Assembly (NCBI GenBank): GCA_051883515.1
Contig: JBJETW010000008.1
Location: 9,662 to 73,661, forward strand
From: Candidatus Onthoplasma sp.
GTDB lineage: Bacteria; Bacillota; Clostridia; Christensenellales; UBA1242
Reading direction: 5' to 3'
Length of the DNA stretch: 64,000 nucleotides
Positions 1 through 64,000 of this stretch are shown here, one piece after another (positions within the stretch are counted from its first letter, which is position 1; each line of letters begins with the position of its first letter). The notes under the pieces were generated by a model. It ran no database searches and was not told the DNA's origin. It worked only from the letters and a program-made list of their open reading frames with translations. A program made the position numbers and the translations under genes.

Positions 1-1114
1 CACGCCATGCGTTGAAATTTTTTGTTTTAAAAATCTTGATTAATTGTTTTTGAAAATAATTAAATTTATTTTCATTATCTTTTATTATTTCAAATTTATC
101 CAAAACAATTTGAGAAAGACAAACAAACACGCTTTTTTGCAATTCAATTTCACGATGTCTCAGTCTATAATAAATTTGCCCTGATGCTTGATATAAAAGA
201 CGTTTGAAATGCAAATCAGAAAAGTTAATTTTAAATTTATCAAAATTATTTTCAACTTCATTCAAAACAAAGTAAGAGTCCAAGAGTTTTGGTGACCTTC
301 TGGCAGATTGAGTTATACTATTTGGATTTATATTGTAGTTGTATGCTAAAAAATTAATCAGTTTTGTTTTAAATGATGGCAAAATGACCAAATCCGAAAT
401 GATATCTTCAAACCAAAAATTAAGAGGAAATTTGATGTTTTCAAATATTTCCCTTTTATAAATTTTCCCCCACATAAATCCATATTCTAAGTTAAATTTA
501 GAAGCATTTTCAGGGGAGATTAATTTTGATTTATAATATGGTTTGTTGTTCGCAGTTCGACAATATCTAGCTTGAATTATGTCATAATTTGGAAACGAAA
601 CTGCCTCGTCCAATAGCGTTTGAATTGAATTTGGCTTAAGAGTGTCATCGCTGTCAACAAACATTATATGTCTGCCAACAGACTCAACAATGCCAATATT
701 TCTTGCTTTGCTTGGACCGCCATTTGTTGTGTGGAAAACGCGAACAAGAGAATTGGTTTTTGCAATTTCATCACAAAGTTGAGCACTACTATCTGTGGAA
801 CCATCATCAACCAAAATGATTTCATAAGTGTAAGATGTGTCTTGCATTAAGGAATCAACACAAGATTTAATGTATTTTTCCACATTGTAAACAGGCACAA
901 TAATAGACAAGTCTAAACGGGGCTCAGACTTAAATTTTTCGTTATAATTTGTTTCAACAATTTTCGTTTTATTAATTGAGATGAGATAGTTATTTGCTTG
1001 TTCAAAGGTTGGAAGATTTTTTGTTTTATAAAGTTTTTGAAAGCAAAAATATTTTAATTTGTTTGCGAATTTATAAATATTTTTTATTCCTGATTTTATC
1101 TTAAATTTTAACAT
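1..1114 (-). CDS. GT2-family glycosyltransferase, partial (runs off the window start; not in the ORF track)
   Basis: Manual translation from ATG at 1114 (RBS GAGGA) gives ...DLSIIVPVYNVEKYIKSCVDSL...EIILVDDGSTD...ARNIG...FVDSDD. The frame is open where I checked it, including at position 2. Confidence 0.88.
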   Translation of the reverse strand, partial: MLKFKIKSGIKNIYKFANKLKYFCFQKLYKTKNLPTFEQANNYLISINKTKIVETNYNEKFKSEPRLDLSIIVPVYNVEKYIKSCVDSLMQDTSYTYEIILVDDGSTDSSAQLCDEIAKTNSLVRVFHTTNGGPSKARNIGIVESVGRHIMFVDSDDTLKPNSIQTLLDEAVSFPNYDIIQARYCRTANNKPYYKSKLISPENASKFNLEYGFMWGKIYKREIFENIKFPLNFWFEDIISDLVILPSFKTKLINFLAYNYNINPNSITQSARRSPKLLDSYFVLNEVENNFDKFKINFSDLHFKRLLYQASGQIYYRLRHREIELQKSVFVCLSQIVLDKFEIIKDNENKFNYFQKQLIKIFKTKNFNAWR

Positions 1115-1294
1115 TTATTCCTCATAATTTGCTATGCAATTATTAATTGTTTAAATTATACAAAATAAAATTTACAAAAACAATTAAATTCGCTCATTAT
1201 TTGTCAATTATTTGCTTAATCGAGTTAAATATGATAATATTTATTATAAGAAACAAACAATTTTCCAAATAATTTAATTGTTCAAGGGGATAGT

Positions 1295-2323
1295 GTGGAA
1301 GACAAAATTAGCGTTATAGTTCCAATATATAAGGTTGAGAAATATCTAAGAAAATGCATAGATTCAATCATCAATCAGACATATAAAAATCTGGAAATCA
1401 TTCTTGTCGATGATGGCAGTCCAGACAATTGCCCAGTGATATGCGATGAATATGCAAAATTAGACAACCGCATAAAAGTTATTCACAAACGAAATGGCGG
1501 ACTTATGCAAGCATGGATTGATGGAGTTAATCAATCAAGCGGTGATTACATTTATTTTATAGATAGCGATGACTGGATAGAATTAAACTCTATCACTATT
1601 TATATGGATATAATAAAAAAATATCATCCAGATATAATATTGAATGACTATTTTATTACAACTGATAAAAATAAAAGGGTGGGAAAAGCATACGATTATA
1701 ATTTTACAGGATATGCAGACAAACAAGAAACATCAAAATTTAAACAACAATTTATAAATGCTAAAACAAAAATAATGTATTATAGATGGAATAAAATTTT
1801 CAAAAGGAATATTATTTTAAACAATCTTAAACATCTTGATACCAGGATAACAAAATTAGAGGATTTTAATATTGTTTTACCAACAATAATAGACGCACAA
1901 ACATTATATTTTATGCATAATCCAACATATAACTACTACGTTAGGCAAAACTCAATGATAAGAGAAAAATTCCAAGAAAAAGATTTGGAAAATTTTACTT
2001 ATGTATTAAAGCAAATGTATAAAATATTAATCGATAAAAAAGTGGAATATAAAAGTTTTGTGTCAGACTTTAATATGTGGTTAATAATTGATCAAGTAAA
2101 GAATATTTTTGATTCAAATACAAACAAATATAAATCATTAGATAAATTAAAGAATTCATATATTGTAGAAAATCCTTTTAAGGAATTTGTTTTGCTTAAC
2201 GCAAAAAAACGTAGAAAATTCTTCTATAAAGCTCTTATTAAACGTCGTTATTTCACTTTAAAGCTATGCTGTTTAGCAATAAAAATAAAACAAAATTTAA
2301 TAAAAATGGGAGATAATAAATGA
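1295..2323 (+). CDS. GT2-family glycosyltransferase
   Basis: ISVIVPIYKVEKYL, ILVDDGSPD and FIDSDD (DXD) motifs; GTG start after RBS AAGGGGA. Confidence 0.92.
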   Translation: MEDKISVIVPIYKVEKYLRKCIDSIINQTYKNLEIILVDDGSPDNCPVICDEYAKLDNRIKVIHKRNGGLMQAWIDGVNQSSGDYIYFIDSDDWIELNSITIYMDIIKKYHPDIILNDYFITTDKNKRVGKAYDYNFTGYADKQETSKFKQQFINAKTKIMYYRWNKIFKRNIILNNLKHLDTRITKLEDFNIVLPTIIDAQTLYFMHNPTYNYYVRQNSMIREKFQEKDLENFTYVLKQMYKILIDKKVEYKSFVSDFNMWLIIDQVKNIFDSNTNKYKSLDKLKNSYIVENPFKEFVLLNAKKRRKFFYKALIKRRYFTLKLCCLAIKIKQNLIKMGDNK

Positions 2324-3339
2324 GACAGAAGATAGTGTCAACGCTTGCAAAAATTAAAATGTTTTTTGATTATTTTTTTATTAAAAAGAAATTGAATAAT
2401 CCCAAATATACTCATATTTACATAGGTTCACCATCTCACGATAATTTAGGCGATCATCAAATTAGAAATTCTTCAATTGAGTTATTAAAATCAATGAATA
2501 TTAAATTTATTGAGATGACATATGATATGTATTATTTTTATTTTCATCATATTATTCCGATGCCATATATAAAAACTATATGTTTGCAAGGTGGCGGAAA
2601 TCTTGGAGATGAATATTTAGATGATGTAATTTTACGAGATGAAATAGTCAGGATTTATAAAGACAAGAAAATTATAGTTTTCCCTTCTAGTATATACTTT
2701 AAAGACGAAAGTGACAGTGGCGAAATACAAATTACAAAGAAAATATTTTCAAATCATAAAAATCTATTTTTGTTTGCGAGAGATAGCAAAAGTTATGAAA
2801 TTATGAAAACCATATTTCCTAACAATCATGTAAAGCTTGTGCCAGATATTGTTATGGATACAAACTATACTAAAAAATATAAATCAAAAAGAAACAATTC
2901 AATTCTTTTCTTATTTCGAAGTGATAGAGAAAAGAAAATATCCAAATCAACTTTAGAAACTATTAAATTGACATTATCAAAAGAATTTAAAATAGTTGAT
3001 TCTGATACAATTGCTCCAATTCATACTTACGATATAGCAAGAAATAAAGAATTAAGAAAGTTATTGAAGAAAATAGCAAAATCAAGTTGTGTCATAACGG
3101 ATAGACTTCATGGCATGATTTTTTCAGCGATAACAAGTACACCATGCATTGTTACATCAAATTATAATCATAAAATTAAAACAGCTTACAATGATTGGTT
3201 AAAAGAATTTGAATTTATAAAATTTTGTGATAATATAAACAAAGATACAATATTAGAAGAAGTTAAAAACTTAATAAATACAAATCAACAATGGTCAGGC
3301 TTATCAAATAAATTTGATGAATTAAAGAAAGAATTATAA
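2320..3339 (+). CDS. Polysaccharide pyruvyl transferase family protein
   Basis: NLGDH, QGGGNLGD, ARD..S, VPDIV and ITDRLHGMIFS motifs. Confidence 0.88.
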   Translation: MRQKIVSTLAKIKMFFDYFFIKKKLNNPKYTHIYIGSPSHDNLGDHQIRNSSIELLKSMNIKFIEMTYDMYYFYFHHIIPMPYIKTICLQGGGNLGDEYLDDVILRDEIVRIYKDKKIIVFPSSIYFKDESDSGEIQITKKIFSNHKNLFLFARDSKSYEIMKTIFPNNHVKLVPDIVMDTNYTKKYKSKRNNSILFLFRSDREKKISKSTLETIKLTLSKEFKIVDSDTIAPIHTYDIARNKELRKLLKKIAKSSCVITDRLHGMIFSAITSTPCIVTSNYNHKIKTAYNDWLKEFEFIKFCDNINKDTILEEVKNLINTNQQWSGLSNKFDELKKEL

Positions 3340-3352
3340 ATTAATTGGACAA

Positions 3353-4909
3353 TTGAAAGTGTACGCAGGTAGAAAATTACATAGTATTAGAAATTTAATA
3401 TTTGGAATCATATATCAAGTTATAAATTTGATATTATCTTTTGTATGTAGAACTTTATTGATTTGGAAATTAGGCAATGGCATTCTTGGTATTAATTCCC
3501 TTTATAGCAATATTTTAACTTTATTATCTTTAGCAGAATTGGGAATTTCAAATGTTTTCTTATTTAAATTGTATAAACCTATAGCAGAAGGAGATGACGA
3601 ATTATTAAGTCAATACATGCGATTTTATAAGAAGGTTTATAACATTATTGCGTTAGTAGTATGTATTTTAGGCTTATTATTTATTCCATTTTTAAAGTAT
3701 ATAGTTTCAAATGATGTAGTTATTTCAAATAGTGATTTAATAATTTATTATTTACTATTTTTAACAAGCACAGTAGTGAGTTATTTTTTGGTTTATAAAC
3801 AAATGCTCATAAATGCAAACCAAGATTTATATATATTAAAAATTGTTAACTTGATTACATTAATTGTACAAACAGTTTTAAGAATAATCTTTTTAATTGT
3901 TTATCCAAATTATAAAATTTATATTATTATTGAAATCATTTCTGTACTATTATCAAATTTAGTCCTACATTTTTATGTTGATAAAAAATTTCCACAATTA
4001 AAAAGATATAGAACAAATTTGTCCAAAGAAAATAAAAAAGATTTAATAATTAAGGTGAAAGATACTTTTTTATATAGATTAGGTGGAGTTTTAATAACTA
4101 ACACAGATAGTATAATAATATCTTCAGTATTAAGCACATTATTAGTTGGTTATTTATCAAACTATAATTTAATAATCACTGCAATTAATGGGATTGTGTC
4201 GGTTATTACTAATGCATTATTTTCAAGTGTTGGCAATTTGGCACTAGAACACAATAGCGTAAAAAGTAAGCAAATATTTAATGTAATGTTGTTAATTTAT
4301 CAATATATAGGTTGCTTTTGTGCTATTGGTATGCTTTGTACATTTAATGACTTTATAACAATGTGGTTAAAGAGTCCAGAATTTTTATTAGACTTTTCAG
4401 TGGTTTTTGCATTATGTGCTAATTTTTATCTTACAACAGTCATTTCACCTGTATATATATTCAGAGAAAATAATGGACTTTTTGCGAAAGTAAAGTATCT
4501 TCTATTGATTGCGGCAGCAATTAATATTGTGACAAGTGTGATTTTGGCACAATTATTAGGGCTTTTAGGAGTAATACTTGGAACTATTATTTGTAGATTA
4601 TTGACTACAATAATATTTGAGCCACCAATCTTATATAAAGAAGTATTCAAATCAAGTCCCAAAGAATATTTCTTTAAACAACTTAAAGCATTTATAATTA
4701 CTATTATTGTTGGCGCTACTATATACTTTATTAACAAATTAATTCCAATTGGATTCGGATATTTTATATTAAAAATTATTATCACATTTTTAATTGTGTC
4801 AATTGCTTTCACCATAGCGTATTGTAAAACGTCTGAATACAAATATATCAAAAATTTAATTAAGGAATTGTTCGCTAAATTAAAAAACAATAATAAAAAA
4901 AGAACATAA
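3353..4909 (+). CDS. Wzx-type polysaccharide flippase (MOP superfamily)
   Basis: About 12-14 hydrophobic segments, LAELGI motif, last gene of a GT cluster. Confidence 0.85.
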   Translation: MKVYAGRKLHSIRNLIFGIIYQVINLILSFVCRTLLIWKLGNGILGINSLYSNILTLLSLAELGISNVFLFKLYKPIAEGDDELLSQYMRFYKKVYNIIALVVCILGLLFIPFLKYIVSNDVVISNSDLIIYYLLFLTSTVVSYFLVYKQMLINANQDLYILKIVNLITLIVQTVLRIIFLIVYPNYKIYIIIEIISVLLSNLVLHFYVDKKFPQLKRYRTNLSKENKKDLIIKVKDTFLYRLGGVLITNTDSIIISSVLSTLLVGYLSNYNLIITAINGIVSVITNALFSSVGNLALEHNSVKSKQIFNVMLLIYQYIGCFCAIGMLCTFNDFITMWLKSPEFLLDFSVVFALCANFYLTTVISPVYIFRENNGLFAKVKYLLLIAAAINIVTSVILAQLLGLLGVILGTIICRLLTTIIFEPPILYKEVFKSSPKEYFFKQLKAFIITIIVGATIYFINKLIPIGFGYFILKIIITFLIVSIAFTIAYCKTSEYKYIKNLIKELFAKLKNNNKKRT

Positions 4910-4921
4910 GTAGTTCTTTTT

Positions 4922-5722
4922 TTATTTATTTTTTTCGTAGAGATTGTAAATATAAGATTTTGTGAGATTGTATTTTGTTTTAAGCAAATGCATTGCGTCA
5001 TTTTTGTTCATTTCTTTTAACAACAATTTTAACTCGTTTAAAAGTTCACTGTCTTTTGGTTGCGTTTTTATTTCTTTTCCTTGCTCAACAACAAGAACAT
5101 ATTCGCCTTTTGGCTCAGTTAATTCAAATGGAAGTTCAACAATTTCACAGTTTTCATGAAGTTTTGTAATTTCACTTACAATTGCAACACGAGTGACACC
5201 AAGACTATTGTAGAGTGAATTAAGGTCTTTGTTGATGTTATATTTTGATGAGTAAATTATTTTTGTTCCGCAAAAATTTTTGATATCTTCAAGTTGTGCT
5301 TTAAGTTCTTTGTTTTTTTCGCTCAAAAATCCAAAGAATGCAAATTTGTTGGCATCAAAACCGGATAGGACCAATGCGCACAATCCTGCATTCGCGCCAG
5401 GGATAATTGTAAATTTTATATTTTGCTCCACCAATTTTTGCGCCAAGACATTACCTGGGTCGCTTATTACTGGCATTCCCGCGTCGCTCATAACTGCTAC
5501 ATTTTTACCATCTTTTAAAAGTGCAATAATACCATCTGCACTATTTTGCTCATTAAATTTGTGATACGCAATTGTTTTGGCTTTTATTTCATAATGGTCA
5601 AGCAAAATTTTTGAATGTCTTGTGTCTTCACAAGCAATAACATCACAAGAGCGTAGCGTCTCAATGGCACGCAAACTAAAGTCATTTAAATTTCCAATTG
5701 GCGTTGCAACAAAATATAACAT
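4922..5722 (-). CDS. rsmI: 16S rRNA (C1402-2'-O)-methyltransferase
   Basis: LYFVATPIGNL, ACEDTRHS, SDAGMPVISDPG and KGEYVLVV motifs. Confidence 0.95.
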   Translation of the reverse strand: MLYFVATPIGNLNDFSLRAIETLRSCDVIACEDTRHSKILLDHYEIKAKTIAYHKFNEQNSADGIIALLKDGKNVAVMSDAGMPVISDPGNVLAQKLVEQNIKFTIIPGANAGLCALVLSGFDANKFAFFGFLSEKNKELKAQLEDIKNFCGTKIIYSSKYNINKDLNSLYNSLGVTRVAIVSEITKLHENCEIVELPFELTEPKGEYVLVVEQGKEIKTQPKDSELLNELKLLLKEMNKNDAMHLLKTKYNLTKSYIYNLYEKNK

Positions 5723-5723
5723 T

Positions 5724-6056
5724 TCAATTCTCCATATAATTTACAGGTTTATTGGTCATTTTGGCATATTCAATTTCAGATTTTGTGCTTTCGCCAATAT
5801 AACCATTTTTATTGATTACAAAAATCTCATCAGATAAATCAATTTTTCGTTTGTGCATGTCGTCTAGCATAATTTTTGTCTTTGTTTTGGTCCCTTCGTC
5901 CATATTTTCCCATACTTCATTGTCTCCAGAATGACCAAACAATCCCACAGATATGACAATGTTTCCGGCAAGGGTAAGTTCTTTTTGAACACGCATAAAA
6001 TCGTCTTTAAATTTTGTTGAACCGCATAGTGTGATAATTTTGTATCCATTAATCAT
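5724..6056 (-). CDS. Small flavodoxin/NDT-like fold protein (DUF4406-like), function unknown
   Basis: ITLCGSTKF, HKRKIDLSDEIFVIN..GYIGEST..EIEYA motifs; own RBS GGAG. Confidence 0.6.
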   Translation of the reverse strand: MINGYKIITLCGSTKFKDDFMRVQKELTLAGNIVISVGLFGHSGDNEVWENMDEGTKTKTKIMLDDMHKRKIDLSDEIFVINKNGYIGESTKSEIEYAKMTNKPVNYMEN

Positions 6057-6066
6057 AAACGTCTCC

Positions 6067-6735
6067 TTAATTTTTACTTATTCTAACACCGGGGTGTGCA
6101 TTTTTAACCGCTTCAATGAGCACGAGATAGGCGTCTTTGTCTCCATTAAACACAAATTTCATCTGCTTAACTTCGATGTTGTATTTTGAACAAAGAGTGA
6201 CAATTTCGGTTGAACGAGAAGCAATATGAACCATGTATAGGCGACCTTTATCTTTTAATAATTCGCTAGATTTTTTAATTATATCTTCAAGAGTCGCTTC
6301 AATTTCATGTTTCGCAATGGCAATTTCACGCTTTTCATTAATTTTGCTGTTTGGAGAAAGTTTTTGATATGGTGGATTGCAAATGATGACATCTAATGGT
6401 TTTTTAAAGTCTTTTGGCGATAAATCTTTTAAGTTGCAATTGAAAATTTTACTCCTTCTTTTAAATCCATTAAAAGCAATATTTTCTTCAATAATCTCGC
6501 ACATTTCAGGTTGTATTTCATTGAAATAAAGGTTATTAAAAGGGTGGAGAGAGTAGGCATAAAAAGAAATCACACCACTTCCAGCGCAAAGTTCAAGAAC
6601 GGCATCAGTATGTTTTATATTGCAAAATTTAGCAAGAAGTATTGCATCTTGCGTGAACTTATAGAAATTGTCACTTTGGTAAATCGAAATGCCATTGTCA
6701 AAGTGTTCAAGTTTAAAATTATCAATTTTGCTCAT
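6067..6735 (-). CDS. tRNA1(Val) A37 N6-methyltransferase-like (YabB/TrmN family)
   Basis: VLELCAGSGVI SAM motif, IICNPPY, AIAKHEI; canonical position between yaaT and rsmI. Confidence 0.85.
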   Translation of the reverse strand: MSKIDNFKLEHFDNGISIYQSDNFYKFTQDAILLAKFCNIKHTDAVLELCAGSGVISFYAYSLHPFNNLYFNEIQPEMCEIIEENIAFNGFKRRSKIFNCNLKDLSPKDFKKPLDVIICNPPYQKLSPNSKINEKREIAIAKHEIEATLEDIIKKSSELLKDKGRLYMVHIASRSTEIVTLCSKYNIEVKQMKFVFNGDKDAYLVLIEAVKNAHPGVRISKN

Positions 6736-6756
6736 AAAAAGTTGTCCTTAGTTTGA

Positions 6757-7584
6757 TTAATAATAGTTATTTTTTTGTTTTTCTTTAGAGTTGTCCTTTC
6801 CAAGTTTGATTTCAGACAAAGGATAAGTTTTTAATTCTGTTATGTCATCTTTTTGGAATGACACTGTCACGGTTTCACGCAAAAAATCTGTTGATTGTAC
6901 GCTTCCTTTTCCATCAGGGGTGGTGACAAAAATCCCAATTTTTGGCATTTTCTTTTGCATTTCAGCATAATATTCGTCTTCATATTTTAAACAACACAAC
7001 AATCTTCCACACATGCCATTGATGCGAGTTGGGTTTAGTGAAATATTTTGATTTTTTGCCATTTTGATGCTAACTTTATCAAAATCTTTTAAAAAAGATT
7101 TGCAACATGTTTCTCTTCCGCAAACACCCATTGCACCGATATGTTTTGATTCATCACGATTTCCAATTTGTTTCATTTCAATTCTGGCTTTGTATTTTGA
7201 ACCAAGAATTTTAATAAGTTCTCTAAAATCTACACGTTCGTCTGACGTGTAATTTACTGTTATTTTTGATTTGTCCAACGAAACGGCAACAAAAGCAATT
7301 TTCATATCCAAATTGAGATTGTTTACTTGTTGTTTGATTTCTGGCAAAATTGATTTTGCGAATCGGCAGTTTTCACAATTGGCTTTGATGTCTTCTGGTG
7401 TTGCGATGCGAACAATTTCAACAAATTCAATCAAATCTGTTGTGTCAGTTGTTCCGACAATCACTCCCAAATCTAGTTGAGAGTTTGATGAGAAAACAAC
7501 CCTTTCTCCTTTTTTATATTCGTCTGATTTCATGGCATAGACATGAGAAGACGTGTTTGAAACAAGAATTTCAATTACTTGCAT
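6757..7584 (-). CDS. ricT: RicT/YaaT (PSP1 domain) regulatory Fe-S protein
   Basis: RVDFRELIK, RIEMKQIGNRDE, CGRETCC and CGRLLCCLKYE motifs. Confidence 0.92.
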   Translation of the reverse strand: MQVIEILVSNTSSHVYAMKSDEYKKGERVVFSSNSQLDLGVIVGTTDTTDLIEFVEIVRIATPEDIKANCENCRFAKSILPEIKQQVNNLNLDMKIAFVAVSLDKSKITVNYTSDERVDFRELIKILGSKYKARIEMKQIGNRDESKHIGAMGVCGRETCCKSFLKDFDKVSIKMAKNQNISLNPTRINGMCGRLLCCLKYEDEYYAEMQKKMPKIGIFVTTPDGKGSVQSTDFLRETVTVSFQKDDITELKTYPLSEIKLGKDNSKEKQKNNYY

Positions 7585-8498
7585 AAATATTTCTCCTTTA
7601 AAATGTTGAATAGAACCAAGTCAATGAGATAATAAAAGTTTACATTGGCGGTCTGTTTTTTGTAAGCATTTTCAATTATTTCCACAATTTTTGAAATTGC
7701 GATTGGTGAGTAGTTGACTTTTATGAATGTTGTCAATTTTTCATCATATTTATTTGTTTTGCTCAAACAATTTAAGAATATGTCTTGAAGCATAGGGAAG
7801 AAAAGGTCCTTGTCAAAATCTTTCATTTTTGAAACAACAATTGGAATATCTTGACTTGATTTTAATTCAGTCAACACTTGTTTTATTGTTCCAAAAGTGT
7901 TTATATAATTTTTGTCTGAGACCATGTTTATTGTTTCAGTTAAATTTAAATCAAGGTTGAGAATAGGCGATATGTCAACACCTTGTTTTAAAAGAAAAGG
8001 ACGCAAAATAAGTTTGTCATCAAATTCAAGTTTTGGCACATAAATTTTTTTCAGTCTTGATAAAATTGTTGGCAAAACCTTGTCAATTTTTGATGCTGAA
8101 AGGATAAAAATGTTGTTTTCATTTGGCTCTTCAAAAGATTTTAACAATTTATTTTGAGCAGTTTCATTCATATTTTCAGCGTTTAAAATCACGAAGATTT
8201 TATATTTATTTGAAATTGGTTTTGTTGCCAATTTTGATATGATTTTGTTTGCATCTTCAACTTTGATTGAATCTTGGTTGATAATCATTAAGTCAGGGTT
8301 GGACAAGTTGTCAAATTGTTTGCAAAAATCACAATGTCCGCATGCGGTTTTGTTTTCACAAAGCAATGATTTTGCAAATAAAAGTGCAATATTATTGTTA
8401 AGAATTCTATCATTTGAATAAAATATATATGCTTGACTTAAATTTTTGTTAAGTCCAAGAGAGTTATATAAATTTGTGTTTTTGATTGCTTCAATCAT
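7575..8498 (-). CDS. holB: DNA polymerase III delta-prime subunit
   Basis: Zn motif CENKTACGHCDFC, AQNKLLKSFEEP, PTILSR; upstream of ricT. Confidence 0.88.
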   Translation of the reverse strand: MIEAIKNTNLYNSLGLNKNLSQAYIFYSNDRILNNNIALLFAKSLLCENKTACGHCDFCKQFDNLSNPDLMIINQDSIKVEDANKIISKLATKPISNKYKIFVILNAENMNETAQNKLLKSFEEPNENNIFILSASKIDKVLPTILSRLKKIYVPKLEFDDKLILRPFLLKQGVDISPILNLDLNLTETINMVSDKNYINTFGTIKQVLTELKSSQDIPIVVSKMKDFDKDLFFPMLQDIFLNCLSKTNKYDEKLTTFIKVNYSPIAISKIVEIIENAYKKQTANVNFYYLIDLVLFNILKEKYLCK

Positions 8499-8533
8499 GT
8501 TTAGATTATAGCATATTGCACAAAATATTACAA
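8499..8533 (-). promoter_or_regulatory. sigmaA-type promoter, probably leaderless (holB)
   Basis: Minus strand TTGTAA-N17-TATAAT with extended TG, then 6 nt, then ATG at 8498; no RBS. Confidence 0.7.
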
Positions 8534-8604
8534 ATATTTAAAAAGCATTTGACAAAAGAAAAGAGCAAAGTTATAATTTGAATAAATAGTTTGGGGAGGA
8601 GAGT

Positions 8605-9129
8605 ATGAATTCAACGAAAAAAGGTTTTATTAAAGCGGGAACAATTTTATCAATTGTTATGTCTGCATTTTTGATTATAACAGGATTTGTTATGTTTGGG
8701 ATTTCAAGTTTAATTACTGAACAAAACTTGTATGAAGTGTATGAATCTCAAGCAGAGTATACAATAACAAATAATCCAGATGGCTCATACGAAATAACCT
8801 ACACAGACGAAAATGGAATCCTTCAAACAATCACTCAATCTGAATTGCAAACTGTTGCAAAAGTCGCAAAAAGCGCGGTTAATGTTTGTGCAGTTGTTAT
8901 TCTTGCTGGCGCAATCGCATCAATGACCGTTTCGATTTTGTTGCTTTCAAAAGTGAACAAGGGCAAGTCACAAACTGGTCTTATTATTGCTAACCTTGTT
9001 TTGGACATTTTGTTCGTTGGTTGGATATCAGCAGCATTTATGATTGTATCATTGTGTCTCAAAGACAATACACAAGATAAAAAACCAACCTTAGAGAACA
9101 TTGACACATTCGCAAACGACAATCAATAA
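8605..9129 (+). CDS. Hypothetical membrane protein (about 4 TM segments with an extracytoplasmic loop)
   Basis: Hydrophobic segments; RBS GGGGAGGAG; upstream TTGACA..TATAAT. Confidence 0.7.
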   Translation: MNSTKKGFIKAGTILSIVMSAFLIITGFVMFGISSLITEQNLYEVYESQAEYTITNNPDGSYEITYTDENGILQTITQSELQTVAKVAKSAVNVCAVVILAGAIASMTVSILLLSKVNKGKSQTGLIIANLVLDILFVGWISAAFMIVSLCLKDNTQDKKPTLENIDTFANDNQ

Positions 9130-9146
9130 ATACAAAATAATTGTTA

Positions 9147-9173
9147 AAAAAGCACGGATAATCCGTGCTTTTT
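9147..9173. terminator. Bidirectional intrinsic terminator
   Basis: AAAAA-GCACGGA-taa-TCCGTGC-TTTTT between convergent genes. Confidence 0.85.
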
Positions 9174-9184
9174 GTTTTAAATTA

Positions 9185-9658
9185 TTAAGCTTTGATTTTA
9201 ACAATTTTAAATTGATTTATTCCTGCTGGAGTTTTAACCATTGCAATTTCGCCAACTTTTTTGCCAATAAATGCAGAACCAACTGGAGAAGTGTTGCTAA
9301 TCAATCCGTTTAATGGGTCTGAATCGGTGTCACCAACAATTTTATATTCAACTGTTTGATTTGTCTTTAAATTTGTGACAGTCACTTTGCAACCAACAGA
9401 AACTTTCTTTGTGTCAATTTTTTTTGAATCAATGATTTCAACCGATTTAAGTTTGCTTTCAAGTTCAAAAATTTCAGATTCGACAATTGCTTGCTCTTCA
9501 CGTGCGATGTCATATTCACTGTTTTCGCTTAAATCACCATAACTTCTTGCTTCTGCAATTTTTGCTGCAACTTCTTGTCTTTTTGTTGATTTTAAATAAT
9601 CAAGTCTTTCTTTGGTTTTTTCATAACCCTCTTGTGTCATATATGTTTTGTTTTCCAT
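9185..9658 (-). CDS. greA: Transcription elongation factor GreA
   Basis: ARSYGDLSENSEYDIAREEQ and IS..SPVGSAFIGK motifs. Confidence 0.96.
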   Translation of the reverse strand: MENKTYMTQEGYEKTKERLDYLKSTKRQEVAAKIAEARSYGDLSENSEYDIAREEQAIVESEIFELESKLKSVEIIDSKKIDTKKVSVGCKVTVTNLKTNQTVEYKIVGDTDSDPLNGLISNTSPVGSAFIGKKVGEIAMVKTPAGINQFKIVKIKA

Positions 9659-9832
9659 AGTCTACTCCTAAAAAATAAAATGCAATAGATACCTATCGCA
9701 AATCATATGCTACATTATATCACTATAATTTGAAATTTGTCAACTAAATTTTATAATTAAGACAATTTTTGATTGACATATAGTAAATATATGTAAATTC
9801 ACACAATTTATTTCAAAATTTTAAATTTATTC

Positions 9833-10087
9833 TTAATTTCTTACAAGTTCAACAATGAATTTATCGAAAAGAACGCTTTCCACAAAATCATCAGGTCGGA
9901 AAACGCACATTTTAAACTTGTTAAAATCGTATACATGTTTATCCAACAAAACAGGGGTTGAGATGTTTAGTTTTTCGCACAAATCTTTCAACATATCAAA
10001 AAATGATGTTTTTGAAGCATCAACAGAAATGGTTTTATGTTTGATTATTTTATCTTGAACTAAAAGTTTTCCCCAAATTTTTATCAT
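9833..10087 (-). CDS. Conserved hypothetical protein (84 aa)
   Basis: Coding-like ORF preceded by TTGATT-N17-TAATAT-N6-ATG. Confidence 0.7.
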   Translation of the reverse strand: MIKIWGKLLVQDKIIKHKTISVDASKTSFFDMLKDLCEKLNISTPVLLDKHVYDFNKFKMCVFRPDDFVESVLFDKFIVELVRN

Positions 10088-10154
10088 GTAAATATATTAG
10101 AATAAATCAAAACAAAAATCAAGAAAATGCGAAAATAATTTTAACATTAAATTC

Positions 10155-10189
10155 TTGACTTTTAACCTGCAATTTTGTAGCATATTAAC
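10155..10189 (+). promoter_or_regulatory. sigmaA-type promoter, probably leaderless (DUF362 gene)
   Basis: TTGACT(10155)-N17-TAGCAT(10178)-attaac-ATG(10190); no RBS. Confidence 0.65.
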
Positions 10190-11362
10190 ATGAATAGACT
10201 GGTATCTTTGAAGTACGTTGATAGTTATGATTATGAGACAATTGAAAACGAACTCATGAAACAATTCGATGAGCAAGGTCTTTTTTTAAAACTGAAACCA
10301 AAAATGAAAGTAATGTTGAAAGTTTGTTTAAATCCTAGCATGGCTCCTGATTGTGCAGAGACCACACACCCAAACATTGTTTGTGCAATTGCCAATATTT
10401 TAACCAAATTTGGAGCATCATGCGAACTTGTTGATTCTCAAACGGGGAAGAAGTACTCAATTGAAGGGCTTGATGAAACTTACATAACAACAGGAATGTT
10501 GGAAGTCGCAAATTTGTCTAAGTGCACACTAAATCACAACATGAAAGCGATTGAACTTGAAACTCCATATGGAAGAATGAGAAAAAATCTTATATTACTT
10601 GAAGAAATTAAAAATGTTGATGCAATCATCAATGTTGGGAAAATCAAAATTGACGATAGTTTTGGCTACATTGGTGCAACGGCAAATTTGTTTGGATTTG
10701 TGCCAGGGAAAGTGAAAGATTTATACATAAATCAATGCAACAATTTAGGTGAATTTAATGAATTTTTGCTAGATATTTACGACGTAATTAAAGACAAAAT
10801 TGCAATCAATGTGCTTGATGGAATCGTGGCATTGGAAGCTAACAAAACTCAAAGAATGCTGTCTTGTCTTGCAAGTTCAATGGACATTTTTGCTCTTGAC
10901 CAAGCGATAATTGAAATATTAAATATCAACAAAGAAAAAACAATTATATCAAACGCAAAAAATAGGGGATATGATTGTCTTAGCAAAATAAAAGTGTTTG
11001 GTGACGAATATGAAAAGTTTAAAGTCGAAGATTTTGCTTTGGTCGATTTTGATAACAACAAAAAAATTGTTGACGACAAAAAAAGAAAAAAATTCTTTAA
11101 TTTAAATCAAAAAAGAGTGGAAATAAATGCGTTGAAATGCAAAGGTTGTTCAATATGTTCAAAAATATGTCCAGTCGGAGCAATACTTATGAAATACGAT
11201 AAAAATGAAGAATTATACGCTGAAATTGACTACTCAAAATGTGTATACTGCATGAAATGTCAAACCGCTTGTCCATATTTGGTGACAAAAATGAACATTC
11301 CAATTGGCTATAAAAAAATCATGCGAGATATAAGCAAATTTGACACTCAACAAGAAAATTAG
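10190..11362 (+). CDS. DUF362-like protein with a C-terminal 2x[4Fe-4S] ferredoxin domain (divergent)
   Basis: TTHP motif; CKGCSICSKICP and CVYCMKCQTACP clusters. Confidence 0.75.
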   Translation: MNRLVSLKYVDSYDYETIENELMKQFDEQGLFLKLKPKMKVMLKVCLNPSMAPDCAETTHPNIVCAIANILTKFGASCELVDSQTGKKYSIEGLDETYITTGMLEVANLSKCTLNHNMKAIELETPYGRMRKNLILLEEIKNVDAIINVGKIKIDDSFGYIGATANLFGFVPGKVKDLYINQCNNLGEFNEFLLDIYDVIKDKIAINVLDGIVALEANKTQRMLSCLASSMDIFALDQAIIEILNINKEKTIISNAKNRGYDCLSKIKVFGDEYEKFKVEDFALVDFDNNKKIVDDKKRKKFFNLNQKRVEINALKCKGCSICSKICPVGAILMKYDKNEELYAEIDYSKCVYCMKCQTACPYLVTKMNIPIGYKKIMRDISKFDTQQEN

Positions 11363-11406
11363 AATAATTTATTGCAAACAATCAAAAATATAATTAGGAG
11401 TTAATT

Positions 11407-11661
11407 ATGTTTAGGTTGTTTGCTTTTGTTTTCACTTGTTTAGGTGGAGTTAATTGGCTTTTAATTGGTGCACTTCAATATGATTTTGTTGCGGGTATTT
11501 TTGGCACACAAGCAAATGTTTTTAGCAGAATAATTTATGTTTTTGTTGGTGTTTGTAGCGTTTACATTTTATTTGTGACGATATTTTCAAAAGGGAGACT
11601 TAAATTATTTAATTATAAAAAGAAAAAGAAAGAAAAGCCAAAAGATGATGAAGATTGGTAA
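11407..11661 (+). CDS. DUF378-family small membrane protein
   Basis: GGVNWLLIGALQYDFVAGIFG..SRIIYVFVGV motif. Confidence 0.85.
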   Translation: MFRLFAFVFTCLGGVNWLLIGALQYDFVAGIFGTQANVFSRIIYVFVGVCSVYILFVTIFSKGRLKLFNYKKKKKEKPKDDEDW

Positions 11662-11689
11662 AAAAAAGACATTTTCAAATGTCTTTTTT
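11661..11689. terminator. Bidirectional intrinsic terminator
   Basis: A7-GACATT-ttca-AATGTC-T6 between DUF378 and dnaE. Confidence 0.8.
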
Positions 11690-11702
11690 AATTTATATTT
11701 AA

Positions 11703-14700
11703 TTATTCTTGAATAAAAATGCAAGACTTATCGAGAATTGTTTCAAGTTCATAAATCAAACTTTCTCTAATTTCAACGCAAGAATTCAATTTAAATGCTT
11801 TGTTTGTTCCAGTGTCTTTAATAAACACTTGGTCCATTCCGTTGTGGTCAGAAAGAATTTTTTTGATGGCTGAGTGGAGAATTCCGTCGTTTGTGTTATA
11901 TTTAAGCCAAAGTTTTCTAGGAGCTTTAACTTCCACTTCATCAGTTGAATTTTTATCTTCATCTTCTGTTTCTTCGCTCATGAGTTCCATATTTTCAATT
12001 GTGATGCTTGGTCTTTGACCATCTCTTAAAGAAAATCTTCCTTTTATTGCAACCAAAGCATCATTAATCAATAAATCTTTAAATTTATCATATGCTTTGC
12101 TAAATAAAACGCTTTCAAACGAGCCTGTCATGTCTTCAATTTTTAAAAATGCCATTCTACTGCCATTTTTTGTTGAAATGACTTTGATGTCGGCGATAAT
12201 TCCACCGCAGGTCACTCTGTCTCCATCTTTTAAACCGTTATACAAGTCCACATTTTCTGCGTCAGTTTCTTCGCCAGAAATTGACATGTCGACGCCATAG
12301 TTTTGATATGATTCGTCTTCATTGTCTGAAACAATTCCTTCGTCGTCGCCAGACGAATCAGGAATAAAACTTGAATTGAATGTAAAGTTTTTGATTGTGT
12401 CCAAATGACTGTCAAGTGGGTGACCGCTTAGATATGTTCCTGAAATTTCTTTTTCATATTGCAGTTTGATAGGTTTTGCAAATTCGTTTATGTTTGGATA
12501 TTCATTATCTTCAATAAGTTTTGTGTCATCAATGATGTCCCCAAACAAATTCATTTGACCGTCCATTGATTTTTTACGTCTTTCAAGACAACGATCCACC
12601 ATAATTGAGAAAACTGCCATCAATTGACTTCTTGGTCTACCAAAACAATCAAAAGCACCCGCTTTAATCAATGATTCAATACAACGTTTGTTCAGTGCTT
12701 GAGAATTTGCTCTCCAAACAAAATCATTGAAGTCTTTAAATGGTCCATTTTCATTTCTTTCTTTTATGATGTCTTCCATAACAGACAAACCAACATTTTT
12801 CAATGCGGAAAGACCAAAACGAATGTTTTTTCCGTCAGTTGAGAAGTATACATCACTCAAATTTATGTCCGGCGGAAGAATTTCGATTTTTTCTTGTTTT
12901 GCATATGCCATGTAATATTTAAGTTTGTCTGGTTTTGCAAATTTATTATTCAAGATTGCTGTTATGAATTCAACTTTGTAGTATGTTTTTAAATATGCGG
13001 TTTGATATGTTATCAAAGAGTAAGCTGCCGCGTGGGATTTATTGAATGCGTATGACGCAAAACCTTCCATTTCGTTCCAAATTTTGTTTGCAACTTCTTC
13101 ACTGACTCCATTTCTTAATGCACCTTTAATTGGTGGATTATATTTGCCGTGTGAATCAGTGAACGCTTCACTGCCATTTAGGAAGGAATTTTTCCATTTT
13201 AACATTTCTTCCATTTTCTTTTTACCCATGGCACGTCTAATATTGTCCGCTTGTCCCAAACTAAATCCTGCCATTGCTTGACAAACTTTCATAACTTGCT
13301 CTTGATAAACGATACAACCATAAGTGACTTTGAGAATATCTTCAAGAATAGGGTGGTCGTATGTTGTGTCTTCTGGGTGATGCTTGTTGTGAACATATTT
13401 TGGAATTGAATCCATTGGTCCAGGGCGATAAAGTGACACAGCGGCCACAATATCTTCTATGCAAGTTGGCTGAAGTTCTTTCATGAATTTCTTAAATCCT
13501 GCAGATTCAATTTGGAAAATTCCATCAGTGTTTCCGCTTGAAATCAGTTTAAATACGTTAGGGTCATCATATGTGCATTTGTCAAAATCAATGTCAACGC
13601 CATGATTTTGTTTAATTAGTTTGCAAGCACCTTTAATATCGGATAAGTTGGTTAATCCCAAAAAGTCCATTTTGAGATGTCCAAGTTTTTCCATGTCAGC
13701 ACCTTCATATTGTGTTGAGATGATGTCTCCGTTTCGTGAAAGTGGTACGAACTTGTCTAGTGAGTCTTTACCAATAATAACTCCACAAGCATGGATTGAA
13801 CTCTGCCTTGGGAAATCTTCAACTTTAATTGCAATGTCAACCATACGCTTAACTTGTGGGTCAGAGTTGTACATCTCCACAAGTTCTGGCACGGCGTAAA
13901 CCGTTCCGTAATCTTTGTCACCTTCTTTTGGAATGTGGAAACCAAATGCTTTTGGAAGAATTGGACTTTTGTACATCGGAATTTGCTTGGTTATTTTATC
14001 GCAAATAGAGTATGGCACACGAAGAACACGGCCAACGTCTTTTATGGCATTTTTCGCTTTCATAGTTCCAAATGTAATAATACGAACAACACGGTCGCTT
14101 CCATATTTTCTTGTCACGTAATCGATGACTTCTTGTCTTCTGCTATCTTCAAAGTCAATATCAAAGTCTGGGGCAGAGACACGTTCAAGGTTTAAGAAAC
14201 GTTCAAAGAACAAATCAAATTTAAGTGGGTCAACGTTGGTAATTCCCATTGTGTAAGCGACAACAGAACCAGCACCCGAACCACGACCAGGGCCTACAGA
14301 AATACCCATGCTTTTTGCTGCGTGGATATAGTCCCAAACAATCAAGAAATATTCAATAAAACCTTGTTTCTCAATAATGGTTATTTCGTCATCAATACGC
14401 TTGTGCAGTTCTTCAGTCCAGCCACCATATTTTTTCTTTACACCTTCATCAATCAAACGCAACATAAATTCTTTTGGAGTTGCACCAACTTTTTCGTTGT
14501 AGCCACCTTCTGGGACATATCTAGGGTGCAAATAAATGTTTTTGCCGTATTCATTGAAATCGTAATTGCATTTTTCTGCAATTTCAAGAGTATTGTCAAG
14601 AGCTTGCTCATATTCTGGCAAACATTCAAGCATTTGGTCTCTAGTTTTGAAATAAAAATCATCTGTTGGGAATTTAAGTCGATTTGGTTCATCGACAAAA

Positions 14701-15371
14701 GTTTGCATTGCAACACACATCAAAACATCTTGCATTTCTGCATCTTCTTTAAAAAGATAGTGCACGTCGTTTGTTGCAACCAGTTTTATATCAAACTTTT
14801 TTGAATATTCACATAGTTTTTGATTTACAATTTTTTGGTCTGGGAGAGTGTTTGCTTGAATTTCGAGATAAAAATCTTCACCAAACACGCGTTTAAACCA
14901 CAAAATTAATTCTTCTGCTTTATCATTCTCACCATTTAAAATATATTGTGGAACGTCACCAGCAAGACATGCGGAAAGACAAATTAAACCCTCGTGATAT
15001 TGCTCCAAAGTTTTGTAGTCTATTCTTGGCTTGTAATAGTATCCGTCTCTGAAAGCAATAGCTGTAAGTTTGGAAAGATTTTTATAACCCTGTTCATTTT
15101 TCACAAGGATAATTAAATGTGAAAGTTTGGTTTTTCCTTTTTTGTTGTTTAAATCGTCGCACACATAAAACTCAGTTCCATAAATAGGTTTTATTCCTGC
15201 TGATTCACATGCGTTGTGAAATGGAATATAGCCATACATGTTTCCGTGGTCAGTGATTGCAACTGCTGGCATGCCATATTCTTTTGCAAGTTTAACCAAT
15301 TTTTTGATTCTTGCTGCACCATCAAGCAAAGAGTATTCAGTGTGGACATGTAGATGGACAAATGGTTTCAT
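11703..15371 (-). CDS. dnaE: DNA polymerase III alpha subunit (DnaE type)
   Basis: PHP motifs HLHVHTEYSLLDG and TDHGNM; GRGSGAGS; PDFDIDF; KMDFLGL; YAFNKSHAAAY; OB fold. Confidence 0.97.
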   Translation of the reverse strand: MKPFVHLHVHTEYSLLDGAARIKKLVKLAKEYGMPAVAITDHGNMYGYIPFHNACESAGIKPIYGTEFYVCDDLNNKKGKTKLSHLIILVKNEQGYKNLSKLTAIAFRDGYYYKPRIDYKTLEQYHEGLICLSACLAGDVPQYILNGENDKAEELILWFKRVFGEDFYLEIQANTLPDQKIVNQKLCEYSKKFDIKLVATNDVHYLFKEDAEMQDVLMCVAMQTFVDEPNRLKFPTDDFYFKTRDQMLECLPEYEQALDNTLEIAEKCNYDFNEYGKNIYLHPRYVPEGGYNEKVGATPKEFMLRLIDEGVKKKYGGWTEELHKRIDDEITIIEKQGFIEYFLIVWDYIHAAKSMGISVGPGRGSGAGSVVAYTMGITNVDPLKFDLFFERFLNLERVSAPDFDIDFEDSRRQEVIDYVTRKYGSDRVVRIITFGTMKAKNAIKDVGRVLRVPYSICDKITKQIPMYKSPILPKAFGFHIPKEGDKDYGTVYAVPELVEMYNSDPQVKRMVDIAIKVEDFPRQSSIHACGVIIGKDSLDKFVPLSRNGDIISTQYEGADMEKLGHLKMDFLGLTNLSDIKGACKLIKQNHGVDIDFDKCTYDDPNVFKLISSGNTDGIFQIESAGFKKFMKELQPTCIEDIVAAVSLYRPGPMDSIPKYVHNKHHPEDTTYDHPILEDILKVTYGCIVYQEQVMKVCQAMAGFSLGQADNIRRAMGKKKMEEMLKWKNSFLNGSEAFTDSHGKYNPPIKGALRNGVSEEVANKIWNEMEGFASYAFNKSHAAAYSLITYQTAYLKTYYKVEFITAILNNKFAKPDKLKYYMAYAKQEKIEILPPDINLSDVYFSTDGKNIRFGLSALKNVGLSVMEDIIKERNENGPFKDFNDFVWRANSQALNKRCIESLIKAGAFDCFGRPRSQLMAVFSIMVDRCLERRKKSMDGQMNLFGDIIDDTKLIEDNEYPNINEFAKPIKLQYEKEISGTYLSGHPLDSHLDTIKNFTFNSSFIPDSSGDDEGIVSDNEDESYQNYGVDMSISGEETDAENVDLYNGLKDGDRVTCGGIIADIKVISTKNGSRMAFLKIEDMTGSFESVLFSKAYDKFKDLLINDALVAIKGRFSLRDGQRPSITIENMELMSEETEDEDKNSTDEVEVKAPRKLWLKYNTNDGILHSAIKKILSDHNGMDQVFIKDTGTNKAFKLNSCVEIRESLIYELETILDKSCIFIQE

Positions 15372-16240
15372 TTTTCTTCTCCTTTGTGTTTTTTGTAAAT
15401 TTCAATAATTTTATCCAAACGATACTTTATGCCAGCGCGCGATAGTTTGTTATTTAAAACTTTTTGTAAATCTCCAAGGGATACATCAGGATTTGCAAGT
15501 CGAGCCAAAGCAACTTCTTTTAAATTTTCGTCCAAACTATCCAATGTTAGGTTAGAGATGATATAGTTAATTGCATCAATCTGCAAACTGCTGGCGTTTA
15601 TGGTTTTGTCCAAATTGGATTCAAAGCAATTGTTTTGTCTGTTTGCAACATTTCTCATTTCTCGCATTGCAAGGTTGTTTTGAATTTCAAGGGCGGTGTA
15701 TTGAGCACCAAGGAAAACAAATAAATCACAAATTTGCGAACTGTTTCTAGAATAAACAACAATTTGATTTGCTCTTTTTGCAATATTGAGATTAAAGTTG
15801 AATTCACTGAAAAGAGAGACAACAAGATTTGCCAAATTTTGTTTTTTAAGCACAATTTCAAACCTATAACCTTTTGAGTTTTTTGTGCTGTCTTGATTGT
15901 AATAAAATCTGCCACAAACAAGATAAATTGATTGTAAAATGATGATTTTTTCTTCTTGAGAATGGAAATTTTTAAGAGAATCAGACGAAAAATCGATTTC
16001 TTTCAAAAATTTTTCAATGTCTCCACCAATTGAAAGACAATTGTTCCATCTGCTTATGTCAAGGAATAAATAATCATTTAAAATTATGGTTTCAATTTGC
16101 GTAAGAATTTGTTCATCAGCAGTAATTAAAATGTTGTGTTTTGTTATTTCTGCGTTTGCGGTCAAAACAGAATGTAAAAAAATAAGACTGCAATTCTTTT
16201 TTGCCATTGAGTTTAAGATTTGAGTTTTGCAGTCTTTCAT
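15368..16240 (-). CDS. whiA: DNA-binding protein WhiA (divergent N-terminus)
   Basis: C-terminal NRQNNCFESNLDKTINAS...LSRAGIKYRL matches the WhiA HTH domain. Confidence 0.85.
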   Translation of the reverse strand: MKDCKTQILNSMAKKNCSLIFLHSVLTANAEITKHNILITADEQILTQIETIILNDYLFLDISRWNNCLSIGGDIEKFLKEIDFSSDSLKNFHSQEEKIIILQSIYLVCGRFYYNQDSTKNSKGYRFEIVLKKQNLANLVVSLFSEFNFNLNIAKRANQIVVYSRNSSQICDLFVFLGAQYTALEIQNNLAMREMRNVANRQNNCFESNLDKTINASSLQIDAINYIISNLTLDSLDENLKEVALARLANPDVSLGDLQKVLNNKLSRAGIKYRLDKIIEIYKKHKGEEK

Positions 16241-16242
16241 AA

Positions 16243-17019
16243 TTAGCTCCTTTTCTTTCGTTTGTCCTTTTTAAGTTGTGGCAAATCATTGTAATTTACA
16301 ACGGCAGATGTTGGAATTCTAAGTCTTAAAATAGCTTGAAGTCCAAGATGCCCATCGCCAACTTTTGAACAATGGTGTGCGTCGCTGTTAATCACAAATT
16401 TGCAACCAAGATTATAGCATGTCAAGATTTCTTTGTCGCTCATGCCAAGTCTTTTCCCATTGAGTTCAATCAAGGTGTTTGTTTCTTTTGCAACTCTTGC
16501 AACTTTTTCGACATCAACTTTGCAACCATAATTTAAGTGGGTGAGAATGTCAATTTTATATTTTCTCATCGCATTGATGTATGCATTCGTGTTTTGTTCG
16601 CGTTGGCGTTTGCTTGTGTGATGGAATAATTCACACATAATATTTTTGATTATAAAACCGAATTTTTCTTTTTTTGTGGTTGATTTAACAAATCTATGGA
16701 AACCGCAAAGCAAAATATCCAATTTTTCATAATCTTCTGGTGTTATATCAATGTCGCCTTTGCTTGAAATCAAATTTGCTTCCACGCCCAACAAAACATC
16801 GATAGGGAAGCGCTCTTTTGCATCTTCAATTTCAGAGCGAACCTTGTCCAAATCTTTTCGCATTACACCATACAAAGTTTGGTTAAAGCCATGGTCAGTG
16901 ATTGCAACTTGTCTCAAACCTTTTTCATATGCAACTCTAACATTTTCTTCAATTGAACTTTTTCCATGATGATGTCTTGAGTATTTTGTGTGTGTGTGAT
17001 AATCAGCAATCAATGCCAT
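16243..17019 (-). CDS. PHP-domain phosphoesterase (YcdX/HisK-like)
   Basis: DYHTHT, ITDHG, GVEAN, HLNY and NSDAH motifs; start reassigned to ATG 17019 after RBS AAGGAG. Confidence 0.85.
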   Translation of the reverse strand: MALIADYHTHTKYSRHHHGKSSIEENVRVAYEKGLRQVAITDHGFNQTLYGVMRKDLDKVRSEIEDAKERFPIDVLLGVEANLISSKGDIDITPEDYEKLDILLCGFHRFVKSTTKKEKFGFIIKNIMCELFHHTSKRQREQNTNAYINAMRKYKIDILTHLNYGCKVDVEKVARVAKETNTLIELNGKRLGMSDKEILTCYNLGCKFVINSDAHHCSKVGDGHLGLQAILRLRIPTSAVVNYNDLPQLKKDKRKKRS

Positions 17020-17092
17020 AAATTTTCTCCTTGTGGATATTATATCACCAACAAAAAAATAAATCAACATTTATCTTTTTATTATTTTAAAT

Positions 17093-17962
17093 TTAACGGA
17101 CGATTTCAATTTCTTTTTTTGGGATTTTTTGGCATTTATTTTTAATTTCTTGAGTCACAAAATCAATCAAATTTTCAACATCTTGTGCTGTTGCATTGTC
17201 AATATTAATAATAAAACCTGCATGTTTGTTTGAAATCATCGCTCCGCCAATGCACTTGCCTTTTAAACCGAGTTCATCTATAAGTTTTGAAGGAATAAAA
17301 TCTGTGCGCTTAAAAATGCTTCCTGCCGAATTAAATTCAAGTGGTTGATTTTGAATTTTTTTTGATGCATAGAAAACGACATTGTTATAAATGTCAGATT
17401 TTTCGCCATGTTGAAGTTTCAATCCAACTCGAGTGATAAGATAATTTTTGTGCTTAAAAATGCTGTCTCTATACGCGAAATCGCAATCATTTTTTGATAA
17501 ATAAACTCTATGTTCAGTGTCAGGAAGGGCATACGCTTCAACAAAATGTATTAAATTTGAAATTAAATAGTCACCCGAACCCAACGAATTTGTGACCGCG
17601 CCACCAAAAGTTGATGGAATACCTGCAAATCCTTCAAGTCCTGACAAATTGTTGTCCACACAAAATGACAGCAATTCAGTAATTGTGAGTCCAGAGTCCA
17701 CGCAAAGCATGTTTCCACATTTTTTTATTTGGTTAGTTTCGTTAACAATTATCATGCCATCAAAACCTTTATCCAAGAAAAGCAAATTTGCGCCCAATCC
17801 AATAACTTTGAATTTAATTTTTGAATCAATGCAAAATCTAACACTTTCCAAAAGGTCATTGATGGTTTTTGCAACAAACAAAAATTTTGCACACCCACCA
17901 ATTTTGAATGTGCAGAAATTTTTTAGACTCACATCTTTTTCAACTTTTGAAAAATCAAACAT
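17093..17962 (-). CDS. murB: UDP-N-acetylenolpyruvoylglucosamine reductase
   Basis: TFKIGG, IGLGANLLF, GIPSTFGGA, YRDSIFK, SAGSIFK and ISNKHAGFIIN motifs. Confidence 0.93.
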   Translation of the reverse strand: MFDFSKVEKDVSLKNFCTFKIGGCAKFLFVAKTINDLLESVRFCIDSKIKFKVIGLGANLLFLDKGFDGMIIVNETNQIKKCGNMLCVDSGLTITELLSFCVDNNLSGLEGFAGIPSTFGGAVTNSLGSGDYLISNLIHFVEAYALPDTEHRVYLSKNDCDFAYRDSIFKHKNYLITRVGLKLQHGEKSDIYNNVVFYASKKIQNQPLEFNSAGSIFKRTDFIPSKLIDELGLKGKCIGGAMISNKHAGFIINIDNATAQDVENLIDFVTQEIKNKCQKIPKKEIEIVR

Positions 17963-18869
17963 AAAATGCGTTTGGAATGCTTGCTTTCATTATTGCATCT
18001 TCCATGTCACTATATATTCCAGTTTGATAAATTTTGCCAAAATTTACAGAATATAGTGAAAAATTGGTTAAATTTTGTTGATTTTCGTTCGAAAAAACGC
18101 ATTTTACGAAATTTTTTGTTGTTTCATTTGGTTTGCATATGCCAATATATTGAATTAAATCTGTGTAAGTTGAGCATGGAGTTATTGAGCAATTTAGTCG
18201 CCCAATGTTATTCAATTTGTCAACGCGATAGACATCTCGATTTGTTCCAAGTAGGGTGGCAGTTTTGTCGTTAACAAAATGTTTATATGCTTCGTAAGGT
18301 GTTTCAATTGTGGAAACGGCAAAATTATTTTCCAAATAAATTTTTTCAGGGTGACAATAAGGACTTGTCCCACATTTAAAGTTATTGGTTAGATTTCCGT
18401 GAGTGATAAGAGCATATCCGCTCATTATGTATGGTAAGGCATAAACTTTATTGGAAAACATTCCAGATTCCACCAATTCATCTCTAACATTAAAACAATT
18501 TTCAAAATCCGAAAGAAAAGGCAAAACAATTTTCCCAACTCCATAACCAAATGAAATTATGTCAGGAGTGCTTTGGCTAAGTTCAGTTTCCAAATTTTCA
18601 GGACTTATTGAACGAATCATAAATAGATTTTCCGGTTCAGATTTTTCCAACTTTCTTGCAATTGTTTTTAGATATTCAATTCTAGATTTGCTTCCACCTT
18701 CAAATGTTTCAATGTGCCAAATTTCATATATAGTAGTTTGCTTGTCCGGTTGCTTGTAAATTTCATGTTGAATTGCCTTTTTAATGCCAAAAAACGCTAC
18801 ATAAAAACATAAAATTAACATCAAACTCACACTTAAAATTTTCTTTATATGTTGTTTAAAAAATTTCAT
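17955..18869 (-). CDS. Membrane-anchored solute-binding-protein-like hypothetical protein
   Basis: N-terminal TM anchor; WHIETFEGG and YALPYIMSGY resemble SBP family 1 segments. Confidence 0.55.
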   Translation of the reverse strand: MKFFKQHIKKILSVSLMLILCFYVAFFGIKKAIQHEIYKQPDKQTTIYEIWHIETFEGGSKSRIEYLKTIARKLEKSEPENLFMIRSISPENLETELSQSTPDIISFGYGVGKIVLPFLSDFENCFNVRDELVESGMFSNKVYALPYIMSGYALITHGNLTNNFKCGTSPYCHPEKIYLENNFAVSTIETPYEAYKHFVNDKTATLLGTNRDVYRVDKLNNIGRLNCSITPCSTYTDLIQYIGICKPNETTKNFVKCVFSNENQQNLTNFSLYSVNFGKIYQTGIYSDMEDAIMKASIPNAFYV

Positions 18870-18936
18870 ATTTATTAATATGATGAAATGGACAAAATTA
18901 TTTTATCATTGTTGAATTTTGTGATATAATATTAAC

Positions 18937-20751
18937 ATGGATTTAGTGCTTGACAAAGTTAAAAGATTGCCCAATGATGCAGGTGTCTACATCATGAAAG
19001 ACAAAGACAATAATGTTATCTATGTGGGCAAAGCAAAAAATTTAAAGAAAAGAGTTAGTCAATATTTCTTAAGAAAACAAGACCATTTAAAAGTAAAAAA
19101 CATGGTCAAAAATGTGGTTGACTTTGATTTTTTTGTTGTTAACGATGAAGTTGAAGCACTTGCGCTTGAAAATAATTTGATAAAAAAATATAAACCTTAT
19201 TATAACATTCTTCTAAAAGACGGGAAAACCTATGCGTACATCAAAGTGAATTTAAAAGAAGATTTCCCGAGATTCGAGATTTCAAGAAGGTTAAATAAAA
19301 ATGACAAATATTTTGGTCCATATATGGCAGGGGTGAGTGCAAAAGACGTTTTGTCTATCATGGATTATGCATTCCCATTGAGAAAGTGCAAGCAAGTTAT
19401 CACCGAAAACAAAAAGCCGTTTAAACCTTGTTTGTTCAAAGAAATGCATATGTGCTCAGCGCCATGTGCAAAATTGATTTCAAAACAGGAATATATGGAA
19501 ATTGTGGACAAGGCAATAAAGTTTTTAAAAGGTGACACAAAAGAAGTTGAAACGCTTTTAAAACAAAAAATGGAAGTCGCTTCAAAAAATGAAAATTTTG
19601 AGACAGCACTCTTGATTCGTGACCGATTGAAAATGTTAGAAAAATTGAAATCTAATGTAATCACCAGTCTTGGTTCGTTGGTTGATTATGACATATTCAA
19701 TCTTGCAACAAGTGGCGAGTTTTCTGCTATGTGTGCTTTGTCAATACGCGGTGGGAAACTTCAAGGAGTTCAAACTTTTGACATTTTAAATTTTTTGGAC
19801 GAAGTTGAAGCATATTCTCAATTCATTATGCAATATTATTCAACACACCCGCTAATTGCAGATGAGATAATTTTGCCAGATATTGACACAAAAGAAATAG
19901 AAATTATATTAAGAGAAAAATCAAACAAAAAAATCACAATAATAAAACCCAAAATTGACAGTGTAAAGCACAAACTTCTTGAAATGGCGGAAAAGAACGC
20001 TCATCTTCATATGGAAAAGAATTTGGACATCAACACAAAAAAAATAAACGCCAGCATTGGCGCGATGAAGCAGTTGCAACAAGATTTAAACTTGAAACAT
20101 ATTCCAAAGCGTATTGAATGTTATGACATTTCGCACACATATGGAACATATACGGTTGCAAGTATGGTTGTTTTAATAAACGGCGAAAAAGCAAAAAAGA
20201 TGTATCGCAAGTTTAAAATCGAAACGGTAGATTTTATTGATGATTTTGCTTCCATGCGTGAAGTTTTAACACGCAGAATGGAAAAATTGAATTCAGATGA
20301 TATAAGTTTTTCTAGTGTGCCAGATTTGATTGTGATTGATGGGGGAAAAGGTCAACTTAGTTCGGCAGTCGAAGTCCTTACAAAATATAATTATCCAAAC
20401 GATTTAATAAGTTTGGCAAAAAGGGAAGAAGAAGTATTCAAGCCAAACGGAAGCAAACCTTATATATTAAAAAAGGGCAGTTATTCGTTAAGACTTTTGC
20501 AACTAGCACGAGATGAAGCGCATAGATTTGCAATAACATTCAATCGTGAGTTAAGGTCGAAAGGAATGTTCAAGTCAGGGCTAGAATCAATTGCGGGTGT
20601 GGGTCCAGCAACAAGAAGAACCTTGATTTCAAATTTCAGGACAATTGAAAACATAAAAAATGCAACTTTAACCCAACTTGAACAAACAAAAGGCATAACA
20701 AAACCCACAGCAAAGAAAATATATGAACATTTTCACTCTGAAAAAGATTAA
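18937..20751 (+). CDS. uvrC: Excinuclease ABC subunit C
   Basis: GIY-YIG motif GVYIM..IYVGKAKNLKKRV; RIECYDISH; IDGGKGQ; RDEAHRFA; HhH. Confidence 0.97.
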   Translation: MDLVLDKVKRLPNDAGVYIMKDKDNNVIYVGKAKNLKKRVSQYFLRKQDHLKVKNMVKNVVDFDFFVVNDEVEALALENNLIKKYKPYYNILLKDGKTYAYIKVNLKEDFPRFEISRRLNKNDKYFGPYMAGVSAKDVLSIMDYAFPLRKCKQVITENKKPFKPCLFKEMHMCSAPCAKLISKQEYMEIVDKAIKFLKGDTKEVETLLKQKMEVASKNENFETALLIRDRLKMLEKLKSNVITSLGSLVDYDIFNLATSGEFSAMCALSIRGGKLQGVQTFDILNFLDEVEAYSQFIMQYYSTHPLIADEIILPDIDTKEIEIILREKSNKKITIIKPKIDSVKHKLLEMAEKNAHLHMEKNLDINTKKINASIGAMKQLQQDLNLKHIPKRIECYDISHTYGTYTVASMVVLINGEKAKKMYRKFKIETVDFIDDFASMREVLTRRMEKLNSDDISFSSVPDLIVIDGGKGQLSSAVEVLTKYNYPNDLISLAKREEEVFKPNGSKPYILKKGSYSLRLLQLARDEAHRFAITFNRELRSKGMFKSGLESIAGVGPATRRTLISNFRTIENIKNATLTQLEQTKGITKPTAKKIYEHFHSEKD

Positions 20752-20948
20752 ATTTGCATTTTTGTAATAACAAACAAAACCATTTGAAATAATTTTTTTG
20801 AGACAACATTAAGAATTTCCTTTTACAAAGGAAAGTGGAAATTATAAATAATAAAATTGGCACTCTAAATAAAAGTTTGCCAATTTTTTTAAATTTTTTT
20901 GCATTTTTGCTTGACATTTGGTTATAATAGGAGTAGAATGGAAGCGAA

Positions 20949-20965
20949 AGTCAAAGAAAGTCAAA
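20949..20965 (+). promoter_or_regulatory. CtsR operator (heptad direct repeat)
   Basis: AGTCAAA-GAA-AGTCAAA matches the RGTCAAA-NAN-RGTCAAA consensus; it lies just downstream of TATAAT (20923) and upstream of the ctsR RBS. Confidence 0.88.
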
Positions 20966-20991
20966 CTTTCAAAAAAAAGGAGGCAAAAGTT

Positions 20992-21462
20992 GTGAAAAGT
21001 GTGAGTGATATCATTGAAGAGTTCATTATGAACAGTCTAGACTCAGACGATTTCATTGAATTGTCGAGAAATGATTTGGCGAAGTTCTTTTCTTGTGTCC
21101 CAAGCCAAATCAATTATGTGTTGAACACAAGATTCACCCTAAACCGCGGATTTGTAGTCGAAAGTCAGCGTGGTGGCGGTGGGTACATCAAAGTTATGAG
21201 ATTGGTTGACACAAACAGCAACTTTTTAAACAAGGCATTGAATTTATGTGAAAAGCCAATGAGTCAAGTTGAAGGAAATCAATTGATTATGCAAATGCGT
21301 GACAAAAATCTTATAACAGACAAAGAAGAAGGAATTTTAAAATCTGCGACAAGCGGAAAAGCGCTCAACAATCCTATTAATTTTGACGACAAATTGCGTT
21401 CTTCAATTTTAAAACAAGTGGTTATTGAGTTAATGAAAAATCAAGATAGAAAAGGAGAATAA
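20992..21462 (+). CDS. ctsR: Class III heat-shock repressor CtsR
   Basis: SVSDIIEEFI, CVPSQINYVLNTRFT and VESQRGGGGYI motifs; GTG start at 20992 after AGGAGG. Confidence 0.95.
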   Translation: MKSVSDIIEEFIMNSLDSDDFIELSRNDLAKFFSCVPSQINYVLNTRFTLNRGFVVESQRGGGGYIKVMRLVDTNSNFLNKALNLCEKPMSQVEGNQLIMQMRDKNLITDKEEGILKSATSGKALNNPINFDDKLRSSILKQVVIELMKNQDRKGE

Positions 21463-21464
21463 TT

Positions 21465-21959
21465 ATGAAATGTGATAGATGTGGTCGCCCTAGTGTTTAC
21501 CATTCAACGTTGGTTGTAAATGGAGTTAGTCAAACGACAAATTTATGTAGAGAATGTGCAATAAAAGAAGGAGTTTTTTCAAAACAACCAACCAGCATAT
21601 TTGACGATATGTTTTCAGTTTTTTCTGACATTTTACCTTTTGAAAAGGTTGAAGACATTGTTTGTCCGGTTTGCAAAACAAGTTTGAGAGAATATAGAAA
21701 CACAAACAAATTTGGTTGTGCAAATTGTTATGAAGTTTTCAGAAAAGAAATTTCAAATATTTTGAAAAGGATTGCACCATTTGAAACGCACAAACAAGAC
21801 AAACTTGAAATGCCAAAAGAAACAAAAACAAAACAAACAAAACAAGACAAAATCAATGATTTAAGAGAACAAATGAAGCAAGCAGTTGAAGAAGAGAGAT
21901 ACGAAGACGCGGCAAAAATTAAGAAACAAATTCAAAAATTGGAGGCAAAAGATGAATAG
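21465..21959 (+). CDS. mcsA: McsA (CXXC motifs plus UVR domain)
   Basis: Four CXXC motifs; AVEEERYEDAAKIK UVR helix. Confidence 0.92.
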   Translation: MKCDRCGRPSVYHSTLVVNGVSQTTNLCRECAIKEGVFSKQPTSIFDDMFSVFSDILPFEKVEDIVCPVCKTSLREYRNTNKFGCANCYEVFRKEISNILKRIAPFETHKQDKLEMPKETKTKQTKQDKINDLREQMKQAVEEERYEDAAKIKKQIQKLEAKDE

Positions 21960-22878
21960 TGTTATTTTCACAAAAGTTAATATTTTTAGAAATTTAAAAG
22001 ACTACAAATTTTTGCCAAAACTTGAAAACTCAAAAAAAGAAGAGATAGTTGAAAAGGTTTCTGACGCGTTAAAAGGCAAAATGAGTTTAAATTATTTGCC
22101 AAAAGCGAGTGAAGAATTTATGAACAAATTGAAAGAAAATGGATTGTTGACTCCAAATGTTAACAACATTTTCACAAAAAGTGAAGGGAACACGATTGTT
22201 GAAATGTTCTCTGACGAGCATATCGCTATCAAATCTTCAACTTTTGGTTTTGATAGTCAAATTTTCAGTGATGCAAAAGAGATAAGTGATTTACTTTCAA
22301 ACAAATTAAATCTCGCGTTCAGTGATGAATATGGATTTTTGATGAGCGACTTAAAAAAGGTTGGTTCAGGGATTAAAATTGAAAGTTTGCTATCACTTAA
22401 TGGTCTCAGTCGAATTAATAAAATTGAACAAGTTAAACAAAATGTTGCAAAACTTGGATATTCGTTGATTCCAACAGACTTGAAGAATGTTTATGTTTTG
22501 ACAACTAATTGCAATTTGGGATTCAGCGAAAAAGAAGTTTTCGAGGATTTTGAAAAAACACTTAAAAATATAGACAATCTTGAAATTGAAAGTTTGAAAA
22601 TGCAAGATGTTTCAAGTCATGACGAGTTGCAAGATAAAGTTGAAAGGGCAAAAGCAATTTTGACTTCCGCTCATCTTATGACGCAAAATGAACTTGAAAT
22701 GCATTTGTCAACTTTAAGAATGGGAAATAGTTTGAATCTTTGCGATATTGATGATGAAAAAATTAAACATGCGGAAAAACTTTGTCTTTTCAACAAGAAA
22801 GAGACAATTTCTCAATCTGAGATGAAAGATTTGGCAAACGAAGTTAGAAATTTATTCAAAGGAGGTAAAAATGTATAA
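21952..22878 (+). CDS. mcsB: McsB-like protein, probably a catalytically inactive arginine-kinase homolog
   Basis: Canonical operon position and colinear fold, but NEEDH, CPTN and RGxxGEGS are altered or deleted; ATG 21952 follows GGAGG. Confidence 0.82.
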   Translation: MNSVIFTKVNIFRNLKDYKFLPKLENSKKEEIVEKVSDALKGKMSLNYLPKASEEFMNKLKENGLLTPNVNNIFTKSEGNTIVEMFSDEHIAIKSSTFGFDSQIFSDAKEISDLLSNKLNLAFSDEYGFLMSDLKKVGSGIKIESLLSLNGLSRINKIEQVKQNVAKLGYSLIPTDLKNVYVLTTNCNLGFSEKEVFEDFEKTLKNIDNLEIESLKMQDVSSHDELQDKVERAKAILTSAHLMTQNELEMHLSTLRMGNSLNLCDIDDEKIKHAEKLCLFNKKETISQSEMKDLANEVRNLFKGGKNV

Positions 22879-25330
22879 TTTAACAGATTTAGCAAACAAA
22901 ATTATTCAAGTTGCTTCACAATATGCCTCTCACAGCACAAACGAAGTTGGCACAGAGCACATTTTGTATGCTTTCACAAAAGTTGAAAGCAAAGCAAAAA
23001 CTTTGTTGCAAGCGTATCATGTTGACACGAAGACTATTCAAGAAATTTTGGATAGCGTTGGTTCAAAAGGAACACCATCTAATGTGGTTGAACTCACACC
23101 AAGAGTTAGAGAGATGTTGATGATTGCAAATTCAATTGCAAAGAGAACTCACAGTTCATACATTGCTCCTGAACATCTCTTGGTAGCACTTTTAAGTCAA
23201 GAAGAAAGTTTTGCAATTAATATTTTGTCTGGAGTTTTAAATTTGGACGTATTTGAGTTGAGAAATAAAGCAATCATGATATTAAATTCAAGCAATGTCA
23301 GTGATTCTTTTAATGATGATGGTTTGGTCCAAGTTGGAAATTTGAACAAGTCAACACCAAAACAAACTCAACAAAACTACACAAGCGAACTTAGTCAAGA
23401 ACTTTTGGACATGGGCAGTGATTTAACTTTGCGTGCAAAAAATGGAAAAATCGACCCCATCATTGGTCGAGACGCAGAAATTGAGCGTATGATTGAAATT
23501 CTTTGCAGAAAGACGAAAAACAATCCGGTTTTAATTGGTGAAGCTGGAGTTGGAAAAACTGCAATCGTTGAAGGACTTGCAAGAAAAATCGTTGAAGGTG
23601 ATGTTCCAGACCTTCTGAAGAATAAAATTATTTATTCCTTAGATATCGGCGGGCTTATGGCAGGAACAAAATATCGTGGAAGCATGGAAGAAAAACTTAA
23701 AAGTGCAATAGAAACAATAACATCAAACAAGAATATTATTGTTTTCATTGACGAAATCCACACTCTTGCTCAAGCGGGAAGTGAAAAAGGCGAAACAAAC
23801 CCAGCGGACATGTTAAAACCATATCTTGCACGTGGTGAAATGCAAACAATCGGCGCAACAACGACAGACGAATATAGAAGATACATTGAAAAAGATAAAG
23901 CACTTGAAAGAAGATTTCAACCAATAACAGTAGACCCACCAACAGTTGAACAAACAATTGAAATCTTAAAAGGTTTAAGAAATTCTTATGAGAACTTCCA
24001 TAAAGTGAAAATCAGCGATGAAGCAATAAAATCAGCAGCGACACTCAGTGACCGTTATATTCAAGATAGAAGTCTTCCAGACAAAGCAATTGACTTGATT
24101 GATGAAGCATCAAGTAGGGCAAAAGTTAAAGCAAACAGTGATTCACCAGAGATAGCAAAACTTAAATCTCAATTGGAAAATCTTGAAAAAGAAAAGAGTA
24201 AAGCTGTGGCTGATGAAGATTTTGAAAAAGCAGGGAAATTGAGAGACAAAATTTCTTCAACAAAGCAAGAAATTGAGAGACAAAAATCACTTCCAGCCAC
24301 ACAAACAGATAATATTTACACTGTGACGGAACACGACATTGCAGAAGTGATTAGCAAGTGGACCAACATTCCACTCACGAAACTCACAGAAGGCGAAGCG
24401 GAAAGATTGTTGAATCTTGAAAAAGTTTTAACTGAAAGAGTTAAAGGTCAAGACGAAGCAGTTGAAAAGGTTGCAAAAGCAATCAGAAGAAGCAGAATTG
24501 GAATCAGAGACCCTAAAAGACCAATTGGAAGTTTCTTGTTCTTGGGTCCAACTGGTGTTGGTAAAACAGAATTGAGCAAAGCACTTGCAGAAGCATTGTT
24601 CGACGATGAAAACAAGATAATCAGACTTGACATGAGTGAGTTTATGGAAGCACACAGCGTGTCAAAATTGATAGGTAGTCCTCCAGGATACGTTGGATTT
24701 GACGATGGTGGACAACTCACCGAACAAGTTAGAAGAAAACCATATTCAGTTGTTTTGTTTGATGAAATTGAGAAAGCGCACCCAGAAGTGTTTAATATGT
24801 TGCTACAAATTCTTGACGATGGACGACTTACAGATAGTCACGGAAGGGTTGTAAGTTTCAAAAACACAATCATCATTTTAACTTCTAATATTGGAAGTGA
24901 CAAACTCACAAAGAACAATGTTGATTTAGGATTCAACGATTCAAAGAAAGATGATAAATCAGCAATTGCGCTTGACGAATTGAAAAAATATTTCAAACCA
25001 GAACTTATCAATCGTATTGACAACATTGTTGTATTCAACAAACTTTCAACAACAGTTTTGAAAGAGATTGCAAAGAAAATGCTTGGAGATTTAAACAAAC
25101 AACTAAAGCAAAATGGTGTTGAACTTAAATTTACAGCGAATACATTGAATTATCTCGTCAAAAACGGAACAAATGAAGATTTTGGCGCACGTCCATTGAA
25201 ACGATTAATCACAAGTAAAATTGAAGATGAACTTGCAGACAGAATGTTGAAAGGCGAAGTCAAGAAAGGCGACAATGTCCTTGTGGATTGCAAAGATAAC
25301 AAATTAATTTTCTTGACAAAACAAGAATAA
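22871..25330 (+). CDS. clpC: ATP-dependent Clp protease ATPase subunit ClpC
   Basis: Double Clp-N domain, GEAGVGKT, UVR M-domain, GPTGVGKT, GARPLKR. Confidence 0.96.
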   Translation: MYNLTDLANKIIQVASQYASHSTNEVGTEHILYAFTKVESKAKTLLQAYHVDTKTIQEILDSVGSKGTPSNVVELTPRVREMLMIANSIAKRTHSSYIAPEHLLVALLSQEESFAINILSGVLNLDVFELRNKAIMILNSSNVSDSFNDDGLVQVGNLNKSTPKQTQQNYTSELSQELLDMGSDLTLRAKNGKIDPIIGRDAEIERMIEILCRKTKNNPVLIGEAGVGKTAIVEGLARKIVEGDVPDLLKNKIIYSLDIGGLMAGTKYRGSMEEKLKSAIETITSNKNIIVFIDEIHTLAQAGSEKGETNPADMLKPYLARGEMQTIGATTTDEYRRYIEKDKALERRFQPITVDPPTVEQTIEILKGLRNSYENFHKVKISDEAIKSAATLSDRYIQDRSLPDKAIDLIDEASSRAKVKANSDSPEIAKLKSQLENLEKEKSKAVADEDFEKAGKLRDKISSTKQEIERQKSLPATQTDNIYTVTEHDIAEVISKWTNIPLTKLTEGEAERLLNLEKVLTERVKGQDEAVEKVAKAIRRSRIGIRDPKRPIGSFLFLGPTGVGKTELSKALAEALFDDENKIIRLDMSEFMEAHSVSKLIGSPPGYVGFDDGGQLTEQVRRKPYSVVLFDEIEKAHPEVFNMLLQILDDGRLTDSHGRVVSFKNTIIILTSNIGSDKLTKNNVDLGFNDSKKDDKSAIALDELKKYFKPELINRIDNIVVFNKLSTTVLKEIAKKMLGDLNKQLKQNGVELKFTANTLNYLVKNGTNEDFGARPLKRLITSKIEDELADRMLKGEVKKGDNVLVDCKDNKLIFLTKQE

Positions 25331-25342
25331 AACAACTTGAAT

Positions 25343-25371
25343 AAAAAAAGACCAGTTTTTGGTCTTTTTTT
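25343..25371. terminator. Bidirectional intrinsic terminator
   Basis: A7-GACCA-gtttt-TGGTC-T7. Confidence 0.85.
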
Positions 25372-25972
25372 ATGTTAAAATTACTTTTTCAAATTTGGCA
25401 TCTTCAAAAAATTTAATGTCAGTTTCTGAGATTATAATTTGAGAAAATTTTACAGCATAGTCTATAAGGTGTTTTGCTAAATCATAAAAATTAGAGTCAA
25501 TATTTTCAAAAATATTTTCAATTAAAATGTATTTTGGTTTGTGAATAATTGAACGAATTAGAGAAATTAGAATTTTCTCTGATTTATTTAATTCTTTGAC
25601 GCGCTTAGAAATAAAATCTAAATTAAAATTTTCAATAAATTTATCAAAAATTTCTTTTCTTTCAGTCTTTTTAATTTTTCTAATTTTTAAAGGATATGTT
25701 ATATTTTCAAAAATTGATTTATGTTGAAATAATTGAGGGATAGTTGGGACATATGCTACAGGATAATTATTATTTTTTATTTTTTTTATATTTATTCCAT
25801 CAATTAAAATTTCTCCAGAAAAATTATCAAAATTTAAAATTGTGCGAAAAATTGCGCTTGTTTGTTCAATTTTTCCAATTAAAATTGTGTTTTTTGAAAA
25901 TTTTTTTGAAAAATCAAATAAACTTGCGTAATATGAAAAATATTGAATTGTCACATTTTTTAATTCTATCAC
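25370..25972 (-). CDS. Degenerate ABC-ATPase-like protein (no intact Walker A)
   Basis: FSGEILIDG, LFQHKSIFENITYPL and ISLIRSIIHKPKYILIE are ABC-like; the GxxGxGKS position reads GKIEQTSA. Confidence 0.65.
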   Translation of the reverse strand: MIELKNVTIQYFSYYASLFDFSKKFSKNTILIGKIEQTSAIFRTILNFDNFSGEILIDGINIKKIKNNNYPVAYVPTIPQLFQHKSIFENITYPLKIRKIKKTERKEIFDKFIENFNLDFISKRVKELNKSEKILISLIRSIIHKPKYILIENIFENIDSNFYDLAKHLIDYAVKFSQIIISETDIKFFEDAKFEKVILT

Positions 25973-26003
25973 TTATCTATTGTATCATAAATTTTTTCAT
26001 ATT

Positions 26004-27113
26004 TCAATCATTTGTAAAAGTTAAAAATCCATATCCTTCTATATCGCGGTCATGAAGAATGGGTTTTGAGTTTGAGAGCAGAAATCTTTTAATTTGGTTG
26101 TTGCTGAGTTTTGGGAACCTAGAAAGAAGGCATGCACAAATTCCAGCAACAATTGGAGTTGCGACGCTTGTTCCGCTCATTTTTGTGTAAGGAAGCGCTT
26201 TGTTGTTGCAAGAGATAACATCTACAGCAGGGGCGACCAAATCAGGTTTGTGCCCATAAATTGTTGGACCTCTGCTTGAAAAATCTGCAATTGACATTGA
26301 GTCAATTTCAAACCCACCAACAGTGATGATATTTGGATTAATTCCTGGTGACTTGATTGTTCTTTCTTTTGGACCGCTGTTTCCTGCTGCGGCAACCACA
26401 ACAATTCCTTTTTTCCACAATGCTTCAGCACCAAAAGACAATGGGTCGCTCATTAAGTTTACATCTGCACCAAAACTCATGCACACAACTTTAATGTTAT
26501 ACGTTTTGTGATTTTCAAACACCCATTGCATGGCGTCCAAGATAAGATTGCTATCACTGTTCCCATTTGAGTTTAGTGCTTTCAAACTTACTATATTTGC
26601 TCTTGGAGCAAAGCCAGCATTTCCTTTTGAAAAAATGCCATTTCCGCACGCAATTCCTGCCACGAATGTGCCGTGTCCGTTGTCATCATATGGTTCGGTT
26701 TTTCCGTTTACAAAATCCACAAATTTCAAAATTCTAGACTTTGGAAATAAAAAATCTAAGTGCGGATAAATTCCAGTGTCAATGAAACATATGGTTTGAT
26801 TTTGACCAAGAAAAGTGTGTTCAGTTATGTTTTCCACATGCATAAAATCTTTTTCATATTGTTCAATTTTAACAGGAAAATTTTCACAAATAAAATCAAC
26901 CGACTTAAGATGTGACATCTCTTTAATTTTTTCAAAATTAGCGTTGCAGGAAAAACACTTTGCAAATTTAAATGTCTGAAAATTTATGTTAGAATTCAAA
27001 AGGTATTTTTCAGTTTCCTTGATGCTGTTTGACAAAATAAAAATATTTTCAGTTGAATTTGAAAGGACTGAAACTTTGTTAATTAAATTTTTGCTGATTT
27101 TATTTTTGACCAT
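26004..27113 (-). CDS. S8 subtilisin-family serine protease (AprX-like)
   Basis: Catalytic motifs FIDTG (Asp), NGHGTFVAG (His) and SGTSVATP (Ser); no signal peptide. Confidence 0.9.
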   Translation of the reverse strand: MVKNKISKNLINKVSVLSNSTENIFILSNSIKETEKYLLNSNINFQTFKFAKCFSCNANFEKIKEMSHLKSVDFICENFPVKIEQYEKDFMHVENITEHTFLGQNQTICFIDTGIYPHLDFLFPKSRILKFVDFVNGKTEPYDDNGHGTFVAGIACGNGIFSKGNAGFAPRANIVSLKALNSNGNSDSNLILDAMQWVFENHKTYNIKVVCMSFGADVNLMSDPLSFGAEALWKKGIVVVAAAGNSGPKERTIKSPGINPNIITVGGFEIDSMSIADFSSRGPTIYGHKPDLVAPAVDVISCNNKALPYTKMSGTSVATPIVAGICACLLSRFPKLSNNQIKRFLLSNSKPILHDRDIEGYGFLTFTND

Positions 27114-27381
27114 TGATTGCATCTATAATGTCGTTTAACATGTGTTTTTGTTCTTCGTTTAGGAACATGGCTAAACTAGATTTTAAAGAGTTTAAGGTTG
27201 AACTGTCCAGTTTTCCTTCGCTTTTTAATTTGCTTGCTTGTTCGAAAAGATTAGCCATCAGTTCATTTTGATTCATGTTTTTGTATTTGTTTAAAATGTC
27301 TTGATACTCGCTAACTTTTTCAGGATTTTCTTTTGCTATATTTTCGTGTTCTTTTGCAAAAGTTTTGAAATCTCTTGGCAT
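27100..27381 (-). CDS. Hypothetical small helical protein, probably sporulation-related
   Basis: ATG 27381 after GGAG; stop overlaps the S8 protease start. Confidence 0.65.
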   Translation of the reverse strand: MPRDFKTFAKEHENIAKENPEKVSEYQDILNKYKNMNQNELMANLFEQASKLKSEGKLDSSTLNSLKSSLAMFLNEEQKHMLNDIIDAINGQK

Positions 27382-27454
27382 AACGTCTCCATTTGTTCGT
27401 ATGTTGACAAATAAAAAATTGTGACAAAATATAAACTTAAGCATAAATACAAAT

Positions 27455-27991
27455 ATGGAATATGAAGATAGTAGAAATGCTTTGTTTGTTGAACCTAACG
27501 CATATATTCAGCGCTATGATGACAAGAAAAAAGAACAAGGCATAAAAAAAATTGTGTTTTCTGAACCTTATGAGTCAGCACCACCAATGTATTATAACAG
27601 CAATCATCAAAATAGCGGTGGAGGGTTTGAAAGCAGAGGACAAACAAACTCCAATTTTCAAAATAATCAATCTCAAAATAACAGCAATTTTTCTCAACCT
27701 CAAAACAATTTCAGACAGATGTTTGATTTCAAAAATATAATGTCGTTGTTGGGCGCTTTGGGGAAAGGGAAAAGTGATTTGGGTGGCATGATGAAACTTT
27801 TGGGTGGAAATCAAGGTCAAGAAAAAAGTTCATCAATGGGTTTGAATTCAATTTTAAGTTTGCTCCAAAATAAAGATTTGTTAAGTGGTCTTTTAAACAT
27901 GTTTAGCAAGCCCAAAAAGAATAAATCTGCAGAAAATAATGAAAAATCCACAGATTTTGTAATAAAAAACTACACAAGAGTTGAAAATTAA
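27455..27991 (+). CDS. Hypothetical Q/N/S-rich protein, possibly a spore coat protein
   Basis: Low-complexity NQSQNNSN tract; AC-N16-CATA promoter-like motif immediately upstream. Confidence 0.55.
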   Translation: MEYEDSRNALFVEPNAYIQRYDDKKKEQGIKKIVFSEPYESAPPMYYNSNHQNSGGGFESRGQTNSNFQNNQSQNNSNFSQPQNNFRQMFDFKNIMSLLGALGKGKSDLGGMMKLLGGNQGQEKSSSMGLNSILSLLQNKDLLSGLLNMFSKPKKNKSAENNEKSTDFVIKNYTRVEN

Positions 27992-27998
27992 AAAAATA

Positions 27999-28292
27999 TT
28001 AAGCCAGAACGTGCTTAATATTTTTCTTTTCGCTGTGTTTATATAAAACGATTTTTCGTCCTATTGTTGTGATAACATCTGCTCCAAGTTTGACTGCAAT
28101 TTCTGTCAATTCAAAATCTGTAAGGGTTGGGGCAGTTTCTTGAAGAGTGAGTTTAATAAGTTCATGGTTAAACAATTCTTCTTCAATTTGAGATAGAACA
28201 GATGGGGTGAATCCTTCTTTTCCAATCCAAATTGTAGATTTAATGTTCATTGCCATGCTTCTTAGTTGAATTCTTGTTTTTTTGTCAATCAT
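27999..28292 (-). CDS. yhbY: YhbY/CRM-domain RNA-binding protein
   Basis: LRSMA, IWIGKEG, HELIKL and IGRKIVLY motifs; directly downstream of obg. Confidence 0.88.
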   Translation of the reverse strand: MIDKKTRIQLRSMAMNIKSTIWIGKEGFTPSVLSQIEEELFNHELIKLTLQETAPTLTDFELTEIAVKLGADVITTIGRKIVLYKHSEKKNIKHVLA

Positions 28293-28301
28293 AATGTCTC
28301 C

Positions 28302-30207
<1,906 letters not shown>

Positions 30208-30242
30208 TTTCTCATTATATCAAATAAATTAAATATAGTCAA
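30208..30242 (-). promoter_or_regulatory. sigmaA-type promoter, probably leaderless (nth-obgE-yhbY)
   Basis: Minus strand TTGACT-N17-TATAAT with extended TG, then 6 nt, then ATG at 30207. Confidence 0.75.
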
Positions 30243-30269
30243 TTCAAATAAAAAAAAAGAGATGAACTC

Positions 30270-30530
30270 TTAAACCAGACGTTCAAATCTTTCGCTTATT
30301 CCTTCACTTATGGACATAAAAATTCCGTTTAAATCATTTGGGCGCAGTTGTTGAATAATAGACAGAACCTTATTATAATACAGATAATTGAGTTTCAAAC
30401 TCAATCCACAACTAGTCGATATTCCACGTGGAGTGTCAATTACATGAACGACAATTCCGTTTGATTTAAAGATTTTTGAAAATGCCATAACGGTGTTTCT
30501 GTTTTTGAAAGAGATGATAATGTTTTTCAT
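30270..30530 (-). CDS. DUF3343-family protein
   Basis: TPRGISTSCGLSL motif; divergent from a cysteine desulfurase gene. Confidence 0.8.
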   Translation of the reverse strand: MKNIIISFKNRNTVMAFSKIFKSNGIVVHVIDTPRGISTSCGLSLKLNYLYYNKVLSIIQQLRPNDLNGIFMSISEGISERFERLV

Positions 30531-30579
30531 TTTTCATTCCTCCTATAACATGATATTTAAAATTTGCATATTGTGTTAT

Positions 30580-31704
30580 ATGATATATTTTGATAATGCA
30601 GCAACCAGTTTCCACAAACCTGAAAGCGTAAAAAAGATTGTTAATTTTGCCATGTCACACTACACAGCAAATCCAGGAAGGAGTGGACACACACTTGCTG
30701 AAAACGTTGCAAATCAAATTTACGAAACAAGAGAAATCGTAAAAAATTTTTTTAATGCTCAAAATTATGACTTAATTTTCACAAAAAACTGCACCGAAGC
30801 ATTAAATTTGGCAATTTTTGGTGCTTTGAATGCGGGAGACCATGTTATTACGACAACTTTTGAACACAATTCGGTTTTGCGTCCGCTAGAATTTTTAAAA
30901 AGCAAGGGTGTCAAAGTGACAGTGATTGATTGTGATTTAAGAGATGTTCACTTTTATTTAGAAAATGAAATAAAGCAGAACACAAAAATGCTGATTACAA
31001 CTGCTGTTTCAAATGTGACAGGGGATAAAACAAACATAAAATCCTGCTCAAAAATTTGCAAAAAACACAATCTTTTATATCTTGTTGATGGAGCGCAAAT
31101 CAGTGGACATGAAAAAATTGATTTAAACGATTTGGGTGTAGATATGTTTGCTTTTGCTGGACATAAAGGTCTACTAGCAATGAGCGGTGTTGGCGGATTA
31201 CTTAAACGACAAGATTTAAAATTAAAACCATTAATTTATGGTGGCACAGGCACTTCAAGTGAAAGTTTAATTCAACCAACAGATAGTGAAGAAGATTATG
31301 AAACAGGCACAATACCAACAATTTCAATAATATCTTTGAAAGAAGGAGTCAAATTTTTAACATCTGCAATTGATGTGATAGAAAAAAAAGAAAAATTACT
31401 TTCAGAATATTTGTTCAGCGAACTAAGCAAGTTAGATTACATTGAACTATATTCAAAACATGACTCACAAAATGTTTTCAGTTTTAATGTGAAAAATTAT
31501 GATTCAACTGAAATATCAAATTATTTGAATGAAAAATTTGGAATATGCGTAAGAAGTGGTTTGCATTGTGCACCGCTCACTCATAAACATTTTGGCACAC
31601 TAAAAAGGGGCGCGGTTAGAGTTTCAATTGATTTTATGAACACAACAAAAGAAATTGACACTTTGATATATGCTTTAAATAAGATTAAAGATTTTGAAAC
31701 TTAG
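30580..31704 (+). CDS. Cysteine desulfurase family (class V PLP aminotransferase, SufS/CsdA-like)
   Basis: YFDNAATS, DGAQ, GHKG (PLP Lys) and RSGLHCAP (catalytic Cys); start reassigned to ATG 30580. Confidence 0.9.
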   Translation: MIYFDNAATSFHKPESVKKIVNFAMSHYTANPGRSGHTLAENVANQIYETREIVKNFFNAQNYDLIFTKNCTEALNLAIFGALNAGDHVITTTFEHNSVLRPLEFLKSKGVKVTVIDCDLRDVHFYLENEIKQNTKMLITTAVSNVTGDKTNIKSCSKICKKHNLLYLVDGAQISGHEKIDLNDLGVDMFAFAGHKGLLAMSGVGGLLKRQDLKLKPLIYGGTGTSSESLIQPTDSEEDYETGTIPTISIISLKEGVKFLTSAIDVIEKKEKLLSEYLFSELSKLDYIELYSKHDSQNVFSFNVKNYDSTEISNYLNEKFGICVRSGLHCAPLTHKHFGTLKRGAVRVSIDFMNTTKEIDTLIYALNKIKDFET

Positions 31705-32473
31705 GCAACAATTTTGAAATTAAAGAGAACAACATCAACATGCTTCCAACAATCACATAATAAACATGATAAGGAAGAATGATACTGCTAAAAATTAAAA
31801 TCAATCCGCAAAAAAAGTACGTTTTTGCTTTTTTGCTGTCAAAAATCATATAAATTAATTCTTTTTTATTAAATTTTTTAATTTTTTCATTTAAAATTTG
31901 TTTTGGGAAAATTGAATATTTTTTAAAATATTCGTCAAAAAGTTTGTTTTTATCCGCGATATTAATTTTAACATTTGAAAGAATTTGAGTGTCAAATTTT
32001 GAACTGATTTCGTCGCAAAAAATATCAATTTCGTCACAATTTACAACCAAATTTTGACTGATTAAATTTTCCACATCAGATTTGGATATTTTTGGAATGT
32101 GGGTTGCGAAAATAATTGAGTGAATTTTGCCGTCTTTTAAATAACTCATTGTGTCAAAGTTGAAGTTGGAGGCGTTTTCTTTTTCTAAGATTGATTTAAT
32201 CAGATTGAATTTTTCTTGTTTGGAACTAAGTTTGAAATTTAAAAATTTATCATTTTTTTCTTTTTGTAGTTGTCTGTTTGTAATATCCTTGTCTTTTTTC
32301 TTATCAAGCTGGTGAAATAATAAAAACACAAAACTTAAACTAATCAACAAAGAAAATATAAAACTTAACCACAAATCATGAAAGAAAAAATTTATCCAAG
32401 CAAACACGAATAAAAAACTTGTGAGTGTGATAAATATTCTATCAATAAGATTAACGATGAAGAATTTTGACAT
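31685..32473 (-). CDS. Hypothetical membrane protein (2 N-terminal and 2 C-terminal TM segments)
   Basis: Hydropathy pattern in a long ORF. Confidence 0.65.
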   Translation of the reverse strand: MSKFFIVNLIDRIFITLTSFLFVFAWINFFFHDLWLSFIFSLLISLSFVFLLFHQLDKKKDKDITNRQLQKEKNDKFLNFKLSSKQEKFNLIKSILEKENASNFNFDTMSYLKDGKIHSIIFATHIPKISKSDVENLISQNLVVNCDEIDIFCDEISSKFDTQILSNVKINIADKNKLFDEYFKKYSIFPKQILNEKIKKFNKKELIYMIFDSKKAKTYFFCGLILIFSSIILPYHVYYVIVGSMLMLFSLISKLLPKFQNL

Positions 32474-32568
32474 ATAAAAATAGTTGCCAATTTATCAATT
32501 TTTAAACATATAATGTTCTTTTGTTGACAAAAAAAATTATAATAGTTAAAATTATTTAAAGGTAAAAA

Positions 32569-33834
32569 ATGATAGAAGAATTGGTTGATAAAAAAATAAA
32601 AGGTCATTCACTTGATTTGGTTGATTATTACTATATTGTTGACTATGTTTTAAAACATGGTGCGACCACCGAATTTAAAAAGATGATGTTTGCTCTTAAC
32701 ACCTTTGGAATGAGCAAAAAAGAGGTGTATTATTTTTCGCTTGCAATACGCGACAGCGGAAAGGTTTTGCATTTTGATGGGGCCATTTTTGAAAAGCATT
32801 CAACCGGCGGAATTGGTGACCCAACAAGTATTGTTTTGATTCCTTTGATTGCAAGTTTGGGAAACAAAATTATAAAAACATCTGGGCGTTCTTTTGCCTT
32901 TACAAATGGAAGCTCTGACAGATTTGGGGCAATTCCAAATTTCAAAACAAAACTTTCAGATAAAGACATAAAGAAGTGCTTAGACGAAACCAATGCTTGT
33001 GTTTTGTCTCACACTGGAGATATGTGTCCAGTTGACAGGATTTTGTTTGATTTAAGGGAAGAATATGAATTAGAAAATGACATCAATTTCATTGCAACAT
33101 CAATTGCGAGCAAAAAACTTTCAAGCGGAGCAAATGTTGTTTTGGTCGACATCAAATATGGTTATTCTTCAATTGTGAAGAACTATAATTCAGCAAAAAA
33201 ACTTGCAAGAATTTTAAAATATGTTTTCAAGCGTTGCAAAGTGAAAAGTGTGATTGTTTTGACCAACACAAAGCAAACGATAGGTTCGGGAATAGGAAAT
33301 GCGGTTGAGGTGGTTGATGCAATTGAAACATTGAAAGGAAAGAAAGGTCTTCTAAGAGATGTGTCAGTTGAATACGCAAAACTTTTAATAAGAGAAGCGA
33401 CGCCAACACTTAATAAAAAAGATTTAAATGATATGATTGAATCAAACATTGACAACGGACAAGCGTATGAAAGATTTTTGCAAATTGTAAAAGCACAAGG
33501 TGGAGATGAAAAATTTGTTAAAGACAACAAGTTTTTTGCTCCTAAAAAGACTATGAATTTTGTATGCGAAAGGGAAGGATATGTGGGGAATATTAACTCT
33601 CTTCTTTTGGGAGAATTAATACATAGACTCTGCATAAATTCGCATGATAATAACATTGGCGCTGTGCTTAAGGTTAAAATTGGTGACTATGTTAAAGTTG
33701 GAGATGTGATTTTAACATTGTATTACACTGAAGAAAATGAAATTGAAAGATATGTGAACGCCATTCGTGGGTGTGTTAGGGTGACAAAGGAAAAAATTAA
33801 ACCAGTAAAAGTTATAAAAAGGATAATAAAATGA
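32569..33834 (+). CDS. pdp: Pyrimidine-nucleoside/thymidine phosphorylase family protein (divergent)
   Basis: KHSTGGIGD, SGR, SIASKK and IGNAVEV motifs; C-terminal KVKIGDYV. Confidence 0.8.
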   Translation: MIEELVDKKIKGHSLDLVDYYYIVDYVLKHGATTEFKKMMFALNTFGMSKKEVYYFSLAIRDSGKVLHFDGAIFEKHSTGGIGDPTSIVLIPLIASLGNKIIKTSGRSFAFTNGSSDRFGAIPNFKTKLSDKDIKKCLDETNACVLSHTGDMCPVDRILFDLREEYELENDINFIATSIASKKLSSGANVVLVDIKYGYSSIVKNYNSAKKLARILKYVFKRCKVKSVIVLTNTKQTIGSGIGNAVEVVDAIETLKGKKGLLRDVSVEYAKLLIREATPTLNKKDLNDMIESNIDNGQAYERFLQIVKAQGGDEKFVKDNKFFAPKKTMNFVCEREGYVGNINSLLLGELIHRLCINSHDNNIGAVLKVKIGDYVKVGDVILTLYYTEENEIERYVNAIRGCVRVTKEKIKPVKVIKRIIK

Positions 33835-34244
33835 AATACATTTCACATTCACTCAAAGACACAAAAAAAATTGCAGAAAGTTTTGCTGACAATTTAAAAC
33901 CAGGAGATGTCGTATTGCTGAATGGTGACCTTGGCGCAGGGAAAACAACGTTTACTCAGTTTGTTTTATCGCATTTAGGTGTAAACGAGACGGTTAATAG
34001 TCCGACATTTGCCATATTAAAAACATATCATGGCAAGTTCACATTTCAACATTTTGACACTTATAGAATTTCAACTGAAGAAGCAATTGAAGCAGGGTTT
34101 GATGAAATTTTAAGTGATAAAAACAGCATAATTTTCATTGAATGGAGCGAAAATATTAAACCGCTTTTAAACAAAAAAAACATCATTGTCAATATAAAAA
34201 ATTTTGACGAAGACGCAAGGGAAATTGAAATAATTTATGAATAG
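33831..34244 (+). CDS. tsaE: t6A biosynthesis ATPase TsaE
   Basis: GDLGAGKTTF, SPTF, HFDTYR and IEW motifs. Confidence 0.95.
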   Translation: MKYISHSLKDTKKIAESFADNLKPGDVVLLNGDLGAGKTTFTQFVLSHLGVNETVNSPTFAILKTYHGKFTFQHFDTYRISTEEAIEAGFDEILSDKNSIIFIEWSENIKPLLNKKNIIVNIKNFDEDAREIEIIYE

Positions 34245-35280
34245 ACTTTTGATTAACACGGCGAACGATGAATTGATGATTGTCCTTCAAACAAAAGACA
34301 ATCTTTTTTGTCATAAAAACAAGTCAAAAATGCATCACAATGAGATAATGTTGCCTGAAATTGATAAAATTTTAAAAGAAAACAAATTAGACATTTCTCA
34401 GATTGACGAATTCGGAGTTGTTGTTGGTCCAGGTTCATTTACAGGCATTAGAGTTGGAATTTCAACAATAAAAGCATTTAGAGATGCTACAAAAAAAATT
34501 GCAAAAGGAGTAAATAATCTTGAATATCTTTTTGCTCTTGCAAAGTCGCAAAATTCCATTATTGACACAGTTGCAATATGTGGTAGTAGGGATAGTTATT
34601 TTGTTGCAAAAGAAATTTTGGGTTCAATATATATTTATGACAGAAATTTGACACTGAACGAATTGCAAAGTTTAAGCAAAAATCCTATTGGAATGTTTGA
34701 GCAAGATGACAAATTAAATTGTTTTGTTGTTGGAAATGACCCTAAAGTTTTTGTGAAATGTTTTGAAACGAGTTTAGATTATCAACTTGTTCCAGAGTAC
34801 TATCAATTGTCACAGGCTGAAAATGAAAAAATTGCTAGAGCAAACAAGCAAATTGTGGAAGCGGACGAGTCCCATATTGAAAAAATCGCCGAAATTGAAC
34901 ATGAGTGTATAAAGAACAACACTCTTAGTTTGATGGAAATAACGCATATGAGAAGAGACAATAATTATCAAATTTTTGTTGCAAAAATTGATGATGAAAT
35001 TGCAGGTTTTGAAATTTTAAACAATACAGATGAAATTAACATTGTGTCTATTGCGGTTAGAAAGAAATTTAGAAATTTAGGAATAGCCACCAATTTAATT
35101 AACAAAGCACAAGAATATGCAAAAGATAATAACATTGACACTATTTCATTGGAAGTTAGCGAAAACAACAAAAGAGCATTTGTGTTGTATAATAAACTTG
35201 GGTTTGAGATTAGGAGAGAGAGAAAAAACTATTATGAAGATGGCTCAAATTGTTTTGAAATGACAAAAAAGACATGTTAA
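34237..35280 (+). CDS. tsaB: TsaB-RimI fusion protein
   Basis: N-terminal GPGSFTGIRVG (TsaB); C-terminal GNAT IAV..KFRNLGIA..LEV...N..A..LY.KLGF...R.NYY (RimI). Confidence 0.88.
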   Translation: MNRLLINTANDELMIVLQTKDNLFCHKNKSKMHHNEIMLPEIDKILKENKLDISQIDEFGVVVGPGSFTGIRVGISTIKAFRDATKKIAKGVNNLEYLFALAKSQNSIIDTVAICGSRDSYFVAKEILGSIYIYDRNLTLNELQSLSKNPIGMFEQDDKLNCFVVGNDPKVFVKCFETSLDYQLVPEYYQLSQAENEKIARANKQIVEADESHIEKIAEIEHECIKNNTLSLMEITHMRRDNNYQIFVAKIDDEIAGFEILNNTDEINIVSIAVRKKFRNLGIATNLINKAQEYAKDNNIDTISLEVSENNKRAFVLYNKLGFEIRRERKNYYEDGSNCFEMTKKTC

Positions 35281-35289
35281 ATGTCTTTT

Positions 35290-36819
35290 TTAATTATAAT
35301 CGTCAGGCAAATCGTTTAAGAAAAGAATTGTGTCAGACTTGGTTAGAAGTGAGAAAAAATGTTTACTTTCTTCCAAACTTGAAGCGTATTTAATATTGTT
35401 TTGATTGAAGTTTTTTTTGAGTAGACCTTGCTCAAGACTTTTCTTGTTGGTGTTCCCAACAATTACAACATAATCTGATTTTGCACACATTTTTCCGAGT
35501 TCAAAATTAATTTCATTTTGTTTTTTTCCACCTTCGATAATCCCGGGAGTGACAATCATTTTTTTGTTTTTACAAGAATTCAAAACTTCAATTGCTTGCT
35601 TTGCACTTTCGAGTGAACAGTTGTAAGAATCGTCTAAAATGTTTAAATTTCCTTCAATATATTCCAATCTGTGAGGCGTAGGTTTTAAATTTGAAATTGA
35701 CTCAATTATATCATCAATTTTAATTCCAAATTCAAGGCATATGGCAGTGGCAAGTAATATGTTTGTGACATTATGTTCTCCCAATAATCTTGTTGATGTT
35801 TGATAGACATGTTTTTTATAAATAATTTTAAAATTTTGTTTAAAATCATGAATTTTTATGCTTTTTGCACGCAAATCACATGATTTTTTAATAGATATTC
35901 CAAATTTTTCTCCTACTTTTTCTTTGAACATTTCGAGAGTGAATTTGTTGTCAAGATTGAAAACGCATAATCTTGTGTTAAGATAAATTGGCAATTCTTG
36001 TTTGGCTTGCTTTACATTTTCAATGCTTTTAAATGTTTCAAGATGTTGTGGGGCAATGATTGTGACAATTCCATAATCTGCTCCAAAAAGCGAGCAAAGT
36101 TTTTTTATGTCACCTTTTTTTCTTGCTCCATATTCTAAGATTAAATAATCTGTGTTTAATTGTAAACTTTCGTTAATAAATTTGCTGATTCCTAGTGGTG
36201 TGTTAAAACTTGATGGTGTGCATTGCGATTTATAGTGTGGATTTAATAATTCTTGCAAAATGTTTTTTACACTTGTTTTGCCGTTGCTTCCAGTGATTGC
36301 AATAATTTTACAACCGCATAATTTTAATTTTTCTTGTGCTGATTTGATGAATTTCTTGTTTTTAACGTAATCAAAAATATTTAGCAAATTAGCGATGTAA
36401 GTACAAAAGACTGAGAACAACGGCATGATGATAAATGGAAGCGGAGCAAAACAAAGCAAGATGTTTAAAAAGCATGAAATTGTAAATAGTCTTTTAATTT
36501 TATTTGTCCACACAAGTGGTGTTTTGTTAGTTTTTATTAAGTTTAAAGTGAAAAATACAAAATTTAATAATTGAGTAAGTAATAGAAATGATAAAGTTAT
36601 TATCTTTAAAGTTGTTGATTTGACAAATTTGATTGATAAAATTGATAGAGTGGCAACAAGGAAAGAAAGAACAAAAAACAGAAAAGATTTTTTGTTTTTA
36701 AAGTAGTTAAAATATCTTTTTGAATAATCTTTAAGTTGAAAGATATGCAAAAATTTTTTTAAATTCACAATGGATAAAATTAAAAATATAATTGATGAGA
36801 TTAAATGGAAAACTAACAT
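35290..36819 (-). CDS. murF: MurF-like Mur ligase with N-terminal TM helices
   Basis: ITGSNGKTS, SFNTPLG, EYGAR, HLETF, DDSYN, TPGIIEGG and NDLPD motifs. Confidence 0.82.
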   Translation of the reverse strand: MLVFHLISSIIFLILSIVNLKKFLHIFQLKDYSKRYFNYFKNKKSFLFFVLSFLVATLSILSIKFVKSTTLKIITLSFLLLTQLLNFVFFTLNLIKTNKTPLVWTNKIKRLFTISCFLNILLCFAPLPFIIMPLFSVFCTYIANLLNIFDYVKNKKFIKSAQEKLKLCGCKIIAITGSNGKTSVKNILQELLNPHYKSQCTPSSFNTPLGISKFINESLQLNTDYLILEYGARKKGDIKKLCSLFGADYGIVTIIAPQHLETFKSIENVKQAKQELPIYLNTRLCVFNLDNKFTLEMFKEKVGEKFGISIKKSCDLRAKSIKIHDFKQNFKIIYKKHVYQTSTRLLGEHNVTNILLATAICLEFGIKIDDIIESISNLKPTPHRLEYIEGNLNILDDSYNCSLESAKQAIEVLNSCKNKKMIVTPGIIEGGKKQNEINFELGKMCAKSDYVVIVGNTNKKSLEQGLLKKNFNQNNIKYASSLEESKHFFSLLTKSDTILFLNDLPDDYN

Positions 36820-37517
36820 AAAAACTCCAAAACAGAATTGTTAAATAATTCAGATTTTTTTAGATACGCAAAATGGTCGGAGTCGGTTTTGATTAATTTG
36901 GAATGATTGATTTTCGAAATTTTTTTTGCAATCCAAATTGGTGTTTCGTGGTCATTTTCACCCCAAAAGCATAAAATTGGACAATGGAATTTTAATAATT
37001 TTATTGTATTAAAATTGACAATATTTTTAAAAGTTTCCTTATTGATTGGAGAAAGTGATAAATAATCAGCGCTGACTAAATTTTTGAAATTTTTTTGAAA
37101 ATTTTTGTTTCTAGATATGATTTTAGCGTTATTTTGGTCTATTTTTTTTAATATTCCAATTTTTTTTGGTCCAGCGCCCCCTATTACGACAATTTTCTCG
37201 ATTTGTAAAATTTTGTCTAAAATTGTTGCAATTCTAAAACCGAAACTATGACAAATTATTATTGGTGAAAAAATATCGTGAGAAACAATAATTGTTTTTA
37301 CTAGATTGACATAATCACACAAGTCCCAAATTTCACTCGTGGGTTGAGTTGTTGGAAGAGTTAAAGAGAGAATATTGAATTTGCTTTTTAAAAGATTTTT
37401 TGTTTTGTCAAAAGAGTGTAAATTTCCGCCCCAACCGTGCAAAAATAGGATAGTGTTTTCTTTTTTCAAATCCAAAAATTCATATTCAATAACTTCTTGT
37501 TTAAAAATTATATTCAT
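36813..37517 (-). CDS. Alpha/beta hydrolase
   Basis: FLHGWGG, CHSFG nucleophile elbow, WGENDHETP and DHFAY. Confidence 0.85.
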   Translation of the reverse strand: MNIIFKQEVIEYEFLDLKKENTILFLHGWGGNLHSFDKTKNLLKSKFNILSLTLPTTQPTSEIWDLCDYVNLVKTIIVSHDIFSPIIICHSFGFRIATILDKILQIEKIVVIGGAGPKKIGILKKIDQNNAKIISRNKNFQKNFKNLVSADYLSLSPINKETFKNIVNFNTIKLLKFHCPILCFWGENDHETPIWIAKKISKINHSKLIKTDSDHFAYLKKSELFNNSVLEFLC

Positions 37518-37564
37518 GTTTTTTTATATGCGACAAAATATAAATTGCCAACATATATAACAAC

Positions 37565-38638
37565 ATGAAAAAATTATGTGTGTTGTTTGGTGGAACCAGT
37601 TGCGAGCATGACATTTCAATAATCACAGGTATGCAACTGTCAAAAGCCATTGAAGAAAAATATCCAATTGAAAAAATTTATCACTCGTTAGATGGGAAAT
37701 TTTATTTGGCAACAGAAGTAAAAGAATTATCGTTTTTCTCAAATAAAAAAAATGTTAAACTTAAAGAAGTATTTTTTAAGAATGGCGCGCTATATAAATT
37801 TGGGAAAATTATAAGTAAAATTTGTGACATATCGTGTGTTGTAAATTGTTTGCATGGTGGTGTTGGCGAAAATGGAGATTTGTCAGGATTTTTTGAGGTT
37901 AATCAAATAAAGACAACCAGCGCAAACTCACTTGCATCTCACATCGCGATGGACAAAAGTTTGGCGAAAAAAATGTTGTCCCAAATTGTTCCAACAATAA
38001 AGGGAGTGGAAATAACAAAGCAAAATATTAATCAGTTGTCTGATATGATTGAGTCGCTTGACGAAGATATTATTGTCAAACCGAATTCCTTGGGTTCAAG
38101 CATAGGCGTCAAAGCAACGAAAAAAGAAAAAGCAATTGAACAAATTAATGCAATTTTTGAAATGCATGACACTGCGCTTGTTGAAAATCGAATAAAAGAT
38201 TTGTGTGAATACAATCAGGCATGTTTTGCTGACGGAGATGAAATTGTTTTGAGCGAGATTGAACAGCCAATTACAAAATCGAACTTTTTAACTTTCGAAG
38301 ACAAATATCAACATAACACAAAAGAAAAAGGAACAGATAGGGTGCTTCCTGCTAAGATAACAAAAAAACTGAGAGAGCAAATTTCCGCGTACACGCGTGC
38401 GATATATAAGGAACTAAAAATGAATGGCGTTGTGAGAATAGACTACATTTTTGACAAGTCCACTGACAACCTATATTTCAATGAAATTAACACAATTCCA
38501 GGGAGCATGGCATATTACTTGTTTGAACCAGTTGGCATTGACTATATAACTTTGATTGAAAAAATTATTGCCAACTCAAGCGAGATAAAAAAATACACGT
38601 ATTTTAATTCGTCTGTACTTTCAAATAAATTGCTTTAA
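37565..38638 (+). CDS. ddl: D-alanine-D-alanine ligase family protein
   Basis: FGG.S.EHDIS, HGG.GE.G, VKPNSLGSS.G, RIDY and NEINTIPG motifs. Confidence 0.9.
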   Translation: MKKLCVLFGGTSCEHDISIITGMQLSKAIEEKYPIEKIYHSLDGKFYLATEVKELSFFSNKKNVKLKEVFFKNGALYKFGKIISKICDISCVVNCLHGGVGENGDLSGFFEVNQIKTTSANSLASHIAMDKSLAKKMLSQIVPTIKGVEITKQNINQLSDMIESLDEDIIVKPNSLGSSIGVKATKKEKAIEQINAIFEMHDTALVENRIKDLCEYNQACFADGDEIVLSEIEQPITKSNFLTFEDKYQHNTKEKGTDRVLPAKITKKLREQISAYTRAIYKELKMNGVVRIDYIFDKSTDNLYFNEINTIPGSMAYYLFEPVGIDYITLIEKIIANSSEIKKYTYFNSSVLSNKLL

Positions 38639-38701
38639 AAAAATTTTTTTGGTATAATATCATTATTAAGCAAAGATTATAGACGAAAGGGGATAAAAAT
38701 T

Positions 38702-40648
38702 GTGGCTAGTTATGATTCAAAAGATTTAATTGTCCTTGAAGGGTTAGATGCGGTTAGAATGCGTCCAGGCATGTATATCGGGACAACAGGAACAAAAGGT
38801 CTTCATCATTTGTTGTGGGAAATAATTGACAACGCAGTTGACGAAATTGCAAACGGATATGGAAACAAAGTTGAAGTGACCTTACACAAAGATGGAACAG
38901 CGTCTGTTTTGGATAATGGACGTGGAATTCCAGTGAGTCCACATCCAAAACTTAAAATGAGTGGTGTTGAAGTTGTTTTTACTCAATTGCACGCAGGCGG
39001 AAAATTTGGAGATAACAATTATAAATATTCGGGCGGTCTGCATGGCGTTGGTGCGTCTGTCACAAATGCACTTTCAAGATTTTTGGAAGTGACTGTTTAT
39101 AAAGATGGCAAAAAGTATTTTGCAAGATTTGAGTCAGTTGAAAAAAATGGCAAAATTCACAGCGGTGCAATTGTTCAACCATTGAAAGAGATGGGGAACA
39201 CAACCCTTAAAGGAACATATGTTCGCTTCCTTCCAGACGATAGAGTGTTCAAAGACATAAAATTCGATTACAACACAGTTAAAGAACGTCTGCAAGAAAC
39301 AGCGTTTTTAAATAAGGGTGTGCACATTGAATTGATTGATGAACGCACAAACACGCGTGAAACTTTGTGCTATGAAGGCGGAATAAGGGATTATGTTCAA
39401 TTTTTAACGTTGGACAAAAAACCTTTGTTTGTGCCACCAATATACATTGAAAATGAAATTGAAGACACATATGTGTCTCTTGCTTTGCAATATGTTGATT
39501 CTTACACTGACAATATTTTCAGTTATGTCAACAACATTCCAACTCCGGAAGGTGGAACGCATGAAGTAGGGTTTAAAACCGCATTAACAAAAGTTCTCAA
39601 TGATTTTGCAAAGAAACATGGTTTAATTAAAGACAAAGATGTGCCATTCATTGGTGACGATTTTAGAGAAGGATTGGTTGCTGTTTTATCAATCAAAATG
39701 AAGAATGTTCAATTTGAAGGACAAACCAAAACAAAACTTGGCAACGTTGAAGCAAAAGCGAGAGTTGAAAGTGTTTGCACACAAGGGCTCACAGAATTTT
39801 TCAACAGCAAGAAAAACGAAAATATTGGCAACATTATCATAGACAAAGCAAAAGGTGCGGCAAGAGTCAGAGACGCAGCGAAAAGGGCAAAAGATTTAAC
39901 AAGAGCAAAGAATTCAATTGAAGGAAGCATGCTCATTGGAGAACTTGCAAATTGCACGAGCAAAAATGCGGATATTAATGAACTTTTCATTGTTGAAGGT
40001 AAATCGGCTGGTGGAACAGCAAAACAAGGAAGAGACAGATATTTCCAAGCAATTTTACCGCTCAGAGGAAAACCATTAAATAGCGAGAAAAAGAGAATTG
40101 ACCAAGTTCTTGCCAATGAAGAAATTAGAACAATTATTGGTGCGCTTGGAACAGGAATTGGGGAAGATTTCAAACTTGAAAATCTAAAATATAACAAAGT
40201 TATAATTCTTAGCGATGCTGACCCAGATGGGTTGCATATTAGATGTATTTTGCTTACATTCTTCTTTAGATATATGCGTCCGTTAATCACAAACGGAAAT
40301 GTCTATGTCGGAATGCCACCACTATACAAAGTTTCAACAAAAGATAAAGAATGGTATTGTTATACTGACGATGAGTTAAAAAATATCACCAAAGATTTAA
40401 AAAATTACTCAGTGACAAGATACAAAGGTCTTGGAGAAATGAGTGAGAAACAACTTAAAGACACAACTCTTGACCCAGCAAAACGAAGTATTATCCGAGT
40501 GGGCGTGGAAGACGCTGTGTTGGCAGACAAAGAAATAACTCTTTGGATGGGTGATGATATCGGTCCAAGAAAAGACTATATCAATAAATACGCAAATTTT
40601 AATCGTATTGATGAATTTGGAAATAAAATTACAGAGGAGGAAGATTGA
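38702..40648 (+). CDS. parE: Type IIA topoisomerase B subunit, most likely topoisomerase IV ParE
   Basis: EIIDNAVDE, GGLHGVG, EGKSAGG, PLRGK, DADPDG and RYKGLGEM motifs; partner subunit lacks a GyrA-box. Confidence 0.75.
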   Translation: MASYDSKDLIVLEGLDAVRMRPGMYIGTTGTKGLHHLLWEIIDNAVDEIANGYGNKVEVTLHKDGTASVLDNGRGIPVSPHPKLKMSGVEVVFTQLHAGGKFGDNNYKYSGGLHGVGASVTNALSRFLEVTVYKDGKKYFARFESVEKNGKIHSGAIVQPLKEMGNTTLKGTYVRFLPDDRVFKDIKFDYNTVKERLQETAFLNKGVHIELIDERTNTRETLCYEGGIRDYVQFLTLDKKPLFVPPIYIENEIEDTYVSLALQYVDSYTDNIFSYVNNIPTPEGGTHEVGFKTALTKVLNDFAKKHGLIKDKDVPFIGDDFREGLVAVLSIKMKNVQFEGQTKTKLGNVEAKARVESVCTQGLTEFFNSKKNENIGNIIIDKAKGAARVRDAAKRAKDLTRAKNSIEGSMLIGELANCTSKNADINELFIVEGKSAGGTAKQGRDRYFQAILPLRGKPLNSEKKRIDQVLANEEIRTIIGALGTGIGEDFKLENLKYNKVIILSDADPDGLHIRCILLTFFFRYMRPLITNGNVYVGMPPLYKVSTKDKEWYCYTDDELKNITKDLKNYSVTRYKGLGEMSEKQLKDTTLDPAKRSIIRVGVEDAVLADKEITLWMGDDIGPRKDYINKYANFNRIDEFGNKITEEED

Positions 40649-43083
40649 TGTCAAAAAACGATAAAGTTGAAAAAATCAAAAGCATCATTCCAACTGGACA
40701 ACTTTTTGAAAAGACAGTTGAAGAAGTTATGGCAACTTCAATGCTTCCTTACAGTGAATATGTTATCCTTGACCGTGCCCTTCCGCGTGTTGAAGACGGT
40801 CTTAAACCAGTTCAGAGAAGGATTTTGTTTGACATGCTCGAACTTGGTCTCACTCCAGACAAAGGAACAAGAAAATGCGCTTATGTTGTGGGTGACACAT
40901 TGGGTAAATTCCACCCACACGGAGATTCATCTGTTTACGGTGCACTGACCAGAATGGCACAAACTTTTGTTATGTCTGAACCGCTGATTTATGGGCAAGG
41001 AAATTTCGGTTCGGTGGACGGAGATAGTCCTGCTGCCATGCGTTATACTGAGTGTAGGTTAACGCCAGTTGCTATGGAACTTATGAAAGATTTGGACAAA
41101 GAAACAGTAAGTTTCAGTCTCAACTATGACGATAGGCTCAAAGAACCAGATTATATGCCAGGAAGATTTCCAAATTTGTTTGTTAATGGTGCAACAGGAA
41201 TTGCTGTTGGGCTTGCAACAAACATTCCAACTCATAATTTAGGTGAAATGATTGATGGTTGTGTGGCATACATTGACAATCCAAACATTAGTCTTGATGA
41301 TATGCTTAAAATCATTAAAGGTCCTGATTTCCCGACCGGTGGTCAAATTGAAATTTCAAACGAAATGAGAGAAGCATATGCAACAGGACGTGGACGCGTT
41401 GCAATCAGGTCGGTTTTCCATTTGGAAGACGAGAAAAATGGCAAAACAAACATTGTTATAACCGAGATTCCATATCAAGTCAACAAATCAGAATTGATTA
41501 AGTCTGTCATGACTTTGAAAGAAAAGATGAAAGATGAATTGGCAGATATTTGCGACATTGCTGACGAAACCAGCAATGAAGGAATGCGTGCTGTAATAAC
41601 TCTCAAAAAAGACGCTGATGTTAATAATATTATTGCAATTTTATTGAAGCATACAGACATGCAAATCAATTTTAATTATAATGTTGTTGCAATTGCGGAC
41701 GGAACGCCAAAACAACTTGGACTTTTGGACTATTTGTCATACTATTTAAAATTCCAACTTGATGTGATTGTTAAAAGAACAAAATTTGAACTTGAACGAG
41801 CAAAAGCAAGGGCACACATCGTTGAAGGTTTGTGTGTTGCGATTGCAAACATAGATGAAGTAATTAGAATTATTAAGAGTTCTGCTTCCACAACTGACGC
41901 AAAAACAAGGTTGATGGAAAGATTTAATCTATCAGACATTCAAACTCAGGCAATTCTGGATATGAGACTTAGCAGACTCACAAATCTTGAAGTTGAAAAA
42001 CTAAAACAAGAACTTGCTGAACTTAAAGCTCAAATTGAAGAATTAAACTCAATTTTGGCAAGCAGAGCAAAGCAAAACGCGGTCATCAAAAGAGAGTTGC
42101 TTGAAATAAAGAAAAATTATGCTCAAGAGAGAAGAACAAAAATTGTGGGTGAGTTTGAAAACTTTGTTGTCACTCCAATTGAAAAACTTTTAGACACAGA
42201 ATGTGCAGTCGCAGTTTCTAATGATGGTCTTAAACTCAAAACTCTTGAAATAAAACAAATTCAAAATGCCAATGCAAATTATGTTTATGAAAACATAAAT
42301 GCATTGCATAAAGTGATTGTTCACACAAGTATGAATAGCAATGTTGTGGCATTCACAAATTTTGGAAATTTCTTTAAAATCCCAGTTAGAGATATTCCAA
42401 CATCAAAGTTCATTCAAAAGGGAACAGCTTTCAGTCAAATCGCACATGCTGAAACAAATGAAAAAATTGTTGCGCTGTTTAATGAAAGTGATTTAATTGA
42501 AAACAAAGAACTTGTTATGATGACGCAGGACGGAGTGATTAAGCGTGTTGAAACAAGTGAATATCAAAACTTGAAGACAGGAAGCATTGCGTTGAAACTT
42601 AAAGATTTTGATAGGTTGGTGGCAGTGCAAATCAACGATGGCTTACCTTCAATTTTGTTTGTTTCAAATGACGGCATGGCAATCAATTGTGAATATTCTT
42701 CTGTCCCTGTCACAAAACGCAACAGCGGTGGCGTAATTGGAATGAGCTTAAATGAAAAGGCAAAAGTTATTTTTGCAAGTCAAGTCAACACGTTGGATAG
42801 GGTGTTGGTGATAACGCCAGAAGGAAATGCAAAGAAATTCAGTTTAAATGAAATTCCTGTTGGACAAAGAAACAGAAAAGGACTAAAAATTGTTTCAGGG
42901 AAAGACGAAATTTTTGCAGTAATTTCACCAATTGTTGCAGGTGAAGTTGTTGTTGAAGACAAAAATAAAGTTTATGCAATTGATGTGAATGACATTGCAA
43001 TTCAAGAGCGAACCAGTGCGTGCAAACCACTTTTGAAAAAACAAAAGTTGCAAGTTAAAGATGTCGGTCTATATTTGAATTAA
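40648..43083 (+). CDS. parC: Type IIA topoisomerase A subunit, most likely topoisomerase IV ParC
   Basis: DGLKPVQRR, FHPHGDSS and AAMRYTE motifs; no QxRGGKG GyrA-box at the start of the CTD. Confidence 0.75.
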   Translation: MSKNDKVEKIKSIIPTGQLFEKTVEEVMATSMLPYSEYVILDRALPRVEDGLKPVQRRILFDMLELGLTPDKGTRKCAYVVGDTLGKFHPHGDSSVYGALTRMAQTFVMSEPLIYGQGNFGSVDGDSPAAMRYTECRLTPVAMELMKDLDKETVSFSLNYDDRLKEPDYMPGRFPNLFVNGATGIAVGLATNIPTHNLGEMIDGCVAYIDNPNISLDDMLKIIKGPDFPTGGQIEISNEMREAYATGRGRVAIRSVFHLEDEKNGKTNIVITEIPYQVNKSELIKSVMTLKEKMKDELADICDIADETSNEGMRAVITLKKDADVNNIIAILLKHTDMQINFNYNVVAIADGTPKQLGLLDYLSYYLKFQLDVIVKRTKFELERAKARAHIVEGLCVAIANIDEVIRIIKSSASTTDAKTRLMERFNLSDIQTQAILDMRLSRLTNLEVEKLKQELAELKAQIEELNSILASRAKQNAVIKRELLEIKKNYAQERRTKIVGEFENFVVTPIEKLLDTECAVAVSNDGLKLKTLEIKQIQNANANYVYENINALHKVIVHTSMNSNVVAFTNFGNFFKIPVRDIPTSKFIQKGTAFSQIAHAETNEKIVALFNESDLIENKELVMMTQDGVIKRVETSEYQNLKTGSIALKLKDFDRLVAVQINDGLPSILFVSNDGMAINCEYSSVPVTKRNSGGVIGMSLNEKAKVIFASQVNTLDRVLVITPEGNAKKFSLNEIPVGQRNRKGLKIVSGKDEIFAVISPIVAGEVVVEDKNKVYAIDVNDIAIQERTSACKPLLKKQKLQVKDVGLYLN

Positions 43084-43173
43084 TTGAATTCTGTAAATAA
43101 AAAATTTAGTTTATGAATTTATAAATTATACAAAAATAGACATTATTTTACAAAAATTTTCATATATAGAGAT

Positions 43174-43509
43174 ATGGAAGCGTCTTTTGTGGAGCTTAAA
43201 TGCAAGCAGGTTATAAACACAGTTGACGGTAAATGTCTTGGTCATATCACAGACATTGTTTTTGACATTGTGACTGCACATGTTCTTGGTTTTGTTGTGC
43301 CACAACCAAATCTTGGATTTTGGGGACTATTCAAATCAAACAAGGAATTGTTTATTCCATACAATTGTGTATACAAAATTGGGGTAGATTCAATTTTGGT
43401 TGAAATGTATATTGAAGAGAAATCTAACAAAGTGAAACAAAATCCAAGGAATAGGGCAAAATGTTGTGTGACCACACAAGATAATGAGCAAAAATCAATA
43501 ATTAATTAA
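43174..43509 (+). CDS. YlmC/YmxH-family sporulation protein (PRC barrel)
   Basis: ELKCKQVIN..DG..LG.I.D and IPY..V.KIG.D.ILV motifs; upstream of nrdR. Confidence 0.88.
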   Translation: MEASFVELKCKQVINTVDGKCLGHITDIVFDIVTAHVLGFVVPQPNLGFWGLFKSNKELFIPYNCVYKIGVDSILVEMYIEEKSNKVKQNPRNRAKCCVTTQDNEQKSIIN

Positions 43510-43528
43510 AAAAACATCTCAAATTTGT

Positions 43529-43557
43529 TTGTAAAAAATGTCGAAATGTGGCATAAT
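43529..43557 (+). promoter_or_regulatory. nrdR promoter with a Spo0A-box-like TGTCGAA in the spacer
   Basis: TTGTAA(43529)-N17-CATAAT(43552); TGTCGAA at 43539-43545. Confidence 0.5.
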
Positions 43558-43580
43558 AAAAGAAGTTAAGGAGAACAAAG

Positions 43581-44015
43581 ATGAGATGTATTTTTTGTGG
43601 AAATAATGAAAGCAAGGTCGTTGATAGCAGATATTTAAAAGACACAAGCATCAGAAGAAGAAGAGAATGTTTGGCTTGCGGAAAGAGATTTACGACTTAC
43701 GAAACAGTTGAAACAAATCCAATGGTTGTCACAAATGTTGACAACATGCGTGAACCATTCAAACTTGAAAAACTTTTAAATAGCGTTGAATATGCAACAT
43801 ATTGCAAAAACTTGTCAATTTCAAATTTGGACATTGCAAAAAGGATTGAAGAGAGACTTTTAAAACTTCAAATGCAAGAAATAACAACAAAAGACATTGT
43901 TTCAATTGCTTTGGACGTGTTGATGGAAATTGATGCAATGGCATGTTTGGTCTACTACACACAACACACAGACTGTGATAGTTTTGATGGAGTTAGAAGA
44001 TTTATAAACAGATAA
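43581..44015 (+). CDS. nrdR: Transcriptional repressor NrdR (Zn ribbon intact, ATP-cone divergent)
   Basis: MRCIFC..SKVVDSR..IRRRRECLACGKRFTTYE. Confidence 0.88.
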   Translation: MRCIFCGNNESKVVDSRYLKDTSIRRRRECLACGKRFTTYETVETNPMVVTNVDNMREPFKLEKLLNSVEYATYCKNLSISNLDIAKRIEERLLKLQMQEITTKDIVSIALDVLMEIDAMACLVYYTQHTDCDSFDGVRRFINR

Positions 44016-44039
44016 AACCCGATTGGGTTTTTCTTTTTT
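44014..44039 (+). terminator. Intrinsic terminator after nrdR
   Basis: AAAACCC-gatt-GGGTTTT followed by a T-rich tract. Confidence 0.7.
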
Positions 44040-44107
44040 GTTAAATTTTCCTTTAAATTGCTTTGAAAATTTTTGGTTATATATTAATATAAACAAAGGA
44101 GAATAAA

Positions 44108-44779
44108 ATGGAAAAGAAGAGAATAAATCCGATTTTCATAACACTTATCACAATCGCAAGCGTTTGCACAATCTTGGCATTAGTGCTCGCAGTGATGGTT
44201 ATTGCAAAACATGGATTTTCAATTGATGAAAAAGCAATGTCAATTGTGAATAAAATTAGGAATGGGAATTTTACAAAATTTCAAAAAATTTTCACCCATT
44301 TGGGTTCGTTTGTTTTGTTGATTTTCTTTGTTATTATTGCCACAATTTTTGTCCCAACTTGGAGAATGAAAACAATCGGAATATTGAGCTTTTTATCTGG
44401 CGCGGTCGTCTCAACAATAATAAAATACATAATACAAAGACCACGTCCTTCTGATGTGGCATTGATAGAAGAAGTTGGATATAGTTTTCCTTCTGCTCAT
44501 GCATTGCTTTCAACGATATTTTTTGGATTTTTGATTTATGTTTTGTTATTAAATTTAAAGAATAAACCAGCAAAAATTATAATTTCAATTTTAATTGGAA
44601 TAATCCCAATTTGTGTGGGTCTTTCTAGAGTGTATTTGGGAGTTCACTTCTTGTCTGATGTGTTGGCAGGATTGTTGCTTGGAGTTGCCACATTAATTTT
44701 CTCAATTTATCTCTATGGATTCTTGTTTGACATAATTGCGAAAAAAGTAAAAGACAAAAAACAATCAGCAAACAATTGA
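44108..44779 (+). CDS. PAP2-family membrane phosphatase
   Basis: K-x6-RP, FPSAH and SRVYLGVHFLSD motifs. Confidence 0.9.
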   Translation: MEKKRINPIFITLITIASVCTILALVLAVMVIAKHGFSIDEKAMSIVNKIRNGNFTKFQKIFTHLGSFVLLIFFVIIATIFVPTWRMKTIGILSFLSGAVVSTIIKYIIQRPRPSDVALIEEVGYSFPSAHALLSTIFFGFLIYVLLLNLKNKPAKIIISILIGIIPICVGLSRVYLGVHFLSDVLAGLLLGVATLIFSIYLYGFLFDIIAKKVKDKKQSANN

Positions 44780-44968
44780 TTTTGCCACATTTAAATTTTA
44801 AAAAACAAACAAAAACTTGCATTTTATAAAAAACTATGTTAATCTAAACGAAATGTAAGTTCTTTTTTATTGTAAAAAGAAATTTTGGTGGATTTTTGAA
44901 AACAAAAAGACAATTTAAGACATGGGAATGAAACTAACATGTTATCAAAAAAATAAAAAGGAGAAAAG

Positions 44969-46549
44969 ATGATTACAGTTAATAATGTTGCAGTTCAATT
45001 TGGAAGTAGGAAATTATTTGATGAAGTAAATTTGAAGTTCACAAAAGGAAATTGTTATGGCGTAATTGGTGCAAACGGGGCAGGAAAATCAACATTTATG
45101 AAAGTTTTGTCTGGCGAACTTGAACCAAACAAAGGAGAAGTTGTAATTCCCACAAAAGAAAGACTTTCAGTTTTGGAACAAAATCAAGAAAAATACAATG
45201 ACTACACAGTCCTTAGAACAGTGCTGATGGGACATAAACGCCTTGTCGAACTTATGGACGAAAGGGAGGCATTGTGGGCGAAAGCGGATTTTTCTGATGC
45301 TGATGGTGAGAAACTTGGAGAACTTGAAAGTGAGTTTATGGAACTTGACGGCTACAATGCAGAAAGCGATGCGGAAAATTTGTTAAATTCACTTGATATT
45401 CCATCAAATCTTCACAATGAATTAATGGCAAATGTTGACAGCAAGATAAAGGTCAAAGTTTTACTTGCGCAAGCATTATTCTCAAATCCAGACAATTTGA
45501 TTTTGGACGAACCAACAAACAATTTGGACGTAAAAACAATAAGATGGTTGGAAGACTTTATTTTAAATTTTGAAAACACCATTATAATTGTCAGTCACAA
45601 TCGTCACTTTTTGAATAAGGTTTGCACGCATATTTGTGATATAGATTATGGCAAAATCAATTTATATCTTGGAAACTATGATTTTTGGTACGAATCAAGT
45701 CAGTTGGCTTTGCAACAGCAAAAGGACCAAAACAAAAAAGCAGAACAGCGAGCAAAAGAACTTAAAGATTTCATTGCAAGATTCTCTGCAAATGCTTCAA
45801 AGTCGAAACAAGCAACCAGCAGAAAAAAAGAATTGGAAAGACTTACAATTGAAGATATTAAACCAAGCAGTAGAAAATATCCATACATTGATTTCAAGTT
45901 TGACCAAAGAATTGGAAATGACATTTTATTCGTTAAAAATTTAACAAAAAAAGGATTGTTTGAAAACGTTTCGTTCACGGTTAGACCAGACAACAAAATT
46001 GCAATTATGTCAGACAACAGCAACGTTGTGACCGCATTGTTTGAAATACTTTCAGGCAACGACACGGATTATACTGGAGAAGTCGTTTGGGGTAAAACAA
46101 TAACTCACACATATCTTCCACAAAACAACAACTCATATTTTGAAAATTGCGAACTCTCACTTGTTGAATGGATTGGACAATTCACAAAAGAGACAGATGC
46201 AACTTTCCTTCGTTCGTGGCTTGGAAGAATGCTTTTCAGTGGAGAGGAAGCAGACAAAAAAGCAAAAGTTTTGTCAGGTGGAGAAAAGGTTAGATGTATG
46301 TTCGCAAAAATGATGCTTGAGGCAGGGAATTTCCTTCTTATGGACGAACCTACAAACCATTTAGATTTGGAATCTATCACTGCGCTAAACAAAGGCATGG
46401 AGAAATTTGATGGTTGCATGATTTTCTCAACTCATGACGAAGAGATTATGTCAACAGTTGCAAATCGAATTATAAGAATAAACAAAACTCTTGAATATGA
46501 CAACGAAATAGATTATGACACATATTGTGACACACAAATGAAAAAATAA
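44969..46549 (+). CDS. ABC-F family ribosome-associated ATPase (YbiT/YkpA-like)
   Basis: Two NBDs (GANGAGKST, LDEPTNNLD, LSGGE, MDEPTNHLD), inter-domain linker, no TM segments. Confidence 0.9.
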   Translation: MITVNNVAVQFGSRKLFDEVNLKFTKGNCYGVIGANGAGKSTFMKVLSGELEPNKGEVVIPTKERLSVLEQNQEKYNDYTVLRTVLMGHKRLVELMDEREALWAKADFSDADGEKLGELESEFMELDGYNAESDAENLLNSLDIPSNLHNELMANVDSKIKVKVLLAQALFSNPDNLILDEPTNNLDVKTIRWLEDFILNFENTIIIVSHNRHFLNKVCTHICDIDYGKINLYLGNYDFWYESSQLALQQQKDQNKKAEQRAKELKDFIARFSANASKSKQATSRKKELERLTIEDIKPSSRKYPYIDFKFDQRIGNDILFVKNLTKKGLFENVSFTVRPDNKIAIMSDNSNVVTALFEILSGNDTDYTGEVVWGKTITHTYLPQNNNSYFENCELSLVEWIGQFTKETDATFLRSWLGRMLFSGEEADKKAKVLSGGEKVRCMFAKMMLEAGNFLLMDEPTNHLDLESITALNKGMEKFDGCMIFSTHDEEIMSTVANRIIRINKTLEYDNEIDYDTYCDTQMKK

Positions 46550-46555
46550 ATTAAT

Positions 46556-46583
46556 AAAGGCGAATTATTAATTCGTCTTTTTT
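46556..46583 (+). terminator. Intrinsic terminator after the ABC-F gene
   Basis: AAAGGCGAAT-tatta-ATTCGTCTTT-TTT. Confidence 0.75.
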
Positions 46584-46762
46584 AATATTATTTTATTAAA
46601 TTAAAATAAAAAAATTAAATAAAATATATTTTATTTAAAAATTTAAAATTGAATTAAATTTATTTTTTTTAATTCATTTTATAAAAAAATATTTATTATA
46701 CATAAAAAATATATTAATTAATGTTTAAGTCTTTTTTTTTACATTAAATCATAAATTTTAAT

Positions 46763-47017
46763 ATGAATATGTTTGAAGAAATCGAAAAATTTATGCAGTC
46801 TGGCGGTGCTACTGCCACATTTAGGATTGTAAATCTTGGAGGAACAAGTTTATATATTGAGGGGATTAAGTCCATTGTGTCTATTGAGAAACATGAAATT
46901 TGTTTAGGACTAAAAAAACAATTATTGATTGTGTCGGGTGAAAATTTGACAATAAAATATCTTGACAAAACGACCTGTCTAATTTTGGGGTCAATTTATA
47001 AGGTGGAAACAAAATGA
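46763..47017 (+). CDS. yqfC: YabP/YqfC-family sporulation protein
   Basis: YIEGIKSIV..I..G.NL.IKYLD..LILG.I motif; upstream of yqfD. Confidence 0.8.
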   Translation: MNMFEEIEKFMQSGGATATFRIVNLGGTSLYIEGIKSIVSIEKHEICLGLKKQLLIVSGENLTIKYLDKTTCLILGSIYKVETK

Positions 47018-48102
47018 GATTTGATTTAACAGGGTATAATATTGACAATCTTTTAAAAACATTATACACAAAAAAAGTTCCAATAAAGAACTTGTCTCGC
47101 CCAGAATATAATCATGTTGTTTTTGATGTTGACGACAAATTTGAAAAGAAACTAAAACGATATGTGGCAAATTATAAAGGTCCGAAATCAGAGACATTAA
47201 AGAAAAAACTCCCCAAACTTTTAATCACTCAAATTGGCGTTATTTTGGGAGTGTTTGTCGGATTTATAATGTATTTCTATTTGTCATCTTTTACTTGGCA
47301 AATAGAGATATATGGAACAAAAGAATTAAAAAAGGAAGATGTCGTAAGAGTTTTGAAAGACAACGGTGTTAGAACTGGAAAAATAATCCACCTAACAAAT
47401 CAAGAAATTGAGTCAATTCTTCTCAACAATTATGACCGAATTGCTCAAGTTTCCGTAATCAAGCAAGGCACTGCAATAATGATAAATTTGAGTGAAAAAT
47501 TAGTGTATGAAAACACATCTTTTGAACCAATATGCGCGACAAACAGCGGAATAATAAACTCAATTAATGTAGTCACTGGCACAGTGAATGTTAAAGTTGG
47601 CGATTTTGTGAATGCGGGAGATATTTTAGTTTTGCCGTTCAATCTTAATTCGAAAGGAGAAAAAGTCAATGTTTGTCCAGAAGCAGAAATTAGGGCAACA
47701 ATGTATTTATCATCAAAAGTTGAAGTGACAAAAATTGAAACGATTTATGTTAGAAGTGGAAAGAAGAGAATTATATACGATTATCAGTTTATGAACCATC
47801 ATTGTTTTTTTGGCAAAAACAAAAATTCGTTTGCTCTTTTTGATTTGGTCGTGTATAATGAAAATGTAAGCAATATTGTTCCGCTTTCAAGGATAGTTAA
47901 TGTCTATTATGAACTTGTTCCTAAAGAAATCACACATGATTTTGAAACAGAGAAACAAGAAATAGAGAAGAAAAGCAAAGACAACGCATTAACAATGCTT
48001 ACAAATGGTGAAATTCTTGACGAAAGAACCGAATCAATCATAACAGCGGACAAAATGATTGCAATAACGACAATAACGGTCGATGGAATAATCAATGATT
48101 AA
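47014..48102 (+). CDS. yqfD: Sporulation protein YqfD (stage IV)
   Basis: TM segment, WQIEIYG, POTRA-like segment, GDFVNAGDIL motif. Confidence 0.82.
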   Translation: MRFDLTGYNIDNLLKTLYTKKVPIKNLSRPEYNHVVFDVDDKFEKKLKRYVANYKGPKSETLKKKLPKLLITQIGVILGVFVGFIMYFYLSSFTWQIEIYGTKELKKEDVVRVLKDNGVRTGKIIHLTNQEIESILLNNYDRIAQVSVIKQGTAIMINLSEKLVYENTSFEPICATNSGIINSINVVTGTVNVKVGDFVNAGDILVLPFNLNSKGEKVNVCPEAEIRATMYLSSKVEVTKIETIYVRSGKKRIIYDYQFMNHHCFFGKNKNSFALFDLVVYNENVSNIVPLSRIVNVYYELVPKEITHDFETEKQEIEKKSKDNALTMLTNGEILDERTESIITADKMIAITTITVDGIIND

Positions 48103-49468
48103 TATTTTTGGGGAAGTTGAAAAAGAAATTGAAAAAGATTTAAATCGTGTGTTTAACGAAGTTAAGCATACACTTTCTTTGCCAGAAAATATCGATGTTA
48201 ATCTTAGCTTTGTTTCAAAAGAGGAGATAAGAAAACTTAATAATAAAACTCGCGGAATTGACAAGGTGACAGATGTTTTGAGTTATCCATACACAAATTT
48301 AAAGGTGGGAGAAAAACTCAATTTAGAAGATTATAAATTTGACATTGATCCTGAAACAAACACACTGACGTTTGGAGATGTGTATATATGCACAGACAGA
48401 GCAAAAGACCAAGCAGAAGAATATGGACATTCATTAAAACGAGAAATTTGCTTTTTGTTTTGTCATTCCTTGTTGCATTTGAGTGGATATGACCACATAA
48501 AGAAAGAAGATGAAGAGCAAATGTTGGCAATGCAAAACAACATTTTGGACAAATTGGGCATAAAACGTGGAATTGCGTTCAAAGCTGGGTTTGTGACAAT
48601 TGTTGGGGACACAAATGCGGGGAAATCGACGCTTTTAAATGCATTGGTTGGTGAACATGTGGCAATCACTAGTCCAAAATCTCAGACAACACGAGAAAAT
48701 ATTCAAGGAATATATAATGACGAAAATTGTCAAATAGTGTTTATTGACACTCCAGGATATCACAAGCGCAAAACAAGAATAGACGACGAAATGGATAAAA
48801 GTATTGAAGTTGCACAATCAGACACAGACATTGTTGTTATGATGATTGTGGCGAACAAACCGATTGTTGAACAATATAACAAGTTGAAACAAAAGGTCAG
48901 TGCAGATGCAAAGAAAATTCTTGTTATCAACAAAATTGATGAAACAACTTTTGAAAAGTTATATCCTCAACTTGACGAACTTAACAAACTCGCTGATGTT
49001 GATGAAATTTTGCCAATCTCTGCAACAAAAAAGAAAAATGTTGACGTTTTGCTTGAAATGATAAAAAAATATCTTCCTGAATTTGACCATGAGATGAGAT
49101 ATTATCCAATTGATGAATATACAGATAAAAATCTTAGACATATGGTGGCAGAAATCGTACGAGAAAAAGCACTTTTGTGTCTTGACGACGAAATTCCGCA
49201 CGGCATACATGTGGTTGTGACAGACTATAAGGAAGATGGTGACCCAATTCAAATAATGGCAGAATTATATTGCGAAAAAGACAATCACAAAGCAATCATA
49301 CTTGGGAAAAATGGAGAGATGATAAAGAAAATCTCTACACTATCTAGAAAATCAATTGAATATGTTGTTGGTCAACACGTAAATCTTCAAATATTTGTAA
49401 AGGTTAAACCAAATTGGCGAGATGACATAAATGCAATAACAGAATTTGGACTAAATGTTAGTGAATAA
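48095..49468 (+). CDS. era: YbeY endoribonuclease-Era GTPase fusion
   Basis: aa 1-160 carry RGIDKVTDVLSYP and HSLLHLSGYDH (YbeY); the rest carries GDTNAGKS, DTPG, NKID and the KH motif ILGKNGEMIK (Era); single open frame. Confidence 0.93.
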   Translation: MINIFGEVEKEIEKDLNRVFNEVKHTLSLPENIDVNLSFVSKEEIRKLNNKTRGIDKVTDVLSYPYTNLKVGEKLNLEDYKFDIDPETNTLTFGDVYICTDRAKDQAEEYGHSLKREICFLFCHSLLHLSGYDHIKKEDEEQMLAMQNNILDKLGIKRGIAFKAGFVTIVGDTNAGKSTLLNALVGEHVAITSPKSQTTRENIQGIYNDENCQIVFIDTPGYHKRKTRIDDEMDKSIEVAQSDTDIVVMMIVANKPIVEQYNKLKQKVSADAKKILVINKIDETTFEKLYPQLDELNKLADVDEILPISATKKKNVDVLLEMIKKYLPEFDHEMRYYPIDEYTDKNLRHMVAEIVREKALLCLDDEIPHGIHVVVTDYKEDGDPIQIMAELYCEKDNHKAIILGKNGEMIKKISTLSRKSIEYVVGQHVNLQIFVKVKPNWRDDINAITEFGLNVSE

Positions 49469-49507
49469 AAATCCTAATCCTTCATATGCTATATTAAGAG
49501 GTGAATT

Positions 49508-49648
49508 ATGCAAAAATCAAACGCTTTTATTGAGATGTTTTTTAAAACAGGTGACCCGTTTTGTTTTTTGCTTGCCAAAGATGAAGAAAAAACTGAGAAA
49601 TTAAGAGAAGAAATTTTATCAAACGTGAATGATGATTTAACATTATAA
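49508..49648 (+). CDS. YqzL-like small protein (46 aa; not in the ORF track)
   Basis: MQKSNAFIEMFFKTGDPFCFLLAK...; RBS AAGAGGTG; era-yqzL-recO synteny. Confidence 0.72.
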   Translation: MQKSNAFIEMFFKTGDPFCFLLAKDEEKTEKLREEILSNVNDDLTL

Positions 49649-49654
49649 AAAGCA

Positions 49655-50335
49655 ATGGATACAAAAGCAAAAGGTGTTGTAATAAAACTAAACGACTATA
49701 AAGACGCAGACAAACTTGCGTCAATTTTTACAATTGAATATGGCATCATAACAGCAAAATTTGTTGGCGTGAAAAAAGAAAAAGCAAAAATGAAAGCGGT
49801 TGCTCAACCTTTTGCTCTTGCTGAATTTACAATGAGTGAGAAAGCGGGGAACAAGGTTATAACTGGAGCGGATTTGTTGGACAACTTTTCTAATCTATTT
49901 TTAGACTATAACAAGACCATTTGTGGATACATAGTTCTTGACATATTACGCTCAATTTTGCCAAAAGAAAAACCGGAAGCGGACATTTTTTTGTTGACAA
50001 TTTCTTCTCTTAAAGATATTGAATTGACAAATGAGTATGTCTCATTAATTTCTTATATATTAAAATTTATTGACTTTGAAGGTCTAAAGATTGACTTGCC
50101 AGATTGCAACTTTGTTTATCTAGACAAGGATAGCGGGAACTTTCAGTCTGAAAGGTCAGTGAATTGCGTGCAAATTGACAAACAGGTCTATAACGCTTTA
50201 AAATCCATTTCTGAGAGTGCAGGGAAAATCACAAAAGAATACAATAAAAAAATTTTGAAACAATGTTTACATTTATTGCATAATATTTTATTTATAAAAT
50301 TTAACGAAGACATAAAAAGTTTTGATTTTATTTAA
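49655..50335 (+). CDS. recO: DNA repair protein RecO
   Basis: KGVVIK..DYKDADKLASIFT..GII OB-fold N-terminus; position after era. Confidence 0.85.
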   Translation: MDTKAKGVVIKLNDYKDADKLASIFTIEYGIITAKFVGVKKEKAKMKAVAQPFALAEFTMSEKAGNKVITGADLLDNFSNLFLDYNKTICGYIVLDILRSILPKEKPEADIFLLTISSLKDIELTNEYVSLISYILKFIDFEGLKIDLPDCNFVYLDKDSGNFQSERSVNCVQIDKQVYNALKSISESAGKITKEYNKKILKQCLHLLHNILFIKFNEDIKSFDFI

Positions 50336-50605
50336 TAAAAATTTTAAAAATTAAAATTAATTAATAATTTATATAAATTATTAAAATATTTTTTAGCAAA
50401 AAACTAAATATTTTTTGGGTTTTTTAATTATAATTTATTTTTTTTAAAAAATTAAATCAATTAATAAAATTAAAATTGTCTAAATTTACAAAAATTTAAG
50501 ATTTTAAAAAGATTTAAAAAATAATTTGTAGAAAGGGCAAATTTTAGTTGCTTTTTTTTTGCGGTTTTTGTAGACTTTAACTTGTAAAAATAAAAAGGAG
50601 AATTT

Positions 50606-59771: not shown

Positions 59772-60986
59772 TTAAAACTCACGAAAATCTTTAGCAAAAG
59801 TTATAATATTATCACCAAATTTTTCTTTTAGATTGTCAATTGCGATACATAGATTTTCATTTTTTGTGTTTGAGAATAAATTTTCTTGTTGGTTTTCATT
59901 TTTCATTATCAGATTTGATGTTGAAATTCTCAATGCGCGAACCGGTGGAAATTTATCTCCGGCAAGAGAAGAAAAGATTTCAAAAGCGAACTTAAAAATA
60001 TCTTGTTCATTGCAAAAATATATTGATTTCGTGCTTTGAGCGGAATTCCACGTCAAGTCAGAATATTTTATTCCAACATGTATTGTTTTTGCAGAAAATC
60101 CATGCGCTCTAAGTCTTCTTGAAACTTTTGCTGATAGGTCGTGAAGAAAATCAACAATTTCTTCCTTTGTTGTCATGTCGTGAATTGCAGTTGCGCCATT
60201 TCCAACACTCTTTGTGTCTTCATCTTTTGGAACAATGAGTTCATCGTCTTTTCCTAAAACGGCATCATGAAGATATTCTCCAACAACTCCGAATTTCTTT
60301 TTTAAAAACGCAACAGGTTGTTGATATAAATCAAAAAGACTATTTATGTTCATTTCGTGCAATTTTTTTGCCGTGTGTTTGCCAATCATAATCATATCTT
60401 CAACTTTCAATTTTTTTAAAATTTCAATATGATTTTGGTGGTCTATCGCTGTCAAACCGAAAGGTTTTTTCATGTCACTCCCAAGTTTCGCCAGAGTTTT
60501 GCCAAAACTTATTCCAATTGAAACAGACAAACCCAAATTATCAAATATATCTTGTTGAATTTTTTTTGCTAGTTCCAGTGGAGAAGAGTTGAACAAATTT
60601 AAACTTCCAGTCACATCAAGCCAACATTCATCAATTCCAAATGGTTCGATTATGTCAGTGTATTTATAGTAAATTTCATGCGCTTTTTTGCTGTATTCTT
60701 CATATAGTTCGTGATGCGGAGCAACGCAAATGAGAGATGGACATTTTTTCTTTGCTTCCCAAATTACTTCGCCAGTTTTGACACCAAAAACTTTTGCAAG
60801 ATAATTTTTTGCAAGAATAATGCCGGTTCGCTTGTTTGGGTCACCAGCAACTGCCACTGCGTAGTTTTTTAAACTTGGATTCAAAAGACATTCAACAGAA
60901 GCATAAAAATTATTCATGTCCACATGAAATATGACTTTTTCTTGATGCGTTTTGACTTCTGTTTCCCTTCCTTTCTTTATAATCAT
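59772..60986 (-). CDS. dinB: DNA polymerase IV
   Basis: HVDMNNFYASVE, GIDEC and KTLAKLGSD..KP motifs; start reassigned to ATG 60986. Confidence 0.93.
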   Translation of the reverse strand: MIIKKGRETEVKTHQEKVIFHVDMNNFYASVECLLNPSLKNYAVAVAGDPNKRTGIILAKNYLAKVFGVKTGEVIWEAKKKCPSLICVAPHHELYEEYSKKAHEIYYKYTDIIEPFGIDECWLDVTGSLNLFNSSPLELAKKIQQDIFDNLGLSVSIGISFGKTLAKLGSDMKKPFGLTAIDHQNHIEILKKLKVEDMIMIGKHTAKKLHEMNINSLFDLYQQPVAFLKKKFGVVGEYLHDAVLGKDDELIVPKDEDTKSVGNGATAIHDMTTKEEIVDFLHDLSAKVSRRLRAHGFSAKTIHVGIKYSDLTWNSAQSTKSIYFCNEQDIFKFAFEIFSSLAGDKFPPVRALRISTSNLIMKNENQQENLFSNTKNENLCIAIDNLKEKFGDNIITFAKDFREF

Positions 60987-60992
60987 AAAATA

Positions 60993-61021
60993 ATTATAGA
61001 ACAAATGTTCGATAAAGTCAA
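60993..61021 (-). promoter_or_regulatory. dinB sigmaA promoter with a LexA (SOS/Cheo) box in the spacer
   Basis: Minus strand TTGACT-N17-TATAAT; GAAC-N4-GTTC at 60999-61010. Confidence 0.88.
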
Positions 61022-61095
61022 CTGCTTTTTTGTATTTTAATATAAAACGGACTAATTAATTGACTTTGCGTTTCAAATTTTAATATAATAACAAA

Positions 61096-61680
61096 ATGAG
61101 AATAATAAACACAAAATTTATAAAAAGTGCAAGCAAAAAGGAAGAATTCATAGATGATGAATTGCCACAGGTTGCAATTGTTGGCAGGAGCAATGTTGGT
61201 AAGAGCAGTTTGATTAATATGCTGACAAACAACAGCAAAATGGCAAAAACAAGTTCCACACCAGGAAGAACGCGTTTGGTGAATTATTTTAATGTCAACA
61301 ATCAATTTTATTTGGTTGACTTGCCTGGATATGGTTTTGCAAAAGCGAGCAAAAACATAACCAATGCGTGGGATAAAGTTATGAATGATTATTTTTCAGA
61401 CAATGAGAAGTTGAAACTTGTTCTTGTTCTGATTGATTCGCGTTTGGGTGCAACCGAACAAGATAAGCACATGTTAAATTATCTCGCCGAGAATGAAATT
61501 AGTGCGGTGATTGTTTTAACAAAAACGGATAAAATCTCAAAAAGTAGTCAAAATATTATGATAGAAAAACTTTCAAATGATGTGAGATTTAACAAGGAAA
61601 TGATTATACCAACGAGCGCCAGCAAAAAGCATGGCGCGGAAAAAATAAGTAATTTGCTTGATTTATATTTGGGTAAATAA
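61096..61680 (+). CDS. engB: Ribosome biogenesis GTPase YsxC/EngB
   Basis: GRSNVGKSS, TPGRT, DLPGYG and TKTDK motifs. Confidence 0.95.
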   Translation: MRIINTKFIKSASKKEEFIDDELPQVAIVGRSNVGKSSLINMLTNNSKMAKTSSTPGRTRLVNYFNVNNQFYLVDLPGYGFAKASKNITNAWDKVMNDYFSDNEKLKLVLVLIDSRLGATEQDKHMLNYLAENEISAVIVLTKTDKISKSSQNIMIEKLSNDVRFNKEMIIPTSASKKHGAEKISNLLDLYLGK

Positions 61681-61720
61681 AAAAATGTAATAAAAAATAT
61701 AATAAATTAAAGGGGTTAAT

Positions 61721-62776
61721 ATGAAACAAACAAAAATAGTTCAAATAGGTTGTGGAAAGATGAGTCTTTTCACAATGAGATATGCACTTGAAAAAGGTGG
61801 AAAAATTTTGGCAGGATTTGACATAAATCCGGACATAATTGGACAAGACATTAGTGTTGTTTTAGGAGGCAAAAAACTTGGAGCAAAAATTTTTGATGTG
61901 CATCAACTTGAAGAAAAGTTAACAAAACTCAAACCAGACATTGCAATTGTGACAACAATGAGTTTGCTTTCAGATTGCAAAGATGTTTTGTTAATTTGTG
62001 CAAAATGCGGTGTAAATGCGATAACGACTTGTGAAGAAGCATTTTATCCAATCAACAGCAATCCAAATTTGACAAAAGAAATTGACAAACTTGCAAAAGA
62101 AAACAATTGCACAATAACAGGAAGCGGATATCAAGATTTCAGTTGGGGCAGTTTGATTGCAGGGCTTTTGTCAACAACGCAAAAAGTGACAAAAATCAAA
62201 GGCAGGTCAAGTTATAACGTTGAAGATTATGGAATTGCGCTTGCAAATGCACATGGAGCGGGTTTAACACTTAAAGATTTTGATGAAAAAATTGCCAGTG
62301 CGGATAATGTTAGCGATTCTGTTAGAAAAAAATTGATTGAAAAAGGAGAGTTTTTGCCATCATACATGTGGAATGTTAATGGTTGGCTATGTGACTTCCT
62401 TGGACTTACAATTAAATCGCAAACACAAAAATGTGTTCCTCAAATTGCAAAATCGAACATGTTTTCTTCAACTCTTGACATGACCATTAAAAAAGGTCGT
62501 GCAACAGGAATGAGTGCAGTTGTGACGACCACAACAAAAGAAGGAATAATCCTAGAAACCGAATGCATTGGAAAAGTGTATGCAAAAGACGAATTTGACC
62601 AAAATGAATGGACTATTGAAGGTGAACCAAACACAACAATAACAGTCAATCGCCCACAGACTGTTGAAATGACCTGTGCGTCGATAATAAATCGAATTCC
62701 AGATGTTATAAAAGCGCCAGCAGGATATATTCCAACAAGCAAAATGGGTGCAATGCAATTCAAAACAAAAATCTAA
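61721..62776 (+). CDS. NAD(P)-dependent amine dehydrogenase / 2,4-diaminopentanoate dehydrogenase-like protein (DapB_N-like Rossmann fold)
   Basis: QIGCGKM, GVNAITTCEEAFYP and LAKENNCTITGSG motifs. Confidence 0.7.
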   Translation: MKQTKIVQIGCGKMSLFTMRYALEKGGKILAGFDINPDIIGQDISVVLGGKKLGAKIFDVHQLEEKLTKLKPDIAIVTTMSLLSDCKDVLLICAKCGVNAITTCEEAFYPINSNPNLTKEIDKLAKENNCTITGSGYQDFSWGSLIAGLLSTTQKVTKIKGRSSYNVEDYGIALANAHGAGLTLKDFDEKIASADNVSDSVRKKLIEKGEFLPSYMWNVNGWLCDFLGLTIKSQTQKCVPQIAKSNMFSSTLDMTIKKGRATGMSAVVTTTTKEGIILETECIGKVYAKDEFDQNEWTIEGEPNTTITVNRPQTVEMTCASIINRIPDVIKAPAGYIPTSKMGAMQFKTKI

Positions 62777-62799
62777 AAGTCACCATGTGGTGATTTTTT
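62777..62799 (+). terminator. Intrinsic terminator
   Basis: GTCACC-atgt-GGTGAT followed by a T run. Confidence 0.7.
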
Positions 62800-62821
62800 A
62801 ATTATCCATATATATACAAAA

Positions 62822-63146
62822 AAAATTCCCACGTTGATTAGATGTGGGAATGAAGAAAAGGCCAAGAGTGAGATAAGAGACCAAAACAAAGGGAAAGTAA
62901 GAAAGGGAAAAGGGAGTTTTCCCGTTCTTAGAAGGGAAGGGACTGGCCAAAAAACAAAATTCCCACGTTGATTAGACGCGGGAATGAAGAAAAGGCCGAG
63001 AGTGAGATAGAACTACCAAAACAAAGGGAAAGGAAGAAAGGGAAAAGGGAGTTTTCCCGTTCTTAGAAGGGAAGGGACTGGCCAAAAAACAAAATTCCCA
63101 CGTTGATTAGACGTGGGAATGAAGAAAAGGCCAAGTCCCTTCCCTT
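62822..63146. repeat. Tandem repeat of a 134/135-bp structured unit (about 2.3 copies)
   Basis: TTCCCACGTTGATTAGA starts at 62826, 62960 and 63095; the intervening segments are nearly identical. Confidence 0.95.
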
Positions 63147-63810
63147 ATCTTGCATTCGTCGACTGTGGACTTACAGCAGTTGGGAACAATGGAAGGTCAA
63201 ATACTCCTGGGCAAATATCGTCAGCGGTGAATGGAGTGCATGGTGGAATTGGGCAATAGCCATAACTTGGAACAAGCACATCAACCACAGCAACAACTTT
63301 CAAAATTCCTGTCACGCATGCTTCGATAATAAATCCGCCAGTTTCTGCATTATAAGTTCCACTTGCTATAACTGCAGAACCGAAAGCAATTACATCAATT
63401 GGAGTTAAACTAGGTTGAGGAACATATAAAACGACATCTTGTTGTAAGCTTATTGTTCCTGAAGCAGTTCCTGCAACATTGTTTGCATCTGTATATGTAA
63501 CTGTGACTGGGATATTCACGGTTGCTTGAACGCGCGCAAAATTAGGTCTGTCATCAAATCGTGTTATTACGAGATTTGACACAGTCGTTTGACCTGCAAC
63601 AGATGAACCACTGACAAAAGTTAAAGGTGCAGTTGGGTTTGCAGGATTAAAATCTGTAAGTGTCAAAGAATAATTTTCAATGTGAGATTGAAACATGCAT
63701 GCATCAAATACTTTTGTTGTTTGAATGCAGATTCTTTCACAAAGTCCATTCATGACATTGTTTGTTTGACCTGGGAAAATACCTGGTCGTGAGTCTGTGT
63801 AAAAAGACAT
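63145..63810 (-). CDS. Cys/Pro-containing hypothetical protein, likely spore coat or exosporium
   Basis: CERICIQTTKVFDAC and C-terminal YCPIPPCTPF..DICP; ATG 63810 after AGGAGG. Confidence 0.6.
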   Translation of the reverse strand: MSFYTDSRPGIFPGQTNNVMNGLCERICIQTTKVFDACMFQSHIENYSLTLTDFNPANPTAPLTFVSGSSVAGQTTVSNLVITRFDDRPNFARVQATVNIPVTVTYTDANNVAGTASGTISLQQDVVLYVPQPSLTPIDVIAFGSAVIASGTYNAETGGFIIEACVTGILKVVAVVDVLVPSYGYCPIPPCTPFTADDICPGVFDLPLFPTAVSPQSTNAR

Positions 63811-63980
63811 TACTAACCTCCTAAAATGATACAATATATCTTATTCAACAGTTAATAAAATTGTTAAAACAATATAAGCAATTGACTATTTTAATAAGAT
63901 TTGTTAGAATATTAAATATAAAATAACCAATTTAATAAAAAACAGCGAGCACAAGAAAATTTATTTAATTAGGAGTAAAA

Positions 63981-64000
63981 ATGAAAATTTATTCAATTAG
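63981..64000 (+). CDS. Start of a CDS truncated by the window end (MKIYSI...)
   Basis: RBS AGGAG followed by ATG; too short to assign a function. Confidence 0.45.

Follow-up and report, generated by a model that had tools for sequence, protein, structure and literature searches.

A predicted kinase-dead McsB kept under selection in the ctsR-mcsA-mcsB-clpC operon of Candidatus Onthoplasma

The mcsB gene of Candidatus Onthoplasma very probably encodes a catalytically dead McsB that is nevertheless maintained by selection. McsB is the founding protein-arginine kinase, the writer of the phosphoarginine (pArg) degradation tag in Gram-positive bacteria. The predicted Onthoplasma protein, referred to below as pseudo-McsB, is likely to work with McsA, CtsR and ClpC in a non-catalytic capacity, serving as an anti-repressor and/or a ClpC adaptor; our confidence in any specific step of this role is lower. 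The gene was found in a metagenome-assembled genome (MAG) of 934 kb (0.93 Mb) in 15 contigs, which is 97.7% complete. The GTDB family concerned, UBA1242 of the Christensenellales, inhabits the gut, is uncultured and has genomes smaller than about 1 Mb (PMC12306168).

Within the window, that is, the whole 64-kb stretch of DNA that was analysed, the four genes form a compact operon on the plus strand (Table 1). Its mcsA/mcsB and mcsB/clpC junctions are overlaps of 8 nt each, and a GGAGG precedes each downstream start, so that mcsA, mcsB and clpC are translationally coupled; the ribosome-binding site and start of clpC are located within the 3' end of mcsB. The start of ctsR is most plausibly a GTG, with an AGGAGG 8 nt upstream of it. 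The operator lies between this start and the -10 box of the promoter, which is just upstream. The claim of a perfect CtsR operator in the initial annotation proved correct, and this box is the only perfect one in the 934-kb genome. Boxes with one or two mismatches were all intragenic or implausible when sought genome-wide, and the region upstream of clpP (downstream of tig) contains no CtsR box; the CtsR regulon therefore seems, from the distribution of such boxes, to be confined to the operon itself. The same grouping of four genes is conserved at all the loci of relatives that were examined.

Table 1. Operon genes and control elements, in positions of the 64-kb window
Feature	Position	Strand	Evidence
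Sigma-70-type promoter, TTGACA-17 nt-TAGAAT	20911..20939	+	11/12 matches; top promoter-like site across 20700-25500
CtsR operator AGTCAAAGAAAGTCAAA, perfect direct heptad repeat	20949..20965	+	0 mismatches to RGTCAAANANRGTCAAA
ctsR, 156 aa	20992..21462	+	Pfam CtsR 107 bits, CtsR_C 44 bits; PDB 3H0D E 1e-29
mcsA, 164 aa	21465..21959	+	NCBIfam McsA 96 bits (below cut-off 210); Pfam UVR
mcsB-derived predicted pseudokinase, 308 aa	21952..22878	+	PF00217; AF2/Foldseek fold; catalytic and pArg-pocket residues lost
clpC, 819 aa	22871..25330	+	Pfam Clp_N, AAA, AAA_lid_9, AAA_2, ClpB_D2-small

Searches of Pfam and NCBIfam, together with AF2 modelling and Foldseek, confirmed by sequence and predicted fold that the mcsB product is a full-length McsB residing in this operon, as had been proposed. 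Its score against PF00217 (ATP-gua_Ptrans) is only 57.6 bits. With the McsB equivalog models of NCBIfam it scores 60-105 bits, far short of their cut-offs of 381-679; the best of them reaches 105.3 bits where 385 would be needed. The AF2 model, built on an alignment of 55 family members, has a pLDDT of 89.5 and a pTM of 0.87, and its top Foldseek matches are full-length McsBs including the dimerization domain (6tv6, 6fh3 and 8gqd; TMq 0.78-0.82 over ~320 columns, with a TM of 0.82 to B. subtilis McsB). The predicted fold thus comprises both the phosphagen-kinase-like domain and the C-terminal dimerization domain of a McsB. Compared with the canonical enzymes of B. subtilis, Geobacillus stearothermophilus and Staphylococcus aureus (6TV6, 6FH1-3, 8GQD, 8WTB), pseudo-McsB shares the two-domain predicted fold (TMq ~0.8) and the operon place, with mcsA before it, clpC after it, and ctsR and a CtsR box further upstream, but it is only ~19% identical and 55 residues shorter.

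It also differs from them in lacking R29, R31, R125, R176, R207, E121, C167, E212, R337/D338 and the RGxYGEG loop; E121, C167 and E212 are catalytic in the canonical enzyme, and no residue is left that would contact the phosphates of ATP, a guanidinium group or allosterically bound pArg. Motifs were mapped by alignment to the McsBs of the PDB and in a 50-sequence alignment, using B. subtilis numbering, which is consistent with the residues named in PMC11046695 and PMC8370763; the roles assigned to residues follow PMC8370763, PMC11046695 and PMC12583610, as well as arginine kinase. In pseudo-McsB, SSRIRLARN has become FTKVNIFRN (R29 to K8, R31 to N10), NEEDHIRI has become FS-DEHIAI (E121 to D88, R125 to A92) and SCPTNVGTGLR has become SDLKKVGSGIK (C167 to D133, R176 to K142), while the VRGIYGEGS loop is deleted, and R207 and E212 have gone with it. 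These are the four losses named in the initial annotation, including the replacement of the conserved Cys by Asp, and all of them stand. Across the genus, none of the columns of the five phosphate-binding arginines (R29, R31, R125, R176 and R207) is conserved as Arg. We take these five to be the equivalents of R124, R126, R229, R280 and R309 of the arginine kinase 1BG0. The position of Cys167, the catalytic cysteine of McsB (PMC11046695), is occupied by Asp or Asn within the genus. Such residues as are retained are either structural (R34-N35, D122-H123 in the form of E89-H90, and glycines) or situated in the McsA-contact loops. In the dimerization domain, R337 and D338 constitute the allosteric pArg receptor site of McsB (PMC8370763); here the canonical ERDxxRA reads SQSEMKDLAN and this site is missing. 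The proposal that the C-terminal dimerization region is retained therefore holds for the fold and fails for the pArg-binding pocket. The entire UBA1242 family has S-E/L-x-x-L-A in place of ERDxxRA, including a member, L129, in which the catalytic motifs are canonical.

One could argue that the protein continues to work as a kinase, of arginine or of something else, by way of a rebuilt, non-canonical site, in which Lys8 and Lys142 stand for Arg29 and Arg176, and Asp88 and Asp133 for Glu121 and Cys167. Basic or acidic residues do occupy four of the eight catalytic positions in the source species, and ClpC retains most of its pArg-pocket residues. Yet the rest of the genus does not share these substitutes: most congeners have Gly where the source species has Asp at E121, and the R176 column is variable (K/E/R/Q/N/H/F). 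Moreover, R31, R125, R207 and E212 have no substitute, deletion has removed the RGxYGEG loop, the receptor site for pArg is missing and, as described below, the cognate phosphatase has been lost in lock-step. We consider such a rebuilt kinase very unlikely.

The degenerate gene is not a peculiarity of one assembly. An orthologue with an open frame was present in all 37 Onthoplasma species searched, at an identity of only 29-50%, and the alignment of the lineage that had been called for in the initial annotation revealed the same degenerate motifs in every one of them. These motifs also occur in protein clusters from public data, which number more than 100 at 90% identity and in which the reading frame is intact. 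That the motif changes might be an assembly, binning or sequencing artefact of a single MAG, itself in 15 contigs, has a negligible probability and can be regarded as already refuted: contigs from four independent pig-gut metagenome studies span mcsB at 97.8-99.8% identity with substitutions only and no indels, and the same motifs recur in dozens of separately assembled MAGs from the guts of five hosts (chicken, rabbit, sheep, pig and human). Transcription of mcsB is hinted at by two short contigs from pig-gut metatranscriptomes, matching 21878-22041 and 22572-22745, which are too thin for a firm claim of expression.

Among closely related pairs, dN/dS was 0.03-0.18 for mcsB, as compared with 0.006-0.16 for mcsA, 0.04-0.25 for ctsR and 0.016-0.067 for clpC. 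The values for mcsB lie in the same range as those of its neighbours ctsR and mcsA, exceed those of clpC roughly two- to threefold, and dispose of the possibility, raised earlier, that this copy evolves neutrally. It might still be supposed that mcsB is a decaying relic in a shrinking genome, retained for its position between mcsA and clpC and for the clpC ribosome-binding site that it carries. The genome is indeed strongly reduced, at 0.93 Mb, the McsB protein changes two to three times faster than ClpC, and the 3' end of mcsB does contain the signals for clpC initiation. However, the frame has stayed intact and full-length in 37 species and more than 100 clusters despite identities that speak of long divergence, the low dN/dS applies across the whole gene, the family alignment yields a confident AF2 fold, and specific surface loops are nearly invariant. 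We regard a relic as extremely improbable. Because of the low dN/dS, the intact frame in more than 100 clusters and the confident predicted fold, pseudo-McsB is, as far as sequence can tell, a pseudoenzyme, that is, a protein whose catalytic residues are lost while its fold and its gene remain under purifying selection.

The loss of the kinase site is matched by the loss of the phosphatase. No second mcsB or other guanidino kinase was found in the 97.7%-complete genome, which removes the concern that an intact copy lies elsewhere; the sole other PF00217 signal (11.5 bits, E 0.07) turned out to be a HI0933-like flavoprotein. Likewise, a search for the LMWPc/YwlE-family phosphatase (PF01451) gave no match in the source genome, nor did any of the 37 genomes of Onthoplasma yield one, so that the Onthoplasma genome, in contrast to those of the canonical systems, has no YwlE partner. 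Such a phosphatase is present in 20 of the 24 other Christensenellales families. All of the other families of the order with a canonical McsB (11/11) have it, and it is missing from the only further family compared whose McsB is degenerate (L050, genome G044). The UBA1242 sister clade served as a test of the predicted co-loss. In this clade, L129 (G061, 0.8 Mb) has all catalytic motifs in canonical form, together with an LMWPc carrying the YwlE-type CTGNTCRS P-loop; L103 and L107 (G062 and G063) show another pattern of degeneration (STKIQILRN, NEQDHIVTT and CSSLNDIGSAMHVSV) and have no LMWPc. Genomes G044, G062, G063, G064 and G065 all combine a degenerate McsB with the absence of LMWPc. In total, the search for ywlE that had been suggested showed the phosphatase to accompany every canonical McsB (12/12 genomes) and no degenerate one (0/42) among the related genomes.

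In the maximum-likelihood tree, L129 groups with L103/L107 (support 99/94) as the sister to Onthoplasma (100/99), while L050 falls elsewhere, and the UBA1242 clade as a whole is nested among the canonical Christensenellales McsBs (100/97). Its operon position and this descent mark pseudo-McsB, as reconstructed here, as a McsB orthologue. Because the canonical L129 falls within the UBA1242 clade, the tree needs three independent decays of McsB in the Christensenellales, namely in Onthoplasma, in L103/L107 and in L050. Since R337/D338 are already missing from L129, this allosteric pocket for pArg was probably lost in the ancestor of the UBA1242 family, before the catalytic decay. With the YwlE-type phosphatase also gone, the stress circuit of Onthoplasma almost certainly operates without arginine phosphorylation, to judge from this gene content.

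The partners of McsB, on the other hand, are kept, as the initial annotation had stated for McsA and CtsR. In an alignment to chain B of PDB 8WTB, Onthoplasma McsA has all eight zinc-finger Cys of Z1 and Z2, the FGCxxCY motif of Z2 and the C-terminal UVR coiled coil. In B. subtilis, the second zinc domain of McsA is bound in a crevice formed by the lambda1-lambda3 loops of McsB (PMC11046695). Conservation in pseudo-McsB peaks in lambda1 and lambda3, where the top residue has a mean frequency of 0.83 and 0.76, respectively, as against 0.61 overall, and the McsA-contact residues F41, R44 and S166 of the canonical protein are kept as F20, K23 and S132. Invariant positions of pseudo-McsB are R13, N14, K19, F20, K23, E89, H90, D125, G128, K157, N164, C187, G190, E211, S214 and R232. 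A contrary sign is that the acidic patch of lambda2 to which McsA L3 binds (D146, D147, E150, E151 and D154) is mostly replaced. Given the conserved contact loops, the zinc Cys and FGCxxCY motif kept in McsA, and the similar constraint on the two genes, a McsA:pseudo-McsB complex is very likely to form.

CtsR retains the GGGG thermosensor loop and the equivalent of Arg62, and its C-terminal Arg residues that hold pArg in B. subtilis appear to be replaced (3H0D alignment compared with a preprint). According to the preprint, capture of CtsR by McsAB in B. subtilis involves pArg194 and pArg333 of McsB and pArg115 of McsA; the Onthoplasma equivalents are a Gln, absent and a Lys, respectively. With these pArg-holding positions changed, pseudo-McsB would need new pArg-independent interfaces. 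Phosphomimetic replacement of the CtsR-holding pArg residues was considered and is not supported, as the conserved Gln at McsB R194 and the Lys at McsA R115 offer no clear acidic mimic. ClpC has the LGF loop for docking to ClpP, and clpP is present in the source genome; no MecA was found there. When the N-terminal domain of ClpC was aligned to 5HBN, the equivalents of the pArg-pocket residues T7, T31-E32 and E106 proved to be kept genus-wide and R5 to N was the sole genus-wide change; an APEH sequence is specific to the source species, most congeners having STEH. The pArg pockets of ClpC also serve resting-state and MecA/adaptor contacts, and for this reason erosion of the N-terminal domain was set aside as an argument for a dead kinase. 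From the retained pocket residues, some phospho-ligand could still be read.

We propose that pseudo-McsB has a structural part in the CtsR-McsA-McsB-ClpC stress module, in which it would act stoichiometrically. McsA would dock on the lambda1-lambda3 crevice, the most conserved surface of pseudo-McsB, and the resulting complex would contact CtsR and/or ClpC protein-to-protein rather than via pArg. It possibly works as a partner-switch, in which McsA holds pseudo-McsB until stress, plausibly thiol oxidation or a load of ClpC clients, releases it. The released protein might then, as an anti-repressor, titrate CtsR off the single operator before the operon and/or regulate ClpC-ClpP, possibly as the sole adaptor and activity regulator of this protease in a cell without MecA. 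There is a precedent for such a mode in B. subtilis: under thiol stress, oxidized McsA releases McsB, and free McsB removes CtsR from DNA while its kinase activity is prevented (Elsholz et al. 2011, summarized in PMC5506225). In that system, too, the redox Cys of McsA gate a non-kinase McsB; Onthoplasma McsA keeps all eight of its Cys. There, however, the thiol-stress mode is one state of an active kinase, whereas in Onthoplasma it would be the only mode. Two known behaviours of McsB, removal of CtsR by the free protein and tight binding to ClpC, need no catalysis in principle, and translational coupling of mcsB and clpC is reported to promote the McsB-ClpC interaction (PMC5506225). On the other hand, the adaptor function of McsB in B. 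subtilis depends on its kinase activity (PMC5506225). Of the initial proposal, a pseudokinase running a phosphoarginine-independent system, the negative half is supported by the motif loss, the absence of the phosphatase and the selection on the gene, while the positive function with CtsR and ClpC as partners is what we infer.

Alternatively, pseudo-McsB may act on ClpC alone, as an adaptor, an activator or a resting-state inhibitor, leaving CtsR to be governed solely by its intrinsic thermosensor. The lack of a detectable MecA in the genome and the coupling of mcsB to clpC would agree with this, as would the apparent replacement of the pArg-holding Arg residues in CtsR and the finding that heat inactivation of B. 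subtilis CtsR is independent of McsB (PMC5506225). However, the four genes stay linked and share their regulation in all the relatives examined, McsA, which senses redox state and is tied to the release of CtsR, is conserved, and binding of pseudo-McsB to ClpC is itself a prediction. A role restricted to ClpC is thus a real but rather unlikely alternative to a partnership with McsA, CtsR and ClpC together.

A more speculative extension of this partnership, which we also rate as unlikely, is that the McsA-McsB-ClpC module has an arginine-phosphorylation-independent core function on which a lineage may fall back, kinase chemistry having been dropped at least three times in the Christensenellales, each time with loss of the YwlE phosphatase as well. 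The dead site of the Onthoplasma protein would then serve as an arginine clamp for CtsR: the conserved Ser-Asp/Asn that stands for the catalytic-loop Ser-Cys could hold a DNA-reading Arg of CtsR stoichiometrically. The zinc fingers of McsA would gate this binding by their redox state, and pseudo-McsB would be the sole adaptor of ClpC.

As a candidate non-enzymatic ClpC binder that controls assembly and activity, pseudo-McsB may be likened to the adaptors MecA and YpbH, but it has no sequence or fold relationship to them; the niche of a ClpC adaptor appears open, since MecA was not found in the genome. A broader parallel is offered by eukaryotic and bacterial pseudokinases, where a kinase fold has been selected after catalytic loss and reused for protein-protein regulation (PMC12599244). 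Those proteins have the Hanks-type Ser/Thr kinase fold, whereas pseudo-McsB has the predicted phosphagen (guanidino) kinase fold, and the same 2025 review of bacterial pseudokinases cites McsB as an active kinase only (PMC12599244). No description of a natural kinase-dead McsB was found in a full-text search of the literature. What is new here is a clean phylogenetic transition within one family, accompanied by the complete co-loss of the YwlE-type phosphatase and the loss of the pArg receptor pocket, in a setting with a single operator and no MecA.

In practical terms, the automatic label "protein-arginine kinase", borne by one JGI name, is probably wrong for the Onthoplasma clade. The lock-step loss of YwlE-type phosphatases would provide a simple genomic predictor of which bacteria use pArg signalling, a question of relevance to antibacterials targeted at ClpC/McsB and to degraders of the BacPROTAC type, which depend on the recognition of pArg. 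The kinase and adaptor roles of B. subtilis McsB are hard to separate because the latter needs the activity of the former (PMC5506225). Naturally kinase-dead McsBs, selected together with McsA, CtsR and ClpC, would be ready-made separation-of-function variants, and the existence of a McsB that is predicted to be kinase-dead yet is selected argues for a phosphorylation-independent activity of the module.

Degeneration of McsB is not confined to Onthoplasma. In a Christensenellales family other than UBA1242, locus L050 (carried by a 1.7-Mb genome) encodes a McsB with the motifs FTEVSLRRN, NMDEHLVLR and GYLSYRPALAGSGLHVRL and with RGxYGEG replaced; it is a second such case, degenerate independently of the Onthoplasma protein. 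Its branch is very long, at 3.1 changes per site, and the same genome has no phosphatase of the LMWPc family, to which the phosphoarginine (pArg) phosphatase YwlE belongs. Among the other genera of UBA1242, locus L129 retains canonical catalytic motifs in a genome of 0.8 Mb that also encodes a YwlE-type phosphatase. In its nearest relatives, L103 and L107, McsB has decayed in a different way and the phosphatase is absent from both genomes. The pArg receptor site (R337/D338, B. subtilis numbering) is already missing in all three, as it is in Onthoplasma.

Several residues tied to pArg in the partner proteins were also compared. The equivalent of B. subtilis ClpC Arg5, which is reported to be a McsB phosphorylation site required for activation, is Asn in all Onthoplasma species; most other Christensenellales have Arg or Lys there. 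The ClpC pocket residues T7, E32 and E106 are retained. Gly, Asp and Ser stand opposite the C-terminal CtsR arginines to which pArg binding has been attributed, in a part of the alignment that is of low confidence. In McsA, Lys occupies the position of Arg115, which in B. subtilis is phosphorylated and holds CtsR (2025 preprint).

Features discussed in this part of the analysis
Feature	Location	Strand	Remarks
CtsR	window 20992-21462	+	
McsA	window 21465-21959	+	
ClpC N-domain	window 22871-23290	+	
ORF resembling a degenerate ABC-type ATPase	window 25370-25972	-	200 aa; downstream of operon, opposite strand
Putative subtilisin-like serine protease	window 26004-27122	-	372 aa; downstream of operon, opposite strand
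clpP region	contig C6:73300-74164 (same genome)		clpP immediately downstream of a trigger-factor-like gene
L050, degenerate McsB	G044:C3:37765-38619		

The mechanical ORF call for ctsR begins at TTG 20899 and would span the promoter and the CtsR operator (20899-20991); the true start is likely GTG 20992, preceded by AGGAGG, giving a CtsR of 156 aa. No recognisable CtsR box was found for clpP in the region tabulated. Since the sole perfect CtsR operator of the genome is the one upstream of ctsR, the CtsR regulon seems to have shrunk to the auto-regulated clpC operon. Sequence near-identical to window positions 20900-25400 is found in pig-gut metagenomes of many independent studies, which suggests that this species commonly resides in the pig gut.

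Follow-up and report, generated by a model that had tools for sequence, protein, structure and literature searches.

A natural YbeY–Era fusion protein in a gut bacterium with a 0.93-Mb genome

In the window analysed here (the whole 64,000-nucleotide stretch of DNA), ybeY and era form a single gene, ybeY::era, at 48095..49468 on the + strand, on which all features of this locus described below lie. The gene is one uninterrupted frame of 1374 nt, with an ATG start, 457 codons, no internal stop and a terminal TAA, and it encodes a full-length YbeY at the N-terminus followed by a full-length Era (GTPase and KH domains) at the C-terminus. According to a genome search, it is both the sole ybeY and the sole true era of the genome, a metagenome-type assembly of 0.93 Mb (934 kb) in 15 contigs that is 97.7% complete. 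The initial annotation had proposed a natural fusion with both halves intact, which is borne out by full-length profile matches and by the motifs present in the one 457-aa frame; the YbeY–Era fusion of this tiny-genome gut bacterium is confirmed as genuine. We consider it highly probable (roughly 0.88) that the protein genuinely serves as an obligate, bifunctional assembly factor of the 30S platform, consisting of a predicted-active YbeY, a linker of about eight residues and a complete Era. An exact-sequence look-up of the 457-aa protein of the window matched no record, and P0001, a 98% relative, was used in its place.

The YbeY domain (residues 1–153; 48095..48553) has the zinc-dependent, metzincin-like hydrolase fold. 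It was matched over the full length of Pfam YbeY (PF02130; residues 8–154, profile positions 3–129 of 129, E 2e-40, 137.9 bits, cut-off 25) and of NCBIfam TIGR00043 (YbeY; residues 8–158, positions 5–146 of 146, 137.1 bits, cut-off 45). In Foldseek comparisons, this half shares its fold with the stand-alone YbeY proteins of Escherichia coli (1xm5), Staphylococcus aureus (7y7o) and A. aeolicus (1oz9) at a TM of approximately 0.8. The zinc-binding motif identified from sequence, H124-SLL-H128-LSGYD-H134 (48464..48496), has the form H-x3-H-x5-H and agrees with the stricter pattern H-x3-H-x2-G-x-D-H, residues H124, H128, G131, D133 and H134 all being invariant in 121 fused orthologues. Within the motif T52-R53-GIDKV-T59-DVLS, R53 and T59 (TRGIDKVTDVLS; 48251..48271) are the equivalents of Arg59 and Thr65 of E. 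coli YbeY, for which gate-keeping roles have been described (preprint 10.64898/2026.08.26.747345); the spacing of six residues is the same in both proteins, and among the 121 orthologues R53 is invariant and T59 conserved in at least 90%. The zinc site and the Arg59/Thr65 equivalents are thus common to the fused and the stand-alone proteins. Different from the latter, the YbeY described here is covalently attached to Era, reads HSLLH where E. coli YbeY has HGxxH, and is encoded in a genome from which the usual partner YbeZ is gone.

In the classical view, YbeY carries out the endonucleolytic maturation of the 16S rRNA 3' end. The identification of this half as YbeY stands, but its initial designation as the nuclease is contested, because a 2026 preprint (10.64898/2026.08.26.747345) describes YbeY instead as a uS11 isoaspartylase that converts Asn to isoaspartate in the uS11 tail. 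The same preprint reports that an Asn-Gly-Cys signature in that tail co-occurs with ybeY, and uS11 of the present genome (C4:68163-68498) keeps this signature in its C-terminal tail, PIPHNGCRPPKKRRL. The Asn-Gly(-Cys) element that marks a cognate YbeY substrate is placed at the kink of this tail.

The Era half is complete as well, and the features first noted in it, namely a variant G1 (GDTNAGKS), G3, G4 and a KH domain, were all found. It comprises a GTPase domain (residues 162–335; 48578..49099) and a C-terminal KH domain (residues 336–457; 49100..49465). NCBIfam Era (NF000908) covered residues 162–452 and positions 1–290 of 291 (318.9 bits, cut-off 237), TIGR00436 (Era) was likewise matched over its full length (224.5 bits, cut-off 116), and Pfam MMR_HSR1 and KH_2 were placed at residues 167–280 and 366–442, respectively. 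From the sequence, G1 was located at G171-DTNAGKS-178 (48605-48628; fitting GxxxxGKS), G2 at T198/T199, G3 at D218-TPG (48746-48757), G4 at N279-KID (48929-48940) and G5 at S309-A310. These five motifs are conserved in the 121 fused orthologues, in which G404 and G407 of the KH motif G404-KNG (GxxG; 49304-49315) are invariant.

Stand-alone Era proteins (A. aeolicus 3iev/3r9w, E. coli 1ega and S. aureus 9jkp) have G1–G5 and the type-II KH GxxG in common with the fused protein, whose Era N-terminus, in contrast, is not free. The best Foldseek match of the Era half was 3iev, which is Era bound to the 16S rRNA 3' end, and the AF2 (AlphaFold2) model of this half is nearer to that GNP/RNA-bound structure (TMt 0.71) than to apo or GDP forms (0.50); the predicted conformation is therefore similar to the RNA-bound ON state. 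Structure 9jkp represents S. aureus Era with GDP only, and a literature search on this code returned nothing relevant. The P-loop reads G-D/E-T-N-A-GKS in the fused genus, whereas G-R/K-P-N-V/A-GKS is usual. The "TN" of this loop was ruled out as a fusion-specific trait, since the unfused genomes G014, G069 and G040 carry it too, and the acidic second residue is the sole P-loop feature specific to the fused genus among the genomes compared.

The cluster opens with a yqfC/yabP-family gene (46763..47017; Pfam YabP, weak TIGR02856 match), followed by yqfD (47014..48102; Pfam YqfD, 4.6e-49). Between the stop of yqfD and the start of the fused gene there is an overlap of 8 nt, suggestive of translational coupling. 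The conserved downstream neighbour is recO (49655..50335; Pfam RecO_N and RecO_C), and the order yqfC-yqfD-ybeY-era-recO recurs in the majority of the 22 loci probed, irrespective of fusion. We take the corresponding cluster of Bacillus subtilis to be yqfC-yqfD-phoH-yqfF-yqfG(ybeY)-dgkA-cdd-era-yqzL-recO. The synteny section of a published review of the subject bears out part of this order (PMC10582724). Flanking yqfC, yqfD and recO and their orientation are shared between the two clusters, whereas four internal genes are gone from the fused genome and the remaining ybeY and era are joined. The supposed loss of the Bacillus-type intervening genes was corroborated, as searches of the whole 97.7%-complete genome for phoH, pgpH/yqfF, dgkA and cdd gave no match.

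The further proposal that deletion of these genes itself produced the fusion does not hold. The compact order also occurs in unfused loci (most of those probed), ybeY directly adjoins era throughout the family, and the two genes are separate in most of the 58 genera sampled. Comparison of these sequences indicates that the fusion is a later, separate step after gene loss. Sister genera retain a stop, a Shine–Dalgarno sequence and a start at the ybeY/era junction, often in frame, and one family displays the whole series from out-of-frame separate genes, through in-frame genes with one stop and with Shine–Dalgarno sequence and start intact, to the welded frame. By this comparison, the ancestor of this family of reduced-genome gut Clostridia first lost the genes between ybeY and era, which left the two abutting, translationally coupled and often in the same frame; within the fused genus, the ybeY stop was then lost together with the Shine–Dalgarno sequence and start of era through a minor alteration of the junction, which welded the frames. 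A tie between the fusion and loss of YbeZ/PhoH was considered and ruled out, because PhoH is missing from the sampled family in fused and unfused members alike, its searches yielding no full-length match but only weak P-loop matches and one 135-aa fragment.

Fused genes were found in three of 399 sampled Clostridia (~1%). On the tree, the fused state accounts for four changes, at least three of which are forced by well-supported branches, and within genus g58 one genome is fused and two congeners are not. Other Clostridia thus joined ybeY and era in independent events, of which the sample contains a minimum of three to four. Such a rare and polyphyletic distribution, split even within g58, also bears on the reason for its retention. 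Fusion may be neutral: genome compaction could have produced it as a by-product without functional benefit, tolerated only because YbeY and Era act next to each other in any case. In sister genera that share the reduced gene set, ybeY and era remain unfused, and linker length varies freely, G132 having a 22-aa insert and G243 a long linker. On the other hand, the fusion has persisted in the genus through deep divergence (62–68% identity) without reversion, and the identical N-to-C order recurs in unrelated phyla (PMC10582724). We regard neutrality as possible although somewhat doubtful; it is compatible with the anatomy of the obligate bifunctional factor preferred here. Any selective advantage is hypothetical, as the fusion is rare and unfused sister genera with the same gene set do well.

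That similar fusions might already be recorded in Clostridia proved correct. InterPro lists YbeY–Era fusions (IPR002036 plus Era), and they were discussed by Gruffaz & Smirnov 2023 (PMC10582724), who described them as by far the commonest Era fusion and asked how they act. Since the design has been described in other bacteria, the present protein is a well-documented new example and is not new in kind. It shares with the known fusions the N-terminal YbeY, the C-terminal Era and the class Clostridia, and differs from them in having arisen separately, within a genus of gut Clostridia with ~1-Mb genomes, in the survival of unfused intermediates in sister genera, in the very short linker (~8 aa) and in the absence of YbeZ/PhoH throughout the family. 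What is new is the clean evolutionary series within one family, with the same outcome recurring independently in other Clostridia, and the indication that a fusion can be the sole source of YbeY and Era in a ~0.93-Mb genome lacking YbeZ. Such fusions serve the Era literature as support for a YbeY–Era partnership. Because both predicted activities come solely from the fusion in the absence of YbeZ, short-linker proteins of this kind would be sensible choices for structural studies of the joint placement of YbeY and Era on the nascent 30S platform, a question posed in the same review (PMC10582724).

We infer the working mode of the fused protein from knowledge of the separate YbeY and Era proteins. 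Binding between the two is known from E. coli and S. aureus, and YbeZ/PhoH is the usual NTPase partner of YbeY. Physical and genetic interaction between YbeY and Era is documented (PMC5101352), as is their interaction together with the fusion architecture (PMC10582724). In its GTP form, the Era half would bind the 16S rRNA 3' end and the h45 region on the nascent 30S platform, thereby holding the tethered YbeY half beside uS11 and the 16S 3' end. There, YbeY would carry out its zinc-dependent reaction, either isoaspartylation of uS11 (as in the 2026 preprint) or the classical cleavage at the 16S 3' end, and the fusion would fix a 1:1 ratio and co-delivery of the two proteins.

A stronger version, which we judge unlikely, holds that the tether is mechanistic and not merely tolerated, the GTPase cycle of Era directly gating the YbeY reaction on uS11 and the 16S 3' end. 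With YbeZ/PhoH gone and no free pool of YbeY or Era, the Era cycle would then gate YbeY, and GTP hydrolysis with release of Era would withdraw YbeY as well. On this reading, both the long stem branch of the fused clade and the genus-specific P-loop, acidic and lacking Pro (G-D/E-T-N-A-GKS), would reflect co-adaptation to the attached YbeY. If it were true, the fused protein would offer a single-chain reagent to trap a YbeY–Era–uS11–pre-30S intermediate, of which, to our knowledge, there is no structural view so far.

That Era is obligately fused is suggested by the junction. The last YbeY helix ends at residue 153 and strand beta-1 of Era begins at residue 162 in the AF2 model, so that the linker (residues 154–161, LGIKRGIA; 48554..48577), modelled as coil, is only about eight residues long, in keeping with the minimal linker initially noted. 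Its length differs by one residue among the 121 orthologues. Both domains were folded confidently, but because the pTM of the fused protein is only 0.65, neither a fixed YbeY–Era interface nor the relative orientation of the halves can be claimed from this model; a PDB search gave no chain with both YbeY and Era domains. The linker lies where unfused relatives have the ybeY stop, overlapped by a GGAG-type Shine–Dalgarno sequence, and then an ATG, GTG or TTG start of era. No GGAG-like sequence and no conserved era start codon were present at the junction of the five fused congeneric genomes, and Era is therefore probably made only as part of the fused protein. It is improbable that internal initiation releases free Era, or that the linker is cleaved, and that the two activities act as separate proteins. 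In-frame TTG and ATG codons do occur upstream of the junction (M143, L144, M146, L151 and L154), but a start at GTG-167 would cut into Era strand beta-1, and the short linker bears no conserved cleavage-like motif in the 121 orthologues. Internal initiation in particular was rejected, because the junction lacks both the Shine–Dalgarno sequence and the start codon.

Conservation argues for two working halves. More than 120 protein clusters have the fused form, and in the 121 orthologues (66–98% identity) both halves keep their catalytic and nucleotide-binding residues, which are nearly all invariant. Mean column conservation is lower in the YbeY half (0.71) than in the Era half (0.87), and YbeY has been lost from some reduced genomes (preprint 10.64898/2026.08.26.747345), as might be expected if one half were inert, for example a decaying YbeY remnant serving as an N-terminal extension of a working Era. 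Such a relic is very improbable, however, given a full-length YbeY profile match far above cut-off, the retention of R53, the three zinc-site histidines and, nearly always, T59, a genome without a second ybeY, and the highest pLDDT of the whole model (~90–97) in this half.

Each of the five species genomes from the genus has the fusion, as does a sixth fused relative, a Hadza human-gut MAG (68% identity), beyond which a genome-contig search with a single protein returned only unfused or unrelated matches. Three independent pig-gut metagenome assemblies (ENA) contain the same 1374-nt frame, 97.6% identical to that of the window, with an identical junction and no indel; a comparison with a 98%-identical strain gave 22 synonymous and nine non-synonymous codon changes, again without indel. 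Judging from these sequences, the fusion is not an assembly artefact: although the genome comes from a metagenome-type assembly in 15 contigs, a missed stop or frameshift joining two separate genes is effectively refuted by the independent assemblies, by the congeneric genomes and protein clusters that are all fused, and by a junction devoid of the signals that a separate era would need.

Between era and recO lies a conserved 46-aa ORF (49508..49648; from the frame list) that matched no family in Pfam or NCBIfam. It was called as a gene in three independent contigs, had tblastn matches in genome G013 and in the Hadza MAG, and occupies what we take to be the position of yqzL in B. subtilis, whose product it may resemble.

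The ORF at 48095..49468 (+) of the window begins with ATG and is listed as a single frame of 457 aa, and its DNA reads through with no interruption. Pfam identified a complete YbeY domain (residues 8-154, profile positions 3-129 of 129, E 2e-40), a GTPase domain (residues 167-280) and a KH_2 domain (residues 366-442). Both halves were matched end to end by NCBIfam equivalogs, YbeY by TIGR00043 (residues 8-158, positions 5-146 of 146) and Era by NF000908 (residues 162-452, positions 1-290 of 291; 318.9 bits, cut-off 237). All motifs named in the initial annotation, which had described one YbeY-Era frame of this length, were found: TRGIDKVTDVLS and H124-x3-H128-x5-H134 in YbeY, GDTNAGKS (G1), DTPG and NKID in Era, and GKNG in the KH domain. 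The YbeY-Era fusion is confirmed. The architecture has already been described in several Clostridia, some Selenomonadales and Thermoleophilum album (PMC10582724), as had been suspected for Clostridia, and the window adds one more example.

Independent assemblies, on which the junction was judged, indicate that the fused frame is not an artefact. A protein with 98% identity (P0001) occurs on three distinct ENA metagenome contigs, each from a different sample and at least one with a record labelled pig gut metagenome. Over all 1374 nt, the window gene differs from these contigs at 33-34 positions (changed codons: 22 synonymous, 9 non-synonymous) with no indels, and the junction DNA is identical. 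Searching a protein database gave at least 120 clusters (454-458 aa, 66-98% identity), every one carrying PF02130, PF01926 and PF07650 and labelled, where named, 'GTPase Era [Clostridia bacterium]'.

In Bacillus-type clusters, genes for PhoH/YbeZ, DgkA, cytidine deaminase and PgpH/YqfF (7TM-HD protein) lie between or beside ybeY and era. None of these has a match anywhere in the window's genome, whose assembly is 97.7% complete (934 kb, 15 contigs). The fused gene is the sole YbeY match in this genome and the sole match of Era grade, the remaining hits being other GTPases that score under the Era level.

We searched 151 genomes from 58 genera, all of approximately 0.6-1.6 Mb, of the reduced-genome gut Clostridia family to which the window's species belongs (f1). 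An uninterrupted fused frame is present in 5/5 genomes of the window's genus (62-68% identity) and, outside it, in one genome only (G099), two congeners of which are unfused. ybeY and era are still adjacent in the other genera of the family; some unfused pairs lie in different frames, abutting or overlapping, and in about 20 of the 151 genomes the two share a frame, one stop codon and 1-15 codons apart. Most of 22 loci probed, fused or unfused, have yqfD upstream and recO downstream. The junction of the unfused relative G053 reads ...KITRE*DMSFKSGFVTILGRPNVGKS, where GGGAG spans the stop and the start codon is ATG. That of the fused genus reads ...NITRNSYKCGFV... (...LGIKRGIAFKAGFV... in the window), and all five fused genomes lack a stop, a Shine-Dalgarno sequence and a start codon there, leaving no internal start signal. 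Adjacency across the family and the loss of these signals in the genus indicate that gene deletion in the family ancestor placed ybeY next to era and that a later, small junction change fused them. The initial interpretation, in which deletion itself produced the fusion, finds partial support: the frame is a real fusion and the intervening genes were deleted, but ybeY and era stood side by side beforehand, and the fusing step was the loss of stop, Shine-Dalgarno sequence and start between them.

Among 399 genomes sampled across the Clostridia, uninterrupted full-length fused frames occur only in the window's genome and in G236 and G243, both verified as true fusions. G165, a congener of G236, is unfused at the junction (...RDAGSV*KGAAMINSESAFRSGF...). 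In a maximum-likelihood tree of concatenated YbeY and Era from 29 loci, the window's genus forms a 100/100 clade and the 'fused' label changes four times, at least three of these changes being forced by well-supported branches. The fusion is therefore rare (about 1%) and polyphyletic, and the same route appears to have been followed at least in the window's genus and in G236, the two lineages for which a close relative without the fusion is available for comparison. In many Clostridia (about 20/151 in the family and 28/399 in the class), ybeY and era are in frame with a single ybeY stop codon between them that overlaps the era Shine-Dalgarno sequence; this state, one mutation from fusion, may explain the repeated origins. 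No internal branch in the family part of the tree is longer than the stem of the fused genus, at 0.66 changes per site; its length could reflect faster change after fusion or simply an isolated genus. A locus of Candidatus Phytoplasma luffae (L043, NZ_CP054393.1), matched by the genome scan over query residues 28-436, does not look fused: its Era G1 motif follows stop codons, and the zinc motif of YbeY is missing.

An AlphaFold2 model of the fusion, with 121 orthologues as input, has a mean pLDDT of 82.1. With the last YbeY helix stopping at residue 153 and strand beta-1 of Era starting at 162, the linker is about 8 residues long, in agreement with the minimal linker first described. In Foldseek searches, the N-terminal third resembles the YbeY structures 7y7o, 1oz9 and 1xm5 (TMt ~0.8) and the C-terminal two-thirds match Era crystal structures, best 3iev (Era in complex with GNP and the 16S 3' end, TMt 0.71), with the apo/GDP forms 1ega and 9jkp below it (TMt ~0.50). 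The pTM is 0.65, and a fixed inter-domain geometry therefore cannot be claimed.

Both halves are under purifying selection. Across 121 fused orthologues, YbeY residues R53, T59, D60, H124, H128, G131, D133 and H134, Era residues G171, T173, N174, G176-T179, T198-E201, D218-G221, K280, D282, S309 and A310, and KH residues G404 and G407 are invariant or nearly so. Linker length varies by one residue only in this set. The linker is long in G243, and in G132 (locus L014, ~1975-2046) a 22-residue lysine/glutamate-rich insert (RYPVGASKKDEEKIEKDKLENKSKQ) falls exactly within it, so linker length is not constrained. Different from the usual Era P-loop (G-R/K-P-N-V/A-GKS), that of the fused genus (G-D/E-T-N-A/V-GKS; window 48605-48628, loci L010-L014 and L036) has Thr for Pro and an acidic second residue. 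The Pro-to-Thr change is also found in the unfused relatives G014, G069 and G040, and the acidic residue is confined to the window's genus.

In its GTP state, Era binds 16S rRNA at the 3' end and the h45 region, and it promotes the recruitment of uS11 and closure of the platform; YbeY binds uS11 and Era, with ybeY deletion suppressed by era overexpression (PMC5101352, PMC10582724). The fusion would bring YbeY and Era together, 1:1, to the nascent platform, where, with the rRNA held by the Era half, the YbeY half could work on uS11, the 16S 3' end or both; its mode of action is listed as an open question (PMC10582724). The tether may be advantageous or merely tolerated, and the evidence leans to the latter because the fusion is rare, its origins are repeated and linker lengths are variable. 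The label 'nuclease' given to YbeY in the initial annotation is contested: a 2026 preprint (10.64898/2026.08.26.747345) describes a metzincin-like hydrolase whose substrate is the asparagine at the kink of the uS11 C-terminal tail (Asn119 in E. coli, context PHNGCR), which it turns into isoaspartate, with Arg59, Thr65 and the HGxxHxxGxDH motif as key residues, and reports that ybeY presence tracks this asparagine across genomes. uS11 of the window's genome ends in PIPHNGCRPPKKRRL, so the predicted YbeY substrate signature is intact, which speaks against a relic YbeY half.

PhoH/YbeZ is a conserved NTPase partner of YbeY. It is missing from essentially all 151 sampled family genomes, where the search returned only weak hits to P-loops within larger proteins and, in G105, a single fragment of 135 aa. 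A tie between its loss and the fusion was rejected, since unfused family genomes lack it too. Its absence from the window's genome and the family indicates that YbeY works without YbeZ throughout this reduced-genome lineage.

The gene order at the locus is yqfC(yabP)-yqfD-ybeY::era-46-aa ORF-recO. The sporulation-associated yqfC/yabP and yqfD (46763-48102), retained in a 0.93-Mb genome, lie directly upstream of the fusion, whose start is overlapped by the yqfD stop by 8 nt. Both score well under the cut-offs of sporulation equivalogs (TIGR02876, 131.8 bits vs 256.7), and their role here may therefore differ. The conserved 46-aa ORF between era and recO (49508-49648, +; MQKSNAFIEMFFKTGDPFCFLLAKDEE...) has a Shine-Dalgarno sequence and no match in Pfam or NCBIfam. 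Gene calls include it on each of three independent contigs, it is detectable in the comparison genome G013 and a Hadza MAG, and in position it is reminiscent of B. subtilis yqzL.
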